A stretch of DNA of 63,854 nt, the filler included, from Lenisia limosa (Eukaryota; Protista; Breviatea): NCBI GenBank assembly GCA_001655205.1. It is 7 parts of 7 records of this genome, joined end to end, with 100 filler letters (N's around TTAATTAATTAA, not from the genome) between each part and the next. Parts side by side here need not be neighbours in the genome. Positions count along the whole stretch, not along the records: positions 21,241 to 37,169 come from LPNZ01010219.1; 6 more parts are not named here. The stretch is one strand, 5' to 3'. Below, one piece after another: positions 1 through 63,854 of this stretch; positions within the stretch are counted from its first letter, which is position 1; the number at the start of each line of letters is the position of its first letter. The notes under the pieces were generated by a model. The model did not search any database. It saw only the letters and a program-made list of their open reading frames with translations, and was not told the DNA's origin. A program made the position numbers and the translations under genes.

Positions 1-158
1 GACCATAATTGTATAGTATTTTACCCTTAGGGCACCACCCCGTGGCGAGCTGACCCAAAAGTTCAACCTGGATTGGACCAGTATCCCCCATTCTATACAC
101 CTTCCTAGAGCTGTTTTTTTTGGATTTTTGAAACCTTTTTCAAAGAACGTAGTCCAAA

Positions 159-2470
159 ATGGCAGTTCGCATGGTAAATCAAAATGCTGATGTCCTTGGA
201 AATGGACGAGCCCTCCAATCCAACTGCAATGCTGCCAAGGGGCTAGCTGATGTCCTTCGTCCTTCATATGGTCCCAAGGGATCTCACAAAATGTAAGTTT
301 TCACGAATTGCTTTTGTTTTATTTCCCGTTTAGGCTTGTTTCTGGTGCTGGTGATGTCAAAATTAGCAAAGACGGAGCTAACTTGATTAATGAAATGGTT
401 GGGTGTTGCTTTTTATTTTTTATCAAATTTGTTTTTCCGAGCTCTGCCCTCTAAAATAACATCTTTCAGCAAATTTCTCACCCTACCGCTGGAATCATTG
501 CTCGTACTGCCGGTGCGCAAGATGAGGTCGCCGGTGACGGAACTACTGCCTCTATTATGTTCACAGGAGAGATAATGAAGCAGTGTGAGCCCGCTCTTGT
601 TGAGGTTGGTGAAATTTTCTTCTTAACTGTTCTTCAGGGATGCCATCCTCGTCTGCTCACTGAAGGTATTGAACAATCAAAGAACTTTATTCTTGAGACG
701 CTTGACAACTCCAAAATCCCTTGCTCAATCAAGGTAATGATCATCATCTTTCCTTGAATATTCTTACTCGTCTCAGGACCGTGAAATGCTTGTCAATGTT
801 GCCAAGACTACTCTGTCCACCAAGGTTGAAGAGGATCTTGTTGGTCCTCTTGCTGAAGACTGTGTCGACGCCATTCAGATCATTTACCGTGGTGAAGAAC
901 TTGTATGTTTTATCATCCTTGAAGCAAGCATCTTTAACCTTTTAGCCCCTAGACTTGTTCATGGTTGAGACCATGCATATGCGCCATCGTGCCGGATCAG
1001 ACTCACGTCTTGTCAGAGGTATGGTTATGGACCACGGACCCCGCCATCCTGCCATGCCCAAGAAGCTTGAGAACGTCATCGTCATGACTGCTAATGTTTC
1101 CCTTGAATACGAGAAGACTGAAGTTAACAGCCAGTTCTACTACAACAGTGCCGGACAAAGAGCCAAGCTTGTTGAGGCTGAGCGCACTTTCACTGATAAG
1201 AAGGTGAGGTACATCTCTTTTTGTTTTCCCTTCTGAAAAACACCGTGTTTTTTTATTTATATATTTTAACCCCCCCCCCCCCCNNNNNNNNNNNNNNNNN
1301 NNNNNNNNNNNNNNNNNNNNNNNNNNNNNNNNNNNNNNNNNNNNNNNNNNNGCGGTAAGACTTTCTGCCTCATCAACCAGAAGGGTATCGATCTCCTCTC
1401 CCTTGACATGCTTGCCAACGAAGGTTTGTCACATGCCATTCTTGCTGGAGTTGTAATCTTCGATTGTCTCATGGGCTTAGGCATTGTTGCCCTCCGTCGT
1501 GCTAAGCGCCGTAACATGGAACGTGTCACCAAGTCTTGCGGCGGCTACGCTGTCAACTCTACTGAAGATCTTGTATGCTCATGAAATGTAATATATATGC
1601 TTTTTCTTCTCTCGAATCTTTTTAATTCGCAGTATCTTCAACTTACCTCTTTGTTTTTTAATTCTTCAGAAAGAGGATTGCCTTGGATTTTGCGAGAAGC
1701 TCGCTGTTCAGACTCTTGGTGAGGAGAAGTACACTTTCCTCGAGGGCGTGAAGAACCCCCATAGCTGCACTATGCTTGTCAAGGGCCCCAATGACCAGAC
1801 CATCAACATCATCAAAGAAGCCATCCGTGATGGACTCAGAACCATCGCCAACGCTGTCCAAGATAGTGGGCTATCTCTCCCCCTCCCCCTCTATATATAT
1901 ATATATATATGTTCGTATGTGCTATTCCTTACTTATTTAGAGTGTGTCATTCCCGGTGCTGGTGCCTTCTTCATTGCTGCTTCTCTCAACCTTGAGGTTT
2001 GTCTTTCCCTCGTTTAAGAGTTCTTTTCACCGTTGTAGAAGCAGATGCTTAAGATCACTGGCAAGGCACGTCTTGGGGCTGAAGCTATGAAGAACGCTCT
2101 TCTTGTTATCCCCAAGGTTGGTTGACTTGTTAAGCCTGTACCAGTCTTGGACTATTTAAACTGCTCAGGTTCTTGCCGAAAACAGTGGATTTGATGCACT
2201 TGAGACAGTGATCAACGTGTCAGAAGAGCACCGTGCCGGACTTGCCGCTGGTGTCGACATTATCACTGGGGAGCCATGTGACCCTGTTGCCGAGGGAATC
2301 TTCGATACTTACAAGGTCATCCGCCAAATGATGCAGTCATCGTGAGAGGAAATACGCACTTATTACCCTTTAATCATTATTGATGTTAATACTTTAGGAC
2401 TGTAAACGCTGTCCAACTCCTCCTTGTGGATGAGGTCATTCGTGCAGGTAAAAACATGAAACAACAGTAA
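159..2470 (+). CDS. CCT6: T-complex protein 1 subunit zeta (CCT6), multi-exon with canonical GT-AG introns of about 33-95 nt; one N gap inside
   Basis: Spliced translation gives [140 protein letters not shown], which are zeta-subunit signature motifs. Stop TAA at 2468-2470. Confidence 0.97.
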
Positions 2471-3182
2471 TTTAAGGTCTAAAATTCGTAATTGTACACT
2501 AGTAGTCTCATGTGAATTTATGTATGTAGTATGAGACAATCCAAGTCACCACTCATAGGAAACATTCATCATAGTAATACAAGATAAATACGCCTGTCAC
2601 CACAGACAATAGTTAGGATACAGATACAGAAGAGGATGAGTCGGAATCAACAAGATAGCTTTTCTAAGAAATAAAAGGAATCATAAATAAAAAAAAACCC
2701 AAACAAAAACAAAGTTGCTCACAGAGGTATGTCGAGACAACACAATTTCACGAGGAGAGAGCTCATTTGGAATTATAATTTCGGTGCCATTTGGAGAGTC
2801 TGAAGAGTAAGATAGTACNNNNNNNNNNNNNNNNNNNNNNNNNNNNNNNNNNNNNNNNNNNNNNNNNNNNNNNNNNNNNNNNNNNNNNNNNNNNNNNNNN
2901 NNNNNNNNNNNNNNNNNNNNNNNNNNNNNNNNNNNNNNNNNNNNNNNNNNNNNNNNNNNNNNNNGTCTTGTACCATGGATTCAGAGTTAGATGCAGACAT
3001 CAAAGGATGTATAATAATATTATCGTAAATATTGTTGATAACGTCCTCAAATCTGAACGGATTATAAGTGGCTCTGTACATGGCGATGTAAAAAGTTGAT
3101 ATCACTGTGTCATCCTTGTGACTGGACATTAGCGAGCAGAGGAGCGGCATTTGTACCCAAAGGTAGACCGGCCGTTTAGTAT

Positions 3183-3862
3183 AATATGTGTTTTTAAAGC
3201 TCCGGACATCATTCAAAATCTCCGGACACATCAAAACTCCCGGACAGCTTGAATTTTCCCTATAAAAGTACTATAAACTTCATTTTCATATTATTTTCGA
3301 AAGTAATCTCAGTCATAATCACAGGATTGAATGCGGTAATTACATATTCTTGGCTCAAACCCAAATTAAGTGGCTACCCGTTTGCGGCTGTTAAACTGCC
3401 AAAAATAATAAAAACCGTTATAATCGGCCACATTCAAGGAATAAATGGCAACTATCCGGAAAGTTTGCCCTTGTAGAAAGCACTATTTTGAACATTTTTC
3501 TCTCAAAATTCACCATCACATAGCCAAAGCAAGGGGGAATCCATAACCAATTACTCCGAGGGGTACAATTTTTTGTTTCTTAACACTAAAAGAGGGATAG
3601 ATTTAGAAAAAAATCCCGTGAAAAGGCAAAAGGGGCCACCCCCGGGAGACCAAATTCACGGATTTTTGACACTTGCTCAAAAATTGAAAAAAAAAGTTGG
3701 GGAACATTAAGAGGTCATTTTCTCTATATATATCTGACGAACCAGTTTTGTATTAAACACTACCGTTGACCCATACAAGGGATCAACTTCAAGCTGTCCG
3801 GGAGTTTTGATGTGTCCAGTGAATTGTGAATGCTGTCCGGGGCTTTGAGGACCCACATATAT
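3183..3862. mobile_element. Non-autonomous DNA-transposon-like element, ~680 bp, with ~70-75 bp imperfect terminal inverted repeats
   Basis: 3183-3253 (...ggacacatcaaaactcccggacagcttgaa) is the reverse complement of 3788-3862 (ttcaagctgtccgggagttttgatgtgtcc...). No credible ORF lies inside. TSD not resolved. Confidence 0.7.
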
Positions 3863-4151
3863 CTACAACTATAGTAATTACATATACTATATAGTATATA
3901 TAGTAAATCGATATTTACACTTCCTAGGTGACACCCAACATCCCATCATGGGTCAAGTCCCAATCTGTCTGAGGACCTGTCAAAAAAACCAAAATCCCTT
4001 TTCAATCCCCTTTTATCATCTTATCAATGTTTCCTCCAAAAACACAAGATGAGTATCCCCCACCATACGTTTAAACAAGAAATGCTGTATTTAAACCATT
4101 TGAAGAGAGTGTTTATTGATTTTTGAAGTACATATATATCATATAATATTG

Positions 4152-4335
4152 TTGCTTCAATTTGGATTACGGAGCAAAGTATCCTAGACAACTAGAGCAA
4201 AGTAACCCAGACAAAGAGTCCAAAGTAGTCCAGAAAAAGAGTCCAAAGTGGAGCTAGGTATCCCAGACAAATAGAGCAAATCACCTCAAACAACCCAGAC
4301 AACTAGAGCAAAGTATCCCGGATAAATGGAGCAAA
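4152..4335. repeat. Degenerate tandem repeat, ~23 bp unit (agcaaagtatcccagacaactag)
   Basis: Repeated units are directly visible. Confidence 0.8.
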
Positions 4336-4489
4336 GCCCCAATCATTGCCTTACAAGTCTAAATACACACAGATTTCTGCGTTCCTCCCCAGCATATACT
4401 ATATGATATATACTATTTGGGACAACACCTTCAAAAGCTGATCATATCATATCATGCTATGGTTCAATATTATTATCATCAGTGATGGC

Positions 4490-6338
4490 AACACCTGCAG
4501 CCTCAAACAGGAATGTCTTGGAGTGAGCTTTCGTTTCGATGACGATCGCACGGCCTTTCGAAGAGAGGATCCAAAAGTGGCAGATCTAATAACAGTAACA
4601 CAAAGGTCCGTTCAAGAAAATAACTATCGACTGAAAATTATGAGAACAAACCGAGGAGAAAGCAGATCCATTCCTTCAGGGAGTTGGTTGTTTGAGTTAT
4701 CTATGGACAGAGTCGATAAATCAGCCGAAATTGCTGAATTGGAGGGTTCCAACTGCCCAGAGTCTTTCCAGGAAACGGCATGGGGAAACTAGGGGTGATA
4801 AGGTACTCAAAAGAATGAGTTCTGTTCGTACATAAATTTTTTTTTATATAATTTGTTTTTTGGATCTCAAAGAACTCTTTCATACTCGCTATTCAATTAG
4901 AAAACTGGCCTTTTGTCCCCAATTACTGCAGATACAGGTGTACTTATTTTTCCAAAAAAAGAGACAAGATTATGTATAATGTTACCTCTGAAACTGCCAG
5001 AAAGAAAACCAGACCTACTTGATCAAAGCTTGTAGAAGTGGGGAGGCAAGGGGCGCTGGAGGTGGGGGGATGAGATACTGTACAGGAACGACAACGAGTG
5101 GTCGGACGAAGGATGGTGCGGGGACTGGGTTGCTTGGGGGGGAGAGAAGGTGAAGGTGCGGGGGAGGGGCCTTGGCTTGTTACCAAGGAAATTCCCATCC
5201 CCCTAAGGACGTTTCCCGATTCACACTCAGCTTTGGCAGATTCCACGTATTCACTGGTGACAGCCTGTCCTGGTTCTTCAGAATCCTGAACATCTTTGGG
5301 TAATTCAGGCTCAGATGCCTCTATCAACTTCCCAGTTTCAATCTTTTCTTCTGGCTTTCGATCCGGTCCGGGATGGGAAGGCGACGACACTGGTGGTGCT
5401 TCAGCTGAGCAGTTAGCTTGGTACATGGGTGCATGTACTAACACAAACCACGCCCAATATTCCTATGGTTACTCCACCCCACCCTAACTTATTCAATTCC
5501 AGGGCTTACATGGTTGGATGAGATTTGTGGGTAGAGAGTTTGGAGTAATTGCTCCGCTTTTGATGAGAGTCGACAATCGTGCTGCTGACGGTGCAGCTGC
5601 CAATGAATACCTGAATTGTCACTCACAGACACCATCAAACCTTCGACGAGGGGGGTGCTGTTGAACAGGGGTGGTGTGAGCACTAGAAGATCTGGGATGG
5701 AGGGAAGGAAGGTCGGGGGGTATCGCAGAGTCTACAAGAATAAGTGAGTTATGTACCAACCATCTTTGGATTTCTCTGTTGGTTTCTTTTCACTAGTTAC
5801 TACAATATAAGCCAAAATTAAAGACTATTCCTACTCTCGCTGATTGGAGGAGCAACTGGTTCAGAGGTGGGTGGATCAGAATGAGTACGAGATGAGTTTC
5901 CGTGATCTGAAGGGTAAACTGGAAAATGTCTTCACAAACCCCAATTTGTCCGGACTGGCTGAAGAGGGGGACTGGATGATGCTTTTGGCTTCGGTTTGGC
6001 CTTTTCGGCACCATTCTGTCTGGACTGCTGGAAACCTCCAGCTATAGCTGAGTGTTCTTCATCATCTGGTGAACGAGTGAGATCAGAACTATCCTTTTCA
6101 TGTCTCTCTATTCTTCGCCCTTCAGGTTCCGGTTGGGTCGCGTCCCCTGCTACATTAGAGGAACACACAGCCCCCATGTAGAGTTTAACAACCAAGGGGT
6201 CACACACAGATCACGCAAGAGCTTTGAGCTGGTGTAATTCTGGGTATAATTAGCCTGCTGGAAGCAGGCCAGATCACATCCAGATCACGACCAGATCACA
6301 GCAGATCACAGCCAGATCACCTGTGGTGCTTCTAAAAA
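4490..6338 (-). CDS. Multi-exon hypothetical Pro/Ser/Glu-rich protein, 5' end beyond the segment edge
   Basis: Open minus-strand exons (5932-6207, 5489-5683, 5020-5444, ~4500-4790) bounded by GT/AG. No recognisable domain. Confidence 0.5.
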
Positions 6339-6438
6339 NNNNNNNNNNNNNNNNNNNNNNNNNNNNNNNNNNNNNNNNNNNNTTAATTAATTAANNNNNN
6401 NNNNNNNNNNNNNNNNNNNNNNNNNNNNNNNNNNNNNN
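6339..6438. other. Artificial contig-joining spacer (N44-TTAATTAATTAA-N44)
   Basis: Exactly 100 bp; the core has stops in all six frames; identical at six places in the window. Confidence 0.95.
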
Positions 6439-9400
6439 ATCATTCTATGTTATTGTTAGCGATGGGGTCATAAAGAATGAATCAAGAATAGAATACCTCG
6501 CCCGGCAACCCTGAGATTAGCTGAAATGGCAAGAGCCACATCAGTGTTGGCGGCCAGTTTCGGGTTATTAGAGATCCCGGTGGTGAGGTCAAACCACTCG
6601 TTATTGAGGTTGTGGAAGAGGCGTGAGACTTGCAGATTTCGTGTCTGAAAATGTTAGTGATGATTCGACTATGTGGTCATCATTCGGATAACAAAAATGA
6701 GGTTAGATTATATCGTGACAGACTTCTGAAGTTGGTCCATTAGATTACAATTAATACACCTCTACAAAAGAAGGCAGATCAATGCCCACCACTCACCGTA
6801 ACATCTGGAGTAACTGAGATAATGTGTCCCACAGCCTCATAAAAGGTTTGCAGCTATAGTGTTAGTCGTTCCAATAAAGACAAAGAGATGCATACACAGT
6901 GAGATGGGACCATGGCATACCTGGTGTTGCTCAAGGTCGGCAGTGATGTTGGGTAGTTCGTCCATGATATAGTTCACGAAAGGCTGGCGTTCTGAGACCT
7001 GAACCATCAACTTTGTACTTTCATAAAGGAGTAATCGATTCATTAGTTATTATATATCGACAGATCAGTGAAGAGGGCTCACCTGCGTGACCACAAATTT
7101 CCTTTTGCATTTAGAAGCAATTTTCAAGAAGGTGTCCACAGCCATTTCCTGGGGAGGAAGGGGGGGAGTTGTCAAAATAATTATTTGGGCTGATCCAGGG
7201 AAATTGAATAAAAAAGAAAAATATCAAAGAGATGTCATGTCAGTAAGAAGCCGTCAAAAACAAAACTGGCCTATGTTTTTAAAAAACGCTGCCCTGTCCC
7301 CATGTTGATAAGAGGCAATGCGATAAACGTATACCATATGAAATATCAGAACAAAGAAATACCTTGACTCCCGGGTGGTCTTCGTGCATGAATCCGAAAG
7401 AGCGTATTGTTACGGCTTTGAGGAGCTTATACTGCGCACGCAGGAATCTTGGGAACTATCGTGGTGAATATAATATATCATAGAAATAGCAATGAGAAAT
7501 AAACAGAAAGGTTGTATCTGGCCGAAGCCGTNNNNNNNNNNNNNNNNNNNNNNNNNNNNNNNNNNNNNNNNNNNNNNNNNNNNNNNNNNNNNNNNNNNNN
7601 NNNNNNNNNNNNNNNNCAGCGATGACCTTGCTGGATTTTGAGGCGCTACGATCCATGATCTGAATAATCCAGCGCAGCACTTGGATCATTAGAGCCTCCT
7701 CCTCGAATTCACCTGTATCGTCAGATTGATAAGCGATAGTCTACAACACTATTGTTGAGAACAGCCAACTCCAAAGTCAGTTTGCCTACTCAGTGTTCCC
7801 GAGATTGCTCCAAGACTGAAGCAAACAGGGGACAAACGGTCATACGCTATTTCCTGGGGGGGGGGGGNNNNNNNNNNNNNNNNNNNNNNNNNNNNNNNNN
7901 NNNNNNNNNNNNNNNNNNNNNNNNNNNNNNNNNNNNNNNNNNNNNNNNNNNNNAAATGAGCATAAAAGGGAAACAGATACCTCAAAGATAAGCCCAGCTG
8001 AGCAGACCCTTCTCCCCTCCCACCGTGGTTTCCAAAAGCTCTTCGAACTTTTTAGAGAACAGCTTGGTGGTAGCATCAGGGTCTATTTGGCACAGGTATA
8101 TCATGGTCTCCTTCATGGTGGAATAGAGCTGACGGGAGTCGGTATCCTGAGTGGCTGGTGAAGTGGCTTGGAGGAAATGATGAAAGGCAGGTTTTTGGTA
8201 ACATGTGAAACGTAGTGATCATGATACACTACATAATTGATTAATGGATTATCTTGTTCTCAAAAAATATCACTAGACAAGATTATTTGAAGGTAAAGAA
8301 TAAAGTTGCAACACGCCTCCAACTTTGATTTCCTCTCTCATAATCTCTCCAAGGTCATTTTGAACCAACAACATTTCCTCAGGCTTTTCCATTCGGGCTA
8401 AAATCTCCTTTCGAATCTAAGAGGTGAGAAGGTTGATAGTCATTAAACACAGGTATAATGTTTCATATGATTCTATTTACCAGTGTCCCTCATACCTCCT
8501 GAAGGCTGTTAGAGTAGAACAAGAGTCGTGATGGGGTCTCTTTTGGCTTCTTTGATAGTGCAGCAAACGATCCAATAGCACCCCGTCTCTAAAGCGGTGA
8601 CGGTCTTCGCTAAAATAGCACCAACAAATACGGAAAGCCTTCCAAAAAGTATGGCGATAAAGCGAGTAGGAAGTCAGGTAAACAAACCTTGCTTTTTGAA
8701 GGAGATAAGTTGTACAGGGAGAGCGTCAGAGTTTTCCAGTACTCCATACAAGTCTTGGGAGGTTAGAATAGTATTTGTATCAAATACAAAAAAAATAACA
8801 AAGTGACCACATCTTTGAGACCCCCACCCCCCTCTTTCCTCCACTCCCAAGCAATGAGAANNNNNNNNNNNNNNNNNNNNNNNNNNNNNNNNNNNNNNNN
8901 NNNNNNNNNNNNNNNNNNNNNNNNNNNNNNNNNNNNNNNNNNNNNNNNNNNNNNNNNNNNNNNNNNNNNNNNNNNNNNTTTCTGTATACCTCCCCAGAAT
9001 ATAGTAATTTCTTTCATGCATCCAATAGCCACCTGGAAAATATCTGGGTTGTCTATCTTGGTGAAGGCTACAATATAAGCCGTGGCTGAGAGTATCTGTA
9101 GGGTCAAGAAATGGTCGTAGGAATGCACTTTGTCCAAAGAGGGATTGGATTGGCAGATGACAAGCAATTGAAGGCAAAGCAAACGTGTTGTTCCTGTCCC
9201 GGAGTTTCAAGGAGATGTTGCCTGCCACTTAAGAGGGACGTAATAAAGGTCGTCAGATTTTGAATAAACTTCCGGTCGCTGTCAGTTCTGGGGTAGGGGG
9301 AGTAAAACAAAGGAAATTTCAATGAATAATATTGGAGTAAAGGTACTGATCACGAAAAGAATAATCTAAAGCTCCGAACAAAAAAAAAAGAAAAATAAGC

Positions 9401-11705
9401 AATAACAAACACGAGCAGCCATGCGGGGAGATGATTTTCTTTATATCGGTCATATATGCATTTATTATGTAATAGAATTATAATGTAACAATTAGATTGA
9501 TCGATCAGTATTAAACCCGAAGGCCCACCCTGAAGAATATGCCTCCTTGAAGTCCAAGTTCGGAAGAATAATCTTGGACAACTACAGGGTGAAAATGGGT
9601 CAAAAAGCGAAACAACGTTGAGTTAACAATCGATAATCTATGCGTACAGTGAACGGGATAAGTCTTGACCGATTTGCTATGTGATTTCCAAAGGAAAATT
9701 TGTCAAGACTTATTTCTTGATAGCCGTTCCAATCCCCTTACTCCATCCATAAAGGACACAAGCAGCTTCTTATAGTTGTCATCGTACGTACTCGGTACGC
9801 GTTGAAGTTCAACAATCGAAATCAGACATTGCAAAGCTGAATTTCTGCAGCTTACAACGGGCAGGAACTGAAAAGATGAGTGCCGATTTAACGTGTTGGA
9901 TTTACTTGTTCACCAACCTTTGTAATCAAAAGATCAACCAAATTCGTCTCAAAAATGTAGCCAAAAGGGATCCACTTGAGGAATCGGTCCAGAGTTTCCT
10001 ATTGAGTCAGGAAACTGAAATGCAAAACATGTTGACCAAAAAATTAAAATGTACTTTGAATAAAACCCGGTTACCAAAGTCACCAAAATGAGTGCTTCAG
10101 ATGTGGAGTTATCCAGCGCAAGGAAACACAACTCAAAAACCTGACTGGTCACGAGGGATATCACGGGAAGAAACAACGTAATACAGTGGTAAAATACAGT
10201 AGCTACAAACAACATAGAAGAGCACGTCTTCCCTCCGTAACAGATTTTTTCAAAAAAAAAAAAAACATTGGTAAATTCCACATTCTTTTTGGGGAAGGCG
10301 GGAAATTACTAATTATAGCGTTTGTATTATAAAGGCAATAACGATCCCTAAAGCTCAATGATACCTTAGCAAAGTCATTGTTGAAGGAGTTTTTGAGGTT
10401 TTTGATGCGTTCAGACTTGAGGCTTTCTTTCCCAAACTCAAAGATTTCTTCGCTAAACAATCAGGGTGATCATTTTGTTAAAGCAAGGTGAGTTCATGAA
10501 CATCCTCAAATTTGTAGGGCTTTATTTTGGTCCAAAAAAGACCAGTAAATCAATAGTTTTCGAGGATCAGTCATTTTTTGAACCAAAGTGAAGCCCTATT
10601 TTTGAGGTGATTGTACAACGCATCTACCCCCCACCTGAGGATTTTCAATATGGAAAGGTTGTTCTCGCACATTACTTCTGAGGTGCTGGCCGAAGCAACA
10701 ATCTCAGGAATGAAGTTACTCCACGATTGCGGCCACTCGCGCTTCACCACCTGGGGGTCACATTTCCCAAATAAGGATGTAAGTGATATTGAAAGTGGAA
10801 CCAAAAATGAGAAACTCAAAAGATAGATTATAGAAAATCCTAGCTATATTGGAAGTCCAAGCAACCTGTACGATGCAGTCATTCAACTTGGAGGAAATGA
10901 GCTCGTTCCTCCTGTACATTTCTTCACTGCCAGCAAGGCGAAGGCTTTCGCAAATTAGGTAATTTTTGAGGTTGTCCTTTTGTTCCTGAAAAGTGACAAA
11001 GTATTTATTAGTTCAACAGGGATCACAAAGGAGAAAAGAAAATTCCTAATACGATATAATACAAGTTGTTTAATAAAAAAATACCTTTACTAAAAGGTTC
11101 CATCGGAACTCTATGAAATCCTTGAGGAATCCTAAAATGTCAGAGAAATGTTATGAGCATTTAGTAAACAGAAATACCCAGCAACCAAGGATGATAGCCT
11201 TCGCATTGACACTTTGGCAGTGACGGAGAACCTGTGAGGTGACTATTGCTGCAAAAGGTACCAAGCAAAAGAAGGAATCATCTTGCACCCTACCTGCTCC
11301 ACCACAATCCAGCTTGACGGTTCATCTCTGAAGGCTGAAAGTACCTGGTTGGCTTGGAGCCTCTGAATCAAATAAACAGCGAACGGGAAAAGGGAAAGAT
11401 AGGAGGCAACAATGAGTGGGTGGGATGGGAAATTTCTATCACAATACAAACAACTCTGTTGGTGAAAGAAACGTAGGTTGAGACAAGGGGGAGGGCAACA
11501 CAACAAATGACCCCCCCCCCCCAATTATCAGAGAAAGAACATCATCAGACCTGTTCAGGAGGAGTGGTGGCACTGAACAGGCTCTCAACCACCTGGTCAA
11601 AGTAGGCTGGGTTGAAGGACTCCGCTGATATCTTATCCTATCGTGTCAGATCACGAAGCAAATGGAAAGAGATGAGCGAAGAACCCCATTTAACTATCTC
11701 ACCAT
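6439..11705 (-). CDS. XPO1: Exportin-1 (CRM1), multi-exon, 3' part truncated at the segment edge
   Basis: Exons give [147 protein letters not shown], all colinear with CRM1. Confidence 0.93.
7486..7531 (-). repeat. Dispersed 'GGCTTCGGCCAGATACAACCTT' repeat, copy A (XPO1 intron, abuts N gap)
   Basis: Matches copies at 13997, 22253, 42984 and 58148. Confidence 0.75.
9316..9380 (-). repeat. Dispersed ~60 bp repeat 'GGAGTTTCAGATTATTCGGTTCGTGATTAGTACCTTTAC', copy a (XPO1 intron)
   Basis: Matches 36242-36303, 57411-57469 and 57009-57041. Confidence 0.7.
10515..10598. mobile_element. MITE copy 1 (in XPO1 intron)
   Basis: tagggctttattttggtccaaaaaag...ttttttgaaccaaagtgaagcccta. Confidence 0.8.
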
Positions 11706-12299
11706 TTCACATTTAGGGAGACTTCTTGTTAGCCTGTAGGACTGAGATGACTGGGAGAAGTGATTCAAGTGATTCAAGATCAGAAGACCAGAGATAGAAA
11801 TGCCTGTCTTACCCGAAAGAAAAGCACAGGATGCCTCCGATTACTACGCAGTGATCTGTGTTTCTGTGTTACTCAGCCCACACTCAGGGGGTGAGATGGG
11901 GAAAGTGAAGGAAGATTGTATTGTGAACTTATCCTAATTTCCGTATTTCCTTTGACAATCTACAGTCCCAGGTCTACTTTAGATATATATATATAATACA
12001 ACAGAGCAGCAGAGAGCAGCAGTATTGAGAGAATGGGTGGATGGGCGAAGAAAAGAATCAGCCCACGAAAAGCAGGATCTCATGATCTTTTGGACAGTGA
12101 GCATCACATTCTCCATTCTCCTCCTCTACCTCCCCAATCTCAAATCTCCCAAGTCCCCAAGAAGAAAGCAAGAAAGCCCATTCACTTAAACACTTGGGCA
12201 TGCCTCCAACTCCAACCCACCAACTCAACTCCAACTAACACGATCAAATGAAAATACAACAAATACCATCATACACTACTGTACATCCAAACAGAACAT

Positions 12300-14330
12300 C
12301 TACCCATTGTAGCTGATTTTTGATGATTGTGGGGTAGCCTCGCCGCCCCGGGGTATCTCTACAACCTGCGGGGCATCTAGAACATTCTCAATGAACCTTG
12401 GGAGGTGAGAAGAGTAATGCGTGAGTAATTGTGATCGAATTAGTTGAAAGAGCGTTGATAGTAAGACAAAAGGGAATTGAAGAAGCCTCAGACCTGGTCA
12501 ACACCTTCCTGGATTGCCTAGGGTCCGAGGAGAAGTCAATGATATTATCGAGAGCGACGGTGTTGGTGAAGCGATACTTTATCAATGCTCGGTGTCGTCC
12601 TAAAAATAGTGACGAATTTCAATAATTTGATTCAAAATAAGACGAACCCGCCCACCAAGCACCCAGTGACGAACAGGGGGTAGCGCGTGGCATAGGTCAG
12701 TTAGCAGCTCCACCATTTGGACACTGTGCGTGGCTTCCTCAATCGTGGGCTGATGTTTCCTAATCTGGTAAGAATGTATCATTTTTGCCAAATTGCCTAA
12801 ATATGGCGGTATAAAAGGGAATAACCCGCTGACTCAGCCGTTTTGAATTCTAATGAAAGTCGCTTCACAAGTCCCTCCACAACAACTTCAATGAAAAGAG
12901 GCTGCGCTATCTACACGACAAGTGAGATAGAGTGGATGAGTATCAAAGGTGACTGATTGATGGAGAAAAAACCATAATTGTGTTACATCATAATAAGGAG
13001 TCTTTACATACCAGAATGTTGAAGAGTCCAGACTTGCTGTATCCGTATGAACCTTCACTCTGGTCGGTAAACAAGAAGAAAACAAAAATGAATGTTTGCA
13101 AGGTAGTGCTCTTCCTCCCACCTGGTCAATCATCAAGCAAATGTGAAACACAATATCGAAAAACTGAAAAATGATGTCTTCTTCTCTTTGTTTGACAAGC
13201 TAAATGGTAATAAACAATAGCCTAAACAAATAGTCAACGCTGCCCACCAACCTCTTGCTTAGCCTTAGGCCAACTGTCCCTTGTAGGAGACTGCACAACT
13301 CCTGTGTGGTCAAACCAAGTATTACAAATGCCAAGATAGCAGGAAGCAAGAGCATGTGTTCGAATAAATAAAAAAAGAGTCGTTAGAGCAAGAAATGACT
13401 GTTTTAACCCTCTCGGATTATTGATTCTTTTCACTGGGAAAAATACACATCATGGTACTTGTTAACCTGTTTTATTTTCACTTTGCTCAATATTCCATGA
13501 CCCTCAAAATAATAATATCATTCAGTGTTCATCCATCTTGTTCTACATTGATGACTTTATCACGACAAAAGAGAGAAAAGCTCCTACCTCTGTCTCGAGA
13601 GATGGCGTCACCAGGGTAGGGCAAGGCGAAAGATAAGATGCCACAGAGCAGGTCTTCAATTCGATAGGGCCTAGAAACTCAGAAAAAGGGAAGTTTGAAA
13701 AGAAGGAAAGATGTCATAGGGGTGACAAAATTGTGAATAAAAACAGCTATCCCATGTCATACTTTTGCATTCCCAAAAAGGAAAGTCGATCAGCAATAGA
13801 ATCTGACCCCTTCAGTTCACTTGAGAGAAGTTCTACGGAATAAATGTGACACTCGGCTATTTTGAAGGCCTCCACATACGTAATAAGGTGAGACAATACT
13901 CCAACTCGTCTTCTCTGGCGTACTGTTTCCGTCGCTCTTTCTATGGGGTCAATACAGTATACTATATAATATAGCTTATCTATTAAAAAACAGTATAGCA
14001 ATGAAAAAGAAAAATAAGGTTGTATCTGGCCNNNNNNNNNNNNNNNNNNNNNNNNNNNNNNNNNNNNNNNNNNNNNNNNNNNNNNNNNNNNNNNGGTGAG
14101 AAAGGGCCCTCTAACATCAGCAATATTGGCGAAAGCGATCATTCGAGTTGAGGAAGCCTCTGACGCGGTTGAGGTGTTGAGCCTTGCGGTGGGGGTTGCA
14201 GACTGTGTCGTCAGAGAAGAAAGGCAGGTTTGGATATATTTCATTTGCCTCTCACTGATTGAAGTGCCACTGGGGAGAGTGCTGGAACTAAGGTTGCAAG
14301 GCTCTTTCTCCTGAGTATTTCTTTGGTATC
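12300..14330 (-). CDS. Multi-exon hypothetical gene (possibly more than one gene; may extend to ~14820)
   Basis: GT/AG-bounded open exons, e.g. VEGLVKRLSLEFKTAESA, IRKHQPTIEEATHSVQMVELLTDLCHALPPVRHW, ERATETVRQRRRVGVLSHLITYVEAF. No homology recognised. Confidence 0.45.
13997..14031 (-). repeat. Dispersed 'GGCCAGATACAACCTT' repeat, copy B (intronic, abuts N gap)
   Basis: ggccagatacaaccttatttttctttttcattgcta on the minus strand. Confidence 0.75.
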
Positions 14331-15049
14331 CTCAACAAAGGGTTCACGCGGCTAAATAATCAGTGAGGTTTTCAAACATGACTAGGGTAATGTTCATTAT
14401 TACTCAATTAATCCACTTCACACTCTTCATCATGATTAAGGATATCGAAAAGAAGTGTGTTTGTCTCTTTCATTTATCGTTAACCCAAAGTCCCACGGTG
14501 TGACTGACAGAAGGCGCGTACGGCCGCGGGGAGGCCGTGGTCGCGGTGAATGTTGAGATGTCACTCATTGTGTCGGATTGTGTCAAACTACAGATAAGTC
14601 AGAACAATGGCTGGTTGTTATGNNNNNNNNNNNNNNNNNNNNNNNNNNNNNTATGATACTACAAGCTGGAGAATATGTTATAAGCGAGGGACAGAATAAA
14701 ACATATTACAGCCCACCTTGGTGTCGTCTCAAATAGTGTCGGAAGCTGGAGTCGAACCGCTTCCGACGTTCGGTGCGTATCCACCAAAGCTGGCGGCTCA
14801 TTGTCTGGCTCCTGTACGTTAGGTATATATATGATATGTATCATGGTCCAGGGTGCACCTATGCAAGTTATGTCCCAGGTTCATTTTGTCATTTCAGGAA
14901 ATGGACCGCAAAGGAATAGGTTATAGTCCTAGTAAATGTCCCGGATATAAAACAAAAACTTGCGATGATGTCATATTTTTACTACTTTTAGTAGCGTTGG
15001 ACAGTATGATAAATGTAAAAAATAATTACTTTTATAACACTAAATAAAA

Positions 15050-17470
15050 ATAATTCAGTCTTTGTCCATCGACCGAGCACTTAAAGACCCACCAATTCAG
15101 CCTTGGCATTGGCATTGGCAAGGCTGTCAGTTCCCACGCGGCCACTGTACACCCACAGAACGTCACTATCATCAACCTTTGCGATGAGTTTGCTAACATC
15201 TCAATGTGATATCCACACAATGGTGGGATCTTAAAAACAGCAAAACAAACAAAATAAAATGAATTGATATGAGAAGTGAGACACCCCCCCACGGGATTGG
15301 GAGTAGTCATTCGGCGACCGGAGCCATCTGGAGCATACGCCTAAAACGTGAGATTCTTGCAAATGGCTTAGAAGCACCCCCGGCAGCGCACCTTATGAGC
15401 AAGCAGGTTTGGCGGACAGGATGTTCTGCCTGGGGCGGACCGGACGAAGGTATGACGTGGCTGGACGGCTTGGAGGGCTGGGTTATTGAGAAGGTAGGGC
15501 GAGGTGTCCGAGGGCGCTGGGGGGGCATAGAAGGGGTTGAACTCCACTTCTTCTGCGTCACTTCCAAGGTGAGAGAAATGATCTGGGAACCAAGAGAAAT
15601 GCTATGCCTGTTGGAGTCCATACTCATTGGGCATTCGGCGAGCATGTGCTGGCTTCATGAAGTACGATAAGTCCTCAATAGCAAAGCGGTACATTGTCTT
15701 GTTCTGGGAGGGTGAAGGAAATGACTCTCAGAACAGCAAAACACCTAATGCAGCAAGGCATCTAATGCAGCAATGCATCTAATGCAGCAAGGCATCTAAT
15801 GCAGCAATGCATCTAATGCAGCAAGGTATCTAATGCAGCAAAGCATCTAATTAAGGCTTCCCTTCGGTTCCAAAAAAGACTGATATTCAAGATAAATCCT
15901 CAATAAACATCCATATTTTACCGATCTTTTTTGGGCCGTAGGGAAGCACTACATTTAATGCAATTGATAAACAAGAGGGCTGGCCGTGGTATAGGTATCA
16001 GCACAACCACACGCACAGAAAAGAAGAGCTGCTTGAGGGGACGACACTTCACCGAGGCCACTGCAATTTCCTCCACAAACGAGAGAGCCTCTTGGATGTC
16101 GTGCGAACTGCAGTGTAAGGCGCCGCAGAGCGAAAGTGTCAAGTCAGATACCCACTGAATAGCGTCATTGACAGCCTCATTGTAGAGTCCGCGGAACTGC
16201 TCGCTGGAAATTGCCGAACTGATTCTGGAGGGTGAGACTTAAGTGGACTCAAATACAGTAATCCCAAGCCTGAAGCCAACTTTTGAGCAGAGCCTCGCTT
16301 CTGGGAGCCTGCTTTCTGTGCCTTTGTAACATTGGACTAAAGGAATAAGATATGTCGAAACAAGTAACAAAAGGTGTCTCTCGTGAGCCATCCACACCAT
16401 AAAGTAGCAATGGGGCACTTTACCTTTTTAGCAGTTTGATCTTCCTGATACGACCGCCATGCTCGGGTTGCCTACAACGTTGGAAGGGCTCATAACATTG
16501 TCAAACGTTCACCTGACAGTTAGGGCTTCACTTCGGTTCAAAAAGCGCCTGATTTTATCGATAAATCGTCGAAACTATCGATATTGGACTAGTCTTTTGA
16601 ACCGAAGTGAAGCCCAAAGTACAGCGTACCTGGAAGAATACATGTGACCTTTCTTCAAAAGTGTACACCTCGAGAACACTGGGAACTACAAGGGTTATCC
16701 GTTACTCTCACGTTCACAAATGACAAGTGAATACTTGGCCAACACTTAGTGATTGGAGGCACGAGATCATCAATGTCTTTGGAGAGGAGGTCCATGGTGG
16801 TGATCGTCTGGGACTCTTCCAGCCCCAGGGTCTGAAGAGAGGCAATCGGTTCCGCTTGGGGCCTTGAGGGTCAGGGTGTGGCAAGTCATAAAGTCCAAGC
16901 TAGGTGAACGAAAACTGCATAAAAAAAGAGACAAGATTGAGCCCACAAGGCCGATTGCGATATCGCTTTCTGAAGAGTCTGCCCTCCATCAAGCTTGGCC
17001 TTGTTTGGAAACAGTTCTGACGGGCGTGGCTATGGTATATGAATACTGTTGATTTTCGACTTGAATACAGCTATCAAAGTAAGACAAGAGCTTACAAGTG
17101 CCCTAATCTTTGGATCTCGTTTTGCTGATCTGAATGTTGGAGACGAGCTTGTTGATGCAGATGGCAGAACTCGACGCCGAAGGGGAGGCGACTCTTCTAA
17201 ATCGTCAGAACCAGGGTTGACACTACTTTTCCACCATATTTCGCAAGGAGCTTACTTTTGGCACTGTCATCATCTCGCCTCTTCCGTCGAGACTTGACCT
17301 CCGAGCCAACCACATTGTCGGAAGATAATGCCGTAGAGTCTGGTGTGTCGGAAGACTCAGTCGGCTCGGGTGTGCTCGGCTTCCGACGGGTTCTGCGTGA
17401 CGTTCGTCTTTCAGGCCTCTGGTGGTTAATTTATGGATTCTCGACAACATTCAATAATATGTAAACAGTA
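15050..17470 (-). CDS. Multi-exon hypothetical protein with a basic, Ser-rich N-terminal region
   Basis: Exons RPERRTSRRTRRKPSTPEPTESS, LQTLGLEESQTITTMDLLSKDIDDL, PSVLEVYTFEERSHVFFQ, ISSEQFRGLYNEAVNDAIQW, MYRFAIEDLSYFMKP. No family recognised. Confidence 0.5.
15745..15850. repeat. Tandem repeat, 17 bp x 6 (ctaatgcagcaa[g/t]gcat), intronic, directly abutting MITE copy 2
   Basis: Six head-to-tail units with no spacers. Confidence 0.92.
15852..15951. mobile_element. MITE copy 2 (CCC/GGG TIR subfamily)
   Basis: taaggcttcccttcggttccaaaaaag...ttttttgggccgtagggaagcacta. Confidence 0.75.
16521..16616. mobile_element. MITE copy 3 (near-perfect 21 bp TIRs, intronic)
   Basis: gggcttcacttcggttcaaaa ... 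ttttgaaccgaagtgaagccc. Confidence 0.88.
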
Positions 17471-17629
17471 ACATAGTTTTAATTCATATTATACAGTTAT
17501 CTTGGAAATTCTTGACCGAATTTCCATGGGGATACCATACAGTTGGCCAAGACTACGGTAACTGTACGTGTACAAATATATCATATCGTATCATATGTAG
17601 GGAACAGTAAGAAGGTCAGGGGAAAGAGA

Positions 17630-18656
17630 TCTATACTTTGGTTGATCCTCTTACTTCGTCTTTGGCTTCTTCGTCCTCGTCCTTCTCCTTTGTATCTTCT
17701 TCCTCAAAAGGAGGCAATTCCTGAGACTCGTCCACTGCTGGTTGGACCTGTATATGAGCTTACAACAGAAAAGAGAGAATACAAACTTTGAAAAACTTCT
17801 GCTTCTTCTTGATTCTGTTTTGCTCATTTTTGACCGCATTTTTCTTAGCCTTTTCAAGATTTGCCCGGAACTCCGTCTCTATTAAGTCAACTCAACCGTA
17901 AACGGCGGGGAGTAAATCGCATTTTAAGCAAAGTGCAATTGAAAGAAGCCCACGTTTCTCAAGAGCTGCCTCCTTGTTGTAGTATTCAATTTCTATGTGA
18001 GCTGACCTTTTAGCAACATCAACTTCAAAAAACTGCAAAGGTTATAACAAATAACTGAATTGAGGAGTTTGTGTTTGCTTAAACACCGTTTATTGGTACA
18101 AACAATCCTCTGCGCTCTGAGAAGTTACCCCCAAACATCAGGGATAGTGTACTCCCTCTTGATGTCCCGGATAGTTTGAAAGTCCAACTTTGTTGACTAC
18201 AACATATCAGCAAATCAAATAGGTAGATATGAAAAATAAAAAAGCATCATGCTTCTCAGAAATATTGGAGAACAGTGTATCTCAATTCTGAAGGTCAGTT
18301 TTCTGTATTTCACCTCTTTAAATTATCACTCCCTCCCTCCCCCCCAACTTGCGAAATAGACTTGCATCCAAGAGGCAGGACAAGTAGGCATCTGTCTGTC
18401 ACAACGAAATGCTGAAACGCTGCAAAACGTCAAAGGCAACATTGCACCAAAAGCACTGTCACTTTGAGCAATAACCCGCACATACATTTAGCTCCGTCCT
18501 TGAGGACAACAATCTTCTCAGAGTAGCACACTTCACCTCCGGTTTTGCCAAAGAGCTGACCAACCAAGCGGGCGAGTTTCGGGTCCAAGGAAGAATCCTG
18601 AACATGTAAGCAAGAGGGAAACTGAAGAGGGCAAACGCGAATCAACAACATACCAT
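17630..18656 (-). CDS. Multi-exon hypothetical protein (~230 aa) with basic then acidic C-terminus
   Basis: ATG|intron|DSSLDPKLARLVGQLFGKTGG..., TEFRANLEKAKKNAVKNEQNRIKKKQKFFK, ...EEEDTKEKDEDEEAKDE. Confidence 0.6.
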
Positions 18657-19023
18657 TGCTTTCAGCTTAAAATAGAACCAAGAAGGGCGACGTAGTTTGC
18701 AGGAAGGTTGATACGTTTACATTTTTCTTCTTATTTTCCTTCTTCTAGGCTAAATAACTAAATCAAACACCAATAAAATTGCAGTACACTATTAAACACA
18801 TGATGAAACCAGCATTAAAAAGCATTAAAAAAAAAATCCAAATCTTCCCGTGGCCCGATAGGCAAAAAGTAACACGGGCCGGATTGACCCATTGCAGATG
18901 GAAAATTTTTTGCATGTAGTTGCCTTCTGAACCTGTAAACAAGCTATCAACGCGTAACCAAAACACAATATACAAAAATAAAACAATAAACTTGAAAGCA
19001 GCAGCAACGGAACCATCGTAACT

Positions 19024-21140
19024 ATGGCCGGCTATTGGGCTCTATTCTGGCTTCTGCTCCTCATCTGGTAGGATAACAAAATCAAGTAATATATTATTAA
19101 GCAGTGGTTAAGCTCAATGGTCAATGAAAAGGGGTGCAATTCTGCTCTAACTCACATCCTTGCAATGTACAACCATTCTCTATTCCAGCTATAAATCACC
19201 TTTTCCAGGAACATTTCTTCAGTAGAAGTTGGTATTGAAGGGCATTTGAAGTTCACAGTTGGCGTGGGAATGAGACCGGCGCTCCTGATACTCTCACTCA
19301 TGTTTTGCTCACCTTATAGGTTCCGTCGGCTTCGAGCGATGGAAGCCCTGTATCTGTGGTTCGTGGGACTAATGGCCGGTTAAGCAAACACAAAGAACTT
19401 GAGAGGCTTTATAGCAATTGTCATGAACGAACATGGATGGGTTGCCTTTGTGCCAAGTTGATTGTGATTACTTTCTAGGCTCAATATTACACAATGCTCC
19501 AAGAGGCCAACGTTTGCCTCACCCCCCCTTCCGTCCATTCTTTCAAGAAGGTAATAATGTTTAATCTTTTGTATATGGGTCAAGCGTTCTCTTGGTTGTT
19601 AAATATTTGATTTGGTTGTGGTTGGCTATTATTAACCCCCAGATTACAACAACAACCGCCGGAATTGAGCTCGGCACCCCCACCATCAAAACCACTGTTT
19701 GCTGGGGTTAGTTAAGATGGGCTACACTTTGGGGCAAGCCTCAATTGTGAAATTTAGATCATCTTTTTTGTACTAAGTGAAGCTTAAGGTGACCAATTTC
19801 ATTCTGTTCCATTGTCCGTTTCTATTTGTTAATCAAGAATTCAGGTTTTACTTTCAGCAATAAATGTTTTTATGTATTTACCGCCCAGTTTTCGTGTGAT
19901 GCCCGCGCCACTTCAATGGTTGAAGCCACGTGCGAGAACGGTGTTTGGACCGGGTTTACAAGATGCCAAAGAGGTATGATAGTGTCAAGCTTTTAATAAT
20001 CGGATGGCTCCTTTCTCAAACGAAATAACTCCTGTAGACGCTATATCCGGTTGTGGACTCGGAAATACACAGGCTTTGGGACACTTTAATTCTGATGAAT
20101 TTTTCAACAGAGAAACTCCAGCCCTGCACTTGGAGGACAACTTCCCTTTTGTAAGCATTGGGGTAAAAGGAAGAGGTTCAGTTGGCGATATTCTTTTGGT
20201 CTTTGCTGTTTGGATTGAGACTTATTTCATCAGGCGGTCAATGAAGTGATTAACCCTTGGGGTGCCATTTGTGCTGTTGACTACACACGTATGATGGGGT
20301 GTAGTGCAAGTTGAAATATCTGCAAAGAGTGTTATCCGGCTCGCTAGCTAGTCTTTTTTGAAGGCATTTTGTTTTGATGAGATTCTTATACTACAGGCAC
20401 AGACATGTACTGCCTTGGACGGAAATCTTAGTAAGTCATCAGTTAAAATAGCATGGCTTAATGAAACCTTTTTAGATATGGACGCGTATATATTTTTTAT
20501 AGTACAATATATCATGATATCAAATTTACCTTGATATGCACACCTTTAGGAAGACAATGGTCAGTCAGTCATACAACCTTTATTATTCCATATTGAATCA
20601 GAGCGAGTATTTACATTTCACCTGACCATATAGTACTGGAGGCACCACAACTGAGTCGTCTGCCTTCCCCATCCAGGTATGATCTAACAAAGTGGTATTT
20701 TGACCAGATTGATTTGGAATTGTTTTGACGGCTCAGGTACCTCTTGCGCTAAATTCAATGGAAACGATTGTTTCTGTCAAAACCGGATCCTCTAACATGG
20801 GCTTCATAACCTGTGAGCTGAAGTGTAAACAATGATGACGTCATGCTGCTGATCGTGTTCTTTCTAACTCTTTAGCCGAATCTCGGGTCTTCCTCTGGGG
20901 CTCTGCAGCGCAGTACACAATGCTGACTACCATTGACACTGACACATTCTCTGTCCCCACTCTGGTATGAAATCATTATCAGACAAGGAAGCCCGAATTA
21001 CATGTAACCATGCTTTATTTCATAGGTGGCGTTGCCAGATGGACGCACTCCCCTCGACCTTTTCGTTGGAAATGCTATGACTGTCGTTCTTCTTGGTGGG
21101 TATTGGACGGGAGAGAGGGGGAGGGTACTTTCTGGGGGTA
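19024..21140 (+). CDS. Secreted or surface protein with signal peptide, a Cys/Trp Sushi-like module and RCC1-like repeat fragments; 3' truncated
   Basis: MAGYWALFWLLLLI; FSCDARATSMVEATCENGVWTGFTRCQ; RVFLWGSAAQ; VALPDGRTPLDLFVGNAMTVVLL. Domain calls are by eye only. Confidence 0.55.
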
Positions 21141-21240
21141 NNNNNNNNNNNNNNNNNNNNNNNNNNNNNNNNNNNNNNNNNNNNTTAATTAATTAANNNN
21201 NNNNNNNNNNNNNNNNNNNNNNNNNNNNNNNNNNNNNNNN
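21141..21240. other. Artificial contig-joining spacer
   Basis: N44-TTAATTAATTAA-N44. Confidence 0.95.
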
Positions 21241-21298
21241 AAATAAAAAAAAGTGGACACGGTCATGTCCCTGGACACGGTCATGTCCCCCCACCTAT
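21241..21298 (+). repeat. Dispersed repeat (aaataaaaaaaagtggacacggtcatgtc...cccacctat) with an internal tandem duplication of ggacacggtcatgtccc
   Basis: Near-identical to 63719-63759. Confidence 0.75.
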
Positions 21299-22252
21299 TA
21301 GGTATTGATATATAGATTTTCAAAATTTTGAATTTTGCATAAGTAAGGATAATCTATTGCCCTTCATCAACACGATCACCATGCTCTCCAAGAAAGCCCC
21401 AATGTCAGTTTGTGTTCAGCTTGTTGAATAACCGGATTATTGAACTGTTTGTCCATCTTGGAATTTGTGTCCATCCGAACACTCTGAGACACTATGTCAA
21501 AGAGGACGGCCTCAATATGGTCAGAAGCTGTTTTCAAGGACACGCCCCATCTTGCGGTCCCATATGACAACCTTCAGATCTCCTCAGTTTTTTTATTTGA
21601 CTTATTCAGTATGACACTACTCTCTTGGTAGTATACGAAATTACAGGCGTGAACCTAACTCTGTCCACTGAACGGCCCATGTTTTAACTAACTACGGTGT
21701 TAAAGAGGTTTGTCTGATTTTTCATATTTCTTATATTGACTATTTTAGGTGTTTACGTTATCAAGCTCAGAGAATCACACTGTCCAGTCACTCATGTCGT
21801 CCGCTATCGGGCATTCAATGTCCAAGCTGAACCTTCCAGGGGCTGAAGACACAATCAATGAGTTTGGAGGGGTATTCTGACTTTGTCATCCCTGCGCTTG
21901 AGTATTGTTTTTTAAATAATCGCTGATATTCTAGAATCTGCATACCAACCAATCTCCAACTTATCCAAGTCCGCCACTGTCACTTGAGTGATGCCTCTCA
22001 TCATGGAGAATAAAGGAGCTCTCTCTCTGGTAAGATACATTATACCATATCATACCATATTATCATAGTATATATTATATCGATATTAGTAATAAAATGG
22101 AACAAGTGACGATGGAAATAAAATATGATATCGATAGGATACTACAATAAAATAAGACTTTTAAAATAGGAGGAAAAATACTACTTTGGGGTAGATTTTG
22201 GCATGTACATATTATCTGATACTAATATTCATATACTAGATGAGGATATGTA

Positions 22253-22304
22253 AAGCAATGAAAACAAAAATAACAAGGTTTTATCTGGCCGAAGCCGTCC
22301 ACAA
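22253..22304 (-). repeat. Dispersed 'TTGTGGACGGCTTCGGCCAGATA(C/A)AACCTT' repeat, copy C (most complete)
   Basis: ttgtggacggcttcggccagataaaaccttgttatttttgttttcattgct on the minus strand. Confidence 0.78.
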
Positions 22305-22329
22305 TTAATCATAACCGGCACAATTTATG

Positions 22330-22992
22330 GGCGGCAGCAATACTCATGGCATTCCCTGGAGATACTGCCGTATTTCAAATTGCAATGAAGTATTTTGTAC
22401 CTCTCTTTGCTGGGCTGAGAAAGTTGAATAGTATTTCTTTATTTAGCACGTCTACGTCAATCTCTGTCTGAGAACTTTGATCGGTTTGAAACGTTCTTTG
22501 CCAAAGGAGGTTGCATTGCTGTTGGCCTCAATGACCATTCAGCTGGAATCTGGTTTATTTGCTTCTTATTAACAAACAGGGATTCGCATTGCAACAGACC
22601 GCTTCGTGAAGTTAGTAATGATTTCACGAAGTCTCTTGCATCATCATCATTGTCTGGTGTGAGGGATAAGTTGGCCACACCTGTTGGAATATATTACTCC
22701 TGAATGGCAGACATTTGAGGTCTTGCGCAGGGACTTGCTTGCCATTGTGGCATTCTCAGTCTTCTTTTTTTTTAATACCAGAACACAAGAAGAAGAGAGC
22801 TCGTAAGCTTGTATCTTAGGCTAAGAAGAAGGTTGTATCTCTTCTTGTAGAGGAAGATGAAATGCTCCAGAACATGGAATCGGAAGGTAAACCCATGATG
22901 AACTACTCTTTGGCGCAGTCATACAAGGCAAGGTTCTTGATGGATTGCAAGGCGAATGGGTTGAAGGCTGACGATGTTTTTGTTGAGCTCAT
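22330..22992 (-). CDS. Small multi-exon hypothetical protein
   Basis: MSSTKTSSAFNPFALQSIKNLALYDCAK..., ANLSLTPDNDDDARDFVKSLLTSRSG. Confidence 0.4.
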
Positions 22993-23700
22993 TGAATAAA
23001 AGATGTTGGGTAGAGTCTTTCTTTGTTTTTTTTCCTGAAAAGGTTTCAATGAAAAGTTCTTTCCAGCCACCATTTGTCCAATTTCTGACTAACCATTATT
23101 GTATAATATGAATACTTAGAGCTATAATATAGTATGATATCATATATTGTATATACATATAGTATATATAATATAAATAATATATACTGTCATATATTAT
23201 GTATATACTATTTATAATGGTAGACAAAAATCATGTGTATGTCGCGGCGGTGTAACTGTAATGTAGCGTTGAAATACTATTCATTACGTTTACTATGTTG
23301 TAGGTAAATATTGCACTTACCAAACATTAAACCCCAGAATTTGTTATACAAAAACTAGAAATATTTGCAAGTACTTCAGGAGTCAATAATGTATATCAAA
23401 AAACATAATAAACAGAACATGAGACAGACAGACCTTTATCAAATAACAGCTACTGAAACAACCCGCAACACAACACGTAGGCTAGGAGTCAAGGCTCGAT
23501 TTGCTAGGAACATGAGGTTCGGACCAAAACAAAATGGGTTGAAAGAAACACAAAGTTCTTTAGATTTATGGCAATACGATTTCATTCTATCAAATCAAGA
23601 CTATTATTCTATGATATTTGAGACCTTTTAAGATACAAATGTCAATAATGGTAAAATTCAGCTCACAGCAGGCCTTTTGCGCTTCAGGGGTGGAGGAGTC

Positions 23701-24338
23701 TCAAGAGCAGAGGACGAGGTCTCCAAAAGGGAAGGATGAAATGGATGGCATCTTGGTCCAAACTGACGTGTACGGTGAATCTTCGGAGTCATCGGTGACC
23801 GGGAAGGCGGCAACGAAAAGCTCTTCGAGACGTTCAATAAGGTCCTCAGCGTCCTCATCACTGGAGCTGATCTCCTCGCTCACAGCAAAGCCGGGAGCAG
23901 CAGAGAGACCGTTGGCAAGCTCGGACCGTAGCATGAAGAAGCCATGCTCGAGAAGCTCCTCTTCACTCATTGGAGCGAAGGCAGCGATAGCATCAAGAAC
24001 CGAACTGGACACAACCTCCTCAACGTCCAGGAATTCCGTGTTCTTCTGGAAGAATCTGTGGCGAACGGCGTGGAGCTTGGACAGGACAGCCTTCTTGATG
24101 GGCTCAGGTTCAAAACTTTCCGGCCACAAGCGCTTCTCAAGGATGAGGATGTCCTTCTTGATGGCTAGGAAAGTGAAAATAATAGTGTAATGTTAGCAAA
24201 GCTTGGTTCATGCCTCACAGTTGCCAGGCCGACGGTCCCAATGATGATGCGTAGTTTATTGTTTGATTCAACCAGCCGAATCACATCCGCCTTCATTTCG
24301 GCGTCTGTGCCACCAGCAACAGTGATGAGTTGGAACAT
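23701..24338 (-). CDS. Two-exon hypothetical protein with a helicase-C-like snippet and an HRDC-like segment (possible RecQ-derived fragment)
   Basis: AEMKADVIRLVESNNKLRIIIGTVGLAT resembles the helicase-C 'RVLVAT' region. AVLSKLHAVRHRFF...VSSSVLDAIAAFAPMSEEELL resembles HRDC. Similarity is weak. Confidence 0.4.
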
Positions 24339-24801
24339 AGTCAAATGCCGATTAAAAAACATTTTTTGATCTAAGGTGTATGCAGGTAGTATATGGTACA
24401 ACAAAGAGTAGTAGTATAAAATATACAAATGTATTACTATTATTTTTATTACATCATATCATATGATATAATACTATATACTGACTATTACGTTTATTTT
24501 GAAATTCATTTTTTCAACATTTTTTAACATCTTGTGTCCCCATTGAGGGCGGCCATTTGCCGCAGGAAAAGCACATTGGCTAGGCTTTTTGCTGTCAGAA
24601 TGGAGACTAAAAATTATGAAAAATAAAAACTGATTTTTTTGGTCACATTTTGTCACATTTTAGTGACATTTATAAAACAATTGCATTTGGTGAAGATCCT
24701 TGCTAACTGTACTTTCAATTATTTTTGAATTATAAAAGAAATAACGGTATTTAAGTAGTGTTCCTAAATGCAACTGTTCTTTTACGAAGATATAAGCTAA
24801 T

Positions 24802-25920
24802 ATGGTTATTCATTTCCATCCCTCAGTGTCAGTTCACTCTGTAAATGACTCAAAACTTGAAACAGTTAAAATGGCGTCAGTTCTCTCTGCCCCAATCAGG
24901 TATTTATTAAGCGTCACATGAAATGATGTTGTTACGATAGTTCACACTCATATGTCTAAGAATAGAAGGCAGGCTTACGCTGTTTCTTCAAATGCTGGTA
25001 TGCAGCATTCCGCTGAATCATGGGGAACTGGAAGGGCCGTTGCTCGTATACCTCGAGTTTCTGGAGGTGGTACTCATCGTGCTGGCCAAGCTGCATTTGG
25101 TAATATGTGCCGTAAAGGCCGTATGTTTGCCCCCACAAAAACTTGGAGAAAATGGCACAGAAAAATCTCTGTCTCACAGAAAAGATTTGCATTATGTTCC
25201 GCTCTTGCTGCAACTGGAGTTCCTTCTTTAGTTATGGCTAGAGGACATGCTATTGACAGAGTTTCTGAAGTTCCTCTTGTTGTTTCTGACGCAGCAGAAA
25301 GTGTTGCCAAAACATCAGATGCCGTAAGTCTCTTAAAAAGTGTCAATGCGTTTGGTGATGTTGAAAAAGTGGTGTCATCTCGTCAAATTCGGGCTGGCAA
25401 AGGCAAACTTAGAAATAGGCGATTTGTTCAGCGTGTTGGACCTTTGGTTGTTTACAAGCATGATTCCGGTATTGTCAATGTTATTTTTTACATTTTGATT
25501 TAGTCAATGAGAAATATTCCTGGTGTTGAAACCTGCAATGTGAACCACTTGAATCTTCTTAGACTGGCTCCTGGTGGACATTTAGGTAGATTTGTGATTT
25601 GGACAAAATCTGCTTTTGAAACTTTGGATTCCCTTTATGGTAAAAGTGGTGCTCGTTGCAAAATTGCGCGTCCTTGTGTTACCAATTGTGATGCCAACCG
25701 AATTATCAACTCAGAAGTTGTACAGAGTGCTTGTCGTCCTGTTTCTGGTAATACCAACAAAAGATATCTGAAAAAGAACCCCCTTAAGAATATTGGAGTC
25801 TTGTTCCGTCTCAATCCTTTTGCTAAATCTCAAATCCGACGGGAGTTGGTTTCACAATCTATTAAGTCAAAGTCCTCTGTAAGGCAACCCCGTTCTTCTT
25901 CATCCTTTTTATTCTTTTAA
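24802..25920 (+). CDS. RPL4: 60S ribosomal protein L4 (uL4), divergent copy with 21 nt and 24 nt introns
   Basis: APIR|[115 protein letters not shown]...LNPFAK. Confidence 0.95.
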
Positions 25921-26099
25921 TTTTTTTTGAATGTATCTTTCAGTGGATACCACTAGAGCGTATTTTGTGAATATAGTTGGCTTGCAGCACGAGTTCCGGA
26001 TTTTCGTCTAACATATCTTTTAAATATATTTCAGAGATGTTGGACGAAAATCCGTAACTCTACCTTCGCAGAGATCTGGACCAAGCGGTGTACCAAATG

Positions 26100-27700
26100 A
26101 ATTAATATAAGTGTCGCCCCTGTCCCCTGCTAGTTTCCGGAGTATAATTTTTTGCTGTCAATCCTTACTCCTGACTGTTTAGGACATTTCTTCCAAGAAG
26201 CCACATCGACTTTATCATAGAGGTGGACAGACAAGAGTCGAAGCTCTACCCCCATCCATATTACAGACTCTTTCTAAAGATTTAATTTTGAATTTGTTCG
26301 GTCTTGCAACCAATACTACAGAGATAGTAGAAGACAACTTGGCATCCTGAATGGTGTTTGGTCGGGGGTCATTGTAAATGGCCCTCCTTTTCCAAGAAGT
26401 TCAAGCATTAAAGGTTTGAACAGTTTCCTCGATGTCGACTCGATCTAGTGACTCGACAATCTTTTTCTTAGTCCCCAATGTTGTATTATGCACCGCCTTG
26501 GACTGACTGATTTGGGTTGGGGGTTCTTCCATTTCACAGTGCGTACCACAAAGTCGATTCCTTTAGAATTTCTAGCTGCTCGAATTATGTTTGTTAGAAT
26601 CCCCAACTGCCGCCCTCTTTATCGCATAAAGAAAATGGAACGAGCAAAAGCGAATGAATAAGGTCGAGGTACGAAGGCCTGAAGGTCTGCTGAAGTCTTT
26701 AGCCAACTCCTTCATACTAAATTATCCTGTCTGTATTGAAGGGATTTCACTGTCAAACTGTGTTAAAAGTGATGCGGCAGCCCTCACACCTTGTTGTTGC
26801 GCATCTTCGAAGTCAACATGAAGTTGGTCGATGAGAAAGCGTGACTCTTTTTCATCTGGAAGGCGAACTTGTTTCTGTACTTGATTGTAACCCAGGCGTA
26901 CAACGAGCTGTCCTTAAAAACATTGAAGGCGCGAAAAAGTCTTCACCAGAGGTTGTAGCAAGTTGTCGGAAACAGGGTGCAGTTAGGGAACAGCCCAACT
27001 CCAGTGAATTCCAACACCTTAATATTCTTTGGGAGCAAGATTTTACGTTCATCCAGGTGGCATTTTTGGTAAGCAACAGTATTTGCTGTGACCCTTACGT
27101 TAAAAGTGTCAATTGAAGGAGTTGATTTCGGTAAAGAAAAATTCACCGGTGTATTAACAAGCGAGGAAGCAGTGGGCTTAGCGCCTGATTGATGTCGCAA
27201 CAGATTTCCAGCAACAGTGTGACTGATCTGAGAATTGAACCTTTTCTTAAACGGAAGAGGGTGACAGTGTGTATCACAGACAGGGCATGAAGATGGTGTT
27301 GCCTTAGTATATAAGAATAAACCGGCGACACATCAAACCTTCTCCCATTTCCAAGGGATGGTGACGTGGTGTACTTTCCTCTGTTTTGGAACTGCGGCAT
27401 GTTGAACAGGATGTGACGTCAGCACCACACAGCCGACGTGGTCGTCAAATGGGGAATAGCTGATAGTTTGTTATAATATACACATATTTTCTGATTCCGA
27501 AAGATGAGGTTGATGGTCGAAATCGGAGAGCCAGTCACACCAGGTGGCGGACAGCCGTTCTTCTTGTCCTCCATGACATCAGGGTCTAAGAGGGGTGAAA
27601 ATCTACGTACGCATCCTCTTGTTGACTGGGGAGGAAAGCGCCTCTCGATGAGCATCCCGCAGAAGGTCTCTTAGCGTGAAACATCTTGGCGAATTATTAT
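26100..27700 (-). CDS. Multi-exon hypothetical gene with short introns (may continue upstream through exons at ~28050-29700)
   Basis: Phase-consistent exons ERLSATWCDWLSDFDHQPHLSESEN|YSPFDDHVGCVVLT...WKWEK|ATPSSCPVCDTHCHP...; RLQKQVRLPDEKESRFLIDQLHVDFEDAQQQ. Confidence 0.45.
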
Positions 27701-28629
27701 TTTTTAAAAAACTAAACAGGTGGGGGGAGGAGTAACACAATATTAAGGATGATGATTAACGCTTTGTTTTTCATACAGTGTATAGAATGGGGGGGTCCCA
27801 TTTTTGAAGAAATTGTTGTTCAGGAAGTACACGTCACCAAATTAGAATTATTCTGTTTTTAAAAGAATTGTTTAAAAACGTGGAAGAGCGTCAAGGTAGC
27901 AAACATTGTTCCTCCAAGTGAGTGCAGTTCGCTAAACAGTCAACAAAATAAGCTGCCTACGGTGTCACGTGAAGTCGGTACCAATCAAGAACAGGCTGAA
28001 TTTCCTCACCTACATGAGTCTAGTTGATTTTGAAACATAAATTTGAATATTGAGGGGCAACAAACTAAGTCGCCGCATGGAGGGTCTTCGGTGCCCCAGA
28101 CCATTGGCAAGGGCGGTAGTTGGTGGGAAGAGTCCCGTTCCGTGGCTCTGGTTGCCTGTTCCCATTTCTGAAAATCCTTAAATAGTAAGTAATTTAGAAA
28201 GTGATGCCTACCACATGACTGTCATCTGGCAGAGGACTACCAGCAACCCAAGTTGACAAGACCTAGCTTTGTCTAAATGATCGTTGAGTTGAAGCAGAAG
28301 TGTTTTTTTAAAAAAATGGAACCAATTAAAGTTGGATTCCAGGAGCAGCATAGAGTTCAACGATAAAACAAACTGTGAACAAAGAAATGGGTTAACAATT
28401 AATAAACAAATAAGAAAACAATAAAGGGGAGTGAGAAAGGAATAATTTGGTCATATGAGCCCTCTAGGGAAGTAAAATAATAGAAGACAAACCTTCGATT
28501 GAAGCAATCAAATAAATACATTCTAAGAAAAAAACAGAACTCAAGACAGTTGAACTCATAGCTGATCCAAGGGAATGCATAATATAAGTATTTTTTTTTG
28601 TATAATACACAGATTGGCCACATTGGAGG

Positions 28630-29690
28630 CCCTAAGACCCCAAAGGAAGGAGAGGGATATCATTAACTAAACCAATCAATAAACAATAAACCCTTGGACT
28701 ATTTAGAATTTCAATCCTACTGCCATCATGCTTGGTGAGAGCATCAGTTGTTTGGAGGTGGGCCAGGATGCCACGCGCTTGGTTGAAGGTCATCACATTC
28801 TTCGACCGCTTCACCTAATATGTGATTTAACCCCCCCCCCCNNNNNNNNNNNNNNNNNNNNNNNNNNNNNNNNNNNNNNNNNNNNNNNNNNNNNNNNNNN
28901 NNNNNNNNNNNNNNNCGGCCTCCTTCATTGCCTTGTCAGCAGCTTGATTGCAAACGTCTTGAACTTCGATGTTGGCATCAAGATTCTTCAAAAGGTAAAA
29001 TATCAAAGAAACCCCAACCAAGATAAAACAATTCTAATACCAATTTCTGATAGAATACGGCCAAGAGAGAGGAAAGAGCCAAATATAATGAAAACTGTGC
29101 AAATTTTAGAAGAGTCAAAATCTGCACACTTTCCTCTATTTTACAGAAATCCCAAATCCTTTGCCAACTACCCAACCTACACTATTCTCTATGCTAGTTG
29201 ACGCTATTTAGAGGTCTCAAAAAAGGTGAATATCAAGAAAAGTTGACAAGATTTTTCTACTGGCAGCGGTTTATTTCATAAAATGTGAGCGTCTACGCTC
29301 ACTTAGGTCTTACAGTGTAAATACTGATTAAAGAGACTATCAAGGTCATCCCATTAAACTGGACTCCTTTTCTCTGAAACTTTTGTTAAACTAACTCTCA
29401 TAGGAAATCGGTGTTGTCACTTTACACCTTGCGATTTTCTTCTTTGATTTTCGTCATCATCAATTCCTTAGACGTTTCCACGTCTACCTCCAACGCTGCC
29501 GTCAGTCGCGGTCTCCGCGGTCGTAGTCGCGTCGGTACGTAGGCGGGGACGGACCGCGTGATGGGGTTTGCTGCGAGCGGTAATAACATCGGCAAACAAA
29601 CGAGCCATCTTCTTTGCCGCAAGAGAGGCCTTCAGACATTCCAACGCCGTGTTCAAGAACGTTCGGATGGCTGTAGACTGGGCATTATCA
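28630..29690 (-). CDS. Hypothetical exons
   Basis: RVIKQASDNAQSTAIRTFLNTALECLKASLAAKK; DANIEVQDVCNQAADKAMKEA; VKRSKNVMTFNQARGILAHL. Gene structure unresolved. Confidence 0.35.
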
Positions 29691-30299
29691 GACGCCTGCT
29701 TGATGACTCTGGTGGTTAACCAATTTTATGATTTTGCACTACTTTTGACTGAAAAATCCGGGTTTGATTCGGAAAATGAAAAAGCGTTCGCGTTCATGTG
29801 AGTGTTCGCGTTCATGTATGGTCACCTATGTAGTATACATAACAGGGAATGTGAATACAAAATTATGCCAATAGTTTAAGTAATTATGGTTTTGGCAATA
29901 TTTCATGATAGTCCATAATTTGATCATCGATATCGGGGGGAGTCAAATTTGAAAATTTATGAAACAAAAAAAAGGGGGCAGCTCTGTTAGCTGAATTGTG
30001 TCTTGAAGATGATATCAGACTTTGACAAGGGTGGGATATGAAACGATATGATATATATTATGAGCAATATCAATAGTAATATTTTATATCATATGTACAT
30101 ATCGATATATAATATATAATATCATATAATATCCTTTGTTTCTGTGAGTGATATATCTACATATCATATAACATAGTCACTCATATATTTTTTTTTCACC
30201 ATCAATGGATCCTTGATGAAGCATTATTTATACTTGATTTCTAGTACTATCTATGGTCTGATAACTCTTGTACCCAAAATAAATAACTATGCCATTCCT

Positions 30300-30720
30300 T
30301 TTTGACCCACTTACAGGAGGATGAAGGTGGGGGGCACGCTTTCTGCGGTGCTAAAAATATTACAGTTATTGAGAAGACAATAAGAATTCGATACTTTTAC
30401 CCAGTTAACCTTTACTGGAGGAACTTTTGGAGTTGGAGCAGAAAGGGTGGAGAGAGGTGGAGGCATCGGGCCGGTAAACGTGATACAAAAACTCAATCTC
30501 TGAGTCAGTAAGCTCCTCAGTGTGGCTGAACTGGGCAGTGGTCGGGGCATAGCATTTCCTTGTGATGTAAGCCACAGCGGCGGTCAGACTCTGCCTAATA
30601 CATCCGATTTGCTTGACCTGTTCAGTGAGATCTGACCCCCCTCTTCCCACCATTATATTATTTGCAACAAGTTGTGCTTCAAAAGTCCACAAATAAAAAC
30701 CATGACATACTTGAAACTCG
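30300..30720 (-). CDS. Hypothetical exons
   Basis: Open, higher-GC minus-strand segments (ORFs 30405-30692 and 30311-30550). Confidence 0.3.
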
Positions 30721-31547
30721 GAGAGTAAGCCAAGACATGATATTACAAGAATCGGCTTGGGGATCTGTTGGGCATAAGGCCAACTAGTTTAAATCTTTCT
30801 CTAACCGCAATTCCCCCTCCCCCAAAGCGACTGGNNNNNNNNNNNNNNNNNNNNNNNNNNNNNNNNNNNNNNNNNNNNNNNNNNNNNNNNNNNNNNNNNN
30901 NNNNNNTCAGCAACAGCCAGTCTCACTTTAAAATAATCAGTCAAAGATATGAAAACAACACAAAGACAAAGGCTTACCACAGAAACTGCTGAAATTGTGC
31001 TTTATTACGTGGTTACGCAAGACAAACAGTGCGCTTTTGACGTGAGACTGGATTCTTCTCGGGGGGCTGAACTTCGGAGACACACCTTAAATTTTTACTA
31101 GAGAAAAGCGAGTTTTTGAGCTTTTAAATGTTAATACGAGGTAAAGCGACCGACTCTGTTCAAAAAAACCCTTGTTCTATTGTTACCTCTAATAACTAGG
31201 AATTATTAATCAAAAACCTGGGGTGGAAATAGTGAATTACCAAGTGTTGCATAGGTACATAAAACCATCATACCTTTCCGCGAGAGTCATTCATCGAGTC
31301 GTATCGCAGGCGTACGTCAGTAACCTGCTTCATCTTCAGACAAATACACCGCGCTTCTTCTCTACATAAAGGGCGTCCACCTTCTCGTACATGAACTCCA
31401 CCTGTTTTATGAGAGCAAACCACTTGAAAACACTTCTTGATAATATTACCAACTAGTGAATCATAAATTTCGTAACATGTTCTAATACTACTACTTTCAA
31501 TCCTTTCAATTTATCCAAATTTATCCATAATTTATCGCAACTTTAGG

Positions 31548-31573
31548 CTTTTTTGGAACCGAAGTAAAGTTCA
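31548..31573. mobile_element. MITE copy 4, single degenerate TIR only
   Basis: ttttttggaaccgaagtaaagttc matches the right TIR of the family. Confidence 0.5.
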
Positions 31574-32128
31574 GATTATCTTCCTTCTAAGCCTGAAACT
31601 ATGGTCCAATAATAACAATAACAAAACAACATATGATGCTAATAGGACTGCCCCAACAAACGGCCTCTGTGTCCTTGAGGTATGTCCGCTCGCCATCTTC
31701 CAAGTGTTATAAGATATCTAACATTACCTCCTGATAATAACTTGAATTAGGCCAGCGTCTACTTGAAGAAGATTTGTCAACATCTCCGCTGGCTCTGATG
31801 AACCTAAGGGCCGCCTTGATGACGTCCCACATGGCTACTGGTCCATCTGCCACACGTCGCAGCATCCTGGTTCTATTGAGATGACCAAAGAGCCGAGCGA
31901 AGGCTTTTGAGGTTTTGGGTCATGCATCTCAAAATTGCAATTTCACTGTTCTTCGAGCAGATGATATGCATGTAATGAGGTTCATATGCTCGCGATCCTA
32001 CATTAGGTCATTAATTGTTATTTTGAGTTTTAAAGCCGCAGAAACCAATTTTTAGCCCAGTTTTCATACCACATTCAATTTCTGGTTCGTAAGTGAAACA
32101 TTTACACCAATGTTATATAGGTTGGTGT

Positions 32129-32570
32129 TTAAAACCGCGAACATGATATAAACCGCGAACAAGAGTCAAATTCGCTTGATTTATTTACATCTTTTACCAT
32201 ATTTTCGCCCATTTATGGGTAATTTACGCTCATTTTTTGCCCAATTTGTCTCGTATTCTCTACTTTAATGCCTCTAGGTTACTCAAGAGTGGAAATAATC
32301 AAATCTGTGGTACAAGAACGTCTTTACTTTATGGCAGGGACAATTATAGGCCCATAATCAGTGTTTTTTATTTATTTCGCATGAAAAGTTGAAGTACCAT
32401 AAAGGTGGTACTCCTGCCTATTCTTATAAATAAAACCTTGTATAAAGGAGTGTTTCGGGCGATAATTTGCAAAAAATGCGAAAGAGGCGTAAATAAGGAG
32501 CGTATTGACTCAAAATTTGAAAGAAAAGCCTCCTTTTTTTTCGCGGTTTTAATCATGTTCGCGGTTTTAA
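32129..32570. mobile_element. ~440 bp non-autonomous TIR element with a doubled AAACCGCGAA motif in each TIR
   Basis: ttaaaaccgcgaacatgatataaaccgcgaa (32129) versus ttcgcggttttaatcatgttcgcggttttaa (to 32570). AT-rich, non-coding interior. Confidence 0.65.
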
Positions 32571-34272
32571 CTATATATGCACGCCCGGCTAAACCCTATA
32601 CAACCCTATAATTTTTTAAACAAACAAATTGAGATCCTTTTTTGACATTTTACAAACTTTTTAACCTGTTAAACCTCCAAAAAGGAAAAAAATAATAAAG
32701 ATGCAGGTTATACAAATCATTGTTTTTTTTTGTGTTACCCCCCCCCCCCNNNNNNNNNNNNNNNNNNNNNNNNNNNNNNNNNNNNNNNNNNNNNNNNNNN
32801 NNNNNNNNNNNNNNNNNNNNNNNNNNNNNNNNNNAAAAGTTATCAGCTATAAGACAAATCTCAAATATGAACCACAATCATTATTGGAAGAGATACATGT
32901 AAATGGTGTCATTAATTCGGAAAAGGTGTTGAGAATCCCTTGATTTGAAAAAAAAAATATGACGAAAAAAAAAAAGGAAAATATGATTAAATCCACAGTA
33001 AAAAATGACGTTTCAAAAATTCCCATGTGTATTTTATGAGATATATATCACGTCACTTTTTTTTATCATTTTCACACGTCTGAACTATCATTTTCCACGC
33101 AGTGATATGTTTTGCCATATCCCCGAGGGTCTGCGTCGAGGGGATATGAGCTATCATATACTACACGATGAAATATAAGAAATGTCATTGTGAGTGATCT
33201 CAAGCAAAAAGGTCGAAATTCGTCATATAAAAAACATTTCTTACAACAAAATTCAGTGAAGCAGAGCCAAGATGTCCAATATGATGTTTCAGTTTCCATA
33301 GCAAAGGCGACCTTAAAAAAGTGAAGCATTTTGCTCAATTTATCCGTAATTATGTAACAGTGTTTCTTTTCTGTTCTTTCTAAAAGATGAAGTCAGGTTT
33401 TGTTGCCAGTTAAAAAGGATTTACCTAATATGTAACTAATGTAAAGTGATGCAGTATTTATAGGTTTTTTTTACTTTTTTTTCCCCCTTCCTTTTTCTGC
33501 TTTCTCAAGTTAAACGATGGTTTTCCTCATTGGATCCTCTTACTGCATTGAATAAGAGAACTGGTGTTTTTTGAGCAAGATCTTGTTTAACAAGAAGGTT
33601 TGTTAGTGTATTTACTGTGCTGATTGACACTAATAGGTTCTTTACTTGTCAAAACGAAGGATTTCTTCTCTTACTGTTGAATGCTGGAAACTTGAAGTCA
33701 AAGACTGCTTCTTGGACGTTTACTAAGCTTTCTTATCAAAGAAATATCAGTTTTCAAAAAGTTTTGGGGTGATCAGTTTCTTCATGATATGTCGAAGGTG
33801 TGCCTGGGAATCGTTTTAGAAGATAGTTCAAGATGATTCATTCTTTTCTATTGATATTCTTTTTGGTTGATAGAGAGTTTCTTTAGAGAATGATCCACTG
33901 GTGCTTTTCAAGGATCTTATCAAGAGTATTCTAAAAGTTGCTGGGTTCCTCCTTTACTCTTCTTTTCTTTATTGTCCTTTGTAGTTCCTAGCACTATAAA
34001 CAAAATATAAGCAATTAATCATGATTTCAGGAGTTCAATTGCTCTCAACTTCCTCCGCAACTGATCGATCACGCTGAAGACCTGTCCTTCGGGGAGCATC
34101 ATCAATGGGGTTTTGGAAGGAATTGAAGTGTTTTTTGCACGTATATTTGTGTCGATTTTATATGAGAAATTGGGGTTTATGAACATTCCTTTCTGCCATT
34201 TGTGCAGCCGAAATGCTGCCATTTTCTTTCTGTGTCTGAACAACGCAAATAATGACTATTCACCCAAGATAA

Positions 34273-35332
34273 ATATCCACGAGTGATATGATCATATGAC
34301 CGACTTTCAAGTCGAAATGATGAAGGAAGATCACACTGTGGTTCATCCATTGAGACCAACATACTATAAGCATATATATCATATACTATCTATCACATTG
34401 TAAATTAACACTTGTGGTAAAAGTTTGGAATGGTATTCATGGAGTGCACACATGGGAGGTGAAATAAAACTTCTATAAGATACTTCCTTTCCCCCAATAC
34501 TTCCCACCTGACTTTTCGTCTTGTACTGAGTGGCCGAACTCGGACAAAGTAGTAATGGCTTGCTCCACTGTTGGCTTTCTTTGGGCTTTTACAGGGAGTT
34601 TTCATTACGCCTTTATATTGGGCTTTTCTAAGGCATTTGATGGGGTTACTGAGGGATTTTACTCTTCTTGTTATTGCACACAAATATTCTAACTTCCTTC
34701 TATGTGATACTGTGGTAAGGTGACACGTAATTGAGTGTGAAGAGGACAGCTACGCTGGCTTTTCTGGTCAGATCTCTCTGAGATCCGGACCAAAGCCCCA
34801 TAGAGCCCTATCATTTATTAATACAGTTGTTAGACATAAACACATTAGGTGGCACAATGGGGTTTGCGGAGGGAGGGATGTATATACAAACGAACATATA
34901 CAATACATACATACAAACATTGTATAAATGTACCTGTAGGACCCATTGTCGGCATAGTAGTAATATACCCCCCCCCCACAACATGCATTGATGCGCATTA
35001 TATGATCTCCTCCTGCTTGGAAGCCAGCAACTTGACCTGCCTTAACGAGGCAGATGCGAGATGAAATTAATTGGGGCTCTAAGAGGGCTTTACTTCGGTT
35101 CCAAAAAAAACGGAATTTTTCGAAAAATCCTCGAAAACTGGCGACATTTTACCGTTCTTTTTCATACCAAAGTGAAGCCCTAGCTCCAAGGGACAGTCTT
35201 GATCAATATCTTGAAGACATGATACCTCATATTTCAATGGTACTCAAAAACACTCGGGATTAAAACTCGTGTTATCTATGTTAATCATTTCGACTCAAAC
35301 GTCGGTCATATGATCATATCGCTAGTGGATAT
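34273..35332. repeat. 48 bp inverted repeat pair about 1 kb apart (34273-34320 and 35285-35332)
   Basis: atatccacgagtgatatgatcatatgaccgactttcaagtcgaaatga versus the reverse complement of tcatttcgactcaaacgtcggtcatatgatcatatcgctagtggatat. Confidence 0.75.
35083..35182. mobile_element. MITE copy 5
   Basis: agggctttacttcggttccaaaaaaaa...ttttcataccaaagtgaagcccta. Confidence 0.8.
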
Positions 35333-36241
35333 GGGTTAACATATGATGAATAAGAATACGATCTTCATAATAAATGCTCCCCCCCCCTAGGTTCTACAAC
35401 ACTTTTGATGACATCCCGCCAATAGAAGAAGGCAAAGACCAGGAAGCTGACGATACTACCCTCCAAGTCTTCAGATATCCCTATCAAGCTTACAATCAAG
35501 AACAAACTGACAAATCAAGACTTGTCAACTTTGAAAGGAAGAATGGTTTACTCTTGTTCATATGGCCAAACGAACGTGCAGTTGCAACCGCGAGTTTTAA
35601 GGTGGTGGTTCCATTGGAATTGTTCCATCTCTGACCATTTTGATACATTTTGAAATATTTTCAATTTTGGATAATTATCTCCTGAAATCAGTTGAAAGAG
35701 CCTCTCAGCGTTAAAGTAGTATAGTTAAACTGTACAAGAACATCTCTCTTTTGATGGGAATAAACATGGCGTCTTCCCTCTCTCTTGGGCTAAGCAAATG
35801 ATCATTCTGTTTCATTTATCTTACTGCTTCAGGACTGGTACCAGATTCTTGAGGACTTGATGACCTTCGACCATATCTGGACCCCGCGCGATCGCTTTGT
35901 CGCTTATCACTACCTCACTGTTGAGTTTTTTTGTATTGTTGGGGAGAAGTTTGTTTTGCCCTCTCCTGTTGTTTCTTATGTTAGTATTTTTTATGATAAC
36001 CACCTTGATACACCGTTTTATTTTATTTATACTACACAAGAGTGAGAAAGTGTGCTGTATTGTACATTGTAGAAATAGAATACCATAAAAGCCATAGAAA
36101 TATACAAAGAAACAACTCCATCAACACCATCGAGGCAGAAGGTTGGTGGATTCTAAGACACTATTTATCCCCCCCCTAACCTTGAGGAAAGAGAGTTGTT
36201 TTTTATTTTGTTTTTTTCATAAATTTCCATTTATCACTTGA

Positions 36242-36303
36242 TTTGTTGAGTTTCAGATTATTCGGTTCGTGATTAGTACATTTACGCAAATATTCATTGA
36301 AAT
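36242..36303 (+). repeat. Dispersed ~60 bp repeat, copy b
   Basis: gagtttcagattattcggttcgtgattagtacatttacgcaaatattcattgaaat. Confidence 0.75.
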
Positions 36304-36379
36304 CTTCTTTTTTTGAAACATCTGGTTATTACTTTCGCCCCAATAACTCATGTAGGTTTCTATGGCCAACTATTGCCCA

Positions 36380-37169
36380 CAGCATCATCGTATCATATCA
36401 TACAAATCACATCCACATACAGTAGCGTCAGGGCAGCTGAGCTTGCGCTTCTCGTCATATGTTGCAGCGGCATGCTCACCGATAGTGTTTCTTGGTGAAT
36501 TTTCTTGCCCTACATGCGATCTTTCTTTGTCGAAGGCGGTCTTGAGGTACTCTTTACGAGCTTAACTGGCGGTGAAGATGACGTCAAGCAGGGATTCGTT
36601 GACGTCGATGTTGACAATAGAGTACAAAAAATAAAAATAGACCACTATTTCTTCTTCTTGTTGTGTTTAGTGGTAGCCTTTGCCTTTGCTGCGCGTCGCT
36701 TGGCATTTGTTTTCAGTTCTTTGACACCCTCCACATTCTCAAAGAAAGGTTATTATAGTCAATACAAACTTTATAATGATGTGATATCAAAAATATACAA
36801 CTCTTGATGCAAACCTTTGGGCCACAGGAGAGGCCATGGGCAGAATCAATTCGCTTTTTGCGAAGTACAGTCTCCTAAGTCATCTTCGGCAGCAACGATT
36901 TCGCCTGGCTTCAGTGAAACAGCTCTCTCACCCTACTCATGTTATGATAAATCAATACTAAACACAAGAATGCTGAGGATAAGGAATTTGGGAAGAACAT
37001 GAGGATTGCGAATTATTCGACACATCAATATTTCTTCACACATCAACATTATTGCATACCTTGTTCACCGGGATAATCTCAAAGGATGGCAGTTCTTCAG
37101 TGACTGGATCAATTGCGACAGATTGGGTTATCGCGTTACAAACAGCTGAAGCATGCTCTGAAAGATGGC
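36380..37169 (-). CDS. Multi-exon hypothetical basic protein, 5' truncated
   Basis: Phase-0 joins give EELPSFEIIPVNK|GERAVSLKPGEI|ETVLRKKRIDSAHGLSCGPK|NVEGVKELKTNAKRRAAKAK. Confidence 0.5.
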
Positions 37170-37269
37170 NNNNNNNNNNNNNNNNNNNNNNNNNNNNNNN
37201 NNNNNNNNNNNNNTTAATTAATTAANNNNNNNNNNNNNNNNNNNNNNNNNNNNNNNNNNNNNNNNNNNN
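37170..37269. other. Artificial contig-joining spacer
   Basis: N44-TTAATTAATTAA-N44. Confidence 0.95.
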
Positions 37270-40198
37270 AATCACCTTCAGACCGATCGCGAAACCGGCC
37301 ACATTGGAGTTGCAGCCCGCACCTCTGTTGAGGTTTCCGAGGTCAAGGTATGCTGGTACCCATTTTGCGAGCGAAGGGATTTACTCACTGTTATATTGAC
37401 AATATCATTCCCTTTCTTACAAGCATCCCCCCATTTTGCAAAAGTTAAACATTTCCAAAACTGTAGCAGCACAGCCTGAACTATTTAGGTGGTTGGAGCT
37501 GCTCGAGTTGGGGTCAGTGAAGCTCAGCCCACTCTCTGCCGTCTCGCTGATAACCCCCTCCTCTTCGCCTACAAGTACCTGCAGCCTCCCAATCAGCTTG
37601 TGGTTAACGTCAAAAAAGTGGGTGGCTGATACAGAGAATCCCCAAATGATGATCGGCTTTCTTTCCCAATTGAGATGCACCCATATTCTAAGCTGCATTC
37701 TATTCCTTTCCATATTCTTAGCTGCATTCTATTCCTGTCCATTGTCTTAGCTGAATTCTATTCCTTTGATGTCTACTACTTACCCGCACAGCACAGTGAC
37801 GTTGGAGTGTTGATTGCGACATGTGACAAGGCGTACTTCATGGCCTCCTTCGCTGAAGACCGTGTGCTCTACAAACTCACCCTCATGGTAGGAGCAAGGC
37901 TTATTAACCCGGTATCCAATGTATGAATTTATCTGAGAGCTCTATTCACCGTTTTAGGTCAGAAACACCCAGAAGCAGTACCTCAGAATGAAACTTCCGG
38001 AAAGCGCCGAAATATGGTCTTCTCAGGTTTGTCCCCCTTCTGTCACTTCGTACCTACGTTGGAGTTACAGAATCGACTGGCCTGGGCTNNNNNNNNNNNN
38101 NNNNNNNNNNNNNNNNNNNNNNNNNNNNNNNNNNNNNNNNNNNNNNNNNNNNNNNNNNNNNNNNNNNNNNNNNNNNNNNNNNNNNNNNNNNNNNNNNNNN
38201 NNNNNNNNNNNNNNNNNNNNAGTCAAGCCCGCCTTTGACACCGACACCAAAGAGGTCATGCTGCCCCTCACCAAGGGCGAGGGTGCATCGTGTGCATTCT
38301 CCGTCTCCATCGTCTATGTGGGCGGGGGGCTTCAAATGGGATTTTGATACCATAATGAGGAAGGGGTTATCTTGAGAAGTTTCCCTTTTTGTCAGAATGC
38401 CTCTTATGCTGTAGGCCTGCCCTGACCAGTCAACTGAGCAAGAGGTTTGGATCCTCTTCTTTTCTTTTTTGAAAATAAAGAAATTATAATATGATTATGA
38501 TATAATATAGTATGTATAGCATATTGTGACTGTAGGCTGGACATCTAGAAGCCTGCTTTAACCCTGCAGATGAAGGTCCAGTTCCCGAGCTTCGACATTC
38601 CCATCAACCAGCTCTTCACCAGTATCTACGCCCGCGAAGGTAACCGGATTGTTAGTTTTCGAGACAGAGTGAGTAGCAACAGGATTTTTAGGTTTCGAGA
38701 CAGAGTGAGGAGTAATGGGATTGTTAGGTTTCGAGACAGAGTGATGGTGCTTGTTTTAAGTATTGTTTTTGGGTCTGATTATTCAGATAATGAATTTGGT
38801 GAATTCACTGGAATGAAGGAGGTTGAAAACTTTAGCTCTGTACCCCCCAGGTAGGAAAAAAGTGATTTCAAGCTATTTCTTGGTGTTTTGTTCTAATTTT
38901 GACTTTGCAGTGCACCCCGCATCTCCACAACCCCAAGCTTCCCAAGCGCTCGCTTGGTAGGTCGGGGGTGATGTGGGTGAAAGTGTAAATAGCGTCACCC
39001 CACATGTCGAATGCGGGTACAATTTTTCACATCATTGCTAGTCCATATCATGTACAGTTTAACAAAACACAAAGATCTTAGATCGTTTCAGGGACTGTCA
39101 GGGTACTACCGAGGCAAAACACATCTGATAACCGCCCCCCCCCCAGGAAAGTGTGGACTCCATGTCCGAAGATGAGGAAAGCATGTTTGATGANNNNNNN
39201 NNNNNNNNNNNNNNNNNNNNNNNNNNNNNNNNNNNNNNNNNNNNNNNNNNNNNNNNNNNNNNNNNNNNNNNNNNNNNNNNNNNNNNNNNNNNNNNNGCTT
39301 TGATGCACACCATTAATTGTACACGTTGTGGGCTACTTCAGCAGTAAATATGGTACAATATCGCCTTTACTGTGGCTTTGACCCTTTAAGAACGTTAACT
39401 TCGAGCGCAATCTTGTTCCTCAGTCCCGAGGTGGCTCCGCAATGCGCAACCAAATTTCCGTGGGAGGGGAGCAACGCTCTGTTGACATCAGCTCAGCAGC
39501 TGATAATGNNNNNNNNNNNNNNNNNNNNNNNNNNNNNNNNNNNNNNNNNNNNNNNNNNNNNNNNNNNNNNNNNNNNNNNNNNNNNNNNNNNNNNNNNNNN
39601 NNNNNNNNNNNNNNNNNNNNNNNNNNNNNNNNNNNNNNNNNNNNNNNNNNNNNNNNNNNNNNNNNNNNNNNNNNNNNNNNNNNNNNNNNNNNNCAGTTCA
39701 AGTTCGAGAAGCTCGTCGTCATCAATGAGGAAATCCACATTTCAGTGAGCCTTCATTGGGAGGTCATCCAATATAATATGATATATATATCATATTATAC
39801 TACTAGTAATCATATAGTATATATACTAATATATATATATATTACTAGTATATTATACTAATAGATATTTAAAATTTTAATTCTGATGGGATGACCACCC
39901 ATAATGGTTGTTGATCTTNNNNNNNNNNNNNNNNNNNNNNNNNNNNNNNNNNNNNNNNNNNNNNNNNNNNNNNNNNNNNNNNNNNNNNNNNNNNNNNNNN
40001 NNNNNNNNNNNNNNNNNNNNNNNNNNNNNNNNNNNNNNNNNNNNNNNNNNNNNNNNNNNNNNNNNNNNNNNNNNNNNNNNNNNNNNNNNNNNNNNNNNNN
40101 NNNNNNNNNNNNNNNNNNNNNNNNNNNNNNNCATTATTTCCGCCGCCGTGGCCGTAGGAATTGTGTCCGTCTACCTGGTGGCTCGCAAGTTCCTTTAG
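37270..40198 (+). CDS. Conserved uncharacterised protein, 5' truncated, with a C-terminal hydrophobic helix
   Basis: VRNTQKQYLRMKLPESAEIWSSQ...VKPAFDTDTKEVMLPLTKG...FSVSIVY...QFPSFDIPINQLFTSIY...FEKLVVINEEIHIS...IISAAVAVGIVSVYLVARKFL*. Confidence 0.7.
37680..37768. repeat. Intronic tandem repeat, ~30 bp x 3
   Basis: agctgcattctattcctttccatattctt repeated. Confidence 0.8.
38645..38745. repeat. Intronic tandem repeat, 36 bp x 3
   Basis: ggattgttaggtttcgagacagagtga repeated. Confidence 0.85.
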
Positions 40199-40547
40199 AT
40201 CTGACGATCTGTTCTTTACCACTATTTTTATTAAGATATTATTATTCATGCAGTTTTTGACACCAATGATGATGGGTTAGAACAGTTAAATAAATCTAAA
40301 ATACACTATGTAACATGGGGCAGACAACGCACTTGTCATGGACACTACCCTTTAGTACTCCTCACGCTTAATGTCCCGCAGGTCCCAGATTTTGTACGTT
40401 AACAACTAAATGGTGAAGGTTTATTGACGTGAAAATTGTGCTCAAAACGTATAATATATGATATGGGAGTACTATGAAATATTACTATTTTCCTGGATTT
40501 TTGAACAAAAAAAAAAAAGTGGTTGGACAAGTTTGTTGTCTTTCAGT

Positions 40548-41331
40548 CTAGTTACCCACCTCCGATGATGTGATGGATAACAACGTGCCTGCAAGGAGAG
40601 TAGCCCACCACACCCATGATGACGGAACTCCATAGCCTGGGAAATGGATTATCAACGAATATTTGAAGGTAAGGATCGGAGAGGATAAGTCAACACCAAA
40701 AGCTGATCCTACCTGCAGAACAGACAACACCAAAGATGATCGAAATGGTTGAGCAGTAGTCCCAGGCCAAGCCGGATGAACGAATAAGAACGAACACCAA
40801 AAGCGGTTCAATTAAGACGATCAGAGCAGCAAGGGTGGCAAAACGCTCTTCGATAGTGAGAATGTTGAATAGACTAAATATTTTAATAAGAATATCTACA
40901 ATTGTTCATATCATTTATTGTACAAACTTCAGAAATGTTTACAAAAAGTGAGATGAACACTAAAAAAACATTTCAGAACTTATGGTATTACCGCCCATCC
41001 AGCAGCTTCCCATCCCACCAAGCTCTTTATTCGACCCGAATCCGACATCAGACCCGTTAAAAACAAACTCGAGTGGCTGCGTACGGTCCAAAGCAAAGCC
41101 GACCAGAATGGCAATGCTGCAGGAATAAAGCAAATTACTGAAGAAAAAGACAAAAAGACTGTAAGTTAAGGTGGCGTTATTCCATCGGTGCACTATATAA
41201 AATAGTACTAATGCACTAATTGATGAACACCTGTGTTGAAAGGAACCCTTAGCTAACCTGAAGAAAAGTGGTAGGACTATGAGCAAGTTCTTAAGGATGA
41301 CCTTCGTCTCCCTATCGCGCACAGACGGCAT
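40548..41331 (-). CDS. TMEM244/SYS1-like small multi-pass membrane protein
   Basis: MPSVRDRETKVILKNLLIVLPLFF...VLIRSSGLAWDYCSTISIIFGVVCSA|GYGVPSSWVWWATLLAG matches the 'WDY....T...H....FP....WW' pattern of this family. Confidence 0.65.
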
Positions 41332-41849
41332 ACTAAGGGACATTAATAGATGATAATGCTGCGGTATTGAATAGGGAAAGAAATGCTCATGGTAAGTAAT
41401 CACATTGTAAGAATGGTAATTCAAAGGATCTTACAGCAGACAATCTGCATCAAATGTCTCAATGAAAATAAAGATCAGTTCACCACTTGACAAGGAGAGT
41501 CAAAGATATTCATCAGATATAGACAACAACGTCAACCATTTCAATAATAAGAAGAATAATAAAAATAAGTCAAACTTCAATCTCATATGTATTTACAAGA
41601 GATGACTGAAGTACTGAGATTTCATTAAACTAAAAGCGAACCTGGTACCAACAGCAGGGCGCCTTGCTTTCACAAAAGGACCTTGTCACAAAGATTTCAA
41701 TTATAACTAATATTACAACACTATTACAATAATATTATTTCCTTCTTCTGCAGCAAAAGCAATCGAATGATATATTGAAAGCAATGGGAAATGGGCAATG
41801 TAATGATCAGGTGAGGGGTGGTGTCCGAGGTCCTCACTTTTCTTTCCTG

Positions 41850-41887
<38 letters not shown>

Positions 41888-42080
41888 AGAATGGTGGAAA
41901 GGAAAGAGGGCCCTGAAAGTGAAAATTTGGCAAAAGGCAACTCCTCGGCGACCGTGCTACTTCGTTTCTTGCTTCTTTTCTCATTCCCCTCTTCCTCTTC
42001 CTTTGCATTGTTTTAATACTAGTGTAATAATAATAAAGTCAGATACGACAAGAAAAGGGCACAAGACATCACTGTGACAG

Positions 42081-45000
42081 ATGTTTTGGCGTCTCTTGCG
42101 ACTGGCGTTGTTTGCCGTGATCTTGAGTGTCATAACCCAGGGTGTGATAGGATCTTCTGCTGCTGAGGTACGTAACTACATATTTTTTTTTTCTTTTCTT
42201 GTGTGGTTGGGGATGGTTGCTTTGAAATGCTTGGGTTCACATTTCCAAATAAGTCATGCCATGTTGTCAAAACATTCCTAAATGGGAACCACCGAGGAGG
42301 GGAACAACACTGCTCAATTCGTATTTGTTAGCTACGAATGAGTATTTACATATTATGAAATTCCTAGACTCAATTGCATTTGATGATGGTTTTGTGGTTT
42401 CACAAGGTTTTTCTTTTACGGTTCTTTGGTTTATCAGTTTACATCAGAATTCCTCCCTTACAACCCATATATTGTGAAATGAAAGCATCTTTCTCTGTCC
42501 TAAGCTGATAAATATCAAATCCACAGACTGAAGAAGATGACAGTCCTGCTCCAACACCAAGCTATGAGTCGTCGTTACTGGGGGCACCGTGCGTATTTCA
42601 GGCTGCCTGCGGCCTAGAACTAGCATGTCGCGACTCCAAATGCGGGTATTGAACTTAAAATTTATGATTATTTTGGGAAAATGCTAATCATTGGTCAAAT
42701 CTCGGAATTCTTGAATACAGAATTTCAATTTTGTGGAGAGTTAAGATCTTCAGTTAACATGATTCAGATTTTGTTTGAGTAGCAGAGAGTGCCCATCAAC
42801 TTTCATTTGTGACAAGGCCAGCGGTAGGACAGATTCTTCTACTCAAAACAATTCTATTAGATACAGCCCAAAACTGTTTCTTTCTGTGAGAGAGTAATAT
42901 AAGTTGAGTTATGAGCAAGTGATTGGGTGTTAATATTGTATGCTATAATCCACTATATCATATCATATGTTATAAGCGTGATGTTGTGGACAGCCTCGGC
43001 CAGATACAACCTTCTCATCTATATTTGATATAGAGATTTTGTTGTATATCCTATATCAATCATGAGACTTAAATAAAGTCCTACTCTACTCAAGTAACTG
43101 AATTCTTAACTTATAACCAGGACTTTGCCATCTGCCTCAAGAAATGGAAGAATCGGCATTTTCAGTAGGTTTTAACTTTGATCCAAAATTCCTCTTCATG
43201 ACTTTGCTTGGCTGATTTATGTGATAGGTGTTATTGATTCAATCACTACCAGGCTCATTCGAAACTGTTAATGTCTTCTTCAGTGTCGGACAGTTTTTTC
43301 GATGATGTTGATCCTCTTGCTCGGCTCACTCGCGGCTGGGAGTGGAATAGGTACCTGGTTGTGTTTTGATGTTTTCCATTTTGGAGGTAGAGGCTTTGAG
43401 TGTGTACACTGTAGAAACTCTTCAGAAATATCGATAAGTGTCACTATTGATAGATAAATACATTATGACATTTTTATCGGCGTGAATCATTTATCAATAG
43501 TCTCACCGTCTCAATCAACTCAGGAGGAGGTGGGCTATTCGTTCCGATTCTGTCCATTGTGAACGGATTTCATCCGAAGACGGCAATTGCCATATCAAAA
43601 GTGGGATAATACCTGTATACTTTACTTTGTTCGCTATTAAATAAGAATCACAGCTCTTAAACTGTTAAAGAAGGTGAATTTTCCCTGTTTGATGTTCTTT
43701 TGATTGATTTTGCATTTTTACTCCCTCCCCTCCCAAGAGTGTCATTTTCGGGGCTTCCCTCTCGGCACTATGGCTGAATTGGCCGAAACAGCATCCGCGT
43801 AGCCCTAGACCACTAATTGACTTTGGAGCTGTTTTAGTTCTTGGTGGGCCTGTATTTCTTTATAAGAAGTGTTGTTCTCTATTTGTGATCGGTATGATAT
43901 TGGGGGAGGGTGAGAAAGTGGGCTTCTCTTTAAGGTAAAAAAGGTCCTTGAATATTGAAAATTGTTTATTGCTTGAGACTGGTCTTTCGAGAAATCAAAT
44001 TTCATTTTTTACAATTTGTTTATGTGAAGTAGTTTTATGTGTGTAAATCAATAGGGCTTCCCTTCGGTCCCAAAAAAGACCGATAAATCTTCAAAATATA
44101 TCGATATTTAAACGGTCTTTTTCGGACCGTAGGGAAGCCCTCATCATAATTTTAAAACGATATTGTTGAATTTGAATTTTGGGACAACTAATATGTATTA
44201 TGTGTTTCCCACCGTAACACCCCAGAACCTGCGACCTTAGCCGGGGCTGTTGTGGGTATTTTGCTGAACGTGGTGCTTCCTGTGTGGCTGGTTTGAGGGA
44301 CACTTCAATCATTTTTCAGGCCTCACCACTTTTCTCATTTGGCGTTAAGAACATATTTAAGTGCTAAAACTGACCTTCCCAGATTGTACTTCTCCTGGCG
44401 GTCATTCTATCAATCACTACTTTGCGCACCTACAAAAAGGTTTGCGTTGATATTACCTACCTAAATATGTGTTTTCCTTGGTTTTCTCCATATTACATTA
44501 TTGATTGGAATTATTTAATGTTTCTTATTTCTCAGGCGAACCATTTGTGGCAGAAAGAAACGAACCAGCAGCAGTCAGATGTGGGTTCAAGAGTTGTCAT
44601 TGACCATTATTATTTGTGTTGACAGTAGTGTAGTTTGCTTTTTCCTGTTTCATTTCATGTTGACAAATTTCTCCACTATTCTTTTATACCTAACTTTCAC
44701 ATATGATATGCGATTTTATCTTCAGAGCGCCAACATGATCAAATGTAAGCATGGAATGAGCGTTGATGAATTGAATATGAGAGAAGGAGGGTTTGAACAA
44801 TGAGTGATATCCCTCATTTTGTTGATATTTTTTTAATATTCATACAAATAAATATAATCACAGATATTGGTCTGTCAATGCAGTTCTCATGATGTTGTAC
44901 TATGTAATATGACGTATTAGCGCCGTTGACGATCCCACCATCAACAAAAAATGTGGTACCAAGGTCACCGCCAAACCTCATTCATCCGATTCTCGTCATT

Positions 45001-46748
45001 CTGGCGGTCACGTGGACAGCTATTCTGTTTTTGTCTTTGGCACGTGGAACAGGTAGACTGCAACTGCTCCTATGGAATCTTGTTTAGCTATAGTATCGGT
45101 GTGTATTGCCATATGATATGTACATATTGGCAATTCTATCTTTTTTTAACCAAGTTCTTCTTTGTGATATCAAAGTATCATCATTACATTTATTAGTCCC
45201 AGTCTATCATCCCCTTCCAGGACACAGCGTTTCACTCTTCGGCGTGGCTCCTTGCAGTACTCTTTATTTTGTGGTTGTCTTCTTGGCAGTTTCAACTGGT
45301 TTGCGAAGTATTGTTTGTGTAGAAGAACTCAGTAGTATACATCGTGGATATTTATTTCTGAAACGACGATAATCAGCATGTTATTTATTCAAATATTGCT
45401 AATAATCTCAGGTATAGCAATGACAGTTGTTTCTTCCTACTATATTCTGGGTACCAATTCAAATAAGCAGGTTGGACACATTTGTGAAGGATAATATCAT
45501 ACAATTAGATATCATGATATTACGTATTATAAGATAATATTTAAAAATAATATCTATCATCCAGTCATGTTTACCACATATGATATAAGTTGTTAGAGAT
45601 AGGGTGGATTGTGTTTCTAAAGTGCCTATAATGGCAACTCGTCCATCACATTTTGATACGTAGGATGACGAGCTGGAGTGGACGCCAGCGTCATGCCGAC
45701 AATATTCAACATGGGCTCTTTTTGCTGGCCTGGCTGCGGGCCTGTTGGGTGTCGGAGGAGGCTTGATAAAAAGTACAGGGGGTCTTTTTTTGTCTAATTT
45801 TTATATTCTATGGAAGGGCTCTCTCAAAGCTGAGTTGCGAGCCTCTTGTGTATTGAGAGAGCACATGAACTCTAAATGTAGACATTCACCAAAATTTCTA
45901 CGTCCAAATGTTGTTTTTTTTTGGTAAAACCACTAATCCTTCCAGATCCGCTTCTTCTAGAACTAGGGCTTCTCCCCCAAGTCGCATCAGCAACCTCAAT
46001 GTTTATGATTGTATACANNNNNNNNNNNNNNNNNNNNNNNNNNNNNNNNNNNNNNNNNNNNNNNNNNNNNNNNNNNNNNNNNNNNNNNNNNNNNNNNNNN
46101 NNNNNNNNNNNNNNNNNNNNNNNNNNNNNNNNTATGGCTTTATGACTAATTTTGGGGAGGGTCAATATTGGGTGAATATGTAGGACATTGATGGTGGGCA
46201 AAGTACTTTGTTGTTATAATGGCAAAGTAACACCCCAGGCCGATTAACGATCGAGCAAGTTGCGATCTATGCCCTCTTGGGATTCTTAGCGGGATGTCTT
46301 GGGCATTTCGTAGTATCCCGTTTGGTGCAGTACACCAAACGACCGTCTGTTATTGTTTTCCTTCTTTGTGGCTGCATAGGTCTGAGGGAAATTTTGACAT
46401 TACTAATGAGAATATTTTTTGGTCAAAAAGAAATGGAAGAGACAAGGGGGAAACACGTTTTTTTTGTTGTTTTTGTTGAGCCTTGTCTAGTTGTTTATGA
46501 TATGGTACCAGAAAGTTATTCTGTTGAGTAGCTTGCGATTCTGAATAACGCTTTAGCCCTGTCGGCTGTTTTTATGGTCTCAACTGGAGTCTCAAGGGTA
46601 GGTTGAGGTAAACTATCGACATGATCAAGGTATCTTGTTCGACATTTCCCTTATTCAATCCAACAAATTAACAATGAAGGTGTACAGCAATTTTGTTTCG
46701 GGAGCTTCATTTGGACTGTCTCCACTTTGTTCTGCTCGTCATGTTTAG
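42081..46748 (+). CDS. Sulfite exporter TauE/SafE family membrane protein (eukaryotic type, N-terminal signal-like segment)
   Basis: LGSLAAGSGI|GGGGLFVPILSIVNGFHPKTAIAISK|SVIFGASLSALWLN...RPLIDFGAVLVL|EPATLAGAVVGILLNVVLPVWL; AGLAAGLLGVGGGLIK|NPLLLELGLLPQVASATSMFMI; FGLSPLC. Confidence 0.88.
42984..43013 (+). repeat. Dispersed 'TTGTGGAC..C.TCGGCCAGATACAACCTT' repeat, copy D (TauE intron)
   Basis: ttgtggacagcctcggccagatacaacctt. Confidence 0.75.
44052..44142. mobile_element. MITE copy 6 (CCC/GGG subfamily, TauE intron)
   Basis: tagggcttcccttcggtcccaaaaaagaccg...cggtctttttcggaccgtagggaagccct. Confidence 0.87.
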
Positions 46749-46948
46749 TTTTCTTCTTTTGTTATGCCTAAAGCTGTTTGTTTCTTATTTAATTGGACTG
46801 TTTATCACTTGGCTCAGAATATGCTATCGTAAGACCTCATATTTGACAGGTAACAATGTAAAATACAGACTCTACGACAATATGGTGATCCTTCATGAAA
46901 GTGATGCAATTTCAATCAAAGAAACAGCCTAACTTAACAACAAAGGAG

Positions 46949-47260
46949 TCAGATCTTCTGTCGACACACCGGGCAGCCAGGATTCTCCTGAAGAGCTCGC
47001 TCAATGCACCGTGAATGGAAGTTGTGGCCACACGGCGTTTCAACACCTTCTCGAATGGCCTCAAGGCAGCAGGGACAGCAGTCGGCGTTGGGCGGTGCGG
47101 GTTGAGAAATGACGAGAGTGTTGGGCTTGACCAGGATGGCGACGGAGGGGGCCGTGTTGGTGGGCCTTGTCATCGGACGGAGACGACGAACTGCGGACTT
47201 GGTCGGCTTCTGCTTCTTCTTGACGGAATCGTGGAGCTGAAGGAGATCAGGCTATATCCC
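46949..47260 (-). CDS. Small RING-H2 (C3H2C3) zinc-finger protein; 5' end uncertain
   Basis: CPCCLEAIREGVETPCGHNFHSRCIERALQENPGCPVCR. Confidence 0.85.
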
Positions 47261-47959
47261 CCAGAGAACATGCTCAACACCACTAATCTTGGCAAAAAAA
47301 CGATATTTTATCTATTTTTAAGGCAAAGAAGCATTGCCATACCATATAATACATCATATAGCTATGGTACTAGTATGTACATGTATACACGTATACATAT
47401 CATATCTTTGATATCTAAAAACAGTCATGTATTATTCATCGTCTCAATCCCACCTCAAGAAGTAGGTAGTAGTCTAGGGGGGTTATTTCTCTGAACTGCA
47501 GCTGGCGGAGTTGGCTGCGAATAGGGGCTGGAGTGTGAGATGGGAAGAAGGGGATAGAAGGGGAAAAAAAAACGATTGATATGAGAAGAAGCTAAAAACA
47601 CGAAAAACATGAAAAATGAAGCGGCTGAAGCCCTCCACAGCATTTTATTTTTGTTTAGTGTATGGATAAACACTGTAATAACCCTACACTCCCACCATTA
47701 AGAGACTCGGAGACTCGCATAGTCTGCAAACTAGCTAGGATACCAGATTGAAGGGCTTGTTGTTCAGACATTGATTGGAGCTGGTACGTGCTCTTGGAAG
47801 ATGAAAAGGACAATAAATGAGCAAAAAAACAAAAAATCTGAAACAAAAGGTTTAGAATTGTAGAATGATGTTGAAACATCAAGCAAGTTTTTAAAAGTAC
47901 AAGATATATATATATATACTAGATCAATGTTCAAAAGACCCCAAAATACAATCATCTCA

Positions 47960-48720
47960 CTTGCTGATACTCCGAGAAGATTCGAGGGGCTCTCAGTTCG
48001 CCCTTAGTGATTCCGCGTGCCCTACGGTTCCGGCGGATGGTTTCTTTCAGCTCCAACTCCTCAGCAGTTCGTTCAGTCTTGGCATGCCGCTGTCTGTTGT
48101 ATGAGAATGTGAAGATGACAATCATTTCCGCACCCTTTCATAATATAACTCAAAACTCCACATGGTTGCCTTAATTGATTCCCCAAGTGTAAAGATACAT
48201 CCTTACTGTGGAAGCCCCAGCCTACTTTCGTTCCCGCCGATAAACAGTCCTGGCACCTGACTTGCCGCCTTGAGTGTGTCGAGATTCAAACTTGTCCGCT
48301 AGTTCCTCGAAGGAGTCATGTTCGTCCGAATCAGTGCTGCTCAGGTCATCTTCCTCGTCGTCGTCACTGCTATTCCAAAGCCTAAAAATCTAAGTCTGAA
48401 GAATCGTGTCAAGCTATAAAACAGCCCATATTTCGGGAAAATTTCTCCAGTTACCCCCCCCCCCCTCACTCATCATCATACGAGGAATAAGATGAAGATA
48501 ATTGTAGAGAGTTTAGGAGGGAGGCGATTTCCTAGAATGTCAGAAGGATACATTAGGTTAACTCTGAGAAAGCAGGTCCTAATACATACCTCCTCAAGCA
48601 GAGAAGAAGACGAAGGTAGTGTGTCGTGATCAAAAGGCACGGGGACAGGGAGGGTTCTCTCCATCAGAAGGCCTTCCATAGGAAATAGGAATGCAAATGT
48701 AACACGATTGAAAAGCTCGA
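47960..48720 (-). CDS. Multi-exon hypothetical acidic/basic protein
   Basis: WNSSDDDEEDDLSSTDSDEHDSFEELADKF; RQRHAKTERTAEELELKETIRRNRRARG. Confidence 0.45.
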
Positions 48721-49359
48721 ACAAAAACTATTAACTCAGTGAACAGGTAAAATAGGTGTTCCAATTGTCACCAAAGACAGATTTAAGGACCTTTTAGAGG
48801 AAGGTGGCGAGGAGCATAGGGCATGGGGCGTGGGGCTAACGTGCACTCTGCTTAAAAATAACAATAATATCGTGTGGTGCAAGCATTGTTGTGGAATTAT
48901 CTGTTGTATCTTGCATTTAGAGGTACTGGTTGAGATGGTGCACCCAAGAGCCCAAGAGTTGGTCTCAATTTACGGAACGCACCGGGTATAATTCCTCCGC
49001 CACACACATGGATTGAAGAGCGAATTGCATTTATTACATGAAGTGACAGACACGCCTCAGGCATCGTGCTCCTAATCCAGGGTGCTGCATGATATAGTGG
49101 GCGTTTTTGGCCTTGTTGCTAATTAGTCGAACGGTAGCCTAGTTTGTCAAGTGTTTTTTTTTTTTTTTTTACTTGATTCTTGATAGTACTATTTTCAATT
49201 TTCCAAACAAAGATGGCGGAGGAGAAAAGACACGAGAATGACACTATGTCTCAGAATATCAAAGCTTCACATGAAGACCCCTGTAACGGCGTCTTCCACG
49301 AGGAGGTCTTCCAGACTCCGAGACTGCCATAGTCATTGAAGAATGTGAAAGCCCAAAAA

Positions 49360-49462
49360 GTGATATCAACAAATGAAGTCTTCGCAGACAAACTAGTAAT
49401 GGGGTTGTTAATATCAACAAATGAAGTCTTCATCAGACAAACTAGTAATGGGGTTGTTAATA
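49360..49462. repeat. Tandem duplication, ~46 bp x 2
   Basis: atatcaacaaatgaagtcttc..cagacaaactagtaatggggttgtta twice. Confidence 0.85.
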
Positions 49463-49986
49463 TAATATGGTCAAAAAAGGTATATACTACTTAAGAGTAA
49501 TCCAATTGGGAGAACAACGTTAATTGAAGCTGAGAACAACGGTACAGCACCGAATGGAAACAATAGATATACAGAGAGAAACATTTAGGCGAAGGGGTCT
49601 TCAGTATTTGCCTGTAGGGGTCAAAAAGGTAACAAAGTAAAAATAAGACGAGGAAAAAGTTATATGCGCCTTTCCTTTGGGCTTACAGGAGATGCAAATG
49701 GATCAGCTGCACCTGAAGCGTCAGTTTTAAAAAATATAATACTGGGAGTTTCAAGGCGGCTATTTCCATTTCATTGTAATTTTAAAGTATTATGTGGAAA
49801 TGAGAAATACAACATAGTATCATCAGTAGTCATAAGAACAGTTGTAAGGCAACTGATTGGGTGAATTAATATTATACTATCATTTAATATCTCGAAAAGT
49901 GTGATGGTGTGGGGCTTTGGCCAGATGAATCCTTATTTCTCATTGCTATATTATACTATCATTATATCATATATTATATGATATTC

Positions 49987-52740
49987 TTAACGACGTACAC
50001 GTAAGAATAGCATAATTCTGAACCCACCAGTCTGAGGGGAGGCGAAAGGATCGTTGGCGTTACTTGCGAAGGGGTCAGCAGTAAGGTTCGGCATCGGGGA
50101 TCCGAACATATCCGGAGCAGGTTCGGAGTGGACTTGAGCCATAGGGGCAGGGGACGCAAAGGGGTCAGGGGTACCTCCGCTATGGGGGGAAGCGAAGGGG
50201 TCTTGAGTGACGGAGGGTTGGGTGCTGAAAGGGTCTTCCTGGGGGGTTGTTGAAGGAGCAGCGAAAGGATCTTCTTTTTGTGAAANNNNNNNNNNNNNNN
50301 NNNNNNNNNNNNNNNNNNNNNNNNNNNNNNNNNNNNNNNNNNNNNNNNNNNNNNNNNNNNNNNNNTTGTTGTGAAGCAAAAGGGTCTTCCTGGGGGGTTG
50401 TTGAAGGAGCAGCGAATGGATCTTCTTGTGTAACAGGAGGTGCAGCAAAAGGATCTTCTTTTGGAGTAGCAGGGGCAACAAAAGGATCATCTTGAGGTTG
50501 TTGTGAAGCAAAAGGGTCTTCCTGGGTGCTAGTTGGTGCAGCGAAAGGATCTTCTTGTTGTGAAACAGGAGGTACAGCAAAAGGATCATCTTGAGGTTGT
50601 TGTTGTGAAGCAAAAGGGTCTTCCTGGGGGGTTGTTGAAGGAGCAGTGAAAGGATCTTCTTGTTGTGCCACAGCAGGGGCAACAAAAGGATCATCTTGAG
50701 GTTGTTGTTGTGAAGCAAACGGATCTTCCTGGGGGATTGTTGAAGGAGCAGCGAAAGGATCTTCTTTTGGAGTAGCAGGGGCAACAAAAGGATCATCTTG
50801 AGGTTGTTGTGAAGCAAAAGGGTCTTCCTGGGTGCTAGTTGGTGCAGCGAAAGGATCTTCTTCTTGTGAAACAGGAGGTACAGCAAAAGGATCATCTTGA
50901 GGTTGCTGTTGTGAAGCAAACGGGTCTTCCTGGGGGGTTGTTGAAGGAGTAGTGAAAGGATCTTCTTGTTGTGGAACAGGAGGTACAGCAAAAGGATCAT
51001 CTTGAGGTTGTTGTTGTGAAGCAAACGGGTCTTCCTGGGGGATTGTTGAAGGAGCAGCGAAAGGATCTTCTTTTGGAGTAGCAGGGGCAACAAAAGGATC
51101 ATCTTGAGGTTGTTGTGAAGCAAAAGGGTCTTCCTGGGGGGTTGTTGAAGGAGCAGCGAAAGGATCTTCTTGTTGTGCCATAGCAGCGGCAACAGAAGGA
51201 TCAAGTTGTCGTGAAGCAAAAGGGTCTTCCAGGGGGGCATTTGTAGGCGCATTGAAAGGGTCCTGAGTCTCAGCAGGAGCTGCAAAGGGATCATCTTGAG
51301 GTTCACTGACTGGGGGAGCAGCGTCGTAGGCAGGCTGGGCAAAGGGATCTTCTTCCTGAGCGGGAGCGGCAAATGGATCACTTCCGTCATCAACAAAAGA
51401 TTGAGCAAAGTCCTCAGTGACCGCGTCGTTGACTGCAAACGGATCGTCATAATCCACGTCATCCTCGACACTAGCGGACTGAGCTGAGCCGACGGAAGCG
51501 TCTAGGGGTTTCTGAGGTGTTGTGTCGAACGGGTTGTTTGCAGCAGCGGGAGGTTCAGAAGACTCACTACTAGGCGCAAGGGCGACCATGGGGGCGGCTT
51601 CAGCCATACGTGTGACTGAGGCTGGAGTAGTTTGTTGTGGGGGGGTGGATGTGGGGGTGAAGAATGGCTCTGGGAGGCTTGGACTAAGACGGTCAACGTC
51701 AGCTTCGGCAGTGGCCAGAAGGGCAGCCTCACGGGCTCGGAGCTAAATCGTGATTTTGGATGGAAGACTGCTGTTTTGACTGATCTTGGAAATGAAGACT
51801 GTTTTTTATCTTGTGAAAAACAACACCAGCAACAACAAACCAAAACAAAAAGAAACTGATGAAGAAGTCACACATCGGCAGTCTAATTCCGACTATTATT
51901 ATCCACTCCCTCCTCTCCATTGGATGTGAGTACACACCCGGTTTGGACCATCACACACCTCCTTGACCTGCTTTTCTCTTGACTGTGCGTGTTGAATCTC
52001 GAGCTGGATTCTGCCGACTTCTCTTTCCATTGCTTGTCGCTGCGACCGCAGGGTCTAAAGAGAATAATGACCACACCATCACGGTTATAAGAGACCACAC
52101 CATCACGGTTATCAGAATGGGATGAAAATTCACTCAATCATTTGCCTTAAAACTCCTTGTCCACAGCTTTCTATGGCATAGAACAGTTACGACTACTATG
52201 ATGATACCATGTTATATTTCTCATTTCCACATAAATCGCTGTAGTTGTTTTCTGTTTACGATATCTAGTTTTTTCTTCAAATATTTTCTGATTCTCAGAA
52301 AATGTATGCTGGTAGTAGTACTACATGCGAAAAAACAACATTATACCAGGCTGTCCCCCCATTAGTAGCTTCCCCTTACCGAAACTTCATGTTGAAGTTC
52401 ATGAGCAGAGTCATTGGTAGTCTGGAGAACAGCCTTCAGTTCAAGCCGCGATTCCTAAAGTATCTTAAGCCTTTTATTCAAATCTGGTTGGACTAACCTA
52501 ATAGAGAAACCTAACAATAGATTCTATTCAAAACAAGACGCTAAGTTAATAGCTTTCACTCCCATTTCACAAGGCTTTCGAAGCAAACCTTGAGGGCAGC
52601 AAGTGCAGCAGACAAGTCCCTGTGCTCTGCCTGGAGCTGAACATGGTTCTGTTCAAGAGCTGCAATTTTGCTCTTCAGTTTGCTGACCTCTGCCTCCGTG
52701 TCAGTCATGTCCGATCTGAGGGCGTCCAACAGGGCTTCCT
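49987..52740 (-). CDS. Eps15-like endocytic scaffold: coiled coil followed by at least 36 DPF motifs and one NPF; 5' truncated
   Basis: Exons EALLDALRSDMTDTEAEVSKLKSKIAALEQNH, ESRLELKAVLQTTND, TLRSQRQAMEREVGRIQLEIQ, then a large exon with tandem QEDPFAAPSTTPQEDPFASQQPQDDPF. EH domains are not seen (would lie off the segment). Confidence 0.75.
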
Positions 52741-52840
52741 NNNNNNNNNNNNNNNNNNNNNNNNNNNNNNNNNNNNNNNNNNNNTTAATTAATTAANNNN
52801 NNNNNNNNNNNNNNNNNNNNNNNNNNNNNNNNNNNNNNNN
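52741..52840. other. Artificial contig-joining spacer
   Basis: N44-TTAATTAATTAA-N44. Confidence 0.95.
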
Positions 52841-52959
52841 GGGGGGGGGTCCAAAGCCTTCGCTTACGAGAGGTGTGCACACATTGTGCGGCCTGGGACA
52901 AGTGAGACGGTCCTGCTGCAACATGCTCCTCTAAATAATTAGTTTGTTGAGAGGTCTAA

Positions 52960-54321
52960 TACACTAATACAAGGTACAGTCCCAAAAATACATAAAATAC
53001 AATCATTCTGGGGCACTCTCACAATAATATGATCATAAAACAATTGTACTATTTCAGCGTCCTTTTCTGTCAAGCAAAAGGGCTTCGCCCTTATGTTAGA
53101 CGAAGAGAGGCAAAGACATACCCAGACTGTTGCACTGAGTGTAGATATTTGACGCGTGCTGAAGGGCGGTAGTGACAGAGTGGAGACGGCTTTGAAGTGT
53201 GGCATCCTCTTTGTACTTGCGTAGCGGTTCGTGAATGGTCTTCTGCCATCTGCAACGTGAAGGAAAACAGTGCAATATGCATGTAAGAAAAATAATAAGC
53301 TAGCTTTCTGGGAATCGTTACAAGGTTGAAAAACTCGAAGTAACAGAAAGAAAAACTCGCGGAAAAAAACGAAGGAGAAATTGTGGGGAAAGCACAGGGG
53401 TCGGGGCTTTTGAAGATGGTTTATAAACACTTCTCACCAAAACTTTTTTATACATTAACAATAGCATGTCGACCTACGTTAGCACCGTGGATTGCAGAGG
53501 TACAAGGCTTAAAGCTGCTTCATTCACATCTGCTGTAATCTGAGGTATTACAAAAATGAAAGCATTTAATTGTGTTAAGTTGTAAACAAAGATCACATTG
53601 CAATAACAAGAAACCAGACATACCGCATCGATGGCACTGTTCTGGCCTTGAACACTCTGGGGGTTGCTGGCAAGCTAAAAGGTCAGGTTGCCTTAAAACA
53701 TGGGAAAGGATCGAAATAGAGCGAATTTTCGACATCATAGATAAATGACTCTTTTTGGTGACGGTGTAGGCGAAGTGAAGTCTTAGGTCCTACCTTAGTT
53801 GATATTTGACTTGATAGATAGCGGGTGCCTGCAGACATAACGCTCAGCAAACGGTTAAAGTCCGAGCCGCATCGCTAGGGGGTCAGGACATTGCATCACC
53901 AATAGGGCTTCACTTCGGTTCAAAAAAGACCGATAAAATATCGATTTATTGAGAAATGCAGTCTTTTTTTCAAACCAAAATGAAGCCCTAATCACCACTC
54001 ATGAATCCAAATGGCACGAGAAATGAGAAGGAGGTCGCGTAAACTTATAATTATTTTGAACGCTGGCCAACATGAAATACCCCTCAAAAGTAACACTCTG
54101 AGGCCAACCTCGGAAGCAAGGTCAAGGAACAGATCAAAGTCTGGCTTCTCCTTGAGCGATTGGATTTCCTCTGAAACATAACATGAGGCAACAAGTGAAA
54201 CACGATAACTACCAAGAACCAGGGCTATTTCTCTATAATGCAAGTACCATTCTATTATGAATAAAAACCAGGAAGTTGAGGGGAAGGGGATCTTATTTTG
54301 CCAGAGAAAAGGGCTGGCCAT
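52960..54321 (-). CDS. Multi-exon hypothetical protein
   Basis: SEEIQSLKEKPDFDLFLDLASE|RCGSDFNRLLSVMSAGTRYLS; CQQPPECSRPEQCHRC; RRPFTNRYASTKRMPHFK. Confidence 0.45.
53903..53990. mobile_element. MITE copy 7 (intronic)
   Basis: tagggcttcacttcggttcaaaaaagac...gtctttttttcaaaccaaaatgaagcccta. Confidence 0.87.
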
Positions 54322-54392
54322 ATCTTGACCACTGAAAATCCGATTGTACCTGCTACTACCTCAAACTATTTATAATCCATTTCCTCTAAGTC

Positions 54393-54701
54393 TCAATAAG
54401 ACCCTTCACCTTCAGAGAGGTCAACCTCATCGTAAACGCCCTCCTGGTAGTGGTAATCAGCCATGCTGGCGGCCTTGATCTCGTCAATTGTCGGAGGCTC
54501 GACGTATCCATTAAGGAAGCCCTCAAGAACGCTGTCCATCTTGTCTGTCGCAAAGACCTTGCCAACGACACGTTTGTCGACCTTCGATCCTGCATTGCTT
54601 GCGTTTGCCGGGAGGGCGTTGCTGATCCGGGTAAGAGACTCGTCAAGGAGCTCTATAACTTTCTCAAAGTTAACATATTCGTTTTCGATTGCTTTGGCCA
54701 T
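54393..54701 (-). CDS. Intronless small acidic hypothetical protein (102 aa)
   Basis: Uninterrupted ORF MAKAIENEYVNFEKV...DEVDLSEGEGSY with C-ending codon bias similar to CCT6. Confidence 0.6.
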   Translation of the reverse strand: MAKAIENEYVNFEKVIELLDESLTRISNALPANASNAGSKVDKRVVGKVFATDKMDSVLEGFLNGYVEPPTIDEIKAASMADYHYQEGVYDEVDLSEGEGSY

Positions 54702-54808
54702 AGTGATTCATGCAAAAGTGATCGTTCAAACGGGGAAGTAAGAATAAATCGTTTTAGAAGATTATTCCCTCATTGGGCAATTCCTTAAATCGTTTGTTGA
54801 TGCTTAAG

Positions 54809-56570
54809 ATGGAAAAGGCACCTGTTCGCGGTGCTAGCTGCTTTTTGAATCCTACCGAGTCTCTACGAAATCCACCGAAAAATGTTCATTAGATTGGAAT
54901 GATTTTTTTCTCCCTTTTTGAGTGTTCTAATGACAGGTGAATGTATTATTGTTAAAAGAGCAGGGTAAGAAGTTGGCAGTCTTTATCTCATCCGTTATAG
55001 AATGGATTGTAAGTTTTCCATCTACTGGGCGCCTCTCTTATCCCCTAGGTCCTTCCATATTCGACGTTAGATACTATAAAGATGATGACAGTAACCCTGA
55101 CATCAAGTACAAGGTATCGCGCAATTCCCCTGATCAACTGTCTTTATTTTGTGGCGTTCACTGAGTGTAGTCTGGCGGTTCGTCAGTTGTTCCAACTTGC
55201 CATGCCATGTGCAGCGATCATGAAGTTGAAAAGAGACAGAAACAGAGAGATGTTCATTTTATTGAGACCGGAGGAGTTTGTGGGGTCATCAGCAGAGCAT
55301 GGTTTCCTTGTTGCCCTCAACATCCCTCCTGACCACTTACCCTCAAGCATCCGTATATTCTTTGATAAAATTAAATCTGTTATCAAGATTTGAATCCAAA
55401 ACAGAACCTGGAACTCCACAAACCCCATGGGGTGTGGCCTTCCTCAAATGTTTTGTTTCCTAATTATTCTTGTTATCCCTCACGTCATGTCTCACTTTGA
55501 AGGTTGAATTCGGACTTGATAAAACGGCAAATAGTGATTACTGTGTCCGTAAATACCGAAGGTCAAGTGCAGGCCAAGTGGGGAGGGGCTGAAGGGTTTT
55601 GGAAGCACCTATTTAATCTAATAGTTTGACTGGGTCTTTCTTGAGTCAAATATCACGTTATTTTCACCAGGATGAAGCGGAGCCCTCAGAGCTGCGACCG
55701 CCGTTTCAACTTATCAGAACAATGCGCTTCTTCATCGCGAGAGTTGCTGACGTCAAGAGTGTGTTCCTGGACCGATAATGATAACAAATCTACAACTGTA
55801 CCCGTTGCTCTTCTTTGCATCTAATATTTGACCTTGCAAATGACAGGATACTAGTATTGTATTCTTATTACCAGGTCCTCTTAAACCCTGATAGATCTTC
55901 GATGAGATTGATATTTTAAGTCTTTCTTCTGCGAAAATGAAACTCATTCCTCCAGGTATCCCACTTCGAGAACTAAACAGCTTCTTCTCAGACCGTCTGC
56001 GCAGTATCCAACAAGACATCACGATTTTGAGGTTTGTTGGACTTTACTCTGGGGGAGGCTTGAATTTTGGTTCTCAGATTACCGAGCATTTGGGTATTTT
56101 TTTGGGGAAAGAAGGCGTTCAACTGAAAATGATTCTAGATTGTGTGATGAGCAACTTTTTTATTTTTCCATTCCTAAATACCAGTGTGGAGGTAGGAACT
56201 TCTGTGTTCTTGTTCCGGATTCATTGTAGCGTTCCCCTCGAGCTCATCCTTGTTTTCAGGTTATCTGGAAGAGTTGTAATTGAAATCCTCGAAGCACAGG
56301 CCCGATACTTCATCGCTATTTCGGTAGGCTTCCTCTCTACAAGTAGCCGCCACCACCATAAATCACCACCAACCACCACCAATGTGAGGCTGTCTGTACA
56401 TGTTCTCTTTATCATAATATTATACTATAATCCAATATCTCTTATAAGCGTGANNNNNNNNNNNNNNNNNNNGCACGATCTTTGTCAAGAAAACGTTGAA
56501 CAGTACGACCCCGCAAGAAACAACAGGAGAATATCTGACTGCTTCACCTCCCTCAATTTGGAGGTTGGCT
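54809..56570 (+). CDS. Multi-exon hypothetical protein
   Basis: Phase-consistent canonical joins MEKAPVRG...KN|VNVLLLKEQGKKLAVFISSVIEWI|VLPYSTLDTIKMM...|SLAVRQLFQLAMPCAA...|VEFGLDKTANSDY|DEAEPSELRPPFQ. Confidence 0.55.
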
Positions 56571-56574
56571 GAAC

Positions 56575-56649
56575 TAGAGCTTCACTTTCAAAAGACTGGG
56601 TAAATATCGATATTTATCGAGGATTTATCGGAACCGAAAGTGAAACTCC
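56575..56649. mobile_element. MITE copy 8 (degenerate)
   Basis: tagagcttcactttcaaaagac...tcggaaccgaaagtgaaactc. Confidence 0.6.
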
Positions 56650-57008
56650 GGCCAATAACATACTTTCTTGCAGTCACCCAGAACCAAAGAAGGTCTTTGG
56701 TGCTCTTGCTAGTGCTCACGACTCTTTAGTATGGAGACTCGCGTATTTCAGACCCTCAGTCCACAAAGAATATTGCAGAACCTGAAATGAGGTCAGCCAG
56801 CAGGTGTTTTACTGTGTTTCACAGGACAACAGCATGTCATATTTTAGATCATATCATGATATACTATTACAATATACCAGTTTGTTTTTGTTTTGTGTTT
56901 TGAAGTTGTTGATTTGGTTCCTGCTGGGTCTCTTCAAAGGCTGGCTCGAGCTTTGTTTTTGTATCTTGTTTTAACATTATTAGTCGTGTTTGTAATTGCG
57001 GTTTTTTT

Positions 57009-57469
57009 TGTTTGGAGTTTTAGATTATTTGGTTGGTGATTTGAAATTGTCTTCGTTTTACTNNNNNNNNNNNNNNNNNNNNNNNNNNNNNNNNNNNNNN
57101 NNNNNNNNNNNNNNNNNNNNNNNNNNNNNNNNNNNNNNNNNNNNNNNNNNNNNNNNNNNNNNNACAAGACTCTCACACTGCCACTCAATGTCCTCGGAAA
57201 TCCTCATGTGAGGGGTCCTTGTTGAAACTGGAGAATCCAATACTAACACAATTATTCCTTAATGTTCGAACTGAGAACAGTTTATTGAACTCATATTACC
57301 GATTAGCCCTTCAATCCCCCGTATGTCGAGTATTAAGCAACATATTTGTCTTCTTCTTCTTTTTTCCTTGTTCAGTACATTTCCATTTTCCTTACCCGTT
57401 TGTTGTTGCTTGTTTGGAGTTTCAGATTATTCGGTTTGTGATTAGTACCTTTACGCCAATATTCTTCAT
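57009..57469 (+). repeat. Dispersed ~60 bp repeat, copies d (57009-57041, partial) and c (57411-57469), each close to an N gap
   Basis: tttggagtttcagattattcggtttgtgattagtacctttacgccaatattcttcat. Confidence 0.72.
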
Positions 57470-58147
57470 NNNNNNNNNNNNNNNNNNNNNNNNNNNNNNN
57501 NNNNNNNNNNNNNNNNNNNNNNNNNNNNNNNNNNNNNNNNNNNNNNNNNNNNNNNNNNNNNNNNNNNNNNNTAAATTTTCCAATCCCCCCCTCCCCCGCT
57601 GACCACTCAGCTCCAATACGCGATACGCATCTTCCAAGCCCATCTCATGCGGAACTATGCTCTGTTCTTCGAGCTCGTCCGCGCAAATGACTGTAAGCGG
57701 GTGCTGACTATTGGGACATGGCAGAGTGTCTGCTGTTTTGTACACTACTCAATGAATCATCTGCTTGCCTGGGTTTTTGAGAGTACCCGTGTGTTTCAGA
57801 TATTCAATTATTTTTTTTCTTTTTCTATGTAGATTTCGTTTTCTTCATCCCGCTAGGCTGGTTCCTCTTGCGGTGCCTTTTGCATCGCCATTTTGACCGT
57901 TTCCGATCTGAGGCTCTTCGCATCATCAGCGCCACTACTGCTAAAATGTCGCTTGTTGACCTCACCAAAATCTTGAGTAAGCTACTGACAATACAGCTTA
58001 TGATATTGGGCTGAAATATTTTACTGCTTTGTCTCCTCGATAACCGATGTATTGTTTCAAATTGCCCTTGATAAGGCGACAATGTGACTGATACATTTTA
58101 TATTTTCCAATGTCACCATTATTGTTGTGGTTATTGTTATTGTTTCT

Positions 58148-58182
58148 GCCAGATACAACCTTATTTTATATTTTTCTTTGCT
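58148..58182 (+). repeat. Dispersed 'GCCAGATACAACCTT' repeat, copy E (5' truncated)
   Basis: gccagatacaaccttattttatatttttctttgct. Confidence 0.6.
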
Positions 58183-58499
58183 GTATATTGTTATTGTTTC
58201 CGTGACCATCGCCACATCATCTGCTGACTCCCAGGTTTCAATAATGTCAGAGACTGTCAGAAGTTTGTTGAAAACTATGCGTCAGTAAAAGAAGGTGGGG
58301 GTACAGCCTGACTAAACCTTTACCTTAGGTGCTCCATTTGGAGTGTGGAAACCGAATCACCCCCCCCCCCTTTTTTTTTTTNNNNNNNNNNNNNNNNNNN
58401 NNNNNNNNNNNNNNNNNNNNNNNNNNNNNNNNNNNNNNNNNNNNNTTTGTTTTGCTGTTTTCAACCCTCGTGTGTTATTAACCAATAGAGTTGATTTTG

Positions 58500-59917
58500 G
58501 GTAAGTTTTCCCATTTTACTCCCCCTCTCAGAATGTCTTGTCAGAGGCTCGTTCCGATCTAGAGGCCAAACTCCTTCGCCCAAGCTCTCGAACGTCGTTG
58601 ATAGCGCGCGTCCGAAGTCGCGCGGACGCATCATGCTGCCGCCGTTCTTGGACATTAACGTCGCGGGTGGGCCAATTGTTTTTGCTTTCTCATGGGGCCA
58701 AAAACTTAAATTTCACTGTAAAATTCTCGAAAATTATCAATACAGAGCATTTTAGAAGAAGAAATTATAACAACATTTCAGGCATTGTTCTCTTTTCAAC
58801 CTGCTAATTTACCGATCCAGACTATGACCTCCCCCCGGCCTTGCCCACACACGTTGTCGCTACACAAGTGCCGTCCAACACCGTGGATATCGGGTCGTAC
58901 GAAGACGATGGTTATGGCGACGACGATAAGAGTGAGCCATTTTCATCCATGCGGCACCTGGAGGAGCTGACGCCGAAGAAGCGTCAAGACGTTTCCCCGT
59001 TTGCTGTCGCTGACAAGACCACGTTTGCCCCAAAAGTTGAATTGCCACCTCCAGAAAAGAATCGACCTTCTCATTCGGAGTCTCTTTTTGCCACCCATCT
59101 TCCTAACTCTATACCTTCAGATTCCCCCTTTGCTCAAGATTCAAACAAGGAATCCCCATTCGCCTCAGATTTAAACACAGAATCCTCCTTTGTACAAGAA
59201 AGCAAGGAATCCCCCTTTGCTCAAGATTCAAGCAAAGAGTCACCATTTGCTTCAGATTCAAATAAAGAGTTACTATTTGATTCAAATAAAGAGTCACCAT
59301 TTGCTTCAGATTCAAATAAAGTGTCACCATTTGCTTCAGATTCAAACAAAGAATGCCCCTTTACCCAGGATTCAGGCCCATCCATGTGCCCATTTGCTTC
59401 AACAGCAACACTACCACGGACGTCCACATCCACATCAAAGTCCCCTTTTGCGATGGCCAAAAGCAAGTCAAAGTCTCCTTTCGTTGTTGCTGCAGAAGCG
59501 TTTGGTCCTCCCTCCAGCACGCCATTTGGCCCCACATCGGATTCGCCTTTTTCATCAGAGGCACACGCACCTGATGTCCAGGCCCTGGCCCCCGCTGCTC
59601 CACCCCGTCCCGCCCATGCTCCACCCCCCAAGCCCATCCCAGATCCGGAATTTTCACAGCCTTTCAAGGCTCCAACACCACCCAAGTCAAAACCTGCCCA
59701 AGTCCCTCCCTCCATTCCCGCACCAATACCACCAATACCCAAAGCAGTACACCCCACGTCTATACCGATGCCAACACCTCCGACTGTGTTTCCACCATCC
59801 CAAACATCTCCCCCTGCCATCGTACCAACTTCAGCCGTCTTCACGTTTCCACCATCCCAAACTCCCCCAATACCTGTGCAGGATCCTTCCAAGTCTATAC
59901 CTGCTCAAGCTCCCCCT
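58500..59917 (+). CDS. Low-complexity protein with SPF-containing 10-aa tandem repeats and a Pro-rich region; truncated by the segment edge
   Basis: ORF 58841-59917 contains (ESPFASDSNK)n followed by a polyproline-rich tail. An upstream exon lies at ~58520-58660. Confidence 0.65.
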
Positions 59918-60017
59918 NNNNNNNNNNNNNNNNNNNNNNNNNNNNNNNNNNNNNNNNNNNNTTAATTAATTAANNNNNNNNNNNNNNNNNNNNNNNNNNN
60001 NNNNNNNNNNNNNNNNN
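59918..60017. other. Artificial contig-joining spacer
   Basis: N44-TTAATTAATTAA-N44. Confidence 0.95.
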
Positions 60018-60969
60018 CTCGTCATACGTCTCGATGTCATAGAGGGCGGGAAGAACAACATTGGCTTGGTTGGGTTTCATGATCTGGAATGTGACAGAAA
60101 CGAGGCAATCGTACCTTGTTAAGATACTCAATTCCGGTTCCACCGAATCCGAGGGCGACAGAGGGGCCAAAGAAGGGGTCTTGGAAGGCAGACATGAACA
60201 TCTCACCTGAACAATTAGCAATCATCCGGGGAGTCAATGGGTAGATTAAGGATCATTCCAACATGTGCAGAATACGATGGTTCCACAAAATAAAGAGATG
60301 AGTTGATGGTCATCATACCTCCAAACTGCTCAGGAAGGTCCACCATGTAACGGAAGACGATACCTCTCAAGTCAAACTCGGTGTCAAGGAACTTGTTTGC
60401 GAACTTCTTAGAGAAAGAGGGAATCTCCTCCGACTGCCAGGGTCACGACAACGCACAAGCAGACTTACCTTAATGTTGAAGCCAATAGCACCAATGTCGG
60501 TCTTATGCGTAACCAGCTTGTCGTCTTCATAAACAACTCCCTTGGCCACCCATGGACCTGAGAGTCAAACACTGCTCAGAACTTCCTACCAGGGTGAGGC
60601 ATATCCTTGCAGAACTCTTCAGCATTATCACCACATTGATAGTACTTGTATGGAGGGATATGCAGTCCAATGCTGTCGAAAACTTCATATGCAAGGTGTC
60701 TTGAAAAATGAGGAATCTAAAAAGAGACTCACTCTGGAACGTCTCCATCACCCTGAGACACATTTAAAAGCATTTTCTCCAGTGAATCAGCATTGGGGCC
60801 CAAGAAAGAGGGTGCTGAGTAAAAAGCCTGTACGGATTAATTCTGGGAAACAGCGAAATCCAGGGAAAACCTTAAAACTCACCTGTGATACTGCAGGTAA
60901 CACATTAAAGGCGGTCTTTGTGAAAGGAAGTAGACCAACAGACTTAATTGTCTGAGCAAGAGCTAACAT
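60018..60969 (-). CDS. ADP-forming acyl/acetyl-CoA synthetase, beta-type ATP-grasp domain at the N-terminus preceded by a 29-aa extension; 3' truncated
   Basis: DVPEHLAYEVFDSIGLHIPPY...GPWVAKGVVYEDDKLVTHKTDIGAIGFNI...GEMFMSAFQDPFFGPSVALGFGGTGIEYL matches the ACD-beta motifs HK(S/T)DVGGV and DP.FGP.V.FG.GG...E. Confidence 0.82.
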
Positions 60970-61362
60970 TTTTATTTCTTCTCTAGAACGCTAAAACCTC
61001 TCTTTTCAAACAGCACCCGTTCAAAAACTCTGTCAAAAAAACCGTTTCACAAAAGCAGTTTTATAGCAAAAATACCTGGGGGTAGAGAGCTGCTGTTGCT
61101 TTTAATCCAACCCCATCACCACCGTTCACTGCATCACTGCAATCACACCCACACCCACACAGTTAACCTCATTAACATTTTTTAACGCTTAGAAGTCAGA
61201 AAAGAGTCGTTCTCTCAGGTACCGCCGATCACAACGCCCCTTCCCCTTCATCCATCTGACTCAACGTTCCACCTGCTTACCTAATGCTTACCCTGCTGAA
61301 CTAACCAAGCAAAGCCAACTTAATCCAAGCACCTTCAGCTTTCCTCTGTTGTGAACGTCTTC

Positions 61363-62142
61363 ATGTCAAAATTCAAACTCTCGAAGCTGGCATACGACAC
61401 GGCTAATGACCAAGCACATTATTGTGTGGCGTCATGCACCCATGCCGGTCTGAGGACACTGGAAGGAGTGGTGCAATTCTCCTCCATCACTGAGCTGGTT
61501 GTGTCACATAACGAACTGGGCTTTGACGACTCCGACGATGACAATGAAGACGAGATCGATGTGCATTCCCCTCTTCTTGCTCTGAAGAAGCTTGCTGTGC
61601 TTGACCTTTCCCATAATCAGTTGGACACCGTGTTGCCGTGGAGCCATTCTGAGGGATCACCTGTCATTTCCGAAGCAGATTATTCCTTCAACAGGATATG
61701 CACTCTCCAGCCCAACCTTGGGGCTGAGCATGTCTTGCTCAAGAAGTTGAACCTTGACGGTTTGTTTCATTAATCTAATTCGATAATAATCTCGACTCGC
61801 TGGATGGCCTTCAAAATGCTGTCAGTTTAACGTGGCTTTCGGTTAACAATAATCAACTTGAGAACCTCAATGGGATTGAAGGTCTTTCATTGCTGTATCT
61901 TTCTGTTCACTCAAATTTAATTGACGGTATGATTAGATTTTTTAATGTTAGATCTTCTCCCTTTGGCAGAAGTCCCATCACTTTTGGAACTGAATGTCAG
62001 TAACCAAAAGATCTCCTCAGTCCAGGACCTTCACAATTTGAAGCATTTGGTCAAACTGACTCTAGACGATACGACGGTCACAGACATTGGATGCCTCTCC
62101 GATCTGCTCCACCTTCGGTTTGCTGGAATTTCTCGACAATAA
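61363..62142 (+). CDS. SDS22-type leucine-rich repeat protein, LRGUK/LRRC23-like (likely flagellar)
   Basis: ITELVVSHNEL, LAVLDLSHNQL, ISEADYSFNRI, LKKLNLD|DNNLDSLDGLQNAVSLTWLSVNNNQLENLNGIEGLSLLYLSVHSNLI, LLELNVSNQKI. The repeat order resembles the LRGUK N-terminal LRR region (from memory). Confidence 0.8.
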
Positions 62143-62744
62143 GAGCAATAATTGGAATACTTTTTTCAAACGACGAGGATGGCTTCAGCCCCATTTTATA
62201 TTCTTCAATTCTACCATTACCATACTGCCTTGGGTGTACAGTACCATAATAATACGTAGTATAACATTGAGTCCATGAAACACAGTTATTTTAATGGATT
62301 TTTGACAGGTTGAGGGATTTTCTGAGTAATTGAAGAGAAAAGGTAACTATGTACCGTCTTTGATTATTATAGTTTTCCTTTTTTGTACAATTCTTTACCA
62401 AGAATAACTCTTCTTTCACATCACCATTGATATGTGATTTTGAGGAAGGTTCTCTTGTATCCAAGATTCCAAGCAGTATCGCCCAAGCATTTGAATTCTG
62501 AAATCAAGTAATCTAGCTCGGATTGAGCCGATATATTCTCTCGATATCGCATAACATAGGGCGGGCATATGGCGGTCCATATGGCTTGATTATTGAATAT
62601 GTTGTATTAGTTGAATGAAGATAGATCAGTCTCTGTTTTCATGATAATTTTGTTGAAAATGACCTCAGGGACTGCGATCGATAATCCCAATAACTAGGGG
62701 GTTAATCATCCTTTAATCATTTCTAAATATCCTTGTCGTATTTC

Positions 62745-62844
62745 NNNNNNNNNNNNNNNNNNNNNNNNNNNNNNNNNNNNNNNNNNNNTTAATTAATTAA
62801 NNNNNNNNNNNNNNNNNNNNNNNNNNNNNNNNNNNNNNNNNNNN
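62745..62844. other. Artificial contig-joining spacer
   Basis: N44-TTAATTAATTAA-N44. Confidence 0.95.
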
Positions 62845-63073
62845 CAACACACGCACAGATTTATTCCATTTTTTCAATCGCTTCTGACATGGGTATGGAA
62901 CACATTCTCTCCCATAGAAAAATCCAAACACCTAGTTGTCATCAAAAACCTTAGTGGCTAAATACAAGAATGGGGCAGTCCCAAAAGATGAGGGAGGACA
63001 AAGGAAGCTCCATGAAGACCTTCGGACGAACCAGAGCACCTTCTCAATCCGGGTGATGCCTTCATGACCCCCG

Positions 63074-63460
63074 TTGAACCCCCTGCCAGATCCGCTCTCT
63101 ACTCNNNNNNNNNNTATTAATATGATTCAAGCAGCCAAGAAGGAGAATATTTCAAGTGAGAAAACTGCTGAGGCTTGGGCAGTGATTGCTGAACATCGTA
63201 ACCAAATTACCGAAAAGGACACTAAGTTCTTTGAAAAAAATCCAGGTGTTTTACCATGGAATGACCTAAAATTTGTTGGAAAGACTCAACTTCAACCTTT
63301 TGAAGCTGGAAAGAAGAAGAGAAAGAGCATTGCTACACATTCTGCAGATAATTGGACTGAAGTATTGTTGGAAAATTGGAAGAAAGAAATGGCAAGAATC
63401 AAGATAATGTCGAAGAAAAGAAGAGAAAACATGCAGAAGCAAGAAAAGGTTTTTAAATAA
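63074..63460 (+). CDS. Lys/Glu-rich ORF fragment, possibly repeat-element derived
   Basis: Open across a short N gap, A-rich codons, no introns, about 260 bp upstream of a dispersed repeat shared with 21241. Confidence 0.3.
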   Translation: MNPLPDPLSTXXXXINMIQAAKKENISSEKTAEAWAVIAEHRNQITEKDTKFFEKNPGVLPWNDLKFVGKTQLQPFEAGKKKRKSIATHSADNWTEVLLENWKKEMARIKIMSKKRRENMQKQEKVFK

Positions 63461-63718
63461 ATTTGCAAAATTGGAATGACACTACGAAAAAGCCTATGAA
63501 GAAAAATAGGAAATAGAAGTTTGTCGTTTAGTTTTATGTCTTACTTTTAGAAGAAAATCTCATTCTGGGTGTCTACATTTTTCGATTGCTTTTATGAGCT
63601 TTGATGTTTGTAATATTAGAACCTTTCTGAAAAATACAGCTTGTGATGTTTTATACACTGAGAGTTACTGCTTTCCCCTTCGCAACATTTTTTATTGAAT
63701 TAGTGTTTTTTTGAAGAA

Positions 63719-63759
63719 AATAAAAAAAAAAGTGGACACGGTCATGTCTCCCCACCTAT
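63719..63759 (+). repeat. Dispersed repeat, second copy
   Basis: aataaaaaaaaagtggacacggtcatgtctcccacctat matches 21241-21298. Confidence 0.75.
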
Positions 63760-63854
63760 GTATGTATCACACCGTCCATATATCTGTGAATTGTCCTCTA
63801 TCTGTGAAAACAAGCCAAATGAACATTTTCCTTGATAGACTAAGTTGAGTATTA

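Follow-up and report, generated by a model that had tools for sequence, protein, structure and literature searches.

Few signals in eukaryotic genes are as constant as the AG that closes an intron. U12-type introns tolerate several 3' terminal dinucleotides, their 3' site being set by a short distance of about 10 to 15 nt from the branch point. Introns can also be extremely short, with sizes of about 25 nt in Paramecium, 15 to 16 nt in Stentor and 18 to 21 nt in the nucleomorphs of chlorarachniophytes. Such ultra-short introns occur in ciliates, chlorarachniophyte nucleomorphs, dicyemids and myxozoans, and AG is retained as their 3' signal (PMC5014332, PMC13644364). In human U2-dependent introns, TG 3' sites serve as alternative sites only; they are usually minor, have an AG within 28 nt and are "never the sole 3' splice site," and mutations from AG to TG abolish the use of a site (Szafranski et al. 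2007, PMC2374985). Human GT-TG introns are known from GNAS and TSPYL2 (PMC4176328). In the tunicates Fritillaria and Oikopleura, noncanonical splicing is genome-wide, with most introns noncanonical at both ends and with changed U1 and U2AF (PMC13326754).

The window analyzed here is the whole stretch of 63,854 nucleotides along which positions are counted, and the gene of interest lies on the piece of it that comes from record LPNZ01010219.1 (21241-37169). The source organism, Lenisia limosa, is a breviate and thus belongs to Obazoa, the group that holds animals and fungi. A search of literature other than the original genome paper turned up no account of how long introns are, or which splice signals they carry, in Lenisia or any breviate. 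We report that positions 24900-24920 are very probably a real ultra-short intron of the ribosomal protein gene RPL4, in which a GT donor (CAG/GTATTT) is joined to a noncanonical TG acceptor (CACATG/A). Since TG is never the sole acceptor in human introns, a sole productive TG in Lenisia was unexpected.

RESULTS

Removal of 21 nt restores the RPL4 reading frame

The uL4/RPL4 gene lies on the + strand, running from an ATG at 24802 to a TAA stop at 25918-25920. Its features are listed below; the three exons were placed by translation, and the spliced coding sequence (CDS) equals the transcript-derived protein P0121 described further on.

24802-24899, + strand: exon 1, beginning with the ATG, 32 2/3 codons, ending in ...gcc cca atc ag
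24900-24920, + strand: probable intron 1, 21 nt, phase 2, GTATTTATTAAGCGTCACATG, GT..TG, 33% G+C
24905-24911, + strand: candidate branch site TATTAAG, picked by eye; its A24910 precedes the 3' cut by 10 nt, and the AG at 24910-24911 is the unused acceptor of a 12-nt intron
24921-25479, + strand: exon 2, 559 nt, Pfam Ribosomal_L4
24939-24940, + strand: nearest downstream AG, 20 nt past the TG; its use would give a 41-nt intron and a frameshift, and the recorded transcript does not use it
25480-25503, + strand: intron 2, 24 nt, phase 0, GTTATTTTTTACATTTTGATTTAG, canonical GT..AG, 17% G+C
25504-25920, + strand: exon 3, including the TAA, Pfam Ribos_L4_asso_C

The RPL4 open reading frames (ORFs) match Ribosomal_L4 (PF00573, E 1.9e-15) and then the eukaryote-specific L4 C-terminal domain Ribos_L4_asso_C (PF14374, E 9.6e-21), the domain order of the uL4/RPL4 family. 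In a protein search, exon 2 was 65-74% identical to many uL4 proteins, and the N terminus encoded by exon 1 can be aligned to uL4 homologues. Read without splicing, the frame that opens at 24802 runs through ...SAPIR and YLLSVT into a TGA at 24919-24921 and then goes on in the same frame. Taking out 24900-24920 yields APIR/NDVV instead, with ag and a joined as the codon of Arg33, and an alignment with eight uL4 homologues (against APIRPDIVxFVHT) crosses this junction free of gaps. Residues A30, P31, I32, R33, D35 and V40 are invariant across the alignment. Because the APIR-x-D segment is invariant and the homologues show no gap in it, the seven-residue insert that the unspliced gene would carry has no place there.

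The expressed form of the protein is on record. The window's own 183-aa ORF is the representative of a protein cluster with three members, namely, two genomic ORFs and the EukProt protein P0121 (EP01086 Lenisia limosa TRINITY_DN40638_c0_g1_i1.p1, 357 aa), whose TRINITY name shows that it was translated from a transcript assembled de novo. Joining 24802-24899, 24921-25479 and 25504-25920 gives a 1,074-nt CDS, and its translation equals P0121 at 357 of 357 residues, without the seven residues encoded by the 21-mer. We enumerated every single deletion around each RPL4 junction and scored each one, at the protein level, on whether it matched P0121. Only three cuts fit at the first junction, all of them of 21 nt: 24899-24919 (GG..AT), 24900-24920 (GT..TG) and 24901-24921 (TA..GA). 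Only GT..TG among them keeps a normal donor (CAG/GTATTT, 24897-24905). At the second junction, 25480-25503 (24 nt, GT..AG) is the only cut that yields P0121.

None of the GT/GC..AG pairs tested for intron 1 reproduces P0121, and, as the three fitting cuts are all noncanonical, no canonical intron can yield the expressed RPL4 protein. With the AG at 24910-24911 as the acceptor, the TGA stays in frame. Donors of the GT/GC type occur in exon 1 in phases 0 and 2 only, with none in phase 1, and each canonical GT/GC..AG pair that keeps the frame open either removes at least a conserved 15-residue block or leaves foreign residues. Canonical introns of 12 nt and 41 nt were rejected on account of the stop and the frameshift, respectively. 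The 21 nt are missing from the mature RPL4 mRNA, their exact removal with restoration of the frame being read at the protein level from the Trinity-derived P0121, and a canonical cut cannot explain this.

Much of this had been anticipated by a sequence-only reading of the same DNA. The letters and the unspliced frame with its in-frame TGA are as that reading gave them, and its proposal that removing exactly 24900-24920 would give APIR/NDVV is what P0121 reads over its full length. The conserved uL4 register that it invoked reappears in the gap-free alignment with its six invariant residues. It had also dismissed both AG acceptors, denied exon 1 a phase-1 GT donor, called the second intron a canonical 24-mer and described the rest of the ORF as intact; each of these statements holds, the remaining ORF being identical to the expressed protein. 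Its TG acceptor is supported both by the failure of the canonical cuts and by a second GT..TG intron in another gene, described below.

The gene is found once, in identical letters in two assemblies

A SPAdes contig from the European Nucleotide Archive (ENA), L001 (NODE_1507, coverage 39), spans window positions 21247-32271 and is identical to the window across RPL4, with the same 21-mer. Five positions differ between the two, none of them within 2.9 kb of RPL4. L001 is a separate assembly, since it closes two N gaps of the window. It crosses these gaps at 28842-28915 and 30835-30906, where about 42 and 78 of its own bases are unaligned, and the third window gap (32750-32834) lies beyond it. 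Both assemblies probably rest on the same DNA reads, and their agreement, though good evidence, falls short of final proof that neither a consensus error nor an allele is involved.

The 21-mer is unique in the window. Among 5.8 billion proteins, the next-best uL4 after the window's own ORF was 74% identical and no second RPL4 copy was found, and a contig search found none that encodes P0121 uninterrupted. An intron-less copy, or one that lacks only the 21 nt, would have joined the same 90% cluster or surfaced in the search. The sequence-only reading had named several findings that would count against it. A consensus error that restores AG finds no support in the separately assembled 39x contig, which has the same letters; retention of the 21 nt is contradicted by the transcript protein, which lacks the residues; and an intact canonical RPL4 elsewhere is absent from the protein collection.

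Beside RPL4, window positions 22371-24459 are duplicated at L002:2913-6237 with 85-89% identity. This second contig, L002 (NODE_2606, coverage 41, same assembly as L001), is without RPL4 and holds an insertion of 1.18 kb in the place of window positions 24166-24172. On the minus strand, the duplicated segment codes for the C-terminal portion of a RecQ-like helicase, with a weak HRDC match. More of this helicase gene, including a VVDEAH motif, is held on L002, and the window copy beside RPL4 looks like a truncated duplicate. A protein search with the HRDC-like exon beside RPL4 found only a miscalled paralogue, and Pfam found nothing on 30 ORF segments of the piece beyond uL4 and the weak HRDC match.

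Within the duplicated region, window positions 24218-24154 (minus strand) resemble a longer intron that opens with the donor GTGAGG, has TGCTAAC as a branch motif and ends in a run of pyrimidines and CTAG (54 nt). Splicing to CTAG would put the long downstream ORF out of frame, and the only suitable acceptors are the AGs at 62 or 65 nt. Given this intron-like segment of 54-62 nt with its CTAAC motif, not all Lenisia introns need be tiny. On L002, the ENA gene call at L002:4353-5018 (P0125) and others read TGA as an amino acid and run through frames. These calls are artefacts of a prokaryote-style caller applied to eukaryotic DNA, and the protein collection contains them as well.

The same intron ends recur in an SPF30-like gene

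The minus strand of L002 carries an SPF30/SMNDC1-like Tudor gene with its ATG at L002:1482. By homology, this gene has two tiny GT..AG introns and a third junction for which there is no GT..AG solution. A query with its Tudor exon against the 50% representative library returned P0129 (eukprot TRINITY_DN1640_c0_g1_i2.p1, 179 aa, Pfam SMN), 100% identical over the exon. The first 172 residues of P0129 equal the L002 exons when these are spliced at three places, each matched by P0129.

L002:1340-1318, minus strand: SPF30-like intron 1, 23 nt, GT..AG
L002:1175-1154, minus strand: SPF30-like intron 2, 22 nt, GT..AG
L002:967-937, minus strand: SPF30-like intron 3, 31 nt, GTAGTTTTTTTTTATTACGTACAATAATCTG, GT..TG

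Besides GT..TG, the third junction admits only TA..GG. Use of the canonical AG that follows 5 nt beyond the TG would give a 36-nt intron with the next exon in the wrong frame. Because GT..TG recurs in an unrelated gene, a one-off artefact is unlikely. No contig encoding P0129 uninterrupted was found in the contig search.

The last seven residues of P0129 (PDRKAHV, then stop) are not encoded in L002, even as 3-residue pieces; downstream of about L002:890 (minus strand), the genome reads WQTFLNKRK in their place. This tail could stem from alternative splicing to an exon beyond the contig or from a chimeric Trinity isoform.

Transcript-supported and candidate introns of L. limosa

Five introns of L. 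limosa are supported by transcripts, with lengths of 21 nt (TG), 22, 23 and 24 nt (AG) and 31 nt (TG). All five have a GT donor, and three of them are fully canonical GT..AG. As the RPL4 intron was picked for its oddness, the fair sample is one TG in four. Introns of L. limosa can thus be ultra-short, and at least two of its genes have an intron for which no acceptor but TG is productive. Both TG-ending introns start with GTA and all three AG-ending ones with GTT, a pattern with a chance of 1 in 10 at n = 5. Intron position +3 may covary with the base before the last G, which we take only as a lead.

A census of the 16 kb found that GT..AG segments of 18-30 nt that bridge ORFs exceed other dinucleotide pairs by 1.2-1.6 standard deviations, which is noise. 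Real tiny introns are not separable in a sequence-only census of this size, which is dominated by chance. Open frames in the piece are bridged by unconfirmed GT..AG segments, AT-rich and 23-28 nt long, at 22423-22446, 22553-22579, 26448-26471, 36015-36040 and 36941-36968 on the + strand and at 27483-27460, 26338-26316, 22627-22602 and 34409-34386 on the minus strand. Several of them have TACTAAC- or TTAAC-like motifs 7-10 nt before the AG. These segments may plausibly be further tiny introns. Exact look-ups of 13 ORFs from the piece for more transcripts gave nothing useful.

DISCUSSION

Weighing the alternatives

The junction is known as a protein from a de novo transcript assembly, and the discrepancy could thus lie in the DNA: the true intron might end in AG, with a base wrong or missing in CACATG, or the 21 nt might be an insertion in one allele, strain or paralogue. 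The assembly versions do differ, at the five positions distant from the gene, and the duplication of 22371-24459 next to it proves that duplications exist in this genome. We nonetheless consider such an error or variant improbable. Both assemblies, one of them at 39x, agree on every RPL4 base, and the site is no homopolymer. No second uL4 ORF above 74% identity exists in the searches, the 90% cluster consists of this locus's two ORFs and the transcript, and the contig that carries the duplication lacks RPL4. The 21-mer also opens with a good donor, and its GT..TG ends recur in an unrelated gene. Granted a real intron, its termini might still lie one base to the left (GG..AT) or to the right (TA..GA), with both ends noncanonical. 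All three cuts give the same protein, and the GG..AT mRNA is identical to the GT..TG mRNA, so that even reads cannot separate these two. Only GT..TG, however, keeps the GT donor common to the other four transcript-supported introns, and it is the sole reading common to both genes, the SPF30-like alternative being TA..GG; we therefore hold shifted termini to be highly improbable.

Excision by an endonuclease and a ligase, as in HAC1/XBP1 (IRE1) or in tRNA-type bulge-helix-bulge introns, would suit a size in the range of the 26-nt XBP1 intron and a 3' end other than AG. The stem-loops or bulge-helix-bulge that would mark both cut sites are not seen here. RNA from 24870-24950 folds with a minimum free energy of -11.9 kcal/mol (z +0.41), and 134 of 200 shuffled sequences fold at least as well; this lack of a special fold at the site argues against endonuclease-type excision. 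No Rfam family was found in 23193-37169, the donor is of the spliceosomal type, and neighboring introns of the same size are GT..AG, all of which leaves very little room for a nonspliceosomal route. It would take even more to suppose that nothing is excised, the 21 nt being translated with TGA read as an amino acid into a seven-residue insert, or the locus being a pseudogene copy. Since the 21 nt preserve the frame, reassignment of TGA would leave it unbroken, but the transcript protein lacks the seven residues, the homologues leave no room for them in APIR-x-D, the remainder of the ORF is undamaged and matches the expressed protein exactly, and a neighboring ORF ends in TGA. We find this account scarcely credible. 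A U12-type intron was rejected because its 5' end, GTATTTAT, fails the RTATCCTT consensus.

How a TG acceptor might be chosen

For the GT..TG intron of RPL4, we infer that the major (U2-type) spliceosome does the cutting. This is favored by the normal donor context, by a size and AT-richness like those of the canonical neighbors, by the TATTAAG motif and by the lack of both a special fold and an Rfam match. The GT sits in the exon AG/GT context usual for U2-type introns, and the departure from that type is at the 3' end, where TG occupies 24919-24920 in place of AG. By eye, the candidate TATTAAG agrees with TACTAAC at five of seven positions. In the second catalytic step, the last G of an intron pairs with its first G, while the branch adenosine is contacted by the base that precedes this last G. 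A change from A to U that keeps the G loses only part of the second-step contacts.

In these tiny introns, the 3' site may be picked mainly by a short, fixed distance from the branch point, with the terminal G alone required to pair with the first G of the intron during the second step. The AG inside the branch-like motif would be too close for use, and splicing to the next one, 20 nt downstream, would cause a frameshift. As proposed for human TG-AG tandems, this downstream AG may still aid early recognition of the intron, with the TG being selected at the ligation step. More broadly, with TG seen twice here and a possible CG acceptor noted elsewhere by the sequence-only reading, the 3' rule might be relaxed from AG to "any base, then G" in L. 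limosa and perhaps in breviates, whose ultra-short introns (~21-31 nt) would have such sites as sole productive acceptors in a sizeable share of genes; we advance this tentatively and give it somewhat less than an even chance. If it held, the choice of the 3' site would be set by branch-point distance and the terminal G alone, and competing AG sites that break the frame could provide built-in unproductive splicing for the regulation of genes such as RPL4.

In Lenisia, introns too short for the usual 3' signals have TG as their only productive acceptor, both in a ribosomal protein gene that is essential and in a gene resembling that of a splicing factor. This makes the organism a natural system for studying the true requirements of the second catalytic step and the way in which tiny introns are measured. 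There is also a practical side. Gene predictors that allow only GT..AG will break or misframe genes in this genome, and such mispredicted genes affect the proteomes used for phylogenomics of Obazoa.

Comparison with known systems

The Lenisia introns share with human TG sites a GT donor, a TG acceptor and an AG downstream within 28 nt (20 nt in RPL4, 5 nt in the SPF30-like gene), a likeness that is compatible with a choice of TG at the second catalytic step. In human tandems, TG is an alternative beside a productive AG, whereas in Lenisia the choice of AG is frame-breaking and an essential gene has no productive acceptor but TG; the one transcript protein on record for RPL4 uses TG. Lengths of 21 and 31 nt are also far below human intron sizes.

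In size, RPL4 intron 1 falls among the ultra-short introns, under ~30 nt. Lenisia introns resemble this class in being AT-rich and 21-24 nt long, with no room for a polypyrimidine tract, and in their tightly grouped lengths (21, 22, 23 and 24 nt in the four shortest). The described classes are GT..AG, however, and the RPL4 intron is GT..TG. The tunicates offer the parallel of a nuclear genome in which ends outside GT/AG are normal productive sites, but all Lenisia donors are GT and three of the five introns are canonical. With U12-type introns, RPL4 intron 1 shares a branch-like A 10 nt from the cut, yet the branch-like TTATTAAG matches TCCTTAAC at only five of eight positions, and 21 nt is far shorter than known U12 introns.

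Green-alga-like RPL4 loci on four JGI metagenome contigs (L048, L053, L057 and L063) have a GT..AG intron of about 250 nt in this part of the gene (SPIRP, cc/gt..ag/T). It interrupts, in phase 2, the codon that follows Arg33 and so sits exactly 3 nt further downstream than the intron of Lenisia, which suggests an old intron position, though not the same position as that of Lenisia. The JGI scan found no uL4 above 63% identity and hence no orthologous intron from a close relative. Taken against these systems, a sole productive TG acceptor in breviate introns of 21-31 nt is a new combination and not a new kind of element.

Follow-up and report, generated by a model that had tools for sequence, protein, structure and literature searches.

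The window is a stretch of 63,854 nucleotides, filler included, from the Lenisia limosa assembly GCA_001655205.1, and the part of it studied here, positions 60018-62744 (LPNZ01001274.1, hereafter the piece), carries two divergently transcribed genes, an LRR gene on the plus strand and its neighbour on the minus strand. Lenisia limosa, an anaerobic amoeboflagellate, belongs to the breviates within Obazoa, and both genome and transcriptome data, in fragmented form, are available for it. The LRR gene is interrupted at 61760-61782 by a segment of 23 nt, GTTTGTTTCATTAATCTAATTCG, and direct reading of the piece shows that an earlier note, made on this DNA from its sequence, had given the coordinates and the letters of this segment exactly. 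The features of the locus are collected in Table 1.

Table 1. Features of the LRR gene and of its minus-strand neighbour, in positions of the window.
Feature	Position	Strand	Basis
LRR mRNA, 5' untranslated part	61148..61362	+	RNA contig starts at 61148; ATG 61363 is the start of EukProt protein P0038
Coding part of exon 1, MSKFKL...LKKLNLD plus a phase-1 G	61363..61759	+	translation equals P0038 residues 1-132; RNA contig
23-nt intron, GT..CG; equivalent cuts 61758-61780 (CG..TT) and 61759-61781 (GG..TC)	61760..61782	+	gap in RNA contig
TTAAT, favoured candidate for the branch point; its A (61773) precedes the final intron G by 9 nt	61770..61774	+	sequence motif only
CTAAT, second candidate for the branch point; its A (61778) is 4 nt from the intron end	61775..61779	+	sequence motif only
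Exon 2, 144 nt, (D)NNLDSLDGLQ...HSNLID	61783..61926	+	translation, RNA contig, P0038
Canonical 25-nt GT..AG intron, TTAAT 6 nt from its end	61927..61951	+	25 letters left out of RNA contig at 61926
Exon 3, ...LLPLAEV...LSDLLHLR	61952..62117	+	translation, RNA contig, P0038
Start of intron 3, donor GTTTGC	62118..62744	+	RNA contig departs from the piece at 62118; no RNA depth further on
ADP-forming acetyl-CoA synthetase-like neighbour, local intron reference, six GT..AG introns	60018..61018	-	RNA contig joints; weak ATP-grasp_5 match
Introns of the neighbour gene (31, 112, 35, 32, 33 and 55 nt)	60084-60114, 60207-60318, 60434-60468, 60558-60589, 60700-60732, 60828-60882	-	

Exon 1 leaves G61759 as the first base of an unfinished codon, and when its frame is read through without splicing it continues for GLFH only and stops at a TAA at 61771-73; the end of the exon and the in-frame stop had both been described correctly in the earlier note. 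The LRR reading comes back in another frame from 61783/61785 (DNNLDSLDGLQ...), and this downstream frame is closed on its upstream side by a second TAA, at 61776-78. The two frames have no stretch in common, which means that neither an indel of one base nor a ribosomal frameshift could bring them together. Taking out the 23 nt gives ...LNLDDNNLDSL..., followed by the 144-nt exon 2 and then by a 25-nt GT..AG intron, and the spliced codons of the piece (about 450) contain no in-frame TAA, TAG or TGA.

Contigs from two public runs of one 2016 study were aligned to the piece, one run being a polyA metatranscriptome (X1) and the other having no library type on record (X2). The sole RNA contig over the LRR gene, an X1 contig of 1105 nt, aligns to 61148-62118 with no mismatch over 923 nt, the 5' UTR included, and with two gaps only, which together account for 48 letters: 23 are left out at 61758 and 25 at 61926. 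The depth that carries the 23-nt gap is the total depth (29.5/29.5) and none of the X1 contigs aligned to the piece retains 61760-61782, in evidence that consists of assembled contigs, a form that drops rare isoforms. The X1 contig of the minus-strand neighbour shows six skips of 31-112 nt, all of them GT..AG, and the RNA run thus reports ordinary splicing correctly. The X2 run contains the whole piece unspliced on one 2755-nt contig at depth 33, and for this reason we took it as the DNA source. Two intron-specific 31-mers were sampled; both occur in X2 and neither in X1. The segment 61760-61782 is therefore precisely removed from polyA mRNA, and it behaves as a U2-type intron would in being absent from that mRNA yet present in genomic DNA (X1 vs X2). 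A ribosomal frameshift or bypass was rejected, since the mRNA itself is without the 23 nt.

The same junction is found in a protein of EukProt, EP01086_Lenisia_limosa_P014067 (P0038; 281 aa), which is the product of a Trinity transcript and was found in the 90% identity cluster of the genomic ORF (P0001). It reads LNLDDNNL across the junction, the L-D-D-N-N-L that the earlier note had obtained by removing the 23 nt on paper, and contains ...LKKLNLDDNNLDSLDG... and ...SNLIDDLLPLAE...; the translation of 61363-61759, 61783-61926 and 61952-62118 is identical to its residues 1-236. The Pfam LRR_8 domain covers residues 110-158 and spans the junction, which falls at residues 132/133, and by its features the protein looks like the SDS22/PPP1R7-type LRR proteins. 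The spliced junction, which the earlier note had proposed to look for, is thus present in assembled form in the polyA-RNA contig (Logan) and in the Trinity/EukProt protein, and the 144-nt exon and the 25-nt canonical intron that it had predicted hold as well, both introns being missing from the RNA contig. Both transcript assemblies, that of Logan and that of Trinity, were probably built from the reads of this one study.

A HMMER search with exon 1 against 1.84 billion representative proteins returned only the genomic ORF and generic LRR proteins of plants, ticks and metagenomes, the latter with at most 48% identity over short stretches, and a homologue search with the full LRR product gave nothing at E <= 1e-5. 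No close relative of the LRR protein was thus detected in that set, a result that extends to other breviates if their transcriptomes form part of it. Two JGI metagenome matches (L002 and L003) are 33% identical, and the first of them carries one uninterrupted ORF of 1037 aa.

Beyond 62118 the X1 contig of the LRR gene ends in a loose stretch of 182 nt (GAACTTTCCGTTCAAAG...) that does not match the piece, and the last 45 residues of P0038 (237-281) gave no convincing tblastn match (best E 0.19) to the SPAdes contig NODE_5449 (L001; coverage 30) of ENA assembly ERZ3820729, which carries the genomic ORF and contains the piece exactly. These residues are not encoded on the contig, which puts the acceptor of intron 3 either at a distance of over 626 nt or outside the contig, whereas no other local intron is longer than 112 nt. 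A 26-nt GT..AG at 62118-62143 is tempting as intron 3 but is not the one used. The stretch 62118-62744 is AT-rich (GC 0.32-0.39) and shows no RNA depth. On the other side, the neighbour gene (60018-60969 within the piece, minus strand) has a mitochondrial-presequence-like N-terminus (MLALAQTIKSVGLLPF...) and a weak match to ATP-grasp_5 (E = 7.8e-5, below the cut-off of Pfam), suggesting that it may encode the ADP-forming acetyl-CoA synthetase of an anaerobic mitochondrion-related organelle. Most of this gene lies past the left edge of the piece, and its transcript was assembled as a contig of 2568 nt. Nine further letters (TCTTTCTTG on the plus strand) stand at the 5' end of this contig, beyond 61018, and have no match in the genome; they may be a product of the assembly or a short leader added to the transcript at its 5' end. 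Only about 130 nt separate the two divergent RNA contigs at their 5' ends (61018 and 61148), a spacing that points to a very compact genome and a shared bidirectional promoter region.

The dinucleotide CG stands just before the 23-nt segment and again at its end, and this direct repeat of 2 nt allows three equivalent cuts for one and the same mRNA, CG..TT, GG..TC and GT..CG. None of the three ends in AG, the possible ends being TT, TC or CG, so that the 3' end of the 23-nt intron cannot be AG. The GT..CG cut is the only one that combines a GT donor with a terminal G, and the GTTTG of its donor is seen again at 62118, where intron 3 of the LRR gene starts. The GT..CG intron put forward in the earlier note stands in that no cut ends in AG, but the position of the cut is ambiguous by 2 nt. 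No AG occurs within 42 nt downstream of the CG acceptor. The AGs ending at 61825, 61862 and 61881 would give introns of 66, 103 and 122 nt, the first leading to an immediate stop, the second to a frameshift and the third (61880-81) to an in-frame product that loses 33 residues; none of the three is used in the assembled transcripts. The first AG that keeps the frame does delete LRR sequence, as that note had argued, but at a cost of about 1.5 repeats and not of about two.

We also compared the 23-nt intron with the other introns of the piece. There are eight complete introns, seven GT..AG and one GT..CG, with a local range of 23 to 112 nt and with six of the eight at 23-35 nt. A TRAY motif is found near the 3' end in 6/8 and is missing from the other two; in the five of these six other than the 23-nt intron, the motif and the 3' end are 6-9 nt apart. 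The 23-nt intron has two motifs of the YTRAY-like kind shortly upstream of its 3' end, as expected of a U2-type intron: TTAAT, whose A61773 is 9 nt before G61782, this being the first G past the motif, and CTAAT, whose A61778 is only 4 nt from the end. The latter, which had been named as the branch in the earlier note, is indeed present, but it is the less likely candidate because its spacing falls outside the 6-9 nt of the neighbouring introns.

In light of these data, the best reading of the segment is a constitutively removed, tiny spliceosomal intron of the U2 type with GT..CG ends, to which we give a probability of about 85%. Cryo-EM of the post-catalytic spliceosome has shown that the 5' G of the intron and its branch A are what recognises the 3' AG, and Parker and Siliciano reportedly described in 1993 that the two terminal Gs of an intron interact. 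We propose that in the very short introns of Lenisia, with branch sites 6-9 nt from the 3' end, the second catalytic step would reach a very small window of sequence. In the 23-nt intron TTAAT (A61773) would act as the branch, and G61782 at +9 would be the only G in reach and would hence be used as the last base of the intron. This G would preserve the known non-Watson-Crick contact with the first G of the intron, while the contact between the A at -2 and the branch A would be lost yet tolerated, probably because there is no competing AG, the next one lying 52 nt past the branch. The simplest history would be an A-to-C change at position -2 of a former ...TTAG acceptor, now TTCG, that did not stop splicing. 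The local spacings, which come from eight introns at one locus, two of them without TRAY, are consistent with such a distance-from-branch model without proving it.

A broader proposal follows the short-intron class that the earlier note suggested from this intron together with RPL4, a case that lies outside the piece. In Lenisia, or in breviates as a whole, tiny introns would form a class found throughout the genome and including the 23-nt intron; their 3' cut would be set by the distance from the branch, a terminal G would be sufficient for them, and they would end in something other than AG much more often than introns do in other eukaryotes. The acceptor G at a typical spacing of 9 nt from TTAAT, as the first G past the motif, and the very short introns of the locus would both suit such a class, and a class of this kind could have escaped notice, since no description of breviate introns was found in the searchable literature. 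However, seven of the eight complete introns of the piece do end in AG, and the single case is explained equally well by one tolerated mutation; we therefore regard the class as rather unlikely. The rule that it implies for Lenisia, and perhaps for breviates, would be that splicing takes the first G some 6-9 nt past the branch adenosine, with the adenine at -2 dispensable and with NG acceptors forming a sizeable, length-restricted class, and this we put forward only as a doubtful generalisation of the GT..CG intron.

It is far less probable that the 23-nt gap is not of spliceosomal origin and reflects a DNA polymorphism or an intronless transcribed paralogue, a template switch of the reverse transcriptase at the CG repeat, or an excision of the IRE1 or tRNA type. 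Although the segment is flanked by the 2-nt direct repeat and XBP1/HAC1-type introns are of similar size, the same RNA contig is also without the neighbouring 25-nt GT..AG intron and aligns to the piece over 923 nt free of mismatches, and the only X2 contig over the stretch has the 23 nt, with no intronless DNA copy seen among the X2 contigs. Artefacts of template switching make up a minor part of the molecules, and two assemblies would not contain such a form and no other; the assembled form also restores the reading frame. The RNA fold of the 83-nt region is no better than that of shuffled sequences (z = +1.08), and this lack of a stable structure argues against endonuclease-type introns: there are no twin stem-loops of the HAC1/XBP1 type, the IRE1 loop motif CNG|NNGN is found at neither cut, neither having C at -3 and G at +3, and no bulge-helix-bulge of the tRNA type is seen in the minimum-energy or the centroid fold. 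An introner or nonconventional hairpin intron was rejected as well, the ends of the intron being unpaired with each other and the only repeat being the 2-nt direct CG, and so was a U12-type intron, given the 5' end GTTTGTTTC instead of RTATCCTT and the absence of TCCTTRAC from the 23 nt. A search of the piece for minor snRNAs gave a single match, to U6atac at E = 0.98, which is a chance match.

The least probable alternative, by a small step, is a genomic consensus that is off by one base, the true sequence being ...TTCAG and the intron a canonical one of 24 nt, a case that the earlier note had itself raised as fatal to its proposal: the mRNA alone cannot separate a 23-nt from a 24-nt intron with the identical junction, and every DNA datum comes from the single run X2, in which alone the two sampled 31-mers were found, but those intron-specific words are there, the site is not a homopolymer, and the SPAdes contig and the Logan X2 contig, from two assemblers, agree exactly at about 30-33x.

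As a U2-type intron with a non-AG end, the GT..CG intron joins a rare kind that is already documented. Among the 'rule-benders' of FlyBase there are eight GT-CG introns of Drosophila, all eight with RNA-seq junction support and all eight beside a similar alternative splice, and GT-TG and GT-GG introns occur in Drosophila as well (PMC4528330); TG acceptors are used as alternative sites in 36 human genes (PMC2374985). The intron of Lenisia resembles these fly and human introns in its GT donor, in the terminal G that is kept, in that only the base at -2 is changed and in the support of its junction by RNA. Unlike the GT-CG sites of the fly and the TG sites of human genes, which are alternative sites, its CG form is the only one assembled and has no AG in the 42 nt downstream, and unlike the non-AG introns of both it measures only 23 nt and resides in a breviate protist. 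Its distinguishing traits thus appear to be an apparently constitutive CG acceptor, its length and its breviate host.

Short introns are known from several protists, those of Paramecium being about 25 nt long. To our knowledge, canonical GT..AG ends and a narrow range of lengths characterise the tiny-intron classes described from other protists. Sizes of 15-16 nt are cited for heterotrich ciliates, 16-17 nt for mikrocytids and 18-21 nt for the chlorarachniophyte nucleomorph (PMC10245619). The 23-nt intron is like these in falling within the range of 15-30 nt and in having a branch-like motif very near the 3' end; unlike them, the local introns of Lenisia extend from 23 to 112 nt and one of them ends in CG. 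With U12-type introns it shares the tolerance of a non-AG 3' end and a short distance from branch to 3' end, whereas its 5' end, GTTTGTTT, does not fit their consensus and their branch motif is missing. The introners of Amoebophrya (PMC7789003) and the nonconventional introns of euglenids have terminal inverted repeats of 8-20 nt that form a hairpin, together with direct repeats of 3-5 nt, and average lengths near 120 nt or more; the introns of Amoebophrya at large have medians above 200 nt. Borders other than GT..AG and a short direct repeat that makes the cut ambiguous are common to these introners, the nonconventional introns of euglenids and the segment described here, but the latter shows no pairing from end to end, has a GT donor and is 23 nt long.

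The 3' AG is among the most constant signals of eukaryotic genes, and exceptions to it are usually minor alternative sites that adjoin a normal AG. In the LRR gene of Lenisia a non-AG acceptor is apparently the sole site used, in a deep-branching relative of animals and fungi, and this would provide a natural example in which the second step of splicing can make do with the final G of the intron and its distance from the branch. Gene prediction in Lenisia and in similar short-intron protists should allow for introns of 20-30 nt and for non-AG acceptors, or else such genes will be called broken. If the relaxed rule were true, Lenisia would offer a natural system in which the choice of the 3' splice site is made by a molecular ruler and not by recognition of AG, and if such introns prove to be frequent, it would be a useful model for the selection of the 3' site by the spliceosome.
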